From positions 558,001 through 622,000 of the forward strand of contig JBLDXI010000020.1 of assembly GCA_047495785.1 (NCBI GenBank): a stretch of DNA of 64,000 bases, given 5' to 3'. Source of the DNA: Lepidodermella squamata (Eukaryota; Animalia; Gastrotricha). The position numbers and the translations under genes are program-made. The notes beneath the pieces were generated by a model that was not told the origin of the DNA, searched no databases, and saw nothing but the letters and a program-made list of their open reading frames with translations. This document shows, piece by piece, positions 1 to 64,000 of the stretch. Within the stretch, counting starts at the first letter, position 1, and every line of letters starts with the position of its first letter.

Positions 1-155
1 GTCAATAAAAACGGGGTGAAAATGAGCGACCCAGCAAACAAGATGTTCGCTGATACGCGATCTGACTAGTAGAGTGTACTATCAACAAGAAGTGTTGATT
101 CACACGAAATGATACGACTAATGTTACAATATTGATTCAAGGCTCATCAACTTAC

Positions 156-3100
156 AAGCTCGCTAACGTGAGACATCTTCGCTAGCCTTGGCTTCAGATC
201 GGAAGAAGTGTTAATTTGGTTGTAGAAATCGGTGCGGCCCCTGCAATTGTTATCATTGAAAGCGTCAAGATAAAAGCAAATAAGAGATAACATCATTTGG
301 TTAATAGGGAAATAGTTTTAGTACCAATGGATATCGAGATTAATGTGTTATTTTGGCAGGCATCCTTTACCCCGAAATAAGCCAAGTTAGTATTTAGCGC
401 TAGCAATGGCAAGCCTTCTGAAAATTCAAATTATTTTTACTTCATCCCCTCGAAAGATCACGGATGCCCGGCGTGGTTTCAGCTTAACCATATCAACATC
501 CACGTCCATATTGAAATTTTTAGTTACGTCACCATCCGCGGTCATTTTCTGGTTTTTATAACGCCTGAAATTGAAAGCATTAGCAAGTTAATAACCGCCA
601 GCCATGTAATGGGAAGGGAATAAATGCAGGGTAAACCCAGGAAACATGGAAAATACTTATCACATACCTGTCGCCGCCACCTGGCATGTCTGACATCGTA
701 TCGGTCTCCTCGCTGAGCAGATTGTCCTGTAAACGAGATTGAAGCAGCTTAAACATGTTGTTTCGCACGGTGTTAACAGAAAAATGAGGCAGCAATGAAA
801 TAATACTACAATAAACTCGCTCCCCCTCACTCCAGGTGCAAGTTGCCAACAACTTGCTAAAACAAACAAGTATTCATCATCTCTCAAGCTCTGCATCTAT
901 TATTGCCCACCTTAACGCGAACGTGTTGGCCATGCGGCCCTCTCTTTCTTGTCAAAAGCCGCTGTGATATGAAATATATGCTAATTTTTTCAGCGACAAG
1001 TCTTGCATAAAACTGGATGTTTCACGCTGACCAAGCGTAAAATCGCAACTCACGAGTATAGTACGCCTCGGTAGCAGGCTAGCACAGGCTGAACATTCGC
1101 AAATGACTCCGCAAGTCATTCGACGCTTGCTCTGCTGGCGAATAGCCGATACGCTGTTATCACACACGTTTCGAGGGCGTAGAACAGATGAGTATTTCCA
1201 GGTCATGTTCGCGCTTGGACCGCTGGATAAATCGACTTCTTTGCCCGTAGATGGGTCGATTGGAATCAGCGTGTCACCGCCACGTCGACCAGAAGAAAAA
1301 TAGGCGAATAATTTGGGCGAATCGGGCGATAAAGAGCCTGAACTGTGCGATGGGGCAGGGCTCGGCGGCTGGTCGAGAATCTCTTGTACCATTTTCAGTT
1401 CCTCCTCCTCCTCCTGCGTGCAGCTAACAGCCGCATCGGTTGGCGCCGAGGCAAATGCAGAACTCATCCTCTTCTTGACTGCTTGAGCAAGATACGAAAC
1501 AATACTCATGGTAGCGGCCGAAAATGGTCCAATAAACGGCTGATAATTAAACTTGACTCGAGAGTCACTTTCCGGTGCAATCGATCCGATGCATTGCAGC
1601 CAATATACCGGGAGATGTATAATAGCTATTACGAATGCAGGCGCCGCTTTTCTCACTCATTAAAATCGCGGTCGATCAATCAATGCAGCGGCAAGTTTTT
1701 TTATGGTGATGAACTCTGAACAGACCACAGGCGAGGATTTCAAGATATTTAATTGGTTATCATATGCGTGAAAATATAGCAGGGCAGTGATAGCTATTCC
1801 TCTCGCGATTTTTCAGATGACTTGGGCAAATAATTTAAGCACCAACGCGAAATCAGAGAAAAGAGGTATATTCACGAAAATCATGTGCCTCTAGTGGTCT
1901 CTTTGGCGATAGTAGTCACGCCGCTAAGTCGTCACTGACAGCTTTCTATCGTAGTTTCTTTTAGAGTGATCATCAAATCTCGATAAGTCTGTCGGGTCTA
2001 TCTACTAGTGTGCGTGCGTACATTTATCGCCGAATTATTCTAGCTCTCTAATCCAAGTAAACAGTTAACTCGCCGCCCAACATAAATATCGATTTTCTGC
2101 TTAAATTGCAAAATACTAATGGCGCCGAATTGATTTACAAAACTGGCAACTCGTGTCCACGGGGCAACCGCATATGCCAATATTACCAACGCGCAAAATG
2201 CGTTGCCATACAAAAAGGTCACAATTTTCAACATAATGACCACCATGACTTAGAAGTATATATCAAAGCAACTCTTGCTGTCTAGTACCCTAGGCAACGC
2301 TAAAATTAACTTAAAATTAATCGAGAGGTGATTACAGTAGACAGCTAATTTCCATCTTACCATTTCTTCCTTGTGTTGTTTGATTCGCTCTTGTCTCTTA
2401 ACTTCTTCTGTATGTCGGACGAGCTCCTCCTTGAGCAACTTTTGAAAATCATCACGAATTTGAGCATAATGGTGATTCGCGATTCCTGTTAATGTTTCAC
2501 TGGTTTTCATCGAGTAATTATGCGGGAATCTGGAAATTCCCAAGCCGCCTGACGATGGTATTATCGATTGTTTCCGACCGTTTGCTGATGGTGGTAGAAA
2601 ATTTTGCCCGATAATAGAAGGCTTTTTGCGTGGTTTTTGCGCGAAGGTGACCGTTTTGCCAGTCCGACGGAACACGGCCAGACTCGGCATGCTTTTGGTG
2701 CGAGTCGGCCTCGCGTTCGCCGGCGGCATGCGCGAGCGAGACGACCATCCTTGGCCAGTTTTGGGCGCCGCGAGATGGCGTTCATGCTCACCCAAAGGCC
2801 ATATCACATCGGCGGCGGCGGCGTCTTTTCCCGCCAGTAGCCATCTGCCCGGCGATGGGCTGGGCGGGTAACTCGATTCCGGGTCAGTATTAGGTGTAGG
2901 ACTAGAATTTAACTTGATCGACGAGGTAATGCGCGAGACATTTGAATAGAAGCCTTTCAAGAAATTTGAGCCATAATCCATCAACGGTCGTTGAGGCAAT
3001 CGAGGCGAAATTGCATTTTACGTGACATAAAAACTCAACGATTAAGACTTTTGAGTGTCACTTGACGAATCACATTATAGTATGGCAGGCGAAGTCAAAA

Positions 3101-6100
3101 AACCAAAATCATTGTTAAAGAAACTCGGGTAATCTAGACATAAATGTCTTGCCTATTTGCCAAACACAATAATAGTAATAATGAAACGATTACGGAAGAA
3201 ACTGTGAAGAAACGGGTGCAAGTAAAGCCTCATCGTGGCAAATGAAAGCGCCGTGTAGATTAAAATAATCATGGCTAGAAGGCGAATTAACCGTCATCAC
3301 TAGGCGAGCGCTTCGCGTCAAACGCACCGCTACACGAATAAATGAGCGACAGCGCAAAAGGTAAGAGGAGCGCGCGAAGGTAAGAGGGAGGAATCGAAAG
3401 CTAGTAGCAATTACGCAAAAAATGCAACGAAAGAGTTGTACTTACTACGCGCACGTATGCGACCGGTCAATACGATGACGCGTATAATTGCAACCATTTA
3501 TATAAATTACAGTATTGATATTAACTGACGACCGACTCCGGCATCGATAAAATGATCAAAGAAAGTTGCAACAACAGCGCGAGAAACGTGCTAGTTAAAC
3601 ATCAAGCCGATACATGTGTGCATAATAAATAAATACTACAATTCGATAATACAAAGCATTCATAGTGTATAACATCGAATTAATACGAACGCTGTTTTAT
3701 TAAAAAATACGAGAATAATACAACTAATTTCGAAAGAGCTAAAAGTCCTTGCTGCCGCGCTCCTGTCACCAGCACCGGCAGGCGCGGCGAAAACCAAAGT
3801 AAAGCGTGTATAGTAGTGCCAAGCGAAAGCGCTCCTATTCTAAAGGACCAGTGGGCGCGCACGAGCAACGTATCGAGAAATCAATAGTCGATTGCAGACA
3901 GATCGCACACACAAAGCACACTAAACCACACAACAATTGACTGGCGCATTTTTCCCAATACTGTAGATCCTCTTAGGCGCGCTGCGTGTATGCTGTAAAA
4001 ACATACACATATATTCAGCGTACACAGAAGCATATCGGTGTTCCATGTATTTCCTATATACATATATATATACGCCGATATCTGCACGACGAGAACACAA
4101 GGTCTGCGAACAGGTCCCTTCAATTTTTCGGCGTCCGGAGGCAAGCAAACGCATTCGAAATAAAATACTACATCCACGTTGTCGGGCATAAATATGACAA
4201 GCCAACAGTGAAAATGGAGTAGACACGGCGCGCGCGTATTTTCTATGAGACTTGACAGGCGTGTCAAGAGCAGCACTGCTGACGGCTGTCGACCAGAAAC
4301 AACGATAGAGATAGCACTCGTCATTTACGAAGGCTGAAGAACCTATCGATGATGATGAGCGGCGCGCGGTGACTACGTGTGAACAGAATGGCAAATAGTG
4401 GGTGCCCGCCCATGCGCCCAAACATAGATGGCTAATTAACGCTTCTAGCTCGAGGAGAGGAGAACAAAAGACGACGAGCGAAAAAACAATTACATTCCGG
4501 ACGTGTTCTAGCGAGAAATTTTTTGCACGTCGCCGTAACTAGCTGAGCATGTTAGAAACATTAAAAATTGACAAAATATCGGCGATTTGATGAGGCGCGG
4601 AGGAGAAAAGGCAAAAGACAAAAGTCGATAAAGAGGGGCGGCCTGGAATACTGACGATTATCATAGAACCGTAAAAAAACCAATATTTTCAAATAAAAAT
4701 TGTCATTTAAATGAAGAAATACCATGAAATAAAAGCGCCAGTTCTAGAGAAGACATCTACACTACAAATCTTGATGAAACAAAGGCAACGACTTAGGGGG
4801 CGATGAGAATAAATTTCAATTTCTTAAAATGGTACCACACGGCGTTGTCATAATGTGAATTCCACCGGGAGGCGGAGTAAATGCAGGCAACGGCACTCAA
4901 GGGACATAAGGCGTTCAATCAAAGCCTTGTCCGGCAGAATTATCCACATATGCATACATCATCCACACTCTTGCACACGATGTAATAGCGTAAGAAATCG
5001 CCTTCGGAATACGAATAATATTGATAATAATATAAATAATAAGCCATAGTCAGAAGTAGGGTCGAGGAGGGAAAACAACAAACATAGAATGCAACAATCC
5101 CTTATTATTTGTGTCTCTGAGTGACCAAGAAGCATGAATGCATGAAACACAACATGTTATAAAATATGAATGAGGTCCACAATCTGCATCCGAAATGAAG
5201 GCGTCATGAAATCAATTACGCGTATGCTCAAGAAGGTCGCCGAATGACTAGGTTGTTGTGCTGTATTATTGACGATGCTGTTATTCTAATAACTTCTCCG
5301 CTCCGCAACAAAACTACTCTTTCTTTTTTCAACTTATTTACTCTTGGTGTATGACTCCTCATGTTATAATACTCAGTTGCACTATACACTACACAGTACT
5401 GCGCTACGTCCCGAGTAAATTTCTTAGTCCCCTTGAGAAACGGCCGTCAACCATGCCGCCGACCACACCTCAATTTAGCGATAGAGAGCAACGACAACTA
5501 TCACGCAATAAGAGAATAACGAAATCAAGGATTGAAAACTTACATCAGCTGTGGTGATTCGCTCGCGAACCTGCCCAAACGCCTGCTGCCATCTCGTGCG
5601 CGCTCGCTCCTCAGTGACAGGATCCAGTTTTTGTTGCACCACAGGAGCGACGACGACTGGCTTAGGAGGGATAGCAGCCGGCACGTCATTCTTGACGACT
5701 TTTTCAGGTTCAAGCGGTGATGGTTGTCTCGGCTCATCTTTGGTAAATTCGACAGACGCAGAGGGGGACATAACATTGTAAGCAGGGGATTCAGATCGAT
5801 TTCGAGGTTCTTGTTGATTCAACTTAGTCAAAGAAGGAGCAGGAGAGGGAGCGGCAGACGCCGGTCTAGATTGAACCGGAGTAGCGATGCGGCTATGATT
5901 GCTCGGACTTCGACTTGGAACAAAAAGCTGCGGTGATGGCTCATGTTGCTGTTGTGGAGAAGCGACTCGTTCTAGTGAAGGGCTTTTCGAGTGAACTGGA
6001 GAGTTTTGAATGCTACTAAGGTGTTTCTGAGAAGGCGTAGGGCTAGAAGTTGCCAAATTCTCCTCCATTCGAGAAATCCCCAGTGAGCTTTTCGGTGACA

Positions 6101-9100
6101 ACACTTGGTGAAGCAGTTGTGGAGAAGGCGAAGATCTCGCCACCGGAGAAGCAGTTCTAAAAGGCGGCTGTATTACGGGTTCAGGAACAGGTGGTGTTGG
6201 TGCCAGTTGTGGCGCTGGTGGGAGAGTTGGCTGCTGCGGTTGGAAGGGCTGGTGGAAAGGCGGCTGAGGTTGATATTGCTGTGGCATCTCCAGCTCTCGC
6301 GAAGGGCTAAACATGCCACTTCGATCCACCTAAAAGAAATTCACCAATCAGAATCAATAAATGATTATATTGGGGTTTTCAGTCAGTAAGGAACAGTTGT
6401 GAGTGGTAAAACTGAACGAAATCCAGGTTGCCTCTATGCAAAGCTCAACAAATGAGATACTATTGAATAACTCAAACGTAGGCTTTGCATCATATATAAG
6501 TTTCCCATCTAGAATGTTAGTGGACGATTTTTTCATCGAAATAGCTCCAAGTGCAAAGAAATTGTCTTATTACGGAACCAAACGTTGAAACATGGCACAA
6601 AAGCAAAATAAAAGAAATTCTTATTCTGTCAGCCAAATTATGATTATGCCGTGTTCTCAAAGCGTTTTCAGGCCTTATTCTTCAATTTTACAGTCTTCCA
6701 TTTGGAATTCTGATAATTCATCATGTAACTCCGAAAAGAATTGAAGGATTTGAAATGTGTTTCAGCTTCTGGCCATTTTTTGGTTCCGCAACAGGCATAT
6801 TCGGCTCCGCTCAAGTTAGGGCCTTAGGCTGAGCTAAATTATTGGCTTCATATCCGAGATATTGTACTCATTCAGCTCAAAATCGAATCAAAATATCGGA
6901 TAATTGTTATCGAAGTTTACCTGCGTCTGTTCAGCCGATGACGTCTCCGAGGCTGGTGTGGAATGTTCATCGAGTTGGAAAGTCTCATTTGTATAAACAG
7001 TCAAGGGTGACATTTGCCGAGTGCTTTCAGTCATTTCCGGCTCCTCGACTATTGGCGTAAACCCAGCAATAGTCATCTGAGGAGGCTCAAGAAAGCTGCT
7101 GCTTTGGCCCGCTAATTGCGATGGTTGGCGCTGGTGAGACAGCCAAGTTTGATTGTCTAAGGCCTCCTGTGTGAGCATTTGAGCCATATCCATAGGATAA
7201 GCAGGAGCAGCAGAAGAATCGCTGTCCATCGGCACCAACGGCGTTTCATCAATCATAGTTGGAGGGGTGGGCGTTCGAATTTTTGAGCGGATACCAGACG
7301 ATGGCAGATTAGGAAGACGCCGCGACATAGCACTGTTGGACGAAGTCGGAGTCAAGGCTGGGTGAAAAGCTTGCTGACCAGATTCAGACGTAAAGTTATG
7401 AGTTCCGTGTTGAGGAACTTCGTGGGAAGCAGCGTAATTAAATGAGGAATGGCCGTTGAAACGCAGATCTTGTTCAGAAATTCCTAAAATGATAACTCAT
7501 GACTATGATATTGATGAACTAGCGATTATTATACCGTCAAATTTCTGGAGATAACCAGCCGAATCTGGCTGTTCAGAAGTAGATGATCGATCTTTTTCGG
7601 AAGCAGGAGCACTAGAAGACAGATCTAAAGCAGGTTGATCAGAATAAGGGTCGAATGGACCAGGCGGCAGTGCAGTCGAATCGTAGACAGATCTAGGAAA
7701 TCGAAAATTATATTCGCGAAAAAAACAGTAATTAATAACAATTCAGTAACCAGATGTTGCAAATTACAGCTATTTGACGGCTAAAAGTCGAATTTAGCAG
7801 ACAAGGAACTCATTAATACTAACATTTCGGCACGAAAGAGAACGTGCCGAAAATTTGAGTAGGCGTTACGCTTGGAGCCGGGTATTAGGCCTTATTTTAC
7901 CTAAACTACAACAAACCAGCGTGCGAAAAAAACGCAATGCAGGTGGTTATCGCTATGAAACTAAAAGGCTAGTGCTAACACTAACAGCTGTTTGCTTATC
8001 TGATGTAAGTGAAATTGACTTACTTTGGTACAGTCGACTGGTTTTCGAAAGACCTTTGGGGCCGTAGTTGATCATGAGCGTAATAGGACCAATCGTCGGG
8101 TACGGCTTGATCAGAATGAAAATCGTTAAGTCGCTGGGTGTCTGAGCGAAATTTATCGCCACCGTTACTATGAGCAGTTGGACCAGCCGAGTTGGGAGAG
8201 GGAATGTCTCCGGCATGGTAAGAGGACTGAGAAGCATTTTGATGCGATAAATACGGCCACTGGTTATCCATCAGATACTGGCCCTCGTCGCCAGTCGAGA
8301 GGTAATTCGAAGCATATGGATCAGCGACATGGCTTTGCTGGTGATAATGCTGATGATAATCGTATGAAGAAGGCGGCCAGGGTGTAGGATGTTCGCCCGT
8401 GTACCCGCCCATCGATAAATCGTAATCATAATCAAAAGCACCGTAATTCATGCCAAATGCGGCATGCGCATGATGACCCGAATGTGCGTAAACGGCAGGT
8501 AGATCACTAGCATAGTCGCTGTCGCAAGAAGCACCTGCAGTGCGAAAAAAACCAAAAGGATTAAAAATCAGAATGTAAAAATAATAGATTAGGACGCATA
8601 TGCTTGAAAAAGCAGTCACTCGTCACAAGGACGTGACATGTTTCTATTACTATTAAAAAGTGCAAATACATACCATCCGGAAACTGCTGCTGTATCGCAC
8701 AAGCAGTCAAAGCAAAAGAGCTGTTTCCGTTGTCTGCAGCAATGCCATTATTATAGTAATAAGCAGCGACGTCGTCTGCAAATTCAAGTAATAAGCGAAG
8801 CATTTTTATAACGCTATTACGTAATATGCTAAGCCAAAACTCACCAGCCCCATAGCCACTTGGTTCTTCGATGTAAGCATCAATTAATAGACTGTGACCC
8901 GTCTCTCCGCGAGTACCAGCAATACACCCATTATGAATAATGAACTCAGCATCGAAATGGTACCAGTCACCGTATCCCCCAGTCCCGGTAATTAAGCCAC
9001 TCTGAACATGAACAGCGGCTAGAAAAAGTAACACGTAACAGTCAAATATTCTCACTTGGTCTATTCTTGTGACGTGATCGAGGGGAATGCACAGCGCACC

Positions 9101-10133
9101 AATCATTTGTTCGGCAGCTTCGTCGTGCGCTTTGCTCCATAGTTCCAGAGCAATGCAATCTGATTCGGTCGTAACTTCACTGGAAATCGAATATCAGAGT
9201 AACATTGACGCTCTCACAAAACGCGAGCTTAACGTACAATATAAAATCTTGTTCCCAAAGAGGAGCTTGGCCTGACGCGACGATTGTGGACGTTTTCACA
9301 TAGTCAAATTTTATGACAATATACGTTTGGACTTTCGCTGAAAAAAAAACAATCCGAATGATCATACAAATTTATCACAATAAATCAATATTGAGGCCCA
9401 ACCAAGGTTTGCTCTTTCATGTCCATCACCAGTTTCTTATTTTTTCATAAGCAGCAATATTTTCATAATTGCGTCTGACACCAAAAGCAGTAGCCACTCA
9501 AATGTCCCTCAATGCCCCATCTGTAAGAGCGATGGCCGCTTTTTATGAACAAAAAAGCCAAAAAAAACCGTCAATAATTGCACATACACATCGATAAGAT
9601 AGTAAGATCTTTGCTCGCATACTGTTTGAGAAATAATATATAGGAATAATAGGAATAACATGTACGCGCTAGTAACTTTTCGGTCTACATATTCATGGAA
9701 TGCTCATTCAATCAGCTTTCGCGCTCATTATTTGCATAAAAAGCAAGTCGCGTCGCGAAAACCCAAATTGTAAACCCGCCTATGAGGATTTCAAATTATA
9801 CGCGTTCTGGGCACATTCGGAATAGGGGCGCACACTTTTACTGAGAATACAAAATGCGCTTGAAATCAAGAACATATTATGCTGAGATTTATAAATTAGA
9901 ATCATTTCCAGCTTTATAAGCTTTTGATTCTCGATCCTGGGCCAGTGATAAAACCGACTCGTAAAACCATAGTAAATTTTTCAAGTATAGTCTTTTTGTA
10001 TAAAATATATATCAAACCTGGAACGGATTCGGAAAGATACGCTTGTCTCACTGTAAAAGAAAAGGTCAAAATTATTTGTCCACAATCAAAATAAAATAAT
10101 GAAACTACCTCTGAGGCATAAAAGAGCCGACAT
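156..10133 (-). CDS. unc-13: Protein unc-13 / Munc13 homolog, N-terminal part (multi-exon, continues beyond window start)
   Basis: Spliced N-terminus MSALLCLRV|RQAYLSESVP|AKVQTYIVIKFDYVKTSTIVASGQAPLWEQDFIL..LELWSK..MIGALCIPL..GDWYHFDAE..HSLLIDAYIEEP matches the Munc13 C2A domain. RARTRWQQAFGQVRERI (~5550-5600) matches the calmodulin-binding helix. Exon 156-240 (FYNQINTSSDLKPRLAKMSHVSEL) matches the SIDSMPDIR..PLVSDL segment preceding C1. Confidence 0.9.
1054..1509 (-). CDS. Putative alternative first coding exon of unc-13 (MSIVSYLAQ...)
   Basis: Open Ser/Pro-rich frame from ATG 1509 ending at a phase-0 GTGAGT donor (1053), compatible with the phase-0 common exon beginning ~749. Confidence 0.5.
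2361..2981 (-). CDS. Putative alternative first coding exon of unc-13 (MDYGSNFLK...QHKEEM)
   Basis: 207-codon open frame inside an unc-13 intron, ending in a helical segment and a phase-0 GTAAGA donor at 2360. Confidence 0.6.
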
Positions 10134-12489
10134 TTATGATGATCTAATACAATAAACAGGAGTACACCGCATGTTGCTGCGGTCGCTTGCGAACAGATAG
10201 TTTACTTCAGATAAATATCTAAATTAGGTAATAAAAAATTTGATAAGCCTGTCGTTAATTGCCAAAATGAGGACGGATTTAATTCGTCCATCACTTCTCA
10301 ATCAATGTATAACGCCGGAGAACAATCAAACCAGGTCGTTAATGTCACAATCCCGGGGCTCGAAATCAAGGTATGGTATCAGAGTAAAAACTGGATATAT
10401 GGATCTAATTTCATGTATTTTGAGGCTTGAGTATTGACTGCAGGGGCGATTTCTTTCGGCTTATTCGCCAGTTCTTGGATTCTTACAATAAATTCGGCAA
10501 TAAAAATCGGAGTATATTTGTTTTGATAAAACTCAAATTAACATCGTCAAGTTCTGGTTGGAAAGGTTTCGATGAAACAATTTGCGGTATCTTTTGAGCA
10601 TGATTTGATTTGAACGAATCATTTCTGCCCAGGTACGCAAATATTGTCACACAAAACAAAAAAAAAATCCACTTGAAAGGGAAGTAAGGAATCAAAACTG
10701 TATTAAATGACGCCAAAAAATTGAACAGAAACGCTAGAACAAAAAAGACCATTAAAGATTCTTCTCTGCTGTTAATATATTTTTCATCGAGTTACAACGA
10801 ACAGTAACGAACAGTCGGTGGCACTTACTGTCCCAGTCGTTTCATGTTAAAATTAAATGGAGTTGACGTTGCAATCATTAAAACACATGCATATTCTACA
10901 GAGACAGATGAAAAAACAGAATTTGTGCTCTGAAAAGCCATCAATTTCGGTATTGATCTATGGATGCTTTCCCTGTTCCCTTACCTATTGAATCAACTAT
11001 AAATGCTTTGATTGCGTCGCAGAAGGCGATTATATGCATAAATAGTCTTTGTAATATGTGACAAATAATTCGGCTATGCATTTCAAACGTGAGAGATTCG
11101 CCTAGGTAGGTATGAGAATTGTTAGATAAAATTATATGATTTTAGAAGGCCTGATCACGGGAAACAGGTTAGAGATAAGATGATGACAATGATACTCCTG
11201 AAAATGTATGGCTCTGAAATAAAATAAAAACAAAGAACAGGCATGCCAATTTGTGATCAAATTTACATCTAACTCATCATTTACCTCAACATCCTACAGT
11301 AAAATCAATGTGTGTCCCCCTGCTCCCTGCCTTATCACCGTGATTCGCTTGTCATTTGCTCGCAATTTACATTTTTGCTGTTGATCGATGAATTTTTCAC
11401 AAATTGGATTATACCAGATCTGAAAGTAACTCGTAAATGATCCCGTTATACCGAGAGCAATTCGCGGTGACACCGGACTGTTTGCGCGGTGTGGAACATG
11501 TATAATAGACAAATCGCACATAGCCTCTAACCTCATTCAAAGCATTAGCGTTAGTAACGTTCATTTTAGCAAATCGCAAATTAATAATTTTACTGCGCAT
11601 TAAAGAAGGTTGCTGATGAAACCACGGTTTCAACAAAATCCCACATTCTGGGTGAACTCTTAGCAGTCAATCCAGCTGACTCCCTCAAATCATTAGATAC
11701 ACGACTGAGTGCGGAGAGGGCATGCTGATTGATGCAGATTGATGCACATAAAATCAGCCACCAAGGTTAGCAGTTAGCATATTGAATTTTATCTTCAAAG
11801 AGCAGCAACAAATGGATGATATTCATTGCCCAATATATATGCCGCGGGCCATTACCTGCTGGCTGCTAGCACCTGACGGCAATTAAAACGCGCTGAAGGA
11901 TATGAGATATGAAACGTGGATTTGATTCAAATTATTCCAAATCGTGGCATAGCAGTTTTTGCGTGCGCCAAGCGTGTAGGAGGCAGATTTCTTGCGCTGC
12001 ATGTACCCAGCATAGCGAAGGACAAATGTCGTTTGTTGATCCCCCGATCGATATTTTTGAAAAAATCGGCTATTCTCGCCAAATTAATTACCTCTGTAAA
12101 AACAGCAAAAAGCATATTTTCACTAACAAATTTTTAAAATACACATTTTGACATTTTACAATAACCCATCATTTTTTTAATTTGCCGCAGTACATTTCTT
12201 AAAAATCTTACCCTGAGAGTTCGGAGTTCGGAGCTTCGAGGTGGGTCCAGGTCTAGGGTGCTTTTTGAAACCGTAACTCCGCAGCCAAAGCAACTAGCAG
12301 TTTCAAGTTCGGAGCTAGTAGCCGTTATTTTCCTTTCAGCGAAGTTTCTAAGCGAAGTTTCAATCGGACGAAAATCACGCGGGCAATCGACGACCCATGA
12401 TGTTCCATCTATCTCGTGTTGAAAGATCTTCCGGACTTACCGATATAAAAGCTTCCGCACTCGGGTATCGGACATTTTAGTTTGTATAC

Positions 12490-12990
12490 GACAAATCGTG
12501 CATTGTGATCCACTTTCAACCCATAAATACACGAGTAGCAGTCAGGTTGGTGGTGCATTCATCTTTCCAGAACATCGACTTCGTATGTAAGCAACCTGGA
12601 ATTGGTGACCGTTGTTCATATGATCCGAACCGGTTGTTTGAATTCTTCAGCGAATTTCTTAGCAATATGGGTCGTTTTGCGTTCAAATCTCTAGACGAAA
12701 TATCGTAGCTTCCGAAATAAAGGTCTCGGCTCATTCGCAACTTTCTCATTTCCCTTCCTGTTAACCGAGTCAGGTTCCAGGGCTATTTTTATCAAGCTTT
12801 CGGCAGACTTGTCAGAGTACCCTGAATCCAATAGGGTCTATATGATGGTGTTGGGAGCGTACGCACTTACCTCATCTGGGCTGCAATTCTGATTTTTTTA
12901 GCCTGATGATGGGTACGTGGTTCCCGAAACGCCGCTGAGTATCCACATTTTCTGAATAAAATGACTCGAGTTCAAACAATTGATTTTGTT
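12490..12990. mobile_element. Degenerate Penelope-like retroelement fragment (RT thumb/linker on - strand) joined to an inverted pLTR-like piece (+ strand)
   Basis: Minus frame TLLDSGYSDKSAESLIKIAL..LFRKLRYF..IAKKFAEEFKQPVRII*TT..CYSC with stops resembles the PLE 'L..NGY....I...LPY' thumb-linker. The adjacent + strand has a hammerhead core and AATAAA (12955-12960). Confidence 0.65.
12898..12938 (+). ncRNA. Minimal type I hammerhead ribozyme motif (probably degenerate)
   Basis: TTAGC-CTGATGA-T-GGG(tacgtggtt)CCC-GAAA-CGCC-GCTGA: stem I TTAGC/GCTGA, CUGAUGA and GAAA cores, stem II GGG/CCC. The conserved U before the cleavage site is C. Confidence 0.65.
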
Positions 12991-13155
12991 GAATTGAATA
13001 TTTCCGAGTCAACATGGAAAACCAACCTTGGCGGTTTCATTGACTTTGTAGAAGTTTATTATCATTAGAAGAAAAATTAACAACTTTCAAATTATATTTT
13101 TAGTATTTGAGTATTCCGGAGTCATATTTTCGTTTTTGCTGCCCGATGCGGATGC

Positions 13156-16100
13156 TTAGGAAACGAAGTAATGGCCAATACGAGGATCAGTTCGCAGCTT
13201 TTGCTCCAGTGCCGTGTATTTCATAGGAGCCAGCTCTTTATGCCTGCGAAATATATAGAATACATATGGAATCATTTCTGAACACTTTTACGAAATTGTG
13301 CGACAACGCATTTTCGAATAGCGGATTTATGGGGCGTTGTACAGCAATCAGCGATAAATAAATATTATAAAAGCTGAACCCTTACCTATTCAACCTTATC
13401 TCCAAAATATGAATTCGGAAACCAGCTTCCTGACAGAAGTTCAAGTATTCCTCCTCCTCCTCTTTGCTCAAGGTCAGTTGATTCTGTTGATACCAAGCCT
13501 GCTTTTCCAAGAGCGCTGTAGTTTCCTTTTCGAATCTCGATTGAATCATGTTGGCAATATCGATCAAACGTTGCTTTAGGTCGGCTAAAGAATCTTCGCG
13601 CAGTTTGAAAGCTTGAGCTCGAGTGATCTGGCCTGATTCTGCTAGATTATTCAGCTGCGCTAAGAAGGGAGCAAGAAAATCTAGCTCCATTTCTTTAGTT
13701 CTCATTTTTTCTTCTTCGCGAAGTCTTTCAGTGTGCAACCGCTTCTTGTGAGTGTCTTCGTTCCGTAAGCTATCGTACAAGGAAACGACAAGTTCTGAGC
13801 GCAGTTCCTCTTGCGCTCGCATTCCGAGAATATCACGCACCTGGAAATACAAATTATGTGGCCAAATTATTATAGCAAATAAGTATGTCAATACCTCCTG
13901 CTCAGCTTCCCGCACTCTCGCGCGGCATTTATCCTCGGCGACCAAATACTCAATTAGCATATTGTAAACTTCAACTTGTCGTTTATCCTTGCGATTCGGG
14001 TCCACCTGATATAAGAAAGAGTTCTCAATAGAGAAATTTGGAATTTGTATTTGATACCGAACCTGAAAAGTCATGTGTGTATCGTGCTGCATTTGGATGA
14101 TTGCTCCTTTTTCTGAATGACCCGGAGGTTTGATGAACTCTCGAGTTGATTGAGTTACCCTCTCGTCCTCCACGTGATAAGTTATTTGGATTTTCTCTTG
14201 CGCAACCAGGTAAGCGATTTGTGCTACGTCCTCATTCGCTGGTACAGATGGATTCCGAGAAAACGTCTCAACCATTTTCTATCAAATTTTGTGAAATAAT
14301 ACATTTTGCCTCAATTCTTATAAATGGAATCAGCATACCAGAATTGGCCGATTAGTTGTCGTCGATGAGTCCTCGGCAGGCCCAAATTTCTTTTGACGGC
14401 GACCCAAGAGTGCAGATCTAGTTATCAGCCGATCTTCGCGGCCGATGAAAATCTGCGTTATGCTGGTGGGCGTCTCCTGAATTTCAGCCAACCCATCTGT
14501 TCTTGCCTTGTGATAAAAGAACATGAAGCGATCACTCTCTGGGCCAATAGCCGAAGATTTATATCGATGTTCTGATCCAATGTGAATAAAATAAAATTAT
14601 CACTGGAATGGATCAATTTTTTTATAAACACCTTTCAGCTTTCTAGGGCGACCTTCTTCGAAATATTCTGTCATCCAGCCTTGCGATAGATCGTAAACCT
14701 TCGCTCGGAGTTTATCTGCCCGATATTTGTACGCTTCTTGCATCTCCACCAAGTTTTTGTCTGTTTGTTACAAAGAATCATTAGGTATAGCCAATCATTT
14801 CTGGCTCGAAACTTACAAAGTCGATCTGAGTAGATCAGAACACGACGAACAATACCGTCGCGGAGCAGATAAGGAGCAAATTTCTCGACCTTCGCTCTTT
14901 TGTACATGATGCTGCGGGTACCCTGTGGACACCGCATTTCGTAATCTAAATGTGTGTTCAATATTATTTATTACGATCGGCGTGAAATGCTTTACCATGG
15001 CGTGAAATTTCAATCGGCTTAACCCAAGTTGGCGGCAAATTAATCTGTGGCTTCGTATAGTCTTCTTCGTCATCCTCTAGGCCATCGATAATCTGATCTC
15101 CTCCTAATGCAAAAAGGTGAATGTGCGTTTGACAGCAAAAAATAGGCAAACCTTGCTGCGTTATTCGCATTATCTCAGGATCATTTACAGGTAGAAAAGG
15201 CTCCCAATGTTGGCAGTTGGACAAATCGTACATCATCTTTTGCACTCCGTTGCTGCAATCTTGCATATTCACCCAGTAGTTGACATGATTCCACAATGAT
15301 TCGATACCCAGATACGCAATCGTGTTCGTCGAAACAGGCTACAATCATATGAAAGCATTCAATCGAATCTGATTTAAGCTCATTTTTTACCTTTCCAGTA
15401 AGTGGCTCGATGAAAAATGAATCCGCGATCTCTCGCTTACCGGCAAGAACTAGAACCCAGGCATGCACCCGCATGCCATAGAGAGGATCTGGAGGAGGTT
15501 TTAAGCGTTCATCTTCATCTATCTCAGCTTGTCGCTTCGCCTCTTCCTGAGCAGCGATCTCAGCATCGATTTGCCTTTGCTTCATCATGGCATCAAATCT
15601 GCTTGTCAGTTGCCGTTGTGTTCTAATAACATATTTTTTCTGAACCTTAGTTGTTTCTTCGACTATTGTCTATCGAAAAAGATATTTCTGTTATAACAGC
15701 AATTTTCATAAAAGCAATGCATGCAAATTTACCTGCTTTTTTTCCTCTAGTAAGGGGCAAATGTCCCGAGTTTGATCTGCAATACAAACTTCTCTCGTGG
15801 CATAGCCGGAAACAACGTAAGAATCGTAGCCAACGCCATTTAGCAGAGAGCAAAGCAAAGTGGCGTAGTCGAAGCTTGTTCCTTTTTGGATCTGCAGTAA
15901 AGTCGTCGGAGATATCAATCTTTTAGGAATTTCAGTAGGCGGATCCAGAGAAATGAAAGTGAGATAATCCGACACGAATTCAGCTATTCCACGCCAGTCC
16001 CAGAACTCCTCAAACGGTAATTTTGTGGGCCTAACTGTTGTCGACACAAATTTCTGGAAAAATTGCAAGATATAAATGGCTTCAGGTTTGTTTCAAGTAC

Positions 16101-16554
16101 TGCAAGATTTGTTAACCTCAACATTGCATTCATTGACGGGGAAAAGTAACAGTGGCTTCCGATCACGGTAAAGATGAACATATTGTTTACGAAAGTTTTC
16201 CGCGTAGGCAAGGAGCCGTCGCTCTTCCAGCGTATTCTGTTTGTAACTTTGAGGGAAGAGACCATGGTCAATTCCAGATTCAAATGGACTGGAATGAAAA
16301 AATGGAGGAATGTTTGGAGTTCATTGAATATCAAGCTATGCATACGGCAGTTCAACAGGGGCGCAGACAGTTATGCGACTCATCTCTTCCTTGAGTAGCT
16401 GCGCGGCGTCCTCGTCAGAAATTTGATTTTCCTTCTCCGCATTTTCATCTTGTTCGCCCTCGTGAAGCTCACCGTCCGCATTCAATTCTCCAGTTTCATC
16501 TTCGAAAGATAATGGATTTAGGCCAGTCGCCTCAGGAAGAGTTTCAGCGTCCAT
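13156..16554 (-). CDS. DRC7: Dynein regulatory complex subunit 7 (CCDC135), multi-exon
   Basis: FPQSYKQNT..AENFRKQY..DRKPLLLFPVNEC|KFVSTTVRPT, transglutaminase-like LCSLLNGVGYDSYVVSGYA, HAWVLVLAGKRE..FFIEP, GIESLWNHVNYWVNMQDC, and C-terminal FRIHILEIRLNR|HKELAPMKY; stop TAA 13156-13158. Confidence 0.93.
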
Positions 16555-16556
16555 TT

Positions 16557-16670
16557 CAACGATCGTTCAATGACCAATTCTTGCTAGCTTGAAACAACGA
16601 TCGTTCAATGACCAATTCTTGCTAGCTTGAAACAACGATCGTTCAATGACCAATTCTTGCTAGCTTGAAA
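16557..16670. repeat. Three exact tandem copies of a 38-bp unit immediately upstream of the DRC7 ATG
   Basis: CAACGATCGTTCAATGACCAATTCTTGCTAGCTTGAAA at 16557, 16595 and 16633. Confidence 0.97.
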
Positions 16671-16708
16671 CCTCGGTGGGAAAAATTCATCATGAAGACC
16701 ACGACGCT

Positions 16709-16725
16709 GTTGCTAAGCACAAACA
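16709..16725. promoter_or_regulatory. Imperfect RFX X-box plus forkhead-type site upstream of DRC7
   Basis: GTTGCTAAGCAC overlapping ACAAACA, ~155 bp upstream of a motile-cilia gene. Confidence 0.45.
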
Positions 16726-16949
16726 TTTTAACAACAAATAATTAACATTCTTAAGTTAAATAATCTAATTGTTACATATTTTTATTTTTTTACTAGATTC
16801 ATACCTACGTGATGCCGCATGTTTTCAAGGTTGAGATTTTGTGGGTTTGGTTTTTGGTGGAGTTTTTGGTAGCGTCCTTGACGCCTACGCTGACGATTTG
16901 ACCGTCCTCGGTACCGGTGTTTCCTTTTCGGAGACTGAGCAGGCAGAAA

Positions 16950-17844
16950 TCGACCGTGTATCTTCGTGAGCCCGGCTATGGCGCCAGCAGTTCAACGCCT
17001 CTAAAAGTAAATCGCTCGCTTTCGGGCGGCAGCCACCAGCCCTGCATTTGTCGCTCAACGGCTCCGCTATACCTCACGTCGAAGTGTTGCGCGTCTTAGG
17101 CATTCACCTTGACGCGAAGCTCTCTTGGAAGCCCCACATAGACCCCACCAATTCGAGTTATTTGTGGCGCTCATCCGCTCGCTGATGCTCAACCACTGCG
17201 ACATCGCCTTGGCTGGGTTGACGTGGAACAAAAACACGCCATCCACCTGGCCACCTTCATATGGAAGTGCCTTAACAAGCAAGCACCGGCTGCAATGCAA
17301 GCGCTTTTTTGTCTGAACCCGCCTCCCCGATACGAGGTTCGAAATTCCGAACCCATGTTCAAGCCGAAATGCGACTCAAAACGAGAAATGCTTAGTCTGA
17401 GTTACAGAGGTCCCGAACTGTGGAATCAACTGCCTATTGAGGCACGGCAGGCCGAGTCAGCTGACATATGCCGTTCAATTGCTCACGCTTTTTTCTACAA
17501 CAAAAATGCCTCTAGTTTAGCACTTTAATAAATTGATTGCACTCTATTTTTTTACTGTTGTGAAGCTATTATGAGCTGCTACTGCCTTTATGAAGTTGTT
17601 GAGATTTTGTTTTAATATTATCTTTATTATTATTACACACTATGTACTACTGGTCCAAATTGTTGACTGATCACTGCTACATATTAAAACGATGAATGGT
17701 CCAAACCTTTGTTTCGTCTCACTGTGCTCACTTTTCCTGTCCTAAATCTGAACCTGTCCTGAAATTATCTGTTACTTTTTCCTTCAAACATTGTCAAGCT
17801 GCCCTCTCTTGGGTGTCATAGCTTCTAAATAAATAAATAAATAA
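16950..17844 (+). mobile_element. 5'-truncated LINE (CR1/L2-like) with 3' UTR stem-loop and (TAAA)n tail
   Basis: LRVLGIHLDAKLSWKPHID, LFVALIRS..HCDIA, SLSYRGPELWNQLP..RQAES (post-RT C-terminus, frameshifted); AAGCT-GCCC..GGGT..AGCTT stem-loop followed by TAAA repeats at ~17826-17844. Confidence 0.85.
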
Positions 17845-18420
17845 ACCATGAGCCGATGTGGGCATTCTTGGTATCACACCATCGTTCGGCGCCCTGGGCT
17901 CTCCTTCCGCTGGCGTCGTACCAGCTACCTCGCTCTCGTCCGCTCGATCGCCTCTTTCGGCTGCATCGCCTTTTCGCCAGCTGCAAAGCAACAGTAGCGC
18001 CGACTCGACGTCCTGCAGAACAAGTGCATGCGTGCAATGCTCAACGTTGGCCTCGCTGACCGCGTTCGCATCACCGATCTCAAGCGGCGCTGTCGCCTGC
18101 CCAGCCTTTCGGAGTTTTTCTCCCAAGTTCAAGTCCGCTACGCCGAGATGCCCCTTCTCTTCTCCGCTACAGTCTTTCTGTTACCCTCTGTTCTTTCCGT
18201 TTCTTCCTTCTGTTTATGTTATATCCGCTTATAATTCATGTCCGAGGTCTCCTATTCCGCCGTGATTCAAGCTCATTTCTGTCTTCTCACCTCTTCTAGC
18301 ACTAGCATTCCTCCTCGCATTCACCGTGACCGTTAAACCGCACGTTGCCGATAATTTCGTCCATTTTCCTCCCCAATAGTGTAGTCCGTGCACTGTCTAA
18401 GACAAGCGCGTGTCCCCGTG
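17845..18420 (+). mobile_element. Second, different 5'-truncated LINE fragment
   Basis: YLALVRSIASFGCIAFSPA..RLDVLQNKCMRAML..RVRITDL..CRLPSL is a typical non-LTR post-RT region; interrupted by a stop and frameshifts. Confidence 0.75.
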
Positions 18421-18499
18421 TTGTGCCGGCGCCTTGTTTGTCATGTATTTCTCGATTTTTGAAGGGCGTTTTCAAAACTTTGCTGCACGTTGATTCTTT

Positions 18500-18897
18500 C
18501 TAGCCCCCATCGACTAAAAATAAAGTTTCGATTGGCTATCTTTGCCTTTTCAGGTTCTAATGGTTCGAAGGCGGTCTTTGAGTAACAACCTTTCTTTCGT
18601 GGGGATCGCTCATCTTGCGCCCTCGAGGAAAGCGCGAGGAAGCATTGCCCAGTAAACAATGCCAAGGGGCAGCTTTCCTTGAGCTGCTTGATACTGCCTG
18701 GTAAAATTGCGGACTCATTTAATGGCGTGTTCAGTAAGCCTCATTAGCTCAACTACGCAACTGCTGATTGGAGCTAACATGCGGAGGGACGAATATTTAT
18801 CGATATCCAACGATGAAGTATTGGCTATTATCTGGCTCATATCTGACTGTGCCTCGCGCCTGCGAGCTTTCAGGCCGATATCTTCATTTTCTTTCAA
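18500..18897 (-). mobile_element. Possible decayed BEL/Pao pol fragment
   Basis: LDIDKYSSLRML....V..M....YW....AFLE with in-frame stops resembles the BEL/Pao 'IDIERYSS..KL.RV...V.RF...YW..Q..F.E' linker; weak. Confidence 0.3.
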
Positions 18898-19066
18898 ATG
18901 ATAATGAAAAATACAGCCAGGAAATCAAGTAAAAAAATTGTTCACAGCTTTCCCATAATTTATTTGCAAACGACAATAAATAATAACCATTCCAAATATT
19001 AGCAGTTCACAGATTGCAAACAAATTTCAGCAAATCGAAGTCATATTTTTCTCCTCACGGAACAAG

Positions 19067-22053
19067 CTACACTGGATGAAGTTGCGCTTGAGAAAATGGA
19101 ATCGACAATGCAGTTAATCGCCCTTGATTATGACTAATGCGCAAAATATTGTGGTCGTCAGTTTGACCGGAACCAGGCTGGGCAGTTTTTGCGGCCCGAT
19201 AGTTGATTGTTTCGGCACCACAGATAAGTCCGAAAACAGATTGGACAGACTTGACATATTTGCGAACCTAGCAATTATTACTTTGACATAATAAAAGTTA
19301 TTTCTTTCAATAATTTACCGATTCTGCTAGATGAGGTTGAAAAGTGTTCAGATCGAAGGGATCGATAAAAGACTCGAGCGCATGGATTATATCGATACAA
19401 GAGGAAGCAAATTGCTGATTTCGCCGATGGTCCCCAATCAACAGCGCCGACAGCAATTGAAAATCAAAAAGATGCTGAATTGCATGATCCTGCGAGACAA
19501 TCGATTCACTGATTTCGCCAGAATCTGACGCAGATCCTAGCGATCTGGCTAGAGAAATGAATTCATTGTAAACTTGAATCAATTTCGTGAATATGACTGC
19601 ATGCAGATTGTTCCTGAGAAAAAAACAAGAAGTCGTAATGTCTCACATAAAGACTAGGTGTAAGTTACTGTTTCAGAAGGAAGGCGGGGGATGACGCTGA
19701 GAGCCGGCATAGCGAACATAGGAAGCCATAAACATTCAAAGAGGGCTGTTGCGGAAGCAGTATCTTGCTCGTTATCTTTTGCCCTCCATCGCCTTCCTCT
19801 TCGATATCCACGCTCATCCATGTCATTTCATGCGCCGAACTCGTGGAGCTTTCAAGTCTCTTCAAGGTGTTTTCCAAATTTTTCTTGAAACTCTCGTCAA
19901 TTTTAACTTTCATGTAGTTCTCCATAGCAAAACTGAGATAAAAACATGTGAAATCATTTAAATACGTAACTGCAAAACTCACTGAAACGATTCAACGCTA
20001 ATTGTGCTTATTTGATTGCGGCAATTGGACCAAAACACAGGGTCAGACATCAAGGATTTAAGAGGAAGCATGGGCTTCCCTGAAACGGAGAAATTCGGGC
20101 TACTTATCCAATCTTCGACGTAGTTGAACAAGAATGTCAACGCAAAGCAAAATGAAGACAAATTCAGAAACCTAATGAGAATGGAGTTTAAAGTTTTCTT
20201 CAAGACTTGTGATATCAAGGTAGCTTACTTTTCAGGACTGGCGTTTGAAATTTTGTCGGCTTCAAGCTGAGCTTTGCACAAATCTATCAGTCCGTTTCCA
20301 AAGGCGGACGCTTCTTGTCGCATCTTAGTCAGCCCATTCTCACGAGCGTCGAGAGGAAGCCCCGTAGCAATAAATTCGCGACAAATTGCTAATAAAGAAT
20401 CCATAGCAGTCATTGCAGCGCTAAGCGCCAACGCGTTTTGTTGGCCAGCAAAATGGCCTACTACAAATAAATCACTCGCATTTCGGCCACCTTGATTCGA
20501 GTCCAGTCTCGACTGCTTCGAGGAACTACCAAAAGCCATTGCTTTCACAGCAGACCACATAGCAGCAGGTGAATCTTTGGCATCGCTGGCTAACAAGTTC
20601 AGCAAGTCTTTCTTAACAATATCCAGATGATTTCGGACAGCAGCTTCAAATCGCATGACAACAGCGTCGGTTAAAAATCCGCTCCAGATTTCCCCAACCG
20701 ATGGAACGTGATTTTGACAGCAGCAAGCGCTTAGCACTGAGCTGATTTCTTCACACAGCTTTTGCAAAGCTTCGAGATCGGGAACTTTTTCCAACATTTT
20801 AGGAATTTCGACAGCTAAATATTGCTTGGCTGTTTGCAACCACTCAGCAAGGCGATCATATACAAAAGCTGGCTCAAGCGCCTCGATTTTATCGAGTTGA
20901 CATGACTGAGTGAGGTGGCGACTGATTTTGCCGAGTTGAGCGTGAATACTTTGAGGAAGCGTGAATCGCACGAATTCTTTTTCAAATGTCAGAGCAGGCG
21001 GGCATATTTTGGACGCGCGATCCTCGAATTCGCCGAGAATCGCCGAACGGTGGTCGATGAACAGATTAGTTGCCAGAATCGCAGTAGATAAATAAGAATG
21101 AATCGACTCGGCGACTGCATTGGGCGAAGAATTTTTCGTTACCACCGCCTGCAAAGCCTCGTACCGGCAATTCAAAAAACTTTCATAACTTTGCCGAGGC
21201 GACAAGTAATCGATAGCAATATAGGCCGCTAACCAATTTACAGATTTCGACATCAACTCTGCGGTGAAATTTCCGTTAAATTTCAGAGGAACAGTCAGCG
21301 ATCCCAAGTTATTTCGACAGGCTGACGAAAGGGATGCCCGGCATCTAGAAAGCCGTGACTGAACTTGAGTCGATGCAACCAATGAACCAGAATTTGTAAG
21401 TTGCAAATGAGCGCAAATGTCACTGGCTAGTAGATAAAGCAACGCCCCATCCACTGGCTGAGAAGCATCAATACTGTTGTGGATCTGTGAACATTTATTC
21501 AACAAATAAAAAAGAATTGAAATGGGTTGTCAAACGAACCTCCTCTGGCATTATCAATAATAAGCGTGTGTATGTTTCATTTGAAATTGCTCCAGTTTGG
21601 TCTCTGATAATAGTTTCGAATTAGCAATTCCGAAAATATCGGTCTGTAGCTTACATTTGAGCATTGGAGTCATTACTGAGAGATTTAGAAACATCGCCTA
21701 GACGGAGCTTTAAAACTCCAACTTCACTCAGTATTTGTTTAGAAGTTTGCGAAAGCTTAGCAATCAAATCGGCTGAATCAATCAGGTCTCGATAGCGTTC
21801 GCTGTTCAAAGAAGATGTTGTAAACCCACTAACAGTCATGCAATGAATGATTTTACCCGACAATTCCACGCAGGTAATCCTTTTTTCGTTCAATATCGAA
21901 TCGCAGCTTTTCTTCAACTTTCTTAGCTTCATCGAGGGAGTTCTGAACGAAAATAGTCTCAACTTCGCCACTTATAGTCGGCGAAGGCAGCGGGCTTGAA
22001 AATGTTGCGCCCAAAGGAGGTTTGACCGCCCTGTAGGCCGAAACTACCGACAT
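19067..22053 (-). CDS. COG1: Conserved oligomeric Golgi complex subunit 1, multi-exon
   Basis: Vps51-type N-terminus IERKKDYLRGIVG|ERYRDLIDSAD; AIQHLFDFQLL..LESFIDPFDLNTFQPHL; final exon SVFGLICG..HNIL; stop TAG 19067-19069. Confidence 0.9.
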
Positions 22054-22140
22054 GTTAACAATTGAACAACTAGAAATACAATTTTGATTTGATGAGCCGA
22101 ATTTAATAAACTATGCAAAAACAATACAAAAAGCAAAATG

Positions 22141-23212
22141 TCACACATCCATCGGAGCGATTTGATCATTTCTTTCTGATTCTATAGGAGGCTGAGGGAG
22201 AATGGTGGCCAATAGGTTATCATTTCCCAACGGATGATCGATGGCAGGCTGGGTCAAAAAAGAGAAACATTTCTCAAATATTTCACGAAACTCAGGGCTG
22301 ACAAGAAGAGTTATCTTTGCTATTCTGACTCGCCAGTTTTTGCTCACCGGGTCTTGAACAATACCGAAAGCTTGTTGGCTAAGACCTGCCAGCGTATAGT
22401 CACCCCCACGCAGGGATGGCGAGACGAAGAAAGTGCCCTTCACCGCGACGCAGTGAAGACCATGCAGATCGGCTCGCATATCGAACGCGTCTCGGTTTTC
22501 AGTGTTAGGATTCAAAATAAGCTTTAGGGAGGAGATAATTTGCACCAATCGTTGATAAACAGGCTCAGCATCACTTATGTGCTCCTCCCAACTGAAACTC
22601 TTGTCTTCAGTCGCGGCATAAAAATCAAATTTTGCATCCGGTAAGAAATGTTCCGGGGCGAAAACGCCATTAGGCTCGGAAACACTGCAGCCAGCTAGAG
22701 GTAGTAGCAACTTTGACCACCATTCCACGAACTGAACTGCCATTTGGGGCAAAAACTCCGGAATTTGCGGCTTATCGATCGTACTATCTTCACCATTTGA
22801 TACGACATCCGTCGGCTCTTCAACTATTTCTTCTATTATCGGTTCGGTTCTTTGTTGATAGCTGCAACCCCATTGCTGTAGAATTTTGCTAACCAATTCA
22901 ATTTTAGTCGTGTTGAGTGCAACATTTTCGCGCGAGTATTGCATCAGGTATGAAAATAAAACATGTTTCGTAAACCGTTGGCGAGAGAGCAGCTGATGAA
23001 CATCTTCGCTCCAGTCCAGAATGGCCGATATGACTTCATCTAAAAATTGACTTCAGACAAGTTCACATGATATAACACGCCTACTCACCATCAATCGGTT
23101 TTATCTCAATTTTTCCGCCAGTAACGGTTTTCGCCAGCGCTCTTAGCTCACTCGGCGACAAACACTTCAGCAAGTTTTTCACATGAGATACTAAAGCTCC
23201 AGTAATAGGCAT
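22141..23212 (-). CDS. C3orf38: C3orf38 (DUF4518)-like protein, 2 exons
   Basis: LLKCLSPSELRALAKTVT..|EVISAILDWSEDVHQLLSRQRFTKHVLFSYL, QFVEWW, FAPEHFLPDA, LILNPN, HGLHCVAVKGT, QAFGIVQDP..NWRVR. Confidence 0.8.
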
Positions 23213-23321
23213 CACACGTAAACCATCAAAATTTCTAAATAGAAAAAATATCGGACTTCATTCGAGCTGGATTCGTTTGCGATACTTCTTTAACGGAAAG
23301 ATCCTATGGCAATGATGATGA

Positions 23322-23761
23322 TCAATTTTCAAAATGTCCTAAAATCTTAATCAAAGATCGATGCTTCGTATTCATAGAGTTGAATGTTAACGAAGCACCG
23401 CGCGAAAAGTATGGTACTGAATCTCTAGTGTAATATAAAGCTGCTCGAGAGGCAGCAAAAGCAGCTGAAAAAAGAATGAGGAAAATGCATATTTTTGTAA
23501 ATTGCAAACTTACGATTATTCGAAAACCGTGTGATACATGGTCCGAGCTTGCTTATCAGCTCATAGTAGCACAAATCCAATCTGAGTAGAATCCTACAGT
23601 TTCCGATTTCCGATAATGAGCGTCGATCAGCGTTCTGTTTCTCATAATAACGCACTAAGAAAGAAAAATGGCGAAGTTAATCCACACCGTTTTCATTTTT
23701 AATATTTAACGCCGATTTTTTCATTCAACGTTTACTCACATGGAAAGAGCCTGATCATCAT
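23322..23761 (-). CDS. Unannotated 3-exon ORF, 101 aa, unknown function
   Basis: Exons 23761-23740, 23654-23514 and 23464-23322 joined by GTGAGT..TTTCTTAG (85 nt) and GTAAGT..TTTTCAG (49 nt) introns give 306 nt, open from ATG to TGA. Confidence 0.55.
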
Positions 23762-23898
23762 TGCTTAATAACACCATCACAAGCCATAAATTTAGTTGAG
23801 ATATATTTTTAAAGTTTCTTGTGGATATGGCCGAATAAGGAATGAATGAATGAAACTAAAACGTTCTTCTCACACAATTGCACGCAACCGTTTCTGTT

Positions 23899-26781
23899 TC
23901 AGAGAATGGCGAACAGCTTTTTCAATTCTATCATGAGTTCCCAGTCGGCGCGCTGCATATCGTCGCGGAACCATTCTTTGACCGCGTCGATAGATTCGCG
24001 AGTAACTTTCGACACCAACATGTCCTTCTCGTCAAAATGACGGCCGTACATTTTTGGTCCTCCTTCGGTACCAGACACCGGCTCAATTTTTATACAAACT
24101 TCCAGGGGCGATCGAGCGGAAGGCACTTGCTTATGATTTGCTTCAATTGACGTAACGCGGCCCAGTTCTACGAACGGACGATCAGTCGAGGCCGTGCAAA
24201 TTGGGGTGCCCTCGACAAGCCGGCCTGACTCGACACGCACACCCATGACAATAGGATCTCGGGAGTTGAAAATAAACTCTGGAAGAATTTTCAGCTTAAC
24301 CGGGAAAACGGCGACGTTCTTTAACTCCGCTTGTTTCCGCTTCTTATGCTCGTCACGGTACTGACCAAATTTATCGGTCAAATGGTAAATGATGTCGGCT
24401 TCGAAAATTCGCACACCCAAGGAATCGGCGAGTTGGCGAGCGTCGGCTTCGACTCGCACATCAAAGGCTAGGATAACAGCAAACTGAGGGTCACGCTCCA
24501 GCATAGCAGAGCAGCGCATGACATCGCGACGGTGCACCGGTCCGACTGCGATATCAGCATATGGCACTTTCTCCTGACGCAAATAAGTCAACAAAGCCTC
24601 AAGAGCGCCAAGGGTGCTAGCCTGAACCGACACACCGGTATCGGCTTTTTTAAGCTGCAGTTCGCCTAAAGCAGCGTCCAAGTTGCCCTGCATCTCCCGG
24701 CGGCATTCTTCGAGTTCATCCGGGTGACGGAGGATGCCAAGTGGGAGACCGGCCAAAGCGCGCTCAGCCGCGTCTCCTCGAAGCACCAGTCGCAAGGCGG
24801 TAGCACCTTTAACGCGGTGGTGACGTGAATAGCGTGAAGATTTAACACGCAACTCGCGCATAGGCTGAGGGGTGAGCAATTCTCGAATGACGGCTTCCAC
24901 AGCACCGTCAACGGTCGGTACCAATACCGAATTTCCGACTCGCAAACGTCCATTAACAAGTAATACGTCCATGACCGGACCAAGGCCAGGCACGGATTTG
25001 ACCTCCATGATAGAGCATTGAGTCTCGTTCGAAAAGCGAAGGCGTTTCGAAAGTGTTGGTAAAACGCGGCAGAGGCGAACAAGTTGCGACACAATAGTTC
25101 CCAGACCGTCTCCGGTGACAGCAGATGTAGGAACGCACGGTACGTAGTCTTCCGTCAGTTGCTGATCGGTAAGAGTGTTGTACACGCGGGCGTTGAGCGA
25201 TGCCTCAGCTGCCAGCTGCACAATAACTTGATTGCAGCGATCTTTGAACTCCGACTGAACAGCGGCGTTTTGCGAATTGATCGACTTCATGATATCGGTG
25301 CGCGAGCCGGTCGTCTTCCAGCCGTAAAGACGATCCACCTTGTTGAGCGCGATTATGAATGGCACGTTGCGTTTTCGAATGATCTTCAAAGATTCAATAG
25401 TCTGTGGTTCGAGGCCGTGCATCAGATCAACGACCAAAATAGCGACGTCGCACAAGCTAGATCCTCGCATACGGAGGTTAGAGAAAGACTCGTGTCCGGG
25501 TGTGTCAATGAACATAATGCCTGGAAGTTGGCCGAGCTGAGCTTCAGCGGCGCTTTTCACTGCCTGGGCGGATTGGGCGTTGGCGAATCCTAAGCGGAGC
25601 TGTTCACGCAGCTGTTCGCCTGCCATCTCACCGAGGGCTTCGATCGGTACGTTAGTTCCGCCGATTTGCTGAGTGATACCACCAGCTTCACCGGACTGAA
25701 CGTTTGAACGGCGAAGCTTATCCAACAAGCTGGTTTTACCAGTATCGACGTGACCTAGGACGCAAACGATGGCGGCTCGGTAAACAGTTTTATCTGGATC
25801 ACTTTCTAAGCGTTTGGCTTCTGCGCGCTTTCGACGGGCACCGATGCGGTCGGAAGCTGGTATTGCGGCATCTTCTGGGCTCGATAGTCCACTGTCCGTG
25901 TCAGAATCCTTCATCGGGTCATCCAATTCAGCGTCCGCCGCTGCTTTTTGAGCAGCTTGCGCTTGCTGACTAGCAGCGGTCTTTTTATTATTAGCGTCAT
26001 TGTTTTCAGCCTCGGCAGGTTCTTCCTCATCGGTCGAAACGTCCCAGGTTTCCGGAAGCGAGCCCTCGGATTTGTCATCTTTGACTTCCTCCGCTTCGGG
26101 AGATTTGTCGGCCGCTTTCGCATCGGCTTTTGGCTTTTTTCGAAATTCCTTTTTCGGTTTTTCTGTGGGCGCCTGGCCAGCAGCTGTAGCCTGGCCAAGC
26201 ACTTGCTCGCGCTCCTTAAGCATCTGCTCAAAACGTTCTTTGTCGCGTTTTTGTTTTTCAGTTAAGACCAGTCCTTTGGCTTTCTTCTCCGCCAACTTCG
26301 CTTTTTCTTTCTCCTTCTTTAAACGCTTTTTTTCCTCTGCCTCTTGGAGAGCCTTTTCTCGTGCAATCCGCGCTTCTTCCGCTTTTCGCTCCTTTTCTTC
26401 GGCTTCGCGTTGCAGGCGTTCGTTCTCCGCTGCGATGCGAGCCAACTCCTCACGCATGATGCGAGCGCGCATTTCTGCAGCAGTCTCTTTCTTTTCTTTG
26501 CCTTTTTCCTTTTCTTTCTCTTTCGCTTTCTTCTTCTTATCTTTTTTCTTTTTAGCAGCGGCAGACGCGTCGGTACCACCAGCAACATTTTCTTCGCCAC
26601 TGTCGTCACCATCGTCATCATTGACTGCGACGAGTAATAAATCGTGAAAAATAAGTACCTCAAAATTGTAATTTCACGGCATACCATTCAACGCGGCAAT
26701 CTTTGATGTGGCATCGCTGCTCTTCTCGTTGTCAGCCGGAGCCGGAGTCGTTCCGTTTGCGACTGTTGCCTCGCTTGACAT
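23899..26781 (-). CDS. EIF5B: Eukaryotic translation initiation factor 5B (one 60-nt intron, 26625-26684)
   Basis: Charged N-terminus; GHVDTGKT, GEAGGITQQIG, DTPGHESFSNLR.RGSSLCD, NKVD; QASTLGALEAL; FNSRDPIVMGV; MYGRHFDEKD. Confidence 0.97.
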
Positions 26782-26917
26782 GACAGGCAAATATACTTTA
26801 AAATCCTAATCCAATGAAGAAATGATCATGAATAAGGAGTTGCGTTGCCATTGTAGCGTTTATGAAAATCGAAACAACTTGTTTATTACCAAAATTAGCT
26901 CAACACTTATCAGGCCA

Positions 26918-27724
26918 CTATCCCGATGTTTGCAGTGCTTCTGTTAGAATCGGCCGAACAGCTGCCGAAGTTGCAATCAAACAAGTCAAAACTTGCGAGT
27001 GCTTCTGAGAAAATGCCGCGCAGGCGGCACTACTAAATTTCTCATCGTTCGACCTGTGCCACCACATAGCAGTGAATTGACCCAAATTAGGCATAACGGT
27101 ACCAGCAACTAAAACCGCAGCGTTCGACATTTCAGAGGCGCCTGGATCCACAAGTAACTTCGAAGAATCAGCTGAAATTGAGCAAATGCTTCCAACTACC
27201 AAGTCACGAAGAGGTACCCCTCGAGCCATCAAAGCGACACTTCCAGCATTCACGCATGAGACAATTAACTGCATGAGCGCCAATTCCTCGCACAAATTCG
27301 CCGAATCTAAACTGGATACAGATTCGATCGGCAACTCGACGACAAAATTCAAGTCAAATGCAGTTCCAGCCCATCCAGTAGGTGGTGTCGTGAGAGTTGG
27401 CAAGAGAGCTGTATGAATCGATTTTTCAATAATTTGTTTCTGCCACCATTTGGGGGTTTCATTTTCTCGAGCAGTAAGTTTGATACACAACGGGGAATTC
27501 GATGTTGAGGTTACTTGGGGCCGGGGCCCATCGACTTCGCAATAAACTTTAAGAGAGCCGCCGCATTCAGATCCGAGACTGCGCTCAACGACACATGACG
27601 CTTGGGATGAAAACAGCTGCTGAGAATCATCATCAATGTTTTGTCTAAAGGCTATCACTGTAATAGGACTGTGTTGGTACTCGCTCCTCCCATCATAGCG
27701 CTTCCCCGAGGGTACAGGCTTCAT
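26918..27724 (-). CDS. EXOSC6: Exosome complex RNase PH-like subunit, most like MTR3/EXOSC6 (intronless, divergent)
   Basis: KVYCEVDGPR, CVNAGSVALMARGVPLRDLVVG, LLVDP, MPNLGQF, PILTEAL. Confidence 0.72.
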   Translation of the reverse strand: MKPVPSGKRYDGRSEYQHSPITVIAFRQNIDDDSQQLFSSQASCVVERSLGSECGGSLKVYCEVDGPRPQVTSTSNSPLCIKLTARENETPKWWQKQIIEKSIHTALLPTLTTPPTGWAGTAFDLNFVVELPIESVSSLDSANLCEELALMQLIVSCVNAGSVALMARGVPLRDLVVGSICSISADSSKLLVDPGASEMSNAAVLVAGTVMPNLGQFTAMWWHRSNDEKFSSAACAAFSQKHSQVLTCLIATSAAVRPILTEALQTSG

Positions 27725-29256
27725 TGTATAATATCTTCAAATGAGAAAATCTTCAACTGAAAGAAAATATTGTTCAATTATGAGTCTTATAGATGGCGAC
27801 AGATAAAATCTAAAACAATTTAAAGCAAGTATTACAGGAGGATTGCTGGCATCTGGCATAATAAAAATACTTCGGTATGTATGATTACACTTGGAAGCTC
27901 AATTTCAAAGCTCGGAACTACTGAAACGGACTGAACAAACCACAATTTGCCCGTCGGTACCCGTGGAATGCCTGGGTAAACTGTGAACGTTCGATTTCGG
28001 ACTTGAACTCATAATAAATAATAAATTCAGAAAAGTTTAGGCCTAGTTTACTAGCTACTAAAAATGCCCCTATCGCCGGATACTCAAGATATTGCGAACT
28101 GTTTCGCCATGGCTCAGGACTATAATTAACATCCAGCAATATTGCATTTTTACTATGACGGGGACATGCTTGAAATAGGACAAAACCCTACATTGAACGA
28201 AAGCCAACCATATGCCAATATTGGATATTGGAATAAGAGATGAGATAGAGTACACATGAAGGTGTAATTAGCACCTCATACGCAAAGAAAAGCGTTCCTT
28301 CGCCTGAGAATTGAGAATTGGCCGTGGTATAACCTGTTAAGCATTAGGCACAAACGACACCAACGTCACCAAGAAAATTGTGACAAAGAATTTAACAATG
28401 TAAAAGCTATCGTGGCGAAGGCAGCGTCATGCAGAAAATACTATCTTCTCTCGTATGGTACCATGCCTAAAGCGTTGTTTCGGGATTACATCACATGCAC
28501 AACACTCCCACTACCACCGGCTTCAAAAAACAAATACCGCCAAATTTCATTTCATTTCCATCGTTAATTTCAATATATTGACAAAGACTGAACAAAATGT
28601 GTATTTACATATAAAATTTTATACAGCGAAACGGAAATATTGGCTTTGTCTCCAATCCACGTGACGTAGTAGAGTTTCTTTATCTCATCGAAAACAAATA
28701 GCTTGTTGGCTATCAAATCGGAACTGTAGGCCAATGAAGCCAAGTGACAAATGCTAATGCCAAGTACGGTGATGCTAGCGAAGCAATCAGCGAATACTTT
28801 CAAAGCCACCTACCTGCTTTGAGTTACAGCAATTTGCGTTGAAATACAAAACGTTGGGTGTTATGTTTGAAATTTCTTTCGGTTGGATTCATCAGAATGC
28901 CCAACACTGAGAAACAGCCTATCATGTATCATATAACTTGAGATACTCCTCAATCTGGTTGTTTTATTAAATTTCCTTTCATTTGTTCATATTTTGCCTG
29001 TTTTATTGTCATAATTGTTGACAGTAATGTAGCAGTGTTTGATTAGCTTGAATGTAAATAACGTCATCGGCTTTTGACGCCAGGCTGTCAAAGTGATTTC
29101 AAAGTGATAAACCTCCGGGAGATCAATGCTCAATCTCGACATTGAAGAACTTGTACATTCCATCTTTGTAATGGCGTTAGCTTTGCTAAACTTTGTCTTT
29201 ATCTTACCTTTTATGGTGTAGATCGTTTTCAAAGAAATATTTTTATTGTGATAAAA

Positions 29257-29906
29257 ATGGCTGAATCTTCAGCTGATATCAAAGTCATGCCAACGGTGCC
29301 CCTCCAAATTTCGCCATATGAACAAGAAGCATCCTCTGATTCCCAGGTAATTGTTTGAATTCGATAATGAGCACTGAGATAATGACTTGGCATCTTTTGC
29401 AGAACATCCAGGACGTGGATGACATTGCTGTGGTCAGAATGGAGGAACAGAAACTTCAAGCCAAGTATCCAAACTTGGCAAAGACCAGTGTCTCATCGAG
29501 CTTTCTCCAAAAACAGCTTAGCAAAGGGGTAAGTTGAATAATTATGTCCCACCTTCTACAGATGTTTGATGATGCTTTATTACAGCTTGTCTTCGATTCT
29601 GGGGATTATAATGCAGCGAAATCCAAAGTTCAAACAAAGAAGCCTTTGAAGCCAGAAGAGCAGTTGCAGCTGTCTATGATTAACAGTTTACCTGCTGATT
29701 CTCCGGCGCCCCATCATCAGCTCCCTCCCCCTCAACCGTCAGGTAGTGGCGCCAGTTCTCCGGTTGTCTATTCTCGTTCGCAATCGCTCACTCCTGCTTT
29801 GATGACATCGTCAACCCTTGGGCTAGGAACCTCAGGAGTTCAACCAAGTGGTCGCCCGGTTCGCAAACCTTCTGTTACGTCGCAAAGCCGGCTTGCCGCT
29901 TCATAA
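29257..29906 (+). CDS. ENSA: Alpha-endosulfine / ARPP19 family protein, 3 exons
   Basis: EEQKLQAKYPNL..FLQKQLSKG|LVFDSGDYNAAK (Greatwall site) and RKPS (PKA site); introns 29347-29402 and 29529-29585. Confidence 0.9.
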
Positions 29907-31137
29907 TTGAAAGCTTTCTTTCGCATTTACCGAAATACCGAAATTTCCGCATTAATTATAAAAGACTTGTAAATCTTTTTGAAAATGATTTCTTTTCACA
30001 CCCTACTGTTTCCTTCTGAATCCAGTCTGGAAATCAATTATCGGTGGATGGTATCTAGTGTTCAAGTTGTTCGTGCGTAATTTCATTTTCTTTCTTGAGC
30101 ATTTGCAACGCTTGATTAGCGCTCTAATCATCTTACGGCGCTAAAAATTGCTGTCACTGACCATCGCAGATTGGAAAAAGTTAAAAGGGCAATCAGTGCG
30201 CAACAACCCGGGTTTTTGTTTTTGCCTTTCCTATCGTTCGTTTCGCTCTTGCTAGTGAGTTTGTATTCATACTTGTATATAAGTCTTCACTTAAGAACTG
30301 GAACTGATATTTTACTCTGAAGTCAAGCTTCGATTGACCGATACAAATGCTTGATATGAAAACACAGAATTTATGCTTCAGCCCCTCTCATGCTTCGCAA
30401 GTCTTCTGGCTTCAAAGCTGATTCATGGCTGTTTCTGTTCACTGATGTCGTGTAACGCAATTCACATTTATCTCATCCGATCTTTCAGGATGAGACCGCT
30501 TGCTATTCAACATCAATTTTGTCATGTCTCGCTAATGCTTGACTGTTGAATAGAGCATTTCACATACGAATGGTAAAAACTCCCAAACTCATGCGTTTCT
30601 TTTTATTTGTACGCCAATCGCAATGCTAATCATAACAAATACGGACGCGTTTATCTTGAGAACTTAACCCTCATTTATCTCGCGTTATCATGTTGTCCTC
30701 ATGCAGATTCATCCCAGCTTCGCGACAGTCATCTCATCAGCATAAGTTACCAGTCAGTGTGATTCTTATTTTTCGTGATATTAATCACACATTATAATTT
30801 GAATGGAAAAAACTTGATGCTGATGCTTGAATGGGTAAAATCGCCGCCGATCCGTGGAAAATTCATTCCCGATAGGGATAGCTTGCGCACTGTGTCTCTG
30901 GTAGGAAACTGAACTTTTTATGTCGTCTCTCGTTTGTTATGGAACACCTCTTAGTGGAGTGTCTCATAAGTGATTAGCGGGACGTGCATTTCTGAACATG
31001 CATTGGTCTCGTCGTCAGCAAATATCGACTCTAGCTGTCTATATTTGAAAAATAAACATTCATTTCTTTCTGACCCGGTTTTATATTTTTTTATCATATT
31101 GCATCGAGTATTATAATTGAGCCAAATGACGAGATGA

Positions 31138-31805
31138 TCAACAGCATTTGCCTTTAAAAACTCCGGTAACTGCTAACGATACCAAAATCACAAATATTAG
31201 ACTGCAAACGAGTAGAAAGCCTGTTATTGTATATTCGCACGTTGTATCGCAGTTGGGAATGGCAAGCCAGTCGAAAGCAAGCAGTTTATTTTCGAGGTGC
31301 AACGACTGATTGTTGAATTTGATCACTTTATCGGATGGAGTACTGCTATTTTCAGGCGATAAAGACGTGATGATCGAGTTAACGGCGTGCGAGTTTTCTG
31401 GCAAGCAGCATACGTAAGGATCGGCGCAACCTTCAGTTAATATTCGCTCTTCGTAGGTTTGCGGGCAAACAGCAGTACAAATGCCCCTGGCAAAATGGTA
31501 CAACGCAATCATTACTATAAATGCCGAGGAGTGGTGTTATTTTACGCAGCAAAAAACACCGCTATTCATGGTTAATGTATATTATTCTTACCCTGGTGCA
31601 ATAGCCTGGCAAGCTGATGAATTCTGGCGGTGTGAAGCATTTGCTGTAGTAAAACAAGAGCATAGAAGAAAAGGTTACTATCAGAAAGTGTTGTTTTTGT
31701 CAAAGTTCAAATACCTGTACATGAAACGCCGGCTTGCAGTACAAGCAGTATGACCCTGAAGAGTTTTTCAAGCCGCGTAGTGGCGCATAAAAAACGTCTT
31801 ATCAT
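31138..31805 (-). CDS. Single-pass membrane protein with beta-defensin-like 6-Cys domain (paralog A), 3 exons
   Basis: Signal-like LFRVILLVLQAGVSC; spliced CQAIAPGGICTAVCPQTYEERILTEGCADPYVCCLPEN; S/T-rich linker; TM ITGFLLVCSLIFVILVSLAVTGVF; ends KGKCC. Confidence 0.75.
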
Positions 31806-32513
31806 TTTTCCGTCAACAAACCACATAGGTAATGATATGCAGTTTGGCTATGTCGTATAAAGTTCTTAATAATAATTTTAGTAAATGAAGGTATCAGCAT
31901 AGTAAATATTTCATTACAGAAAAGAGACGTGGAATGAAGCCGTAATAGAAGTAATAGGAAGTTTGCGGATTTGCGAATGAATACGCGTAAGGTAGCACAC
32001 GGATATCTGAAAAGAGAAAACTCGCTTTAGAATTAATTTCACTTGAAAAGCGCGTACCTATGCGCGTGTTTCCAATCCGGCGTCTGCCTATTACTTTCTC
32101 ATACATATACACTCTGCGTTGTGGCGAATGGTTCAGTGCCCAAACAGCTTTATTTTCAAATCTACGACCCTCGTCGTATCAACATATACTGGAGAACCGC
32201 AACTTTTCTCGCTTGTACACAAATTGGCGTGCAATTATTTATAGCTCCTAAAATGTAGAGCGCGATTATCGCTTACCTACCTCTGAAATTCACCGTCAAA
32301 GTGCTCGCTTGCATCGTACATCATCGCATTATAATTATACCAAACACAAATTTCATGTGATTGAGACGCAGAGTTTACCATGCCGTTGTTACATATATTT
32401 CAATTTTCATCATCATCTCGATTGTTTTGGTGACATTCGAGGTCATATACACGATGTAATTGAAGCTAATTGGCAAGTTTATTTTAGCAAACATAACCCG
32501 TGGTAATATTTAA

Positions 32514-34076
32514 TCAGCAACACCGCGTTAAATGCCCAGACATGGCCAGGCCTATGACAACCAATACGGTGATAGCGGCTGTGCCCATCAAAGTTAATAT
32601 TATTGCTTTGCAAAGAAACGAGCAGTCTTTTATGACAACGCCCTCTTCCTCTTCATAGGGCGAGTTAGCTGCCGTAATGAGCTGATGTGTCTCGGTCACT
32701 GTTCCATTCCCGCTGGAAGCCAACGATGTTGCTTTCCCATCAACGCGGCTGACGCTTTCTGTTGTTACGCTGACTTGTTTGCTTGTCACATCGTCATTGC
32801 GCACCTTATAAGCCCACGTCTGCTCGGTTTCATACACTGTCGGCATTACCGTACTTCCTCCGCTTTTTCCGCGCGTATCCGCTGTGCTAAAAGCTGAGTA
32901 GCGTTCGGGCGTGTTAAAAACTAATTAAGACACGTAGCATCAAGCTTCAAGATTTTTTTGCGCACTTTTTATATTTACCGTTCCAAACATCCTCCGGATC
33001 AACCCTGGTTGTCAGCTTCGTCGCCGCTTCAATTTCGGTGGCTATTTTCGGATAATTCACTTTTATAATTAAAATATTCAGCATTATCGATTTTTGTGTC
33101 ACCTTGCGAATGCCATGTTTCCCTCGACCAAAACGGCGTTGTCCATAGAGATGCTGGCTTAATTTCAAAGGTTGTGGTTTTAGTTTCGCCATGAGGCGTC
33201 GCGGCAATGACGGCATTTTCGGGCAAACAGCAGACGTAAGGGCTTGTACAGCCACCGAGCAGTTCATGTTCTTGATAGCCCACTGAGCAAACTGTAGTGC
33301 AAAATCCACCCGGTGCTAACGCAAGGCAGGCTGCTGAATCGTGACCTGGGATAGCATCAGCAAGCGCAGCAGCGACAACAGCAGCGCGGCCTAAAAATAA
33401 TATATCAAAAATATTGTGAATTTATTCTTCCACCACCACTGCGCGTGTGCGTTAGAGTTGTTTTCCTATCGTAATTGCCATTAGGCGAAAAGATGAAAGA
33501 GGAGAAGCAGTGTCCCTGGCCTTATCGATTTATACTTCCAGCTCTTCCGCAATATACCGCTACTTTGTATTTATAAATATTTCATTATGCCCCTGCATTC
33601 TAGCAATAATAGCTCATTATTAACTGTTTATTGTATTGTGTCGGGTATTAAGGAAGGCAACGTGACTGCCTATATAGGCCGAATATTACAAATTCAAAGA
33701 TGGTACCTTCCTCGAGATGTTGTTTGGCGGCATCGGGCGCGCCTGAAACCGCTGTGATGTTGATGATGAAAATCCAATAAATGCTTCGTAAGAAAAATAA
33801 AAACAGGCGAGCGGAATCAGCTGAATTGGCGCTGTTTCTTTTGCCGCTGTAATGGCTCTGATGAAAAGGGTAATGACGGTGCCGCAATACTATTGTATTG
33901 GCTGCTTCATGATGATGCTGATGCCGATGCGAAGATGGCGCGGATGAGTAGGCGGCCGATGAATATGCACAGCCGCCTGCTTCGTGCATAAGAAACTGGT
34001 AAAAATAGGACGGAATAATTGATGACTTTCCGGCATCCAACAGCCGCTCGATTTTGCATCTCGGCGATAGCGACAT
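32514..34076 (-). CDS. Single-pass membrane protein with beta-defensin-like 6-Cys domain (paralog B), at least 4 exons; start at 34076 or 33989
   Basis: Hydrophobic LFLFFLRSIYWIFIINITAVSG; CLALAPGGFCTTVCSVGYQEHELLGGCTSPYVCCLPEN; phase-compatible introns 33391-33706, 33060-33102 and ~32894-32978; Thr-rich stalk; TM; ends LTRCC. Confidence 0.75.
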
Positions 34077-34429
34077 GCCTATTTAGTTTTCGCTGAGAGG
34101 TAAATTTACAACAACAAGTGCGTTCTGCAACTGCTCTAGTCATGACCGTGAGCTCTCCGCTATTTCCTTTCTTCACACTGGACAGAGGTTTAGGATGATG
34201 AATAAATACCGACCCAGACAGAATGATAATTGGAAATGTCAAATTACTCTCACTTGCTCGTAATGAACCGTAATTACGGACAAACACTGTTACATTCATT
34301 TTATTCATAATTTGATATAAACTTGAAACAATTGTCTAAATGAAAGGCTGAAAGTTTCCGCTGAAGAGTATCTTCTGTAAAAATAAGAATCGGATATTTT
34401 ATCAAAATAAATATTTGGTTTTCGTTTTG

Positions 34430-37400
34430 TCAAAAGTTTTGAGAAGTCGACACAGGTTTCGTGTTTCCGGATGTCGTGTACTTGAGGACGAGTTGGCGAA
34501 TTTTATCTCGCCTGTTGTCCGCTATCGCATCAGTTGTGCGCGCAAAAAAGTCATGCAATTTGGCACGTTCATCGTTAATTGTTGTCAATTTCAGAGGCGG
34601 AAAATAGCCGACCGGTTGTCGCGTCTGCGAAGGCGTTCCGCCAAATTCGACTTTAATCTTGTCCGTAGTTATGCGGTTCGGCAACTTGCAAATCTCGCGG
34701 TTAGTTATCGTCGGCGCTAATTTGTTGAAGGATTTGACTTGATCGTTCATTACACGATTAGCCTCTTTCAGCTGTTCATTCGACTCTCGTATAGCCCCCG
34801 CAATTTTGTTAGCCAAATCGATTTTCGAATCAAGCTCAGACTTATCAAGCTGATTATTTTTTGAGTGAAATATTGGCTCAACCGCTATAATCCGTTTCGC
34901 TCGGGCTTTTTCATTCTTGCTGCTATCATTTGAGCCCATAGTAGGGCCTTGAGCTACTATGTAGTTCATCGAGGGTAGCAAAGTGCCGTTTCCAAGCGTT
35001 TTAACTTCCTCCGGGGTTTCGATACGACCGTCCAGAGGGACGAACTTCGTGAGTATTTCATTCGGCGTGCTGTAGCACAGAACTACGCATAATTTGAAAA
35101 CGATGTCTAGCCGTTTGCAGTTCTCCTGAGAGTTACGAAATATAACAGAATTTCGAACTGAAAAAAACCCGATCAGGTATAAAAAGCTTCGAAGCCTAGG
35201 ATTGTCAAACAGCTTCGACGCCGTTTTATCGCTGAGCTCAACCGAAAAACTCGTATGTTTGACGAGGGCGAAAAAATTGACGATATCAAATGCTTGATCG
35301 ACCGTTGCATTGTTTAACACATCGACAGCAGCGTCACATAACACAGAATCGCAGAAGAAAAGCTCGCCCAGGACATCGAGAAGCATGATAACTTTATCCA
35401 GAGTTCGTTCGGAATTCTGCAAAGGAGACACCAATAGCTTGAGTTCGTTGTCGAGATTCACAATGTGATAACCAAGCCATTTAAGAAATAACTGAAGCTC
35501 GACAGTTTGCGGCAAGCGGCTCATTTCGTTAAGGTCAGGGGGTGACAGGATAATTAATCTAACCCGTTCGAGTTCTTCGAGGGAAGGGCAATTTTTCGCG
35601 AGCCAGCAGACCAGATGCTTGATTTTTTCAAACCACTTCAAGTTCGCGGCAGTGGAGCTATCTTTACAACTTTCCCCGAAAACCTCAGTTTCCGTTACTT
35701 TATCATGAGCAGTTTTGACGGTTTTCATAGTTTTTTGCAACTCCTGGTCCAGCATGTTGTGGGCAAGTCTCTTCAGATCTAGCAATGAGTTAACTCCAAT
35801 AACAGAGCAAAAACCGCTCGTCATGTCATCATTAGCCAGTGCTGCCGTATCAACAACACCATTTAGCGTTCGTTTCGAGTACAGCTTCGAGAACCCGTCT
35901 AACAGCTGCTTATCAGTTAATCCGAGCTTGGGAAATACAACGGCATGAGCGCCTGCGAGTAGGAAAGCGGCAGGCAAAACGTAAACACTGTTGCCGATAT
36001 GGTTTCGCGATAATTCCAAGGACTCAATTAGTTCTAGCGCCGAGTGGCATGCACTAATGGAAACTACTTTTGTTCGGCTCATCGATAAACAAGCGATTTC
36101 ACTCGGCGTTAGCTTCGCACCGGAGACGTTATTGGGCGAGAAACTATTTGTGTTTGAAACCAACACATCCTCTGGGAATGAAAAGGCAACCACTCCATCA
36201 ATATATGAAACAAATGTCGCGAGATGAACCAATGCAAAACCATTGCTCCCATGCATGAACGCGGTTTTGTCGCATTGCTCACCCAGGTAGAAGTAAGGAG
36301 AGTGAAGGTACTTAGCAAGCTGAATCACTTCCTTCTGACTTTCTTTCAACACGTGAGGATGCCATTCAGTTCCTTGAACAGCGATTTTCGCCCCGATAGC
36401 GAAAGCGGGATTACCGAAAAGTACAGCTTTATTTGGCACAAATTTATCGTTCGCCGAAGCGAGAGCATACATCGATGATGTGCAAACATCTGCACCTGAA
36501 GAGCTCTTTGTCGTCAACGTACTAATCGTATGAGCCCCACATGCAAGCTTAGCACTTTGAGGTCGCAGCAGAGGTCGCGATCCTCGCTCATCCAACGAGC
36601 GTCTAAGCTTGGCAAGCTCTGCTCTTTCTGTTTCCTCCTTGTTACTTCGCTGAGCTTCAAAAAACAGGTACATTCCGCCCAATTTGGACGTGAGTAGAGT
36701 TTTCCGATGCTCTTCCTCGTGAGCAAGGGTTGCCAATTGATTTTCAAGGCTCAACTCGAGAAAGACTAGAGAGGGTAATGAGAAAACGTTTCTCGGAGAG
36801 GGAGGCGGATCGGGTAGCATAGTTCGAACCCATCTATTTACCAAATCATCAAAGTAACCCGCCATCGCCAGTAACTGCCCATCGGGGAAAATGAAAACTT
36901 TATCAGTATTTCTCCATAACGATAACGAAAGCCTTGAGAATAGCAAATGGGCAATCTCTGATATTAAGTCGTCATCAGAGGAGTCGTTCTGAGACGAAGT
37001 AAGTGTCGCGAGTGGAATTGATGACTGGAACTTGGAAGGCAGAAGGCGCCGCTCAGACGTGTAGCTATTAGCCTGCTTATTGTGGATGAATTTCCGCACC
37101 AATTCAGTTAGAGACTTGCCGGTTTTCGACGACGTGGTGGGGATTTTTATGAAGCTATTGTAGCCACGACCAGGGCGAAAAGCCCATATGCACAAGGCTC
37201 TCGTTGAATCTTTTCCAATGTCGGCAAAATACAGGAATAATGAACTATCATCGTATTTTTCAATGACGCTTTCAATCCAGTTGTAGCTCACAGGTCGTGA
37301 TAATTTGTTCAAAAATCGACGATTCGGAACTTTGGCAAGAAGGATAGTGTTGCGAGCCCATTCGATAGTCTCAATTGCAAATTTCGGATCGCTTAAGGCA

Positions 37401-38733
37401 CACTCCAGTTCCAAGTAGATCCTGCAACTTCTATTTACAAGGCTCAGTAAAGTTTCAGGAACTTTTTGGAAAGACTCAACAGTCGAGTATATCTTCTGGA
37501 TGTTGTTAGATAGTATTTGCTGAGTACACTTCAGACCATGCTCCATTTGCGTAAAATTTGGGTGAGAATGGTATATATTCATGGAAAGTTCCCATATATC
37601 CATAACATCGACCTCTTCCTCTGCATTTTTTGCTGCTACAGACAATTTGGCCGCACTTTTCAAATACTGACAGCATTCAGACCTTGCGATGTCGTCGTTA
37701 AGATCGTTGAGATGAAACAAACAAGTGGCCATGAGGAAGTAAATTTTCGCCATGGTTACTTTATTGGAATGAACATTTTTCTCACTTCTTGCGATATGCT
37801 CGGCTTCTTTGAGAATACTCAGTGCTTCTCCATACTTTACCTCAAGCATTCGAACCTCCGCTGTGAGATAATGATGTGTCAAGTAGAATTAAAGAAACGG
37901 GAAAAGAATTACCTGCTGATATTTTTGTAGCGACATATTGCGCCACATCCACGTCCTTGGATACGCATGCTATAGCAACCGCTTGGTCGGCAAACACAGC
38001 GGCGCTAGTTGAGGTTTTGATTTTCAAAGCTATGTGGGATTTCGTTAAGAAGGCAGCGATGCGCTCTTTAGCATGAATATGAGTGTCTCTCGTTAGCAAC
38101 AAGACTCTGTCGCACAGCTTTTCCAGCTCTCCAAGGTGTACAGCATTGCTTTTCGAGTAGCAATTAATCAGGGTCAGCAATATGCTCACTTCATCTTGAA
38201 TTCTTCATTTTAACATACTTCACGATGAAATTTAAATTAAATACCTGATTTTGAGCGAAAATCGAACCCTGTCAGCTTTTGGTGAACAAGGCGACATAAA
38301 TTGGTAGCGCACTCCACCTCTTCCAACTTGATGTAAGAAATTATCAAAATTTTGGCAGCTTCGAAAAACTCCTAATTAATAAGGGTTATATAGTATTCTG
38401 CATCATGCAAGTAATTATAACATGTCGTACCTCGTCAGCTGAAGCTCCGTCCCATATGAATTTCTCAAGCAACGGTATCACGTGTTTGTGAAGATTTAAT
38501 GCGAAGTAAATAAAAGCTAACTGACGTGTGCATTTTTCGTTGACAAAGTGAGCCTCCGAAGCATCCCAGTCAGAAAAGCTTGGCTTGGCTTGAAGGACTT
38601 CCTTGATTATTTCGAGATATCGACACGCCTTTATATTGTTTCCTTCGGCAATAAGCTTATCAGCCGCCACTTTCAACGTTTTCAAATCTTGAAAGCTCTC
38701 GATTGCAGATATATTATGCAATGCTTCAGCCAT
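34430..38733 (-). CDS. TTC28-like TPR + CHAT (caspase/separase-fold) domain protein, 4 exons
   Basis: Helical TPR-like N-terminus; CHAT motifs IFPDGQL, AVLFGNP, LKESQKEV..LA, LVHLATF, LTPSEI, VVSISAC, LPAAFLLAGAHAVV. Confidence 0.8.
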
Positions 38734-39475
38734 CGCAAAATAAATAAATTAAAAATAAATAATCTATCAACATTTCAGAGTATAATATCTCACGAAGGAA
38801 CAAGTAACTCTCAGGTGAGTCATGATGATCATATTGTTATTTGTTAGCCATAGTTAATAGAAGAAATATAAGTGATCACTCTTAGTCATTTGGAGTAAGT
38901 GATAAATAATTACTAGCTCATTCGTTTTCTATCGAAGCTAATTTTGATGAGAAAGATGGAGTGACTCGAAGAGAGACTGGCTTTAAATGGGATAAAGTTG
39001 AACCAACATCTTTGTTCAGAAGATAGACATTAAGCTTTCCGCAAGATGGTGGTGAATGTCGGATTCACTAAAGCAGCAGCCTTCAATTTGATATTTATTT
39101 CGTACCATTTTTAATACTTCTTAGCGGTGAAGAACAGCTCTTACTCACAGTTATTACTAGTACTTCAGTCTCTACCATAGGTACACATGTTATTATTGAA
39201 AGATTTCTCAGGGCCCATCGATAAGGCATTTTAAAGTCTGAATATCGCTATGAAGTGCTCAACAATGCGATTACGTTGTTTGACAGAATCACCAATCATC
39301 TAATTTGAGTCAATAAAAGTTGAACCTATAGCCTTGAAAGTTGTAGCAGCCAAGCAATATCCGAATGAAATACTCTGAACCCTTCAAACCCCTCCCTTTG
39401 CTTTGTGAGAACCGATCAGCTGACCGACTTCAAGTTTTGAGCAGCGCTGAGCAGCCCCAGATTGGCGCGCGGGAG

Positions 39476-39495
39476 TACGTTGCTATGGCAACGTA
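39476..39495. promoter_or_regulatory. Perfect RFX X-box in the divergent intergenic region
   Basis: GTTGCTATGGCAAC (39479-39492) within the palindrome TACGTTGC-TATG-GCAACGTA; ATTGG (CCAAT) at 39461 and ACAAACA at 39501. Confidence 0.8.
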
Positions 39496-40303
39496 AATCC
39501 ACAAACACTAAATAAAATTTAGTTTTAAAGGCTTTAATATAAAATCATTAATATTTTATGAGGAATTTATGAGATTCCGTTCGAAAGGCGGCGCTTGTGA
39601 TCCCGTGATATGTTGGCCCGCATCGGCTGCGCGACGATCGCGACATTTTTTATGCCTTACGGTTTCATGCAACGGGAAACGGGACGAGGAGAAATTGTAC
39701 ATTTTTGACCGTGTTCTTCACTTGGGACATTGGTGGCTGGGAACGCGGCGCCGGCTTAGTCACGGTAACCCTTAACCTGCCCTTTGCCCTGGGAGTACTA
39801 TTGGCTGGTATCGCTCCAAAAGCGCGGTTGTGTTTGTGATGTAATTCGACTTGGATTTTGAGCTTATGACGAGGATGCGTAGGGCTGAGTGTCTTACACA
39901 TCTAAATCGATGGTGCTTTTATCCTCAGTTGGAGCTACTTAGTAGCTTTCAGAACGAGAAGTGCCGTGCCAGCTGTGCATGCTTAATTTTAGGTTGTCTA
40001 GGCGGATGGCGGATTAGCCATACGCCGATCTTATTGTTTTGCTGTTTACTGTTTATTCGTTTGCAGTGCAAGTTTAGCCGTTATCCCAACCTGATCAAAA
40101 CTGTTTATTGCAGAAAGCACCCGTGAAAACACTACTAATTACTAATGATGAACGGGATACGGGATGCACATCAGCCTCAGGCCCAATAATATTAACTTGA
40201 ATAATCAAAAATGATCGAATTCACTGCTGAGCCGGGAATTAATTAATTCGGATCTTGTTTTGTACAGTTCTTAGGCTCATTTGTTCATTATTGTGATTTT
40301 CCA

Positions 40304-41998
40304 ATGAGCACCGCGATTCCTGAAGATCTCGTCAAAGAGCTGAAAAAGCTTCGGCTGACGTGAGTTCTTTTGACTGCCAATTGTTAGCATAAATACATTT
40401 TTCTTTACTCAATATAGGCAGGACACGCTGGAAAAGGAGTTGATAAACGACTGCTTGTTGAAAAAGGGCACCGTCATTAATGAGCTCAAAGATGTGGAAA
40501 GCTGCTTTCGGAAAGAAGCGGACGATATAATTCAAGAAAGTAAGAAAATCACACTTCCACTGTGTATTTAATATTAAAGCTTATGTGGCAGAGGCGAAAC
40601 TTGGTTCCAAGTTATCGAAAATTCGCGGTTCGATTTCCTATTTTTGTTCTGCTGCGGAAGAGGCGAGAGACCCTCGCAATAGTAAGACGGCAATATTAGT
40701 TGCAATTGAACCTAATAATATTGGCATATTTTTAGAGAAAGCCACTGTCATTATTGATACAGTCAAAAGGGCCATGGAAGAAGTTGAGTCTCTCATTTCG
40801 TCTTTCAAGGAGGCCCAAGCATCTAAATTCAGTGATTTGGCGGCAGAAGAAAATTTTTTAGACCAAGAGATCGTTTCGTTTGATCGAAAGTTAGCCCTGT
40901 GGAATCGCCCTGGGGCCAACAATGATGCTGATTATAAAGCTGCAAAACCTTCCAAGCCGATTTCAACTGACAGAGATATAACGAAAGATTTGCCTCCAGA
41001 GGTAGCCCAATTCCATCTCTTTGAAGATGAAAATGGCGGGCCGAGAGGAGGATGGGACAGTGAAGACCATGAAATCTTTATGAAAAACTGGAGCTCTTCT
41101 AAAGCAGACCCAGATCTCGTTGATATTTTTATTACTGCGCTACCTACTCGGACCGAACGGGAAATTTCAGATCACATTACTTGGTATCGGCGCTATCTAG
41201 AATTGATGGCAGTGAAAAAGGAAGCCATTGCTCGATGGAAAGAGGAAAAAAAGCTTCAACAAAAAGAGAAGCTCGAATCTGGCAAAACTAGAGATCGCGA
41301 GTTATTGGAGAAAGAAGCAGCTGAAAGAGCAGCTGCCGAGGAACAATTGGAAAACGAACGATTGAGACGCAAGCAGCAGTTGAACGCGTGGAAAGTTGAG
41401 CGCGAGCTTCAAAGGCTTCAGGAAGAGGAGAGAAAAGCGCGCGAAGAAATGGAGAAGGAGATAAAGGCAGAACGTGATCGATCACGCCACTTGGAACTAA
41501 AGGAGAGATTGCTGCGTATTCAAGAAGAAAAAGTGCGTCAACGCCAGCTCGAAAAGCAAATTGCCGAGGAGGAGAAGCGATTGGAGGAATTATCTCGCAA
41601 AGCTCGAGTCGAGGCTAACAAACCAAAAGTAGAGCTTCGGGTAAAATGGTTAAAAATTGAATGTATAAATTATGCTAAGATGAAATCATAGAATGCTATT
41701 CTTATGGAAGAAAAGTTGGAGCGAGAACGCATCCGCGAAGCTGAAAAAATCGAACGGCAGTTAAGGTTAAAGATGGCTGCCGAAAAGTTGAAACCTTCCG
41801 TGCCGAGCGATCCTTACCGCGTTTTACGGCCTACGAAAGGATGGGAGCATCGAGTTCGGTCTGCAGAACCTTCCGTGAATCGCAACGTTCCTCCGAGCGT
41901 CGTTCATATTCCACACAGGTTTGCAATCAATTTTAAGGTTTTTTTATACTTCAATCGGTTTAATTTTTTGAAGGGCTGTTCCATCGTGGCGTCAATAG
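40304..41998 (+). CDS. CCDC112: Coiled-coil domain-containing protein 112, 5 exons
   Basis: LPPEVAQFHLFEDENGGPRGGWDSEDHEIF..LPTRTEREISDHITWY..KKEAIARWK; C-terminal DPYRVLRPTKGWE..HIPHR|AVPSWRQ*. Confidence 0.9.
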
Positions 41999-42171
41999 TG
42001 TTAATGGATCTCATTCCAACTGTTTTACTCAGGAAATATGTGATAATTGCAATGTTTTGTTCAGTCTTTTTTTAACCTTACACCTCGGTTAATTTTACGA
42101 ATTTTCGTAAAGAAAATACTCACTTTCTGAACTCATTTTTTTATCATATAGGCTGTTAATGTTATTGTAAG

Positions 42172-42408
42172 ATGTACTTACAATCATGGGAAGATTTTTC
42201 TAAAGCCGCTGAACAGCTCTACCAAAGTGAACCTGATCGTTGCCGCGTTTCTCTGAAATATCGCCACGCCGACGGAGTTTTGAAAGTGAAAGTCACCGAC
42301 GACTTTGTGTGTCTTCAGTACAAAACCGAACAGGCACAGGACCTTAAGAAAATCGAAAAACTTGTTGGCCAGCTTATGCGGCAGATGACCACGAAAGAAC
42401 AGCATTAA
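42172..42408 (+). CDS. SRP9: Signal recognition particle 9 kDa protein (intronless)
   Basis: [53 protein letters not shown]. Confidence 0.97.
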
Positions 42409-42476
42409 TAAGATATATTCGCACGATTAAACTATCAACCAAATTTATTGACTTGTTAGCTTCTCATCTTTAATAA

Positions 42477-43569
42477 ATGACCAAAACTAATACGAAACAG
42501 CGGCAACTCAAGCCTGCTATTCTTCAGAAGATCTTTTCGTTCAAGTCGCAGAGCGATGAAAACACTAGTAATAATACTGCTACTCATCAGTCATCGGCGC
42601 ATCTGGTGCAGTCGCCTAAAATCGAGCGGGTTGATGCCGGGAAACGCCGATTTGTGAAAAATCACGAGCGGACCGTTACTTCTGTCGCATCTCCATCGTC
42701 GAATGAAAACAAGATAGCCCGTCAAAACGTGAAGCAGAAACGCGAGTCCCAAGTGGAGAAAATGAGAAATCGACTTAATGTTGGACAGTTCAGGTAACTA
42801 TCATTTGCTAATCAGTTTTCTCATCTCTCACCTCTCGATTTAGATATTTAAGTGAGCAGCTTTACACTCAGACCAGTGACGAAGCGAGCGAGTTATTCAA
42901 AGAAAAGCCTGAGCTGTTTCATGCTTATCAACGCGGCTATGTTCGCCAGCAACGTCAGTGGCCTTCCAACCCTTTGGATGCAATTATTAGCGAAGTGCAA
43001 CAGGAGATCAAAAGTATCGATGATATCGGCGGTTCTAACTCCACCTTCACTATCGCCGATTTCGGTTGTGGCGAAGCCCGTTTAGCCAGAACCGTACTCG
43101 GAGCACTCAACGCCAACCCGTCTAACGTGAAAGTTACAATTCATTCATTCGATTTTGTCGCTGCTAACGAGCACGTGGTTGCATGTGATATGGCTCACTC
43201 GCCTCTGGAAAATAACACAGTAGATATCGCAATATTCTGCCTTTCCCTGATGGGTACCAATGTCCACGGTATGACTAAAAATATCAACATTCTGCTTAAA
43301 TCGAATTCTCAATTTATTTAGACTTCTTGATCGAGGCTAATCGTGTTTTAAAAAATGGCGGTCGATTGCGCATAGCTGAGGTACGCAGTCGCTTTGAAGC
43401 AATTGCCAAATTTGTCAAGAAACTGAAGAACTTCGGTTTCAAGCTCACTGAACTTCGCGGGAACGACGCTTCTTCTTTCTTCACGCATTTCACATTCGTT
43501 AAAGTATCCCCCGTGAAACGGACTGGAGGCCAAGTGAAGCTTGCTCCTTGCATTTACAAGAAGCGGTAG
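42477..43569 (+). CDS. RRP8: Ribosomal RNA-processing protein 8 (rRNA m1A methyltransferase), 3 exons
   Basis: GQFR|YLSEQLYT, YQRGY..Q..WPSNPLD, IADFGCGEARLA, VACDMAHSPL, FCLSLMGTN, EANRVLK..IAEVRSRF, LAPCIYKKR. Confidence 0.95.
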
Positions 43570-44054
43570 TTGTGGCTCGACTTTTTTGTTGGTTTCGACG
43601 GGAGTGAATTACCTTGGTGCAAAAGCTATATCTTTGTCAAAGTGTTACGTTCATAATAAATGTTATACGGTCATTGGTGATGTGAAAAGACTTTTCAACT
43701 TATATGCTGACACTGAAAGACATTTATTTTATAAAATTCTTCGAACAAAATTAGGTTCCATCTTTCATCGAGGAGAAATTCCTGAAGAGCGCAAACTTAT
43801 TTACAAATCATAGGTATTGATTATTATCGTCTTGAATATGTAAGAGCGGCACAAGAATAGTTATGAATCAAGACGAAAATACAACACGCACTCAAACACA
43901 AAAAAGCAGGTCTTTGAAAATAACACAAACATTCAACACTCAACGCAAGGAGATTCTTCATCCCTGATATTCCAACAATACACGATGAGCCATGCGCGAA
44001 AGGCAAGTAAAAATATCGGTTCAGTTTTAGAAAAAAACGAAGGCCGATTTAAGG

Positions 44055-46879
44055 CTATAAGGGCGCCGACTCGCAGTTGACAGGTCGACCCACGTCGTTC
44101 GATAAGGACACCTCAGCTTCCATCTCGTCGTTCTCTATGATCAACTCGTCCTCCGCTGACAGCGGCGAAAACTGGAACTGGTTTTGAAGCCGTTTGAAAC
44201 AGCTTCGACTGCAAGCTGAAGTGCGTGAATTTGAACTAGAGTTGTTCCGTACACCATTTAGCCGTTCATTCCCAGTGAATCGCTGCAAGATCTTAGTGAC
44301 GTTGCGCCGAATGGCGGCAACGTGTTTAACGCAACAGAAGTAATAGATCACGATAGAAACGATGATGAAAACCACGACGAATATTGCCGACATGGCGACG
44401 ACTAACAGCATCTGAACTCCCGAGGGAGCTTTCGTCGATGCTAGCAGGTCCTCAGGAGATGAGCACAATTCGAGGAAATGAATGTACTGATAAGCCCTGC
44501 CGTCGTCCGTGTGACATTCGATTTCCTCCGGTGCAACAAGTCGCGATCCCAAGTGATCGAAACCATCTCGAACATCTTCGTCACATTCGCAACTGAACGA
44601 GTTATTTGCTAGGTTTATCGAATCATTCGCGGTTAGCATCGGCAAATAAGCCATTCTGAACGGGAAATGAATGATGTGATTCGAATCTAGCCGGATATAT
44701 TCAGCCTTGGATAGATAGCGATAAACGCAATCGTCAATAGTGTCAATCAAGTTGTTTTGTAGATACAACTCGCGGACATCTCGAAGATAACTTTTGCAGC
44801 TGAGCGATTTGATGAAATTGCCCTCGAGGTGAACGAGTGATGTGTTCAGTGGCATCATCAACGGCATTTCATGTAAACAATCACATTCGGCACAGTCAGC
44901 TTTCCACTGGCCCGCTTTTTTGTCCAACGTGCAAAAACACTCGGCAGCACATCGAGCTGTGTCATCTGAACATTTCAACTGCCTCCTTTTGTCTTCGAGG
45001 GCCAGTTCGCGTAGTTGCACGTAAGAATCCGGCTTTTTGTTCCTTAGGGCTGTTGTAGCACCCGGAATCCGGCACTTCAAGTCTAAAAGTGCCTTTGACT
45101 GGTTGGCGACAACGTCGATTCTGTGTTCAGTTGAAACGTCATAGCTTTCTTGTAAATATTTCACTCGGCTCAGGAGGTCGCATGAGCAATCAAGAGGGTT
45201 CCCGGACAAGTTGTAGAACGAAACAACGCCCATGTGATGGAACGGCTTGACAACGAAGAGAGACATCAGTTGATGCGAGTCCAGCGCCCTAATCTTGTTG
45301 TCAGATATATCGACGGCGATGGATCGCTTTATCTCATTCGAAGCCCAGGTCGGTAAGAACGATTCGTCCCAAATTGTTCGGTCAATCAACGAAACTATGT
45401 CATCCATACCCGTATTAATTTGTCGCAGATTTGAAATCGAATTCTAAAATTTAAATAAAATTTACTCGAATATTCCGAAGTAACTCTTTTTAGCTTACGT
45501 TTCGAGCTATAACCGATATGTATGCGTTGAACTTGGTTGGAAGCACGCTGAGAGATTTCAATAGGTTGGAGCTCAAAAGAACAGTGATGATGTGTGAATG
45601 AGGTTCAATGCTGGGAATAACTTTCAGTCGATTGTTATTGAGATTCAAATACTGGAGCATTGGAAGGCGAGAAAAGTTCAACGCTCGAGAGGAAATCGTC
45701 ACGAGGTTATTGAAGCTCAGATCGAGCTTTGTGAGCACCGTCGAATTCGCGAATACCCGATCAGGGATCTTGGCTATTTCATTATGCGACAAGTCGAGTT
45801 CGCTGAGAGCCATGTGTGCACCGATAGGAAAATCGGGCAGTTCTGCGAGTTCATTGTAAGACAGATCGAGCACCGCTAAAGCGCCGACGTGAAAGAAGGT
45901 CGTATTTCGAATTTCCGCTATATTGTTATGGCTCAAATTTAATGCATGCATCTGGCCGTAAAAATCCTCCAAACTTCTAAGGCTGCAATTCGACAAATCA
46001 ACCACTGTTTTCATGTGATTGAACCGCAGATATTGCGGGGCAATATCAAGTCTATTATTGGAGAAATCGACGGAAATCGCATTTGGAAATGACGAATTCG
46101 GATCGGTTTTAATGTGAGCGATCTGATTGAACGACAAATTGATGTTGGAGAGTGATTGATTGACATTTCGATAGGTCAAGTCGAAAGAGCTCAGCGATGT
46201 ATTTTGGATAATTAACGTTTGAATACCACCAAATCGAATGAAATCGTAGATCGTGGTCGTTAGGCTCGAAATACTTGAATTTAACAGCACCAATTCCTTT
46301 AGCGAGTCAAAGCGATCCAAATTTGTAGTTGTATCTAACAGCTGTTTAAATACGAGCAATTAAAGTCATTAATAAAATTTGCTGAAAACACTGCCTTACC
46401 TCTTGGGAAATATTAATGAGCACAAGGCAAGTCGCCGAATGGCTAATTCGCTTCAGTGTCAATGTTAACACATGCAAATTAGGGCAGGAATGCGCATGTT
46501 GCCCGTCTGCATTGACTCCGACTGCAAAATTTCGAAATTCATTGAGCAAATGTAGCGGCAGCGTGTTTGGCAGCACACTTGTACACTCGGAGACGTTAAT
46601 GTAAGCGTAACGATTCGGCAAATTTCGAATATCGGCTGGTGTCGACACAATTTTCACATCTCCTGACCCGGACTGGTGGCAATTAATCGTCGGACTGAGG
46701 GAAAACATGCAGATCCACGCCTGGCCGGCCGACGAGCCGCAGTAATTCGCGACACCAGTGTACGTTTCCTGAGCAGCCGCCGCACATGTAAACAGGACAG
46801 CGAATAAACACAGGTTGACATCACGTGACCATCGCCGAGAATTCGGTCGAAATCGATCGCAGGTGCCAATAGTGAGCAT
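44055..46879 (-). CDS. Leucine-rich-repeat type I membrane protein with Toll-like ectodomain and no TIR domain, 3 exons
   Basis: Signal peptide, multiple LxxLDLSxNxL repeats, LRRCT (NPLDCSCDL), LRRNT (CAAECFC..C), further LRRs, second LRRCT (NSFSCEC), TM, ~90-aa tail. Confidence 0.85.
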
Positions 46880-47978
46880 TACAGCAAAGCATTTGAATAT
46901 AACGAAACTGAAGTAAATAATAACATCTGCATGCAGTCTATAAAAAACAACAAACGTAAGGGCAAGTTGTGTATGGCAACATACTGAAATAATCAATCAA
47001 TATAGGCCGTGTCAGGGGAAAGAAACAAAAACAACGCGTTTGTCCTTATACTGCGGCGCTTGCATATTTTTCGGCGCGCGAGCTCGCGCACGGTTATTGA
47101 TTGCGCGAGGCGGTCGCTACTATACGCTATTATTATTTTCACAAGTGGCCAAGTGAAGATGGATGATGCTATGAGAGATGCAGGCTCGAATAAAACGTTT
47201 CCATTTCGTGAATAAACAGAACACATTTAACATGCATAATCAGCCAGCATCAGGCTTGTACCGAATCTGTAGTGTAATAGGGGCGAGCCGAGCAACACAG
47301 GAAACAAACAAGTCTTATAACCGCGCTGTAAGTAAGTAATGAGTAGATGCGCTATGCGAAAAAGCGCGCTCTTGGCCCGACAAGAAAAACAATGAGACAA
47401 AAGGCAAATCTGCAATAAGGTAAACAAATGGATATCTATTATTGCAAAAACAATGCATCAATAACAAAGTGAGGCGTGCGCATCTTCGCAACGCCTCGGG
47501 AGGTGTGGTGGATTTTCACTCGCATCTGCGTAAGCAAAAGCCATCGAATCAATTTGCAATGGCGTGAAGAGCTCAGTGCGATGCTCATTACCAGCAACAA
47601 ATGGCCTGTAAATTTTCTGCAAGACGTGAGTCTAAAGAGCTGCGACGTCGCTGATAATCCGTCTGACAGAGGCAGCGGAGCACATCTCACAAGCCACTAC
47701 AACGACTACGCTACCTACCTAGAACGAAACAAATTGCCACGCGATAATGTAGTGGCCTTTATCATCAGCACAGGTAAAAAACGTGTTTTTCTTGTGCGCG
47801 CGCGTGTGCTCATTCAATTTGAAAAGGCTTGAAATTTCGGCATGCTGTGAGCGTCGATGAGATGACAACAAATAATAATAGCATACGTCAACTCGCTGGC
47901 GCATGTCTCTACTGCTGAAGAGTCTTGTGGTTCGCTTTGCTGGAAATGAGAATGAAAAAGTTGACAAATGCTACATGC

Positions 47979-48009
47979 AGTAGTAGTAGTAGGTAGTAGT
48001 AGTAGTAGT
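47979..48009. repeat. (AGT)n microsatellite, interrupted
   Basis: agtagtagtagtaggtagtagtagtagtagt. Confidence 0.8.
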
Positions 48010-49605
48010 GGAAAAAGCGAGGCGAGCATCTGTATCATCTCGAGTATGTGGTCATCTACATCAGCCGAGCTAAAGGTCTTACGATGTGCATTAACGAGAG
48101 TAATGTCACCGTCAAAACAACGTGCCATTATTTGCGTGGTCGGTATCGGTAACAAAGAAATACTAAACAACATGTATGTGTGTGTGTATACAGGCGCCAA
48201 CAGCGACGGAAACGGGTAAAAAAATAGGCGACGGGCGTAGTTTAAACAGGGTCTGAAATTTCCGAAGCCAACTTGACTTGTAGCGAAATAATATTTTGTC
48301 ATCTTTGTGTCGTCGGCGTCAAGCCAGCAACAGTCAGGCGGTCTCATTCCCTTATTAGGGCAGGAGGCACGCGGACATCTGCCAAATTGGCCAAATGCAG
48401 TGTGAAAGGCTGATGTGTGCAGAAGCTGAATGTGAACGCGATTCGCACTCTTATATTATTCAGTTATTAACATCAGGGCCATTTAGTACTACATTATATA
48501 TTTCTATAACGTATGAATTTGCATGCGCCGGTACTTAGCTGTATCCCCAACGCACGAGTTCACAGAGCCAACAACAATAACATTACTATTAATTGCTCCA
48601 CGTCCGCAAACAAAATCTCACGATGCGACGAGAAATCGAACAACCTAAGCGGGCGGTGTTTGCGAAACGCCTCGCTAAGACAAAACGCCAACAAATTGAG
48701 CCATGAGATCCGCATTCTCCTATTTATTGGCGAAGATAAGAACAGTGATAGTCCTCCTTAATTCCAGCTAATGAATCATTGTTTTCCCAGTGCAGAAGAG
48801 GAGGCACAAAGTCTCGACGGCAATTCATCAGCACTAGATAACTGGACGCGTGGAGGAGTGTTGTGTACACATGAGATTATGCCGCTATCTTTCTCATTAT
48901 CAGTCCTCGTCCGCGAAGAAAATCGTGCGATAAACGCAGGGAGGGAAGACGCGAGCACACCCTCGGTTGTCGGGACAAAATCAGCTCTACATGCAGCTTT
49001 TTCAAATCAATCAATCTAGGGCAAAACTGAGTTAGTTAAAATGAGTGCTGGAAAGAAAAAAGGCGGAAAAACTTCCATGTTATTGGATTTTTTTATTTTT
49101 TTCTCTCACGATAAGCCGATGATCCCTGAATGACATGCAGAGAAAGAATGTTAAGAGCACGGGTTTTCAATATTTCTTTGCTTCTCAGAGAAACAAAATT
49201 TCATATATATCATATATGCTATTTCTCTCATCACCAGTGATCAAATGGAATAATACATTTGCACATGTTTGAAGAACGACGGCTTTAAGCTCCACAGGTG
49301 TCAAGTTTCAATCAGCGTACTAAATAATAACAACCGAAACCGCCAAAAATAGCTACGTAAAGCTGAAATTGGGCTTCACGTTCGTCACAGGATAAGAATA
49401 TTTTTAAATTTTTCAAGTGTGTATTTTATCAAGCCTAAAGAAAATCTACAATAAGTGATAACACGTCATCTTCATCGCGTCTCCGCACAATATTTATTAT
49501 TATTTTATATTTCCTCTCTCACTATCATCAGCTTAACAAGCGAATGCAGACGTCTCTTTATTCCGCGCCTTATATTGCAGTCTGTTGTTAGCATCAGCTT
49601 CAGGC

Positions 49606-52479
49606 TTACATCTTGTCGAGGAAGTTGTCCAGGGCCGGAATTTCAGCCTTGAGGCTCTTACGCTTGCGGGTGTCAAGGACGATCTGGCCGGGCTTGGTGG
49701 TCGGGTCCAACGGATCGCCTTGCATGTGCTGCCAGTGGTCGAAGACGCACTGCGGGAAGGCCTGGCCACCGGTGCCTGAGCGCAAATCGGCGGTGAAACC
49801 GAATGACTCGTTGACAGGCAAGTAGGCCTTGACGATGAACATCGGGGTTCCAGCAATGTGCGATTCCTCGAAGACGTGACCACGGCGACGATTGAGTACA
49901 CCGTAGATGCCACCGACGACGGCTTCAGGGCACTGGATCTCGACCAGGTAGATGGGCTCGAGCAGACGAGGTTCGGCGGTCAGGACCGAGGCGTAGAAGA
50001 CACGGCGAGCGGTCGGGATGATCTGGCTGCCACCGCGATGGATAGCATCAGCGTGAAGGGTGACATCAGTCAAATCGAAGCGTACACCACGCATGTTCTC
50101 ATCGGCGAGGACACCTTCCTTCGAGGCCCACTGGAAGCCACCGACAACGGAGTCCTTGATTTCGTTCAGGTACTGAACACCCTTGGTGACGTCGACGACA
50201 ATGTTCGGGCCGTTCTGCTCGGGGCCGAAGCACCAGACCTTACGGGCTTCGGTGACGTCGTAACCGAACTTCTCGCTCAAAATGCGAGCGCGGTTCTTAA
50301 GATCTTGATTGGGGAAGATTTCACCCTATGGGAAAAGTCAAAGTAAAAACTACAGTTTGACAACAAAATCTATATTATACCTTGTCAATGTCCTCGGGAA
50401 GACCCTCGGGCATGGGAACGGCCTTCATGAACAGACGGTTGTGCTTGTTCGGCGACTTGGCCAAGCAAACTTGGTTGGATTCAGCCGAAACGGTTTCACG
50501 GTAAGAGACGACAGGGTCCGAAACCTTGATTGGGACGCAAGCGTGATCTTCTTCCAAGTCCTTCAAGCAGATTTCCAAATGCAACTCGCCGGCACCGGCA
50601 ATGATGTGTTGGCCGGACTCTTCGATTTGACATTGGACCATAGGATCGGACTTCGAGAGGCGCTTAAGACCTTCGACCAGCTTGGGCAAGTCAGCGGGGT
50701 TCTTGCACTCGACGGCGACACGCACGACGGGGCTGACACTGAACTTCATGACACGCATGTTGTGGGCATCCTTGAAGGTGGTGATGGTACCAGTCTTGAC
50801 GAGGTACTGATCGACACCGACCAGACCGCAAATGTTACCGCATGGAATATCGGGGATAGACTCAGTGTAACGACCCATCATCAGGACGGTGCGCTGGATG
50901 CTCTTTTCGTACAAGTCATCCTTCTTGCCGGGCGCGTAGTTCGGGCCCATGATGCGGACCTTCTGGCCAGTGCCGACAATACCAGAGAAGACACGACCGA
51001 ACGCGTAGAAACGACCCTTATCCGAAGTCGGTACCATCTTGGAGATGTACATCATAAGCGGGGCGTTCGGGTCGCAGTTCTTGACACCAAGCGCAGCCTC
51101 GTCATCGAGCGGGCCCTCGTACAAAAGCTCCATACGGTACCTTTGGGCCGTGACGGGCGATGGCAAGTTGATGGTGATCATCTGGAGCAGAGTCTCACCA
51201 GCGGGCAGCCAGCGGCGCATGACAACCTGAAAAGACCATGCTTGAATTATATATAACTTTGATGAAAACATTAATACGCACCTTCAGCAAATCCTTGGCT
51301 TGCAGATCCTTCTCCTCGGTGTTCAGCTTGACACCCATCTTTTCGATAAGAGCCAGGGCTTCATCGTGGGGCTTCTGCATGCAAGTGTTGAAGATCTTGT
51401 AGATCGGCTCCAACACGTACAAGACGAAACCACGCTTAGCGTCACCAGTCTTTTCGCTAGCCCACTTCTTGGTAGCGGGATCGTAGAACTGATCACCCCA
51501 GAAGCGACGCATAAGCTTCTGTGGCTCGATCTTGAACTTGGTAGCGTACATTTCAGCAAAGTTCTTCAGGGTGAAGGCCCAGCTCTGAAGACCTGAACCG
51601 AAACCGACAGTGCCTGTACCAGGATCGACCTGAATTTCACCCATCGGACCACCATCCTCACCATAGGTGGCGATGATGACGTTGACGTTTTCGACGATGC
51701 GAACGAAGTTCTGGTACAGAGCCTCAGGATCAAGCTGAAGAGTAAGCAGGGCCAAGTCCATCTTGTTCATGAAAAGGACAGGCTTGATACGCTCACCAAT
51801 AGCCTGACGCAAGACGGTTTCAGTCTGGACACAGACACCTGCATAAACGATCGGCAAGTTGAGCTACTATAATAAACATCTGAAGTGTTACAATTTACCT
51901 GAAACGCAATCAACGACGACCAGGGCACCATCGGTGCATCGTAGCGCAGCAGTAACCTCAGACGAGAAGTCGACGTGTCCGGGCGAATCAATCAGATTGA
52001 TCAAGAAAGCCTTGCTATCAGGAGCACGTTCCTGCTTGACGTAAGTCAAATCCTCATCGCTCAACTCGTAGTACAGCGTAACTCCCCTAACAAAAACAAA
52101 AATAAAAAATAGCCAGAGAAGCAAATATAATTAACATACGTCGACTTGATGGTAATACAACGCTCCTGTTCGTCAGCACGAGTATCAGTGAAACGAGCAT
52201 TACCAGCGTTCTTCTCGGCAATAATACCGGCCTTCTGGACCAACGAATCAGTCAGGGTAGACTTTCCGTGATCGACGTGGGCAATGACGGACATGTTGCG
52301 GATGTTCGTCCGCTTGTCCATGATAGCACGGATTTCTTCGACGGTGAAGTTGACCTGGTTAGAGACATTTGATCAATTAAAAACTTGAAGCCAAGTCAGA
52401 TGTCATTAATAAAAACTGTACTGGCAACGGCCGAGCACAGTTACAAAAGGTATTAGTGAATGAAAGTATTACTCACCAT
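49606..52479 (-). CDS. EEF2: Eukaryotic elongation factor 2, 6 coding exons
   Basis: ATG|intron|VNFTVEEIR; AHVDHGKST; [12 protein letters not shown]; diphthamide loop [10 protein letters not shown]; introns 52355-52476, 52087-52139, 51839-51898, 51227-51281, 50326-50380. Confidence 0.99.
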
Positions 52480-55400
52480 TTTCCTCTGCTAACAAATCTG
52501 CTTCTGTGAATGAATACCAATAGTGAATTTCCGCTCTACTGCGAGACGCTAACTTAAGAGTGACAAGCACGATGGAAGGTGGCTTAAAAAATGCGTAGCC
52601 GAGCGCGTGGCCGGCTGTTTTTTGCGACCTCCAAACCATCGAATACCATATTTTTTATAACTTGATTTTTGAATAAAATAATTACATAATTAATATTTGT
52701 TAAAATTTTGCCGCAGTGGATTTGCGCCCGGATTTTTTTAATTATTGAAAACTTTGAAACAAGCTCTTCGCACCGTTTGGAGTGAACGCATGCCAAAGAA
52801 AGACCTGAATGAGCACAAAACCCCATCGTTTTAACACTGCTGCGCTGCTGGACGAAGGCCAAGTTGTTTATACTACCCGATATTTACGTGAGGGGCAATG
52901 TGTGGGGCTCGCCTTCTTGTGTGAACTAGCATCGCCGTTGATTGTTGATTGTTTGACGTTAAACTTAGTACTACGTTTTCCACACGCACCAAGTCAGCTT
53001 CCTGCGGGCTGGAAGCCCTGCTCATCTTCCATAGGAAAGCCCATATGCGAGCCACGAGCCGCGGGGTTGGAACTTCGCTGCAGCGTGAAAATCATGGTTG
53101 TTTTCTTTCGAAATGACGCAGCTTAGATATGCCTTAACTGCAGTGCGCTTTGAAAACTATTTGCCTCGGCTCTCCTTGAACCCGATGCGCTTTCTGCTCC
53201 CTGCTCACTCTGATAACCAACAGGACCCACTGCCTACATTCTGCCCCTGCCGTTTAGTCTCTGCGCTCTGCGCATTTGTGTCTCGCTGTTCATCGTTCAT
53301 CGCCCATCTACCTCCTTCTAGACTCTTACTGGGATCTCTCAATGGAAGGGCCAGATATTGTGATAGAGATATAGTAATAGGAGCAGTTAGTTTCAAAATT
53401 TGTACTGATTCGGCGCAGAGCTTAGGCAATGATCTGACAAGAATTTCTGCGTTATTTTTCTTACTAATTGCTGATAGATACAGCGAACGGTAAATATGGC
53501 CCATGGCTGATTGACCGAGATGTCATGCAATGCTTTTTCTTAGGCTTTAGGCTTGCGCTGAATTGATGGGCTAGTCTGCATGTGTAGTCCAGTGGGGGTA
53601 AATTATGAATTTAATTTGATTTTTATATTCCTTTGCCGGTTGTAGGCCGATTGCTATAGTGTCAGTTTCGACGTGCCCGTTAATCGTTATTTAGGGCGTA
53701 AAACTCATTCCGCTAACCGCGAACAAAAATTAGTCACAATGACATACACCACGCCCGTGAATGGCGAGGGCTCCTATTTACCGTGGTCGCACTCACCAGT
53801 GTTGGGGTTTCAGGGTTGAACGCAGCGCGATTGCTCAACCCGCCACTTGTGCATTGTTTAACTTGGCAGAGCTTATTTCACTAGATCCAAACCAAGCTTG
53901 GCGTCTTCGAGCAGAGCATCAGTGTGTTGCAGCAACTTGTTACAGCAATTTTATATTTCATTACATATATCTCATTTGCTCAAACTCTTATGGCGCGCCT
54001 GGCGCACATGAGCTCATCGTTAAATTATAAAAGCAACTCTAATCTATCATTTCGACCGTTTTAAAAATAGTCATTTTCTCGCAGTTTAATGGTATAGGAC
54101 AAACCAGTTTTTCCAAGCATTATTAGGTAGTTCGCATTTCTTTTTTTAGTGAATTCTGCTCATCTCTTGCGAGTGGGCTCAGTAACTCGTTGTTAGAATT
54201 TATATTCCAGCCACAATCTTTCAAGACTACGCAAATAAACTATATTGCTGCCCATTTGCTGAGGACGTAACATTTGGAAAATCGCATTCCAGTTTATTTT
54301 CAAATTTTAGCGTCGATATGAGATATGACTCAATATCGCGACCAATTTTGATACATATGTGTAATTGAGCGCATATCATGCGTGAATGCCCATACTTATG
54401 CAAAGCGTCGTCGATAGTTCGCTGCCCTGTTCTTTTGCTATGGCTAGATACTAGCAGATACTGCATGGTATTTAATGATGTGAGTAGACTCCCCCGGCAG
54501 TTGCGTTCTATTTTGCGCTGCGCATCACTGTATTAGATTGCGGTTTATTCATGTTTAGGTGATCGGCTAGTGTGATTTTGGTCGCGTCTTTGTTTTGGAT
54601 CATCCTCTTTTGTCTCTAAATTACATGGTATTACACGCGAACGTGTTGACAGAAGTCAATATTCGCCTTGCGCATGGGGCTGCCACTTCCTATACACAGA
54701 AGTGTGATGTTCGCGAACATAGCTTTTGGTGAGCATGCTGCACTAGTCCTATTGGCTCAGCCGCTTGGGCCTAACTCTCGATAAATGCGCATATGTCGAT
54801 CCATCTTCTTTTCTGGCCGCAGATATAGCTTGATGCTGCGTAACAACTTACTCTGCTCGTCTTCTTGCCATCAGCACTGCCTCATTATCATCCACATTAA
54901 TAATGCCTTGGCTATATTGATGTCATCCATCCACTTTAATTTTTTTAAAGAAAATTGACCATGTACATTTACGAAGTATCGTTCATTTGCTACTTATTAG
55001 CTAAAAAGGCTATTTCCAGCATTCTCATTTTTCTAGCGTTATGCTCGGCACCACTCTTTATTTTGATCGATATTTTTTCTCTGTTTTAGTTGATAATGAT
55101 AATGCGTAATGGGCGGTGGCCAACGCTGGGGTGGGCTATCCTGCGATTTGCTGATACTTGAAATAGCGGATAATGTGCACACAAGTCGCTGGTTGGTGTA
55201 CGCTCCCTCACTGGCGCGTTGGCACCGGATTTCAGCTGATTTATTTAGGCTCCGTATTTATTTAGCTAGGCGTTATTTTAAAGTTGATTGATGCGAAACA
55301 GGAATACACGATATATATCTTCAAGCATTCCTGCTGCTGCCGCTAAACACTTTAAATGCCCTCGCGCCTCTTAGCGCGCATATATTTGCTGCTTGTGCGT

Positions 55401-55624
55401 ATTTTTTCTTCGTCCATTTTGACAGCATGTTGCTGATAGCTTTTTCGGGTGTTTATTTGTATTTCGCTGCAAAGCGCGCTTCCAACTACGGTCGATCGCG
55501 TTCAAGCCGCTACATCTCGCTGCGCACAACAGAGGCAACAAACTACTTTTTCGCACATATTTGCACCTGAAATTTTTGATTTCTCACCTTTTACTAGAAA
55601 TATTATTAGTACCAGTGGTATGGT

Positions 55625-56572
55625 ATGGACAATTCGTCTAAAAGCAATGGAAGATCAAGTGGCAGAATTTCGGGTCCTCTGATTGACATATCATCTTCTT
55701 CCCCAGATTCGTTGCCCGTTGCGACGATATCTCCAAATGCTGTCAGAAATCGGATCGGTGCTAGTCCTAGTCCTAGTCCTAGTGACAATAAAAGCAATAA
55801 TGCTCAACAGCAACAAAATGCCTCATCTTTCATCGGGTCAGTCCTGGCACCTCCCAGTCGCCCTACTTCAGGCGTTCCCGGCACAGTGCAGCGGTCATCG
55901 TCGGCGATAACCACATCATCCAGCGGAAAAGTCACATCCCCCAATACCACTAATGTGATTGAGCGGCACTTGGTGCGGCGCACTTACGAGGAACAGTCTA
56001 CTACGACGCGTCATGTGGCGGTCGGGTCGCGACTCGCCGCCGATACCTCGCCCGAGGGCAGCTCAGCAGACATCGTGTCTGAAAATTTCGACTCGCTCAG
56101 CCTTCAGCTATCGCCCCGTTTAAACCGCCGTAATAATCCTCGCCATCCCTCATCCACAGTGCCGTCAACCCCTATTCGTCTCTCTCACTCCCTACCCCAA
56201 CACCAGGCTGATTTGATGAGTCTTCAGGGCGACTCTTCTGAGTCAAAATCAGGTAACCAATATGATCCGGCTATGCAGCTGCAAGCCGAACTGAAACGGA
56301 CCCTAGAATCGTCCAGTTCAACTTTCACGTCTCTGGTCGATCTATCTGCCCCGGTACCTAAATGGAAACGCGCCATGTCGCTGCCTCAGAATGACTTCCA
56401 AAAGGCTATGTGCCATCGCGCCGTAGCCAAGTCACTTGCGCAAAATATCAGATCGGCCCTCCGAACATCACCATCGGCTATCAAAGAAGCGCTAGCTCCG
56501 GGAGAGCTACAACCGCCCATTTACGAGCAGGTTGTGCTTGAACAACAGCCGCAGGAACCTTCCCCAAAGCAG

Positions 56573-56607
<35 letters not shown>

Positions 56608-59513
56608 AAATTCTCAAAATACCAATGAAGGCAAACTAATATCTCCTCAAATGTCACCTTCGATGAACGACAATCGCGATAAAAATCTAAATGATCTAGA
56701 AGATATCTGGGTTTTAAGGTGGGTGATTTGTAGCCATATATCGCAATATTTTATCGTTTCAATCCATAGAGAGACTTACGTCGAGAAGCTGGAAGATGCC
56801 GATCGGCAATGGAAGGCTCAACAAATTGTCGAAGAGCAGAATGAAAGGCGATTGCACCAAGAGACTTCGAGGCGGAGTAATTTTCTAAAAATTCAAGTTT
56901 TACTTCATTTAATGAGTTTTAAATGATTTATAGTGGCCGAGTTCGCTAAAACCAGGCAAGATCACCCGGCTGGCTTCGATGAAGTCAGTTTTGCTTCTGC
57001 GTTAAGCACCTCGAATGTGCGGAGGTCTTCTCAAGATTCGAATGGTGATCAAAGGCAGGTTCAAACGTCCCATATAAGCTCTAGCTCGGGTGTCGATGCT
57101 TCAACGTCGCGGTCTTTCAATGATTCGATGGGAGGCGGGGCGTCTAACTCGCACTCTAGATTACGTAATGAAGCGAGTGGGAATTCCCGTTCCTATCATC
57201 AGCAAAACCATCGTAATGCTTACAGCCATCCACCCGAGGACGGCTCCGATTATTCAGATCGCGAGGAAGAGCAAGGGGAAGAACAGCCCTCATTATTACG
57301 CCCGTTTAGTAATCTCTTAGCCGGTCGGAAAGGTGCATATTCAAAAGTTCCGACTTTGAATGAGCAATCTCCGACGAATCATCGTCAACAAAGCCCACGA
57401 CAGTACTCTTCGTCTTCATCTTCATCTCAACAGACCCACCAGTCTTCCAATTATAATAATCGATCCGGCTACGGCCAAGACCGGCGGCGCAGCTCTAGTG
57501 ACCGACCTAATAACCATTCTGTTGATCAACTTGAAGCGGAATATTTGCAAGAAGAAGCCCCTCCGCCTCAGCGGCGCAACCCTGAAGATTACGACACCGA
57601 TGAAGAAACAGATAAACTACTTGAAAAGGGCTATCAAAGCCAGCGGCAGATACAGCTTCCAGAACTGGCTGAACACGCTTTGAGCTCAAAGCAGAAAGTT
57701 TCGATGAAAGAAGGTCAGTTCTCTTTGATTTCTTTACATCACTCTTTTTATTTCGAGTATACGGCGCATTTACTACATTTGATGCTTTGTGTATTTTTAT
57801 TCGCTCTTGCTGATCCTATATTTGATTAAATAATTCGGTGAGTTGAGTCGTAATTAGCCGGGAATAGGGTCTACATATATATACGTATATATCGCATTGC
57901 GAAGTGGCGAGGGGCTTTTGTTGTGCTTTGGCCGTGATATTTCATGAGATCATCTGTTGACCAGTCGTTCATTCACTCATTTGATTTCCATCGCTCTGAT
58001 GTAGCGCACATGTGGCTGTGCCATATGTCGCGTTGCCGCTCAGTTCTATCCTTGTCGTGCTTATATTCTGTTGTCTCATTTATTCTAGAATTACACAAAT
58101 TAAAACATCAACGCACGTTTGATAAAAAAATCGTAGCCTATTTATGAAAATAATTATTTAAAAAATGCTAATTAATTTTATAATTTTTATTCAGTGCGAC
58201 TCGCTGATCCTGATCATCCTTCAGTATTATTGGAGGGTGTGCTGTTTCGATGTCGTTACCTCGGCTCAACTCAATTGGTCTCGGATTCGCAGCCGACGAA
58301 GGCGGTGCGGATGATGCAGGCACAGGAGGCGGTTGGGCGTATTAAGGCGCCATTTGGCGAGCCACAGCCAAGCACCGAGGTCGACTTATTTATCTCGTTT
58401 GAAAAAGTGATGGTGCTGAGCACTAATTTACAAGACATAATAATGGACCATGCTCTCAAAACCATTTCTTACGTTGCTGATCTCGAAGATGTTGTTGTGC
58501 TGATGACACGGCGGCGACAGCTGCCCGAATCGAACCCGGCCGGTCTCGCGTCTTCATCGGCGCGCGGCCCCCAGATCAAAATGTTGTGCCATGTTTTCGA
58601 GTGCGAGGATGCCCATCACATATCAGACGCCATAGGCGAGGCGTTTCATCTCGCCTATATGGCCTTCTTGCGCGCCAATGGCATCGAGGACCCGTCCGCC
58701 CTGCGAGAAGTTGACATGGGTGAGGAGAACATCGGGCCTCAGGACATATTTAACGACGACTTGCCGCGATTTGTTGACAAAAACCACCAGCGTGATGTTG
58801 TCGTTAGCAAAACGCGCGGTGAAGCGCTCGGTATTGTTGTCGTCGAGTCGGGCTGGGGTTCCGTCATTCCGACTGTTGTTGTGGCTAATATGCTTCCAAC
58901 GGGCCCCGCCGCCCGGTCTGGGCAGCTAAACATTGGCGATCAATTGCTTTCAGTGAATGGCATATCTTTGGTCGGTCTGCCGATGACCAGCTGTCAAAAT
59001 TATATTAAGGCGGCTAAAAACCAGACAGCTGTTCGCATAACTCTTATTCGATGCCCGCCGGTCACAGAAGTGCTGATAAAGCGTCCAGATGTATGTCTTA
59101 TATTCATGAGTGATTTCATAAGCCTCTCATATTTCAATCTGAAAACAGGTCAAATATCAACTTGGATTTTCTGTTCACAATGGCATCGTAAGAAACATTG
59201 CCATCATTAATTGACAGCTTTAACATTTCCATTCAATTTTACAGATTTGCAGCCTGCTGAGAGGAGGTATCGCCGAACGCGGAGGTGTCAGAGTAGGACA
59301 CCGCATAATCGAAATTAACGGCGAGTCGGTTGTTGCCGTTTCGCATGATCGAATTGTGAATTTGCTATCCAGTTCTATCGGAGAGGTAAGAGTGCCTGTG
59401 ATTGACTTATGCGCTAATTAAATTAACTATGTTTTCGACAGATACGCATGAAAACAATGCCCATGAGCATTTTCCGGCTGTTGACGGGCCAAGACGTCCC
59501 GAACTACATCTGA
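55625..59513 (+). CDS. APBA1: Mint/X11/LIN-10 adaptor (PTB + 2 PDZ), multi-exon
   Basis: CASK-binding EDIWVLR; [35 protein letters not shown]; [15 protein letters not shown]; [26 protein letters not shown]; ends [11 protein letters not shown]. Confidence 0.95.
56569..56607 (+). repeat. CAG/CAA poly-glutamine tract in Mint
   Basis: 13 consecutive Gln codons. Confidence 0.9.
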
Positions 59514-60147
59514 CGCGCTGTATTGATCTTATTTGTTACTTACTATCACCTCTCGACTAATTTATGTTGATCTGACTTGCCCTCCAGCCGTTGATGCGCG
59601 GATCCGTGAATTTTTATTTGTTCGAGAAGTTAAATGCGCGCTGAAAGGTCTTTATCAATTGCTATTTAAGTGATATTATTGCTGGTTACACGTTTTAATT
59701 CGCTATTGTTAATATTTATGACTAAAATGTCCGATTACGGCGTCCCTTTAGCAGTTGTAACTGACCATCTCCACATTGTGTTCTCGGCGCCTTCGATGCT
59801 AGTCGAATTAAACAGCCTTATCGTCTGTACAAAGAAGTGAATTTTCTCAGGTTGTATTGCGTGCTGTATCCTGAATCTTCTAATCATGTATACTAACTTC
59901 ACAAAATAACTCGTGCTCTGGATCACTGGTCAAGAAAAAAGGCTAATTATATTTGTACGTATAAATCCGAGTTTTAAATGATGATGATTGAATTATCTGT
60001 TCTGTTAATATCTTTTGACAGTGTTTGTTTCCGGTAAATTTGAAAGAAAAAAGGAAAAGAAAGGATGAAACACGCCTAATAAAATGTTTTGTCAGCCTCC
60101 TGTTTTATGACCCACCAACTAACTCTTATACAACGAATACATGCTAG

Positions 60148-61310
60148 ATGTCAGCTTTTAACGATCTGTCCTTCGATTTCACTGAGCTATACGCCTTGAA
60201 AAAGCTTGCTTTACAGCTGTTTGATGAAGCGCAGTTTTACAAGGCTGGCACAGAGAGAAACGAGTCGACAGTCCATCAGTTGCTGAAAGAGAAGCTCGAA
60301 ATGCAGCTGCTGATGGATGCAATGGCCGATGAAAAGAATAGAGCCAATGCCGACAACAGCATGGCTGATAGTGAGAAGCAGCTATTACTGAAGAGCATAG
60401 CAGTGTTGGAAGATGGAAATGTAAGGCGACTGATTACAAATAATCAAGATGGATAATCAATCGAAAATTTATTTTGAAGAAACAGCAAAAGCTGACTATT
60501 CAAGAGCTTCAAGCCCAGATTCCTAATTTCAAGCGAGATCTGAAAAGCAGCGAAGTAATGACTTGTGATCCCATTTTAAATTTTTTTTCCATAAACATTT
60601 GAAAATAATTTAGCTTCAACGCTTTCAACTTCAAGCCCAACTAGCTGATGCGAGAAGGTAATACAAATTGAATCCACACTGCTATCAATATGTTATGTTG
60701 TAAACTTCAAGTCGATTGGAATTGGAAATGCAAGGCCGAAAACAAATCACCGAGCAAATCTCAACTGTGAACCGAGTATTGGTCGAATTGCGAAATAACC
60801 AATCTCAGATAGTTTCTTCTTTAGAGCTGAACGAGCGAGAAGGTCTGTTCAAATTACTTCAAAATTTCGCACGGCTAAAAGATACATATTATTCTTATCA
60901 GTTAATGAAGCGTGCTCTGTCTATCGCCAACTTGCTTTGCGTAACAAGTTTCTCGAGGCTTCTCTGGTTGAGTCGAGGGAAATTATCTCAAACCTTCGTA
61001 AACGAACGCTTGGAGATGAGACCTGTAACTCTTCACAAGCTCCAATGCTTCAATCTATCTTACCCCAGGCTAAATCTGACGAGCGATTAAATGCAGTATG
61101 TAATTTTTCTCCTTGCTCATAACTCGATCATCATGCATTAAATTACAGGTCGAATTGAAATACCAAAAATTGCAACAAGAATTGTCCGCTGAGCGTAAGA
61201 GATATCAAGAACTCCTAGATTCTCTCGCGTCGGTTTCAGAGTTGAACGAACAGCTATCTTCTGCTAAAGACAAAGCCGAAGCGGCGTTGAAGGAACATTT
61301 AGCAAGCTGA
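60148..61310 (+). CDS. Coiled-coil protein resembling CCDC73, 6 exons
   Basis: Five phase-consistent short introns give a continuous coiled coil; KQLLLKSIAVLED and EREVNEACSVYRQLALRNKFLEA recall the CCDC73 N-terminal region. Confidence 0.6.
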
Positions 61311-61469
61311 CCGAAATCGACTTGAAAAAACTCAAATTTGTTAATGATTGATTCTATTGCTCAAATTCCTGTACTTTCACATTTGCTATAATCTTTTCGT
61401 AATAATTACAAATTACAAACATTAATTCATGCAAATTTGTTATTTCTTAGATAGGGTTTATAGGCTCAA

Positions 61470-63130
61470 ATGCCTCGCGAAGACATTGAGCCGTTGGTGG
61501 ATTCGTTAGTCGATGCAAATGCGTCATCGGCAATTACATTACTCATAAATGAGGAAGATAAGGTCCTGATAGTTGAACCTTTACCTGAAAACAACGAATC
61601 TGATGTCAACGTTTCAGATGGCAGGTGCTGCGGAGGTCTGCGAACCTACTGCAATATATTCCGCGATTTGGATAATCGAAGACGAATGATTCTGATTATC
61701 TCCTGTTTAATATCGTTTATGAGCACTGTAAATTTTTCGAAGTATCAATATGTTTTCACTTCTAACGTCATGATTTCTTTGCAGTTGTGCTATTCGATAC
61801 CTATATCGTTTCTACCGTTCTACTGTGACATGAAAGGAGTCAGCTCTGCGTTTGCAGTTGGAATGATTATAGGCTGCTACGAGCTGACTGTCTTCATTTT
61901 CAGCATAATATTCGGCATGCTGATGCCTAAAATTGGCATTTGGTTCATGTTTATCGCTGGAGTACTTGTTGAAGGCTTTTGCGTTGCCTTATTTGGTGTT
62001 CTCGCCTGGTGTCCTGGCGGTCAAGTTTTCTTGATAATGGCCGTGCTCGTCCGCTGTTTTCAGGCGATAGGCTGTTCTATGTGCGTAACGGCGGCTTTTG
62101 CGGTTATTGCCAAAGAATTTCCGGCAAACACAGCTACGTTTATCGGATTTATCGAACTTTTCGAAGGCTTGGGTTTCATGTCTGGACCACCAGGTTGGCC
62201 ATTTCAGTATCAAATGTATAGTTACTAACTAAATTGACGATTTCTAGTCGGAGGTGGTCTATACCAGCTCGGCGGATTTCCTCTCCCGTTTTTCGCAGCC
62301 GGCGGATGTCTGCTATTATTCGGCATTTTAGCTCAGATTACACTCAGCTGTGGCGAACGAAGCCCTGACGCCCCCGAGGAGGAACAACCAATAAGTCTAA
62401 AAAGCTTCTTTTCGAACGGCGTTGTCATTTTAAGCGGTCTCTTCGCGGTTTCAAGTGCAATTCTCGTGACGAGTTATGATCCCAGTCTTCCGCAAGAGCT
62501 AGGTAAGATCCGTAAAGCCATTAAATTTTGTGACTTAAATTTTGCAAATTTAGCCAATCGTGATTCTATATTTCTAAATCTATCCCTTGTTGGCCTTGTG
62601 TTTTTCCTCGACTCGGTAACTTATGCTCTCGTGTCGCCGGTTGTTGGCTACATTTCTGACAAAACTAATAAAAATTTCCTTCTTGTGGTAAATTTTGACT
62701 GTGGACATTGAACTTGGTCTAAATTGAGTTATACTCACAGGCTATCGGACACATCGGATTTTTAGTCGCTTATCTGCTAATGGGACCACTGCCATGGCTG
62801 CCCATTCCGAGTAACGAATTCTGGCCTATTATTTTAGCTGTTACCTTGGTTGGAATCTCTGTCTCCTTCGGTTTCATGCCAACTTTCCCAGCCATGATCG
62901 AAGCATGCGAGAAAGCCGGCATGGAGAAAAATACTGCGCTACTTGGCCTGGTGTCCGGTTTTTTCTCGTCAGCGTCTAGCTTCGGCTCGTTTATTGGGCC
63001 ATTGCTTGGTGGCTATTTGACCGATACCCTTGGGTTTGCTTGGGCAAATTCCGTTATGTGCTTGTTTCCGATTTTTAACCTATTGTGCCTTGCTATATAT
63101 GCGGTTCATTCTAAAATTTCGGTGCATTGA
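61470..63130 (+). CDS. SLC18B1: MFS transporter, SLC18B1-like (copy 1), 5 exons
   Basis: GMIIGCYEL, KIGIWFMFIAG, VRCFQAIGCS, IAKEFPAN..ELFEGLGFMSGPP|VGGGLYQLGGFPLPFF, SFGSFIGPLLGGYLTDTLGF. Confidence 0.85.
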
Positions 63131-63389
63131 TTTTGTATGGCTTGAGCTCATCACTGCTATACAACTTTCAAATATCGCATACTCCTGCTCTACTGGTGTT
63201 ATTTTCACAATCAGAATCGATTGGTCTTTATTTTATTTCAACGCTTTAAAGAGTCTCTTTGAAAACGAATCCGCTTATTTAAAACTTACGTCCCTTCCTA
63301 GTTTAGGTGGAAAAGTCATTAATTCTAGTTTTATTTGGCAATGAAGGTCTAGGCAATCGGTCGAACACCAGATTGGGATTATAATAGGG

Positions 63390-64000
63390 ATGGCAGCGAT
63401 TGACGACGACGAAAGCGTGCCGATTCGGGAACCTGAAGACGCACTGATCAATGCCGCAATCGTCGAAGCCCCGCCTCAAGTCGCTGTCGTCGATCCTAAT
63501 GCTAGCAATTCACAAAACGCTTCTTTCATCGCTTTGTTCAGGGAGATGACATGGCGACAGCGTATCACAGTATTCACGGCTGCTTTCGTCAATTTTACTG
63601 CTCTTTGTTGCTTTTCTATGATGGCCCCGTTTTTACCCCTTGAAGCGACTGCTAAGGGTAGGCGACCCCAAAATAAACATTTTCAGTGTTTTTCATTGAA
63701 ATGATGTAACAGGAATAAATGACACAACAGTCGGCATAATATTCGCTTGCTTTCAGTTCGTCATGTTCGTATGCAGCATTATCTTCGGCCGCTATATCAC
63801 GGCGATCGGTGCGAGATTCATGTACATCGGCGGAATATTAATTGGCGGGTCGTGTACGATACTGTTTGGATTTCTCGAATGGTGCCCTCCCGGTATGACC
63901 TTCGCCGGGATGGCTATAGCCTGCCGCACTGTCGAAGCCATCGGCTGCTCGATGAGTCAAACTGCGTCGACAGCGGTTATCGCCAACGAATTTCCTGACC
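63390..64000 (+). CDS. SLC18B1: MFS transporter, SLC18B1-like (copy 2; truncated by window end)
   Basis: CFSMMAPFLPLEATAKG|INDTTVGIIFACFQ..IGARFMYIGG..LFGFLEWCPPG..RTVEAIGCS..IANEFP. Confidence 0.85.

Follow-up and report, generated by a model that had tools for sequence, protein, structure and literature searches.

On the minus strand of a 64,000-nt window of Lepidodermella squamata contig JBLDXI010000020.1 (the window being the whole stretch of DNA analysed), genes follow one another at such short distances that it must be asked whether they are transcribed together and resolved into separate messages by spliced-leader trans-splicing. A preliminary description had proposed an operon of this kind with five genes. 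The stop-to-ATG gaps that it gave (136, 137, 109 and 87 nt) were recovered on recomputing the minus-strand coordinates, and the AGs at 26807-6, 23236-5 and 22071-0, the AATAAA at 26887-82 and the ATTAAA at 22107-02 are all present in the sequence. The real genes nevertheless number four instead of five, in the order MTR3/EXOSC6-like, eIF5B, C3orf38/DUF4518 and COG1, running from the EXOSC6-like ATG at 27724 to the COG1 stop at 19067 on the minus strand (Table 1); the supposed fifth, an orphan ORF, is made up of the eIF5B 3' UTR and the leader exon and intron of C3orf38. The cluster is a conserved, tightly packed, operon-like group of housekeeping genes on one strand. Two of its spacers between co-oriented genes are too short for a promoter (136 and 87 nt), as are two in a distant relative (40 and 134 nt), whereas the spacer between eIF5B and C3orf38 is not (686 nt here and 277 nt in the relative).

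Table 1. Features of the minus-strand cluster in the order of transcription; positions are those of the window.
Feature	Position	Strand	Basis or detail
TCAGTC initiator-like motif, possible cluster transcription start	27929..27934	-	A at 27932
CAG acceptor, 32 nt before EXOSC6-like ATG	27757..27758	-	weight-matrix score 10.3
EXOSC6-like gene (MTR3, RNase-PH-like exosome subunit), single exon, 268 aa	26918..27724	-	two-species profile match
AATAAA, predicted poly(A) signal of EXOSC6-like gene	26882..26887	-	sequence
TAG, candidate trans-splice acceptor, 24 nt before eIF5B ATG	26806..26807	-	score 5.6
eIF5B coding region	23899..26781	-	exon 1 26685-26781, intron 26625-26684, exon 2 23899-26624
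Conserved 17-mer (16/17 identical), eIF5B 3' UTR / C3orf38 upstream	23799..23815	-	best ungapped spacer match, two species
eIF5B 3' UTR	23677..23898	-	ATTAAA 23698-23703, poly(A) site 23677; holds 'orphan exon 1' 23740-23761
Strong TAG acceptor, predicted leader-addition site for C3orf38	23655..23656	-	score 7.7
Non-coding leader exon of C3orf38 ('orphan exon 2')	23514..23616	-	X1 contig; 5' end could reach 23654
C3orf38 5' UTR intron, 279 nt, GTAAGT...TTTAG	23235..23513	-	X1 joint 23234/23514, depth 29
C3orf38/DUF4518 coding region	22141..23212	-	exon 23089-23212, intron 23040-23088, exon 22141-23039
ATTAAA, predicted C3orf38 poly(A) signal	22102..22107	-	sequence
TAG, candidate trans-splice acceptor, 16 nt before COG1 ATG	22070..22071	-	score 5.0
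COG1-like gene, 8 exons	19067..22053	-	exon model
AATAAA after COG1, cluster end	18959..18964	-	sequence

Protein searches were run exon by exon, and joined exon models were used only for the two-species alignment. The EXOSC6-like product had no match in Pfam and no record in an exact-protein look-up; its two-species profile has MTR3 (8pel_F, E=4e-8) as the best PDB match, with RRP46 weaker. eIF5B shares 81% identity with P0001 and 55-57% with its insect counterparts, and has Pfam matches to GTP_EFTU, IF-2 and GTP_EFTU_D4; the TAG at 26806-7 is also an in-frame stop, thus fixing its ATG at 26781. The C3orf38 product matches DUF4518 (E=2.5e-23), and a word-based protein search with the DUF4518 exon gave no match. 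The name COG1 is tentative, resting on a weak Vps51/EXO84/COG1 N-terminal match of exon 1 (E=0.099 here, 4.4e-5 in the relative) and on the preliminary description. The four clustered genes are mutually unrelated. From the cluster end it is about 2.5 kb to the next gene downstream, an interval that includes a LINE-like fragment, and an Rfam search of the window gave no match.

The RNA evidence consists of assembled contigs from three runs, in which short branches can be lost where an unspliced path exists. These contigs document three introns, one poly(A) site and a cis-splice at C3orf38. Joints in run X1 confirm the introns within the coding regions of eIF5B and C3orf38, and the 3' end of eIF5B is marked by an X3 contig (23677-23850) that ends in 21 untemplated T (plus strand), a poly(A) tail. 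An X1 contig joins 23616-23514 to 23234 and ends at 23616 in a junction with a cDNA adaptor. The acceptor at 23235-6, described earlier as unpaired, is therefore cis-spliced to a donor at 23513, and splicing to a local donor is what the preliminary description itself had named as counting against leader addition. The leader exon so defined contains short upstream ORFs only. Its 279-nt intron contains 'orphan exon 3' and is also covered by low-depth contigs; its acceptor context is kept in the relative, and no inverted repeats were found around it. That the spacer between eIF5B and C3orf38 derives from a repeat or transposon was rejected, the region being single-copy in the genome.

These joints decide the fate of the orphan ORF. 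An operon of five genes, with the orphan as a separate cistron and a leader added at 26806, 23235 and 22070, would agree with the gaps and AG sites, which are correct, and with a frame of 101 codons that stays open over three exons with GT-AG borders. Against this, orphan exon 1 falls within the 3' UTR of eIF5B, before the poly(A) tail seen in RNA, exon 2 is spliced in RNA to the C3orf38 coding exon, exon 3 is skipped and 23235 is used in cis. A tblastn search of the relative's 277-nt spacer found no homologue (E of at least 2), and in Pfam there was no significant family match, the sole one being sub-threshold and due to chance. We conclude that the orphan ORF is no gene of its own and that the five-gene reading is hardly credible; what survives of that proposal is the operon-like layout, while the orphan cistron and the C3orf38 acceptor as a trans site are lost. 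The case is also a warning that a tidy spliced ORF between two genes can prove to be UTR, as it did here.

The relative, represented by a metagenome contig (L020; k141_635693 of ERZ27333047), has the same four genes in identical order and orientation, with stop-to-ATG gaps of 40, 277 and 134 nt. Protein identity between the two is 72-81% for eIF5B and 31-40% for the other three genes (40% for the EXOSC6-like product against L020:4091-4876 and 31% for C3orf38 against L020:8250-9089; against the relative's ORFs, COG1 is 34-64% identical), coding DNA is 67-84% identical over aligned segments and about 69% over the length of eIF5B, and no alignment of the spacers is possible. The flanking genes differ, those of the relative matching best to other contigs of the Lepidodermella squamata genome. 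The same order and strand with differing flanks suggest that gene order has been kept by selection. In the 40-nt gap between EXOSC6 and eIF5B of the relative, the stop overlaps an AATAAA, and a TAG stands 24 nt further on, at 11 nt from the ATG; a gap occupied by poly(A) signal and acceptor in this way leaves no room for a promoter. Order that is conserved down to a 40-nt gap argues for linked expression.

The acceptors were scored with a weight matrix that we derived from 14 internal introns. Scores at this cluster are 5-10, and a site scoring 4-6 or better is found in 12-24% of random 50-nt non-coding stretches in the window. All eight gene starts, four here and four in the relative, are preceded, at 9-44 nt from the ATG, by a YAG acceptor (the relative has TAGs 17 and 28 nt before the ATG of COG1), and this is TAG in seven of the eight compared with four of the 14 internal introns (Fisher p=0.012). 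ATG-proximal acceptors are thus more than chance. For C3orf38 the arrangement is that of an ordinary 5' UTR intron, in which a GTAAGT donor pairs with an acceptor 279 nt further on, 22 nt ahead of the ATG, but such an intron accounts for only one of the four ATG-proximal acceptors in this cluster, and for the others no donor partner was found. Since one of them is the end of a 5' UTR intron, an acceptor just before an ATG in the Lepidodermella squamata genome is not proof of trans-splicing.

Two of these acceptors are read through by unspliced RNA contigs of run X1, that at 27757..27758 by contig 27481-27871 and that at 26806..26807 by contig 26311-27239. In the latter contig the eIF5B intron has been spliced out, but the gap between EXOSC6 and eIF5B is covered without a break; the contig could stem from overlapping transcripts, from pre-mRNA or from contaminating DNA. 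By joining spliced eIF5B to the 3' part of the EXOSC6-like gene it would also fit stable messages of two or more cistrons that arise without any trans-splicing and whose downstream ORFs are translated, as in some dicistronic genes of insects, by re-initiation or internal entry. One two-gene contig does not show a single transcript, however, a poly(A) tail was observed between eIF5B and C3orf38, and every gap in both species has poly(A) signals and acceptors, so that we regard stable polycistrons as very unlikely. The 3' end formation of eIF5B was observed inside the spacer, upstream of the strong TAG at 23656-5, which lies 22-23 nt after the poly(A) site at 23677, and from this site to the C3orf38 leader exon is only about 60 nt or less. 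In the EXOSC6-eIF5B and C3orf38-COG1 gaps, 3' end formation is known from hexamers only.

A more serious competitor to joint transcription is a set of independent units in a compact genome, with promoters in the 3' part or UTR of the upstream neighbour and acceptors used by 5' UTR introns or for adding a leader to monocistronic pre-mRNAs; gene order would then be kept because breakpoints harm overlapping promoters and UTRs. The C3orf38 leader exon, being cis-spliced, is consistent with such units, and so are the unspliced contigs crossing 27757 and 26806. A TTATTAT box lies about 30 nt upstream of the adaptor junction at 23616, where the leader-exon contig ends, and box and junction together could mark a start of C3orf38's own. 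The eIF5B-C3orf38 spacer is moreover of promoter size in both species, with an A/T-rich 17-mer conserved between them (shuffle p about 0.01; 84-100 nt after the eIF5B stop here, 90-106 nt in the relative) and a TATATATAT run in the relative. Independent units would also account for the leader search, in which none was seen in the assembled contigs of the three runs. On the other hand, the 40-nt gap of the relative would push an eIF5B promoter into the coding region, the four-gene block persists although both flanks differ, and the acceptors at the 5' ends are biased to TAG whereas those of internal introns are not. We consider independent units a real possibility that falls somewhat short of an even chance.

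The explanation that we propose, to which we give about an even chance, is joint transcription, in a single unit of four genes or in two tight pairs, with spliced-leader trans-splicing to resolve the messages; that the genes are transcribed jointly, that a leader is added and where transcription starts are all inferred. Transcription would begin near 27932, some 200 nt ahead of the first ATG, and would cover either all four genes or the pairs EXOSC6-eIF5B and C3orf38-COG1. Cleavage and polyadenylation of the upstream message would free the downstream one, to which a spliced leader would then be added at the TAG acceptor a few tens of bases downstream. In the C3orf38 message, the place of a leader or of a local start would be on the non-coding exon (at most 23654 to 23514), the one joined in cis to the ATG-proximal acceptor at 23235-6. 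The putative start coincides with TCAGTC, a motif of which both species have a single copy ahead of the first gene and no copy in any of the gaps; in the relative it is at L020:3845, within a 13-mer common to both. RNA contigs extend upstream of 27900. Run X1 contains a fold-back chimera that turns at 27928-30, beside the motif; its 30-letter loose end at 27812 was rejected as a leader, as it is single-copy local sequence (27930-27901), and two joints of 'opposite strands' in the same run are of a like kind.

Operons resolved by spliced leaders are known in several layouts. In tunicates (Ciona, Oikopleura) and in the 'SL1-type' operons of C. elegans, spacers are very short or absent, the poly(A) signal lies beside or overlaps the stop, with the acceptor close behind it, and the genes are of the housekeeping kind. 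The 40-nt EXOSC6-eIF5B gap of the relative has this layout; the preference for TAG sets the present cluster apart, and leader addition and a polycistronic precursor are putative here. The SL2-type operons of C. elegans share with this cluster spacers of roughly 100 nt in which a poly(A) signal, a U-rich stretch and an acceptor are found. They differ in that poly(A) site and acceptor are about 100 nt apart, compared with 22-23 nt at the poly(A) site observed here, and no sign of a second, operon-specific leader was seen in our case. The 'hybrid' operons of C. elegans have internal promoters, and the longer spacer before C3orf38, with possible internal promoter activity, would resemble these. 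A hybrid gastrotrich operon common to distant species, in which a non-coding exon receives the leader only about 22 nt past the upstream poly(A) site and is later cis-spliced to a second, conserved ATG-proximal TAG, is a tentative suggestion that we think rather unlikely to hold in full; if it did, ATG-proximal TAG acceptors could serve in cis or in trans, depending on where the RNA starts. The literature searched contained no account of operons or trans-splicing in gastrotrichs. Joint transcription with leader addition, if true, would add one more phylum to the scattered animals with spliced-leader-resolved operons, and a case conserved over deep divergence would bear on whether selection keeps operons once formed.

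We also inspected the RNA and the genome for the leader itself. At 26805, 23654, 23234, 22069 and 27756 no non-genomic leader was seen in the three runs, though assembled contigs cannot exclude one. Loose contig ends proved to be cDNA adaptors, one poly(A) tail and one local fold-back, and the only readable 5' junction is the ordinary cis intron of C3orf38. The adaptor junctions at 23616, 23172 and 26340 were rejected as true 5' ends because they are unreliable, one being a clear case of PCR-primer mispriming on GCAGAG and two having an unexpected adaptor orientation. A search of the whole genome with Rfam SL1 gave three equal weak matches, which we attribute to chance, the sequence being a 29-nt satellite. 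A multi-copy unit that adjoins the 5S gene in the rDNA spacer has an exon-like end, ...CTCTGAG, followed by GTTAGT, and is at most a candidate leader RNA gene.

Reading of the minus strand of 18800-28200 bore out all coordinates of the preliminary description, including the stop-to-ATG gaps of 136, 137, 109 and 87 nt, the AGs placed before eIF5B (26806-7), C3orf38 (23235-6) and COG1 (22070-1), and the AATAAA (26887-82) and ATTAAA (22107-02) signals. Exon models were obtained by a GT-AG search preserving the open reading frame. The identity of eIF5B, judged from its sequence, is certain; the product matches Pfam GTP_EFTU, IF-2 and domain 4, and insect eIF5B is 55-57% identical to it. C3orf38 is a DUF4518 protein (Pfam, E=2.5e-23). 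Pfam returned no match for the first gene, and a profile of this EXOSC6-like protein with its orthologue retrieved the MTR3/EXOSC6 exosome subunit in the PDB (E=4e-8), with RRP46 ranking below. The name COG1 is given because of a weak N-terminal Vps51/EXO84/COG1 match, with E=0.099 in the window and 4.4e-5 in a distant relative. In the ∼2.5-kb spacer downstream of COG1, ORF fragments resembling the C-terminus of a LINE reverse transcriptase (...LSWKPHI...; 17048-17528, plus strand) mark the cluster end.

Features of the cluster, of the contig ends and of the rDNA spacer, with protein identity to the relative's contig L020
Feature	Position	Strand	Detail	Identity
EXOSC6-like ORF	27724 to 26918	minus	268 codons	40%
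eIF5B	start 26781, stop 23899	minus	sequence reading	72%
C3orf38 (DUF4518)	start 23212, stop 22141	minus	sequence reading	31%
COG1	start 22053, stop 19067	minus	sequence reading	34-64%
Loose ends	23172, 23616, 26340		adaptors	
Loose ends			poly(A) tail (X3); allelic variants (X2)	
5S gene + leader-like unit	L007:2018-2120 and 2741-2859 (G000:C62 rDNA spacer)	5S opposite to 18S/28S		

The best relative of eIF5B in the protein collection (P0001, 81% identical; runners-up at most 57%) is encoded on L020, a 13.5-kb ENA metagenome contig that carries the four cluster genes in identical order and orientation. Coding DNA is 67-84% identical in the aligned segments (∼69% over eIF5B); the spacers fail to align. 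The stop-to-ATG gaps of L020 measure 40, 277 and 134 nt; in the shortest, AATAAA overlaps the TAA stop and a TAG acceptor follows 24 nt on, 11 nt before the eIF5B ATG. Of the remaining L020 genes (glutaminase, ankyrin, tetraspanin and one from a large family), none occurs in the 64-kb window. Glutaminase, tetraspanin and the large-family member find their best matches on other contigs of the L. squamata genome, as members of gene families whose orthology is uncertain. The block has thus been kept and its surroundings have not.

Transcripts were followed in three sequencing runs, X1, X2 and X3, all as assembled contigs. X1 is cDNA, containing cDNA-amplification adaptors and skipping the introns of eIF5B (26684-26625) and C3orf38 (23088-23040); X3 is RNA too, and X2 looks like DNA. 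One X3 contig spans 23677-23850, adjoins the eIF5B coding contig without a break and terminates, on the plus strand, in 21 untemplated T. This puts the poly(A) site of the eIF5B mRNA at 23677, 21 nt past ATTAAA (23703-23698), and its 3' UTR includes the ATG (23761) and first exon of the orphan ORF previously placed between eIF5B and C3orf38. In X1, one contig connects 23514 directly with 23234. The 279 nt left out start with GTAAGT and finish in TTTAG, which makes the AG at 23236-5 a cis acceptor; by this joint, C3orf38 has orphan exon 2 as a non-coding leader exon, and orphan exon 3 is skipped. The orphan frame is open over three exons (101 codons). Its region is single-copy in the genome, and it has only a sub-threshold chance match in Pfam and no similarity in the relative's 277-nt spacer (tblastn E>=2). 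On these grounds, and because it overlaps the eIF5B 3' UTR and the C3orf38 leader, it was rejected as a gene, and the cluster therefore has four genes. At 23840, in the eIF5B 3' UTR, 4 nt of the window are missing from X1, a run labelled as another organism and 95-99% identical. In X2, the low-complexity stretch of eIF5B that is rich in lysine and glutamate is also present as a second, divergent allele, and several SNP bubbles occur besides (26492-26531, 25576-26227); the sequenced animal(s) are heterozygous in this region.

The analysis confirms a real cluster that is both conserved and operon-like. The first proposal fails in its count of five genes and in one of its three unpaired acceptors, that at 23235-6. 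Scored with a weight matrix trained on 14 internal introns drawn from both species, an acceptor is present at 8/8 gene starts (scores 5.0-10.3), far beyond chance: per 50-nt stretch of non-coding window, sites reach 4 in 24% and 6 in 12%. TAG accounts for 7 of these 8 sites and for 4/14 internal ones (Fisher p=0.012). The C3orf38 acceptor context (TATTTAG|AA.TTTT) is conserved at 13/14 positions, and a further strong TAG acceptor (score 7.7; exon start 23654) lies 23 nt past the eIF5B poly(A) site.

An X1 contig (26311-27239) with the eIF5B intron removed continues without interruption through the 136-nt gap and into the EXOSC6-like gene. We give about even odds to the genes being transcribed jointly and resolved by leader addition, whether in a single four-gene unit or in two pairs. 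Separate promoters, packed into a compact genome, are a serious, somewhat less probable account, with the rest left to other readings. TCAGTC, an initiator-like motif and possible promoter element, occurs once per species upstream of the first gene (A at 27932; L020:3845) and never in the gaps, and RNA covers sequence well 5' of the first ATG (X1 contig 27481-27871, with further contigs extending past 27900). An internal start for C3orf38 is possible because of a 17-mer (ACTTTAAAAATATATCT, 23815-23799), the TATATATAT run in the relative's eIF5B-C3orf38 spacer, and a TTATTAT box ∼30 nt before a contig end at 23616. The 17-mer, 16/17 identical (shuffle p ∼0.01) in otherwise unalignable spacers, lies in the eIF5B 3' UTR at a matching distance from the stop codon, and may serve as a 3' UTR element or as a TATA-like element of a C3orf38 promoter.

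As for joint transcription with a leader, no candidate leader was present among the loose ends of X1, X2 and X3. This is weak evidence of absence, since assembly would probably prune a 30-letter leader branch wherever an unspliced path coexists, as it does at acceptors 26806 and 27757, the latter crossed unspliced by the X1 contigs that reach 5' of the first ATG. The 30-letter loose end at 27812 was rejected as leader; it equals local, single-copy sequence (27930-27901) and is taken for a fold-back chimera, as are two 'opposite strands' joints in X1. The three strand-switch chimeras of X1 (27812/27930, 23310/23416, 23424/23531) have arms ∼106-118 nt apart; the first turns at 27928-30, on TCAGTC and also an acceptor-like TTCAG, ∼206 nt upstream of the first ATG. 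Rfam identified no leader RNA in the window, and in the whole genome its SL1 model gave three equal, full-length matches (26.7 bits) that were spurious, lying in a long 29-nt tandem satellite (L004, G000:C29:3415414-3418513). No report of gastrotrich trans-splicing or operons was found in the literature searched.

A multi-copy unit in the rDNA intergenic spacer, adjoining an inverted 5S gene, ends in ...CACATTTCTCTCTCTGAG, an exon-like ...CTCTGAG end followed by GTTAGT and a stem-loop. It resembles a leader-RNA gene lacking an Sm site; the genome contains at least 59 of these units, counting variants. A 26-nt element (GTCGCCAATGACCAYGTGCATGTGGT) occurs at L007:2161-2186, and again at 2686-2711, one copy 30 nt before the 5S gene and the second 525 nt upstream, preceding another unit; small RNA genes may share it as an upstream promoter element.

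Follow-up and report, generated by a model that had tools for sequence, protein, structure and literature searches.

The peptides known to have the defensin fold are secreted and, for the most part, cationic; they act as effectors, toxins or inhibitors. In the trans-defensins, which include beta-defensins and big defensins, six cysteines are spaced C-x(4-8)-C-x(3-5)-C-x(9-13)-C-x(4-7)-CC, the last two being adjacent, and are paired C1-C5, C2-C4 and C3-C6. [quoted passage not shown] There is no prior description of a defensin fold in the membrane-anchored layout considered below. The literature that we searched contains a single membrane-tethered defensin, a honeybee one that was engineered with a GPI link in Drosophila (bioRxiv 10.1101/2025.07.17.665347). 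Gastrotricha have been reported to be devoid of big defensin genes (PMC7203481).

We analysed a window of 64,000 nucleotides from the tiny freshwater gastrotrich Lepidodermella squamata (contig JBLDXI010000020.1, positions 558,001 to 622,000). A preliminary description of this DNA had proposed two paralogous genes whose products carry a cysteine module, a stalk, a C-x3-C pair, a transmembrane helix and a tail ending in Cys-Cys; both genes, designated A and B, were confirmed at their proposed places on the minus strand (Table 1). Their common plan is a signal-like hydrophobic start, a six-cysteine module, a stalk, C-x3-C, a strongly hydrophobic helix and a short tail of 5-6 residues, with basic-Cys-Cys as the feature shared by the two tails. 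The cysteine spacing is C-x8-C-x3-C-x12-C-x5-CC in both genes (loops 8/3/12/5), within the range of trans-defensins and with PYVCCLPEN in common; the six-cysteine pattern stands as proposed, the third loop, earlier given as 11 or 12 residues, being 12 residues long in both. The stalks do differ in length, at 47 residues in A and 136-150 in B.

Table 1. Features of genes A and B (positions in the 64,000-nucleotide window)
Feature	Position	Strand	Content
Gene A	31826-31138	minus	paralog of neighbouring gene B
Gene A exon 1	31715..31826	minus	start codon 31826 or 31805, signal-peptide-like segment
Gene A exon 2	31592..31643	minus	two N-glycosylation sequons, Cys1, end ..SSAC QAIA PG
Gene A Cys1 codon	31611-31609	minus	in exon 2
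Gene A exon 3	31138..31486	minus	Cys2-Cys6 (to 31405), stalk, C-x3-C, membrane helix, tail KGKCC, stop
Gene A C-x3-C pair	31251-31237	minus	NCDTTC, at membrane edge
Gene A membrane helix	~31227-31156	minus	best 19-mer mean KD 2.81
Gene A stop codon	31140-31138	minus	
Gene B	about 34076-32514	minus	paralog of gene A
Gene B exon 1 (candidate, uncertain)	33707..34076	minus	ATG 34076 or 33989, His-rich stretch, hydrophobic segment
Gene B Cys-domain exon	33061..33390	minus	Ala/Val-rich lead-in, six-Cys module, stalk start
Gene B six-Cys module	33328 to 33227	minus	Cys1 to Cys6
Gene B last exon	32514..32920	minus	remaining stalk, C-x3-C, membrane helix, tail HLTRCC, stop
Gene B C-x3-C pair	32624-32610	minus	
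Gene B membrane helix	~32606-32535	minus	best 19-mer mean KD 2.55
Gene B stop codon	32516-32514	minus	
Gene B AATAAA	32483	minus	31 nt downstream of stop

The first exon of gene A reaches a mean Kyte-Doolittle (KD) hydrophobicity of 2.64 in its top 10-residue window and ends at a phase-1 donor (ACAG/GTATTT, the slash marking the exon border). Exon 2, with the acceptor TTTTACTACAG and a phase-2 donor (CCAGG/GTAAGA), contains the sequons NAS and NSS. Exon 3 opens with G-ICTAVC.., includes PYVCCLPEN and has an in-frame codon signal of 0.146. The proposed products had been described as visible only after splicing. In gene A, Cys 2-6, stalk, helix and tail all lie inside one unbroken exon, so that the link between cysteine domain and anchor is independent of splicing there.

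In gene B, the Cys-domain exon begins at 33390, directly after TTATTTTTAG, and ends at one of two candidate phase-1 donors, 33103 (CAAG/GTGACA) or 33061 (AAAA/GTGAAT). The last exon follows CTTAATTAG and terminates with ..KDCSFLCK, the membrane helix and LTRCC-stop; the predicted helix spans from the first juxtamembrane cysteine to the tail. The donor of the candidate first exon (GAAG/GTACCA, phase 1) fits the phase of the next exon, and splice phases are mutually compatible throughout both gene models. This exon places 64-93 residues N-terminal to the hydrophobic stretch and shows a coding-like codon signal only in its 3' 90 nt, the 5' part being weak; for these reasons the start of gene B is given as a candidate. 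A second, N-terminal membrane segment may be present in its product. No shorter alternative first exon had a donor better than that of the 34076-33707 candidate. An out-of-frame reading at the exon junction gave a textbook signal-like peptide, yet met a stop before Cys1 and was rejected as a start.

The likeness between the two genes exceeds chance. By BLASTP, the cysteine modules matched at E 8e-12 (59% identity over 32 residues) and the C-x3-C/helix/CC modules at E 3e-4; a six-frame search of the whole genome recovered the relationship at E 3.4e-7 and 2.0e-5 and found no further family members elsewhere in the same genome. Searches and folding were run exon by exon rather than on the spliced proteins, the intron-split module of gene A included, and codon statistics were computed block by block and also pooled. 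An alignment in three rows, with the two exons of gene A as separate rows, was misaligned by MAFFT and was not used as a profile. Between the A and B modules, identity at the three codon positions was 0.64/0.81/0.40, with a dN of 0.30 and saturated dS. Third positions are saturated while the protein has been kept, which points to constraint at the protein level on both genes.

A pair of this kind could also be left by gene duplicates in decay or by wrongly joined open frames, neither of them functional, and it would fit such remnants that no orthologue was found by word search, among 1.84 billion protein representatives or in JGI metagenomes, and that the first exon of gene B is doubtful. The preservation of protein despite saturated synonymous sites argues against this explanation, as do the intact frames, canonical splice sites, matching phases, poly(A) signal and coding-like codon usage, in frame for the last exon of each gene; we regard it as highly improbable. 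AATAAA follows the stop of gene B and occurs also 125 nt past the stop codon of the CHAT gene that lies upstream, which indicates separate transcription units. The neighbouring genes encode a CHAT-domain protein and an endosulfine-like protein. Taken as a whole, the reading that A and B are two real, anciently duplicated, lineage-restricted genes for single-pass (type I) membrane glycoproteins with a module of predicted defensin fold has, in our estimate, a probability of about 0.5.

The A/B family is without detectable sequence relatives in Pfam, PDB, 1.84 billion protein representatives, JGI metagenomes and the same genome, in agreement with the proposal that it is apparently undescribed. 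No Pfam domain was found in either gene, and the cysteine module had no match at E <= 10. Whole-genome scans with the profiles of beta-defensins (PF00711) and big defensins (PF14862) did not touch the locus, and that with the clip profile (PF12032) gave one weak match elsewhere and none at A/B. A profile built from A and B gave only a chance CCLP match against PDB sequences. Back-translated motifs including YVCCLPEN gave 198 pattern matches in JGI metagenomes, of which 0 were confirmed; a word-index protein search with the last exon of gene A found no match, and a language-model search of the ESM Atlas, run twice, found no usable one. A HMMER search with the gene B module against the 1.84 billion representatives returned one match (P0001), which was judged spurious: this translated tandem repeat of 438 residues has only ECCLPES in common with the module and none of the other cysteines. 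A DNA pattern of the cysteine spacing, run across the genome, was swamped by CTG/TTG microsatellites and was uninformative. When neighbouring sequences were used as synteny probes, no relatives were found with the open reading frame at 26918-27724; eIF5B had a relative at 72% identity, carried by two ENA contigs (13.5 and 11.7 kb).

Structure prediction followed by structure search had been suggested as a check on the proposed likeness to beta- and big defensins. Of five models obtained by employing single-sequence AlphaFold on the gene B module, the best, with a helix at 6-12 and three strands, had a pLDDT of 68, and the remaining four lay between 43 and 52. With the best model, Foldseek returned 43 matches, mostly beta-, alpha- and big defensins or defensin-like sea-anemone peptides (the top 12 all of these kinds), every one at E > 1. 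In an unfiltered structure search of 48,161 PDB representatives, 15 matches reached Z >= 2, all with Z < 4, and 14 of the 15 had the defensin fold, among them gallin (3.7), oyster big defensin (3.5), hBD4 (3.4) and helianthamide (3.2). Low scores are expected for a domain so small. Nearly all matches are defensin-fold, but the likeness comes from one model of moderate confidence, with scores that are individually non-significant and no profile match. A sequence search of PDB gave mouse beta-defensin 8 as the sole match (E 1.1, Cys2-Cys6 aligned), in which the GG-x-Cys2 and SP-aromatic-x-CC motifs of the module, as well as the Gly before Cys4, have counterparts.

The gene structure may be compared as well. 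A phase-1 intron lies 5' of the module in both genes, 11 (A) and 21 (B) residues ahead of Cys1, with the borders ACAG/GT ... CAG/CA in A and the acceptor TTTTTAG/GC in B. Genes for beta- and big defensins share a phase-1 intron at that position (PMC7203481). As an argument for kinship, this agreement is weak, since extracellular modules are often preceded by phase-1 introns.

From the best model, there is a weak indication that the module adopts the beta-defensin/big-defensin (trans-defensin) fold. The AlphaFold model may merely echo the cysteine spacing, and that spacing could have arisen by chance in a new small disulfide-rich domain of different fold or pairing, not related to defensins. 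Such convergence would agree with one confident model out of five, with the weakness of all fold scores, and with the absence of any profile or sequence match to a defensin family and the empty language-model search. It would leave unexplained the specificity of the structural matches (14/15 among 48,161 chains), the residues lined up with mouse beta-defensin 8, and an intron that agrees with defensin genes in both phase and position; we consider it somewhat unlikely. The fullest form of the defensin reading, in which a true beta-/big-defensin homologue survived in Gastrotricha and came to serve as the head of a membrane protein that is acidic, acylated and possibly dimerised through disulfides, would make A and B the first natural membrane-tethered trans-defensins, their head acting as a surface ligand or recognition unit instead of an antimicrobial. 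We put it forward tentatively, as a proposal that is itself unlikely.

The module is acidic, not cationic, as had been stated: the core of gene B has a pI of 4.5, a net charge of about -3 and zero Lys or Arg, and that of gene A combines five acidic residues with a single Arg. With almost no positive charge on the module, killing of microbes by membrane disruption is unlikely, and the module is probably a tethered binding module rather than a microbicide, as judged from its composition. A binding role would also suit a tethered inhibitor or modulator, in which the acidic, non-lytic head would bind an enzyme or ion channel, either in its own membrane or in an adjacent one, and block it or adjust its activity. 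Precedents by analogy are GPI-anchored lynx1, with a toxin fold, and the soluble helianthamide (acting on amylase) and tick carboxypeptidase inhibitor. Helianthamide was among the 15 structural matches (Z 3.2), and enzyme inhibitors and channel ligands of the defensin fold are documented (PMC6835510, PMC6099957). However, the neighbouring CHAT-domain and endosulfine-like genes point to no target, and no sequence similarity to any known inhibitor was found in PDB or among the 1.84 billion representatives. This role appears quite improbable.

In the arrangement that we favour, each predicted protein has a small acidic six-cysteine module at its tip, on a flexible stalk that counts 47 residues in A and about 140 in B and that would hold the module at two distances from the cell surface. 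The C-x3-C pair sits at the outer edge of the membrane, where its cysteines may form disulfide-linked dimers, followed by one membrane helix and a cytosolic tail of 5-6 residues that ends in basic-Cys-Cys and whose terminal cysteines are probably S-acylated. The head would likely be a ligand, a co-receptor or a recognition unit. From these sequence features we infer tail lipidation, location at the surface, and a role as ligand or inhibitor.

The stalk itself invites a comparison in which A and B are anchored precursors, cut there by a protease so that a defensin-like peptide is released in soluble form and can act in signalling or defence, in the manner of fractalkine (CX3CL1) or pro-TNF. CX3CL1 has the same layout of disulfide head, long flexible stalk, one helix and short tail, and it occurs both membrane-bound and shed (PMC11311528). 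Residues 1-95 of the gene B stalk are predicted to be disordered and would be accessible; if the second intron of gene B were retained, the Cys exon would meet its own stop at 33031-33029, which would yield a soluble form. Against such processing, the A and B stalks keep no dibasic or other recognisable cleavage site in common, and the acidic head speaks against a classical antimicrobial product. By this analogy, release is conceivable but distinctly unlikely.

The tail of gene A allows one further destination, which the preliminary description had left unconsidered. COPI retrieval signals of the KxKxx and KKxx kinds lie at the cytosolic C-terminus of type I membrane proteins, with one Lys at -3 and another at -4 or -5, and KGKCC fits KxKxx; A and B could then be residents of the ER/Golgi lumen, retrieved via the tail, rather than surface proteins. 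The tail of gene B (..LTRCC) lacks the two lysines, the feature shared by the paralogues being basic-Cys-Cys and not KxKxx, and acylated terminal cysteines would probably mask a retrieval signal. Intracellular residence is therefore very improbable. The earlier interpretation as a whole is partly supported.

If the anchored defensin-fold reading is true, A and B represent a natural, acidic and permanently anchored version in which the defensin fold serves for binding at the cell surface; trans-defensin-like domains, patchily distributed as they are, would then occur in an early-branching spiralian phylum too, with bearing on whether beta- and big defensins have a single old origin. The claim is modest at present, as the family comprises two members from one genome and its fold is predicted only.

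Among known systems, clip domains (PF12032) resemble the module in having six cysteines ending in CC and a VCC-P type motif; unlike in clip proteins, there is no profile match, no clip among the structural matches and no serine-protease domain following. Lynx1/Ly6 prototoxins, in which a small disulfide fold of toxin type is tethered to the cell's own membrane and modulates receptors, are alike in concept only, and differ in their three-finger fold, GPI anchor and lack of homology. CX3CL1 and CXCL16 are analogues in the way they work, since they join a disulfide head to a short tail through a long, flexible Ser/Thr-containing stalk and one helix (PMC11311528). Head, flexible stalk, single helix and cytoplasmic tail are all present in A and B; the chemokine fold, absent among our structural matches, the lack of homology, a longer cytoplasmic tail and no terminal CC set those proteins apart. 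DEFB126 of primate sperm, a beta-defensin core with a long glycosylated tail, forms a negatively charged coat on the cell surface (PMC4744710); unlike A and B, it reaches the cell surface by secretion and adsorption, lacks a membrane helix and has a core whose sequence is not acidic.

The trans-defensins are typically small, secreted, usually cationic peptides, whereas A and B are acidic and anchored. In comparison to vertebrate beta-defensins (PF00711) and crotamine, A and B show no profile match, are acidic, and have a stalk and membrane helix instead of being secreted; like beta-defensins, they have the order C..C..C..C..CC, GG-x-Cys2, Gly before Cys4, a short N-terminal helix and three strands (predicted), and a phase-1 intron before the module. 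Unlike big defensins, A and B are membrane anchored and lack a globular hydrophobic N-terminal domain, a dibasic processing site and a match to the profile (PF14862). [quoted passage not shown]

From all three minus-strand frames and the splice-site contexts, we modelled two paralogous genes, A and B, each encoding a six-Cys module followed by a stalk, a C-x3-C pair, a predicted membrane helix and a tail ending in Cys-Cys. This architecture, read from the sequence, agrees with the preliminary description of the locus. Both introns of gene A (71 and 105 nt) are of the canonical GT..AG type, and their phases match. A single uninterrupted exon of gene A encodes everything from Cys2 to the tail (Cys2-Cys6, stalk and helix included), so the objection that the Cys domain may not be joined to the anchor cannot apply to this gene. 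In gene B, both candidate donors of the Cys exon join the last exon in frame, and the choice between them sets a stalk of 136 or 150 residues. The first exon previously proposed for gene B ends at the best available donor, in the correct phase; this candidate exon is the weakest part of the gene models. An upstream exon of gene B may have escaped notice, or the protein may carry a long pre-sequence or a second membrane segment near its N terminus. A signal-like reading in another frame, which reuses the donor and acceptor of the first intron of gene B, was rejected because it reaches a stop before Cys1; it may be a short overlapping ORF, or it may reflect the base composition of the GC-rich GCN/CTG stretch.

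Exons of genes A and B and neighbouring features (window positions)
Feature	Position	Strand	Content
Gene A exon 1	31826/31805-31715	(-)	Signal-peptide-like; best 10-residue window, mean hydropathy 2.64
Gene A exon 2	31643-31592	(-)	Two N-glycosylation sequons and Cys1
Gene A exon 3	31486-31138	(-)	Cys2-Cys6, 47-residue stalk, C-x3-C, 24-residue helix, tail KGKCC
Gene B candidate exon 1	34076-33707	(-)	64-93 His-rich residues, then hydrophobic segment; coding-like codon usage in last 90 nt only
Gene B Cys exon	33390 to phase-1 donor 33103 or 33061	(-)	Entire Cys module
Gene B last exon	32920-32514	(-)	Remainder of stalk, C-x3-C, 24-residue helix, tail HLTRCC
Other-frame reading	33733-33316	(-)	ATG, short charged start, Leu-rich signal-like segment
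CHAT-domain ORF	34430-37882	(-)	Uninterrupted, 1150 residues; CHAT (caspase-like) domain, Pfam E 2.4e-10
Two adjacent ORFs	29355-29906	(+)	FDSGDY in the second
ORF	26918-27724	(-)	268 residues
ORF	44055-45407	(-)	450 residues; weak leucine-rich-repeat matches (LRR_8, E 2.4e-4, below Pfam cut-off)
eIF5B	23899-26472	(-)	Single 857-codon open frame

The tandem pair is real: both genes encode C-x8-C-x3-C-x12-C-x5-CC, with S-[SA]-A-C, PGG-x-CT-x-VC and PYVCCLPEN in common. The third loop, earlier given as 11-12 residues, has 12 in both, a small correction. In BLASTP, gene A exon 3 matched the Cys exon of gene B with an E value of 8e-12 (59% identity over 32 residues), and the C-terminal modules aligned cysteine on cysteine (E 3e-4). 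Codon positions 1, 2 and 3 of the Cys modules were 64%, 81% and 40% identical; dN was 0.30, with dS too saturated for computing. A and B are an old duplication under protein-level constraint. A rough measure of codon usage, trained on two genes nearby, also placed both last exons clearly in frame. It is very improbable that the two are not genes at all. An AATAAA lies 31 nt past the gene B stop and another (at 34305) 125 nt past that of the CHAT-domain ORF directly upstream on the same strand, which suggests that A, B and this ORF are transcribed separately. The ORFs at 29355-29906 contain FDSGDY, the Greatwall kinase site typical of endosulfine/ARPP-19, and are probably the two exons of an ENSA-like gene that converges on gene A. 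For the 268-residue ORF, a word-index protein search yielded 1141 candidates sharing words with it, but none was a relative at E <= 1e-10.

Across the genome (eukaryotic; 151 contigs totalling 121 Mb; roughly 44% G+C), protein searches using either module and a search with the back-translated PYVCCLP pattern recovered these two copies only. Neither protein matched Pfam, even at E 10. Against PDB sequences the sole match was mouse beta-defensin 8 (E 1.1), and a two-row profile found nothing. No relative of the family appeared in the word-index protein search, the JGI metagenomes or the ESM Atlas. A full HMMER search of 1.84 billion representatives returned a single library entry (P0001), rejected as a relative: a 33-residue unit recurs about ten times in its 438 residues, which share only ECCLPES with the family and look like a translated tandem DNA repeat. 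The eIF5B of this genome had no self-match in the protein collections, which thus seemingly lack the genome; its closest public relative (72% identity) is on short ENA contigs of 13.5 and 11.7 kb, and the other matches (45-56%) are, where named, nearly all from arthropods. The absence of relatives accordingly means none detectable in public indexed data, not uniqueness to one species. Apparently, this is a lineage-restricted family of two genes.

The beta-defensin fold proposed for the module is plausible on structure prediction. We folded the gene B module (55 residues, one exon) from the single sequence, without an alignment; the best model (pLDDT 68.4; four others, 43-52) had a helix at residues 6-12 and three strands. 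Most of its 43 Foldseek matches, including the top 12, were beta-defensins (avian, human, crocodile), oyster big defensin, alpha-defensins and defensin-like sea-anemone peptides, but every one had E > 1. In a structure search independent of Foldseek, against 48,161 representative chains, Z was at least 2 for 15, of which 14 had the defensin fold (among them gallin at 3.7, oyster big defensin at 3.5, hBD4 at 3.4 and helianthamide at 3.2); such values are near the ceiling for a 40-residue knot, so the evidence lies in the specificity of the list rather than in the scores. The prediction may just follow the cysteine spacing, and defensin, big-defensin and clip family profiles gave no match at the module. 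A convergent knot of non-defensin type is a possible, if doubtful, reading. Neither a clip-domain structure nor the tick carboxypeptidase inhibitor was among the structural matches. A tethered inhibitor or modulator is quite unlikely.

Six cysteines and three antiparallel strands characterise trans-defensins; the disulfide pairing in beta- and big defensins is C1-C5, C2-C4 and C3-C6, and a phase-1 intron immediately upstream of the Cys-rich region is shared by their genes (PMC7203481). A and B have such an intron 11 and 21 residues before Cys1, respectively. This position is compatible with common descent, as weak evidence, since phase-1 introns are frequent before extracellular modules. Gastrotricha are reported to lack big defensin genes (PMC7203481).

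When the last exon of gene B was folded alone, residues 1-95 came out unstructured (pLDDT below 50), and a single long helix was predicted to extend from the first of the two juxtamembrane cysteines as far as the tail. The stalks have only 17-24% Ser/Thr, so 'flexible, probably glycosylated linker' is a fairer term than 'mucin'; both genes contain sequons. The C-x3-C cysteines, separated by one helical turn, lie at the outer edge of the membrane; as in disulfide-linked receptor chains, they could join two polypeptides, possibly A to B. Palmitoylation is common at juxtamembrane cytosolic cysteines of type I proteins, and the terminal Cys-Cys would be S-acylated. A point absent from the preliminary description is that the gene A tail, KGKCC, fits the KxKxx ER-retrieval pattern, whereas the gene B tail does not; residence of both proteins in the ER has little probability. 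We favour proteins at the cell surface that would dimerise through C-x3-C, with a Cys module that would bind rather than lyse.

The computed charge confirmed that the module is acidic. Because it is also membrane-anchored and matches no family profile, we did not file it as a beta-defensin, big defensin or clip domain; we describe it as a defensin-like module of trans-defensin type, set in a new architecture. Homology to trans-defensins together with a tethered-ligand role has, in our estimate, a probability of about one in four. No natural protein with a membrane-anchored defensin fold emerged from text searches of the literature, only an engineered GPI-tethered honeybee defensin. Among the nearest working analogues are DEFB126, in which a defensin core with a glycosylated tail coats sperm (PMC4744710), and fractalkine, whose binding head sits on a membrane-anchored stalk and which has membrane and shed forms (PMC11311528); that A and B are likewise precursors of shed products is unlikely.
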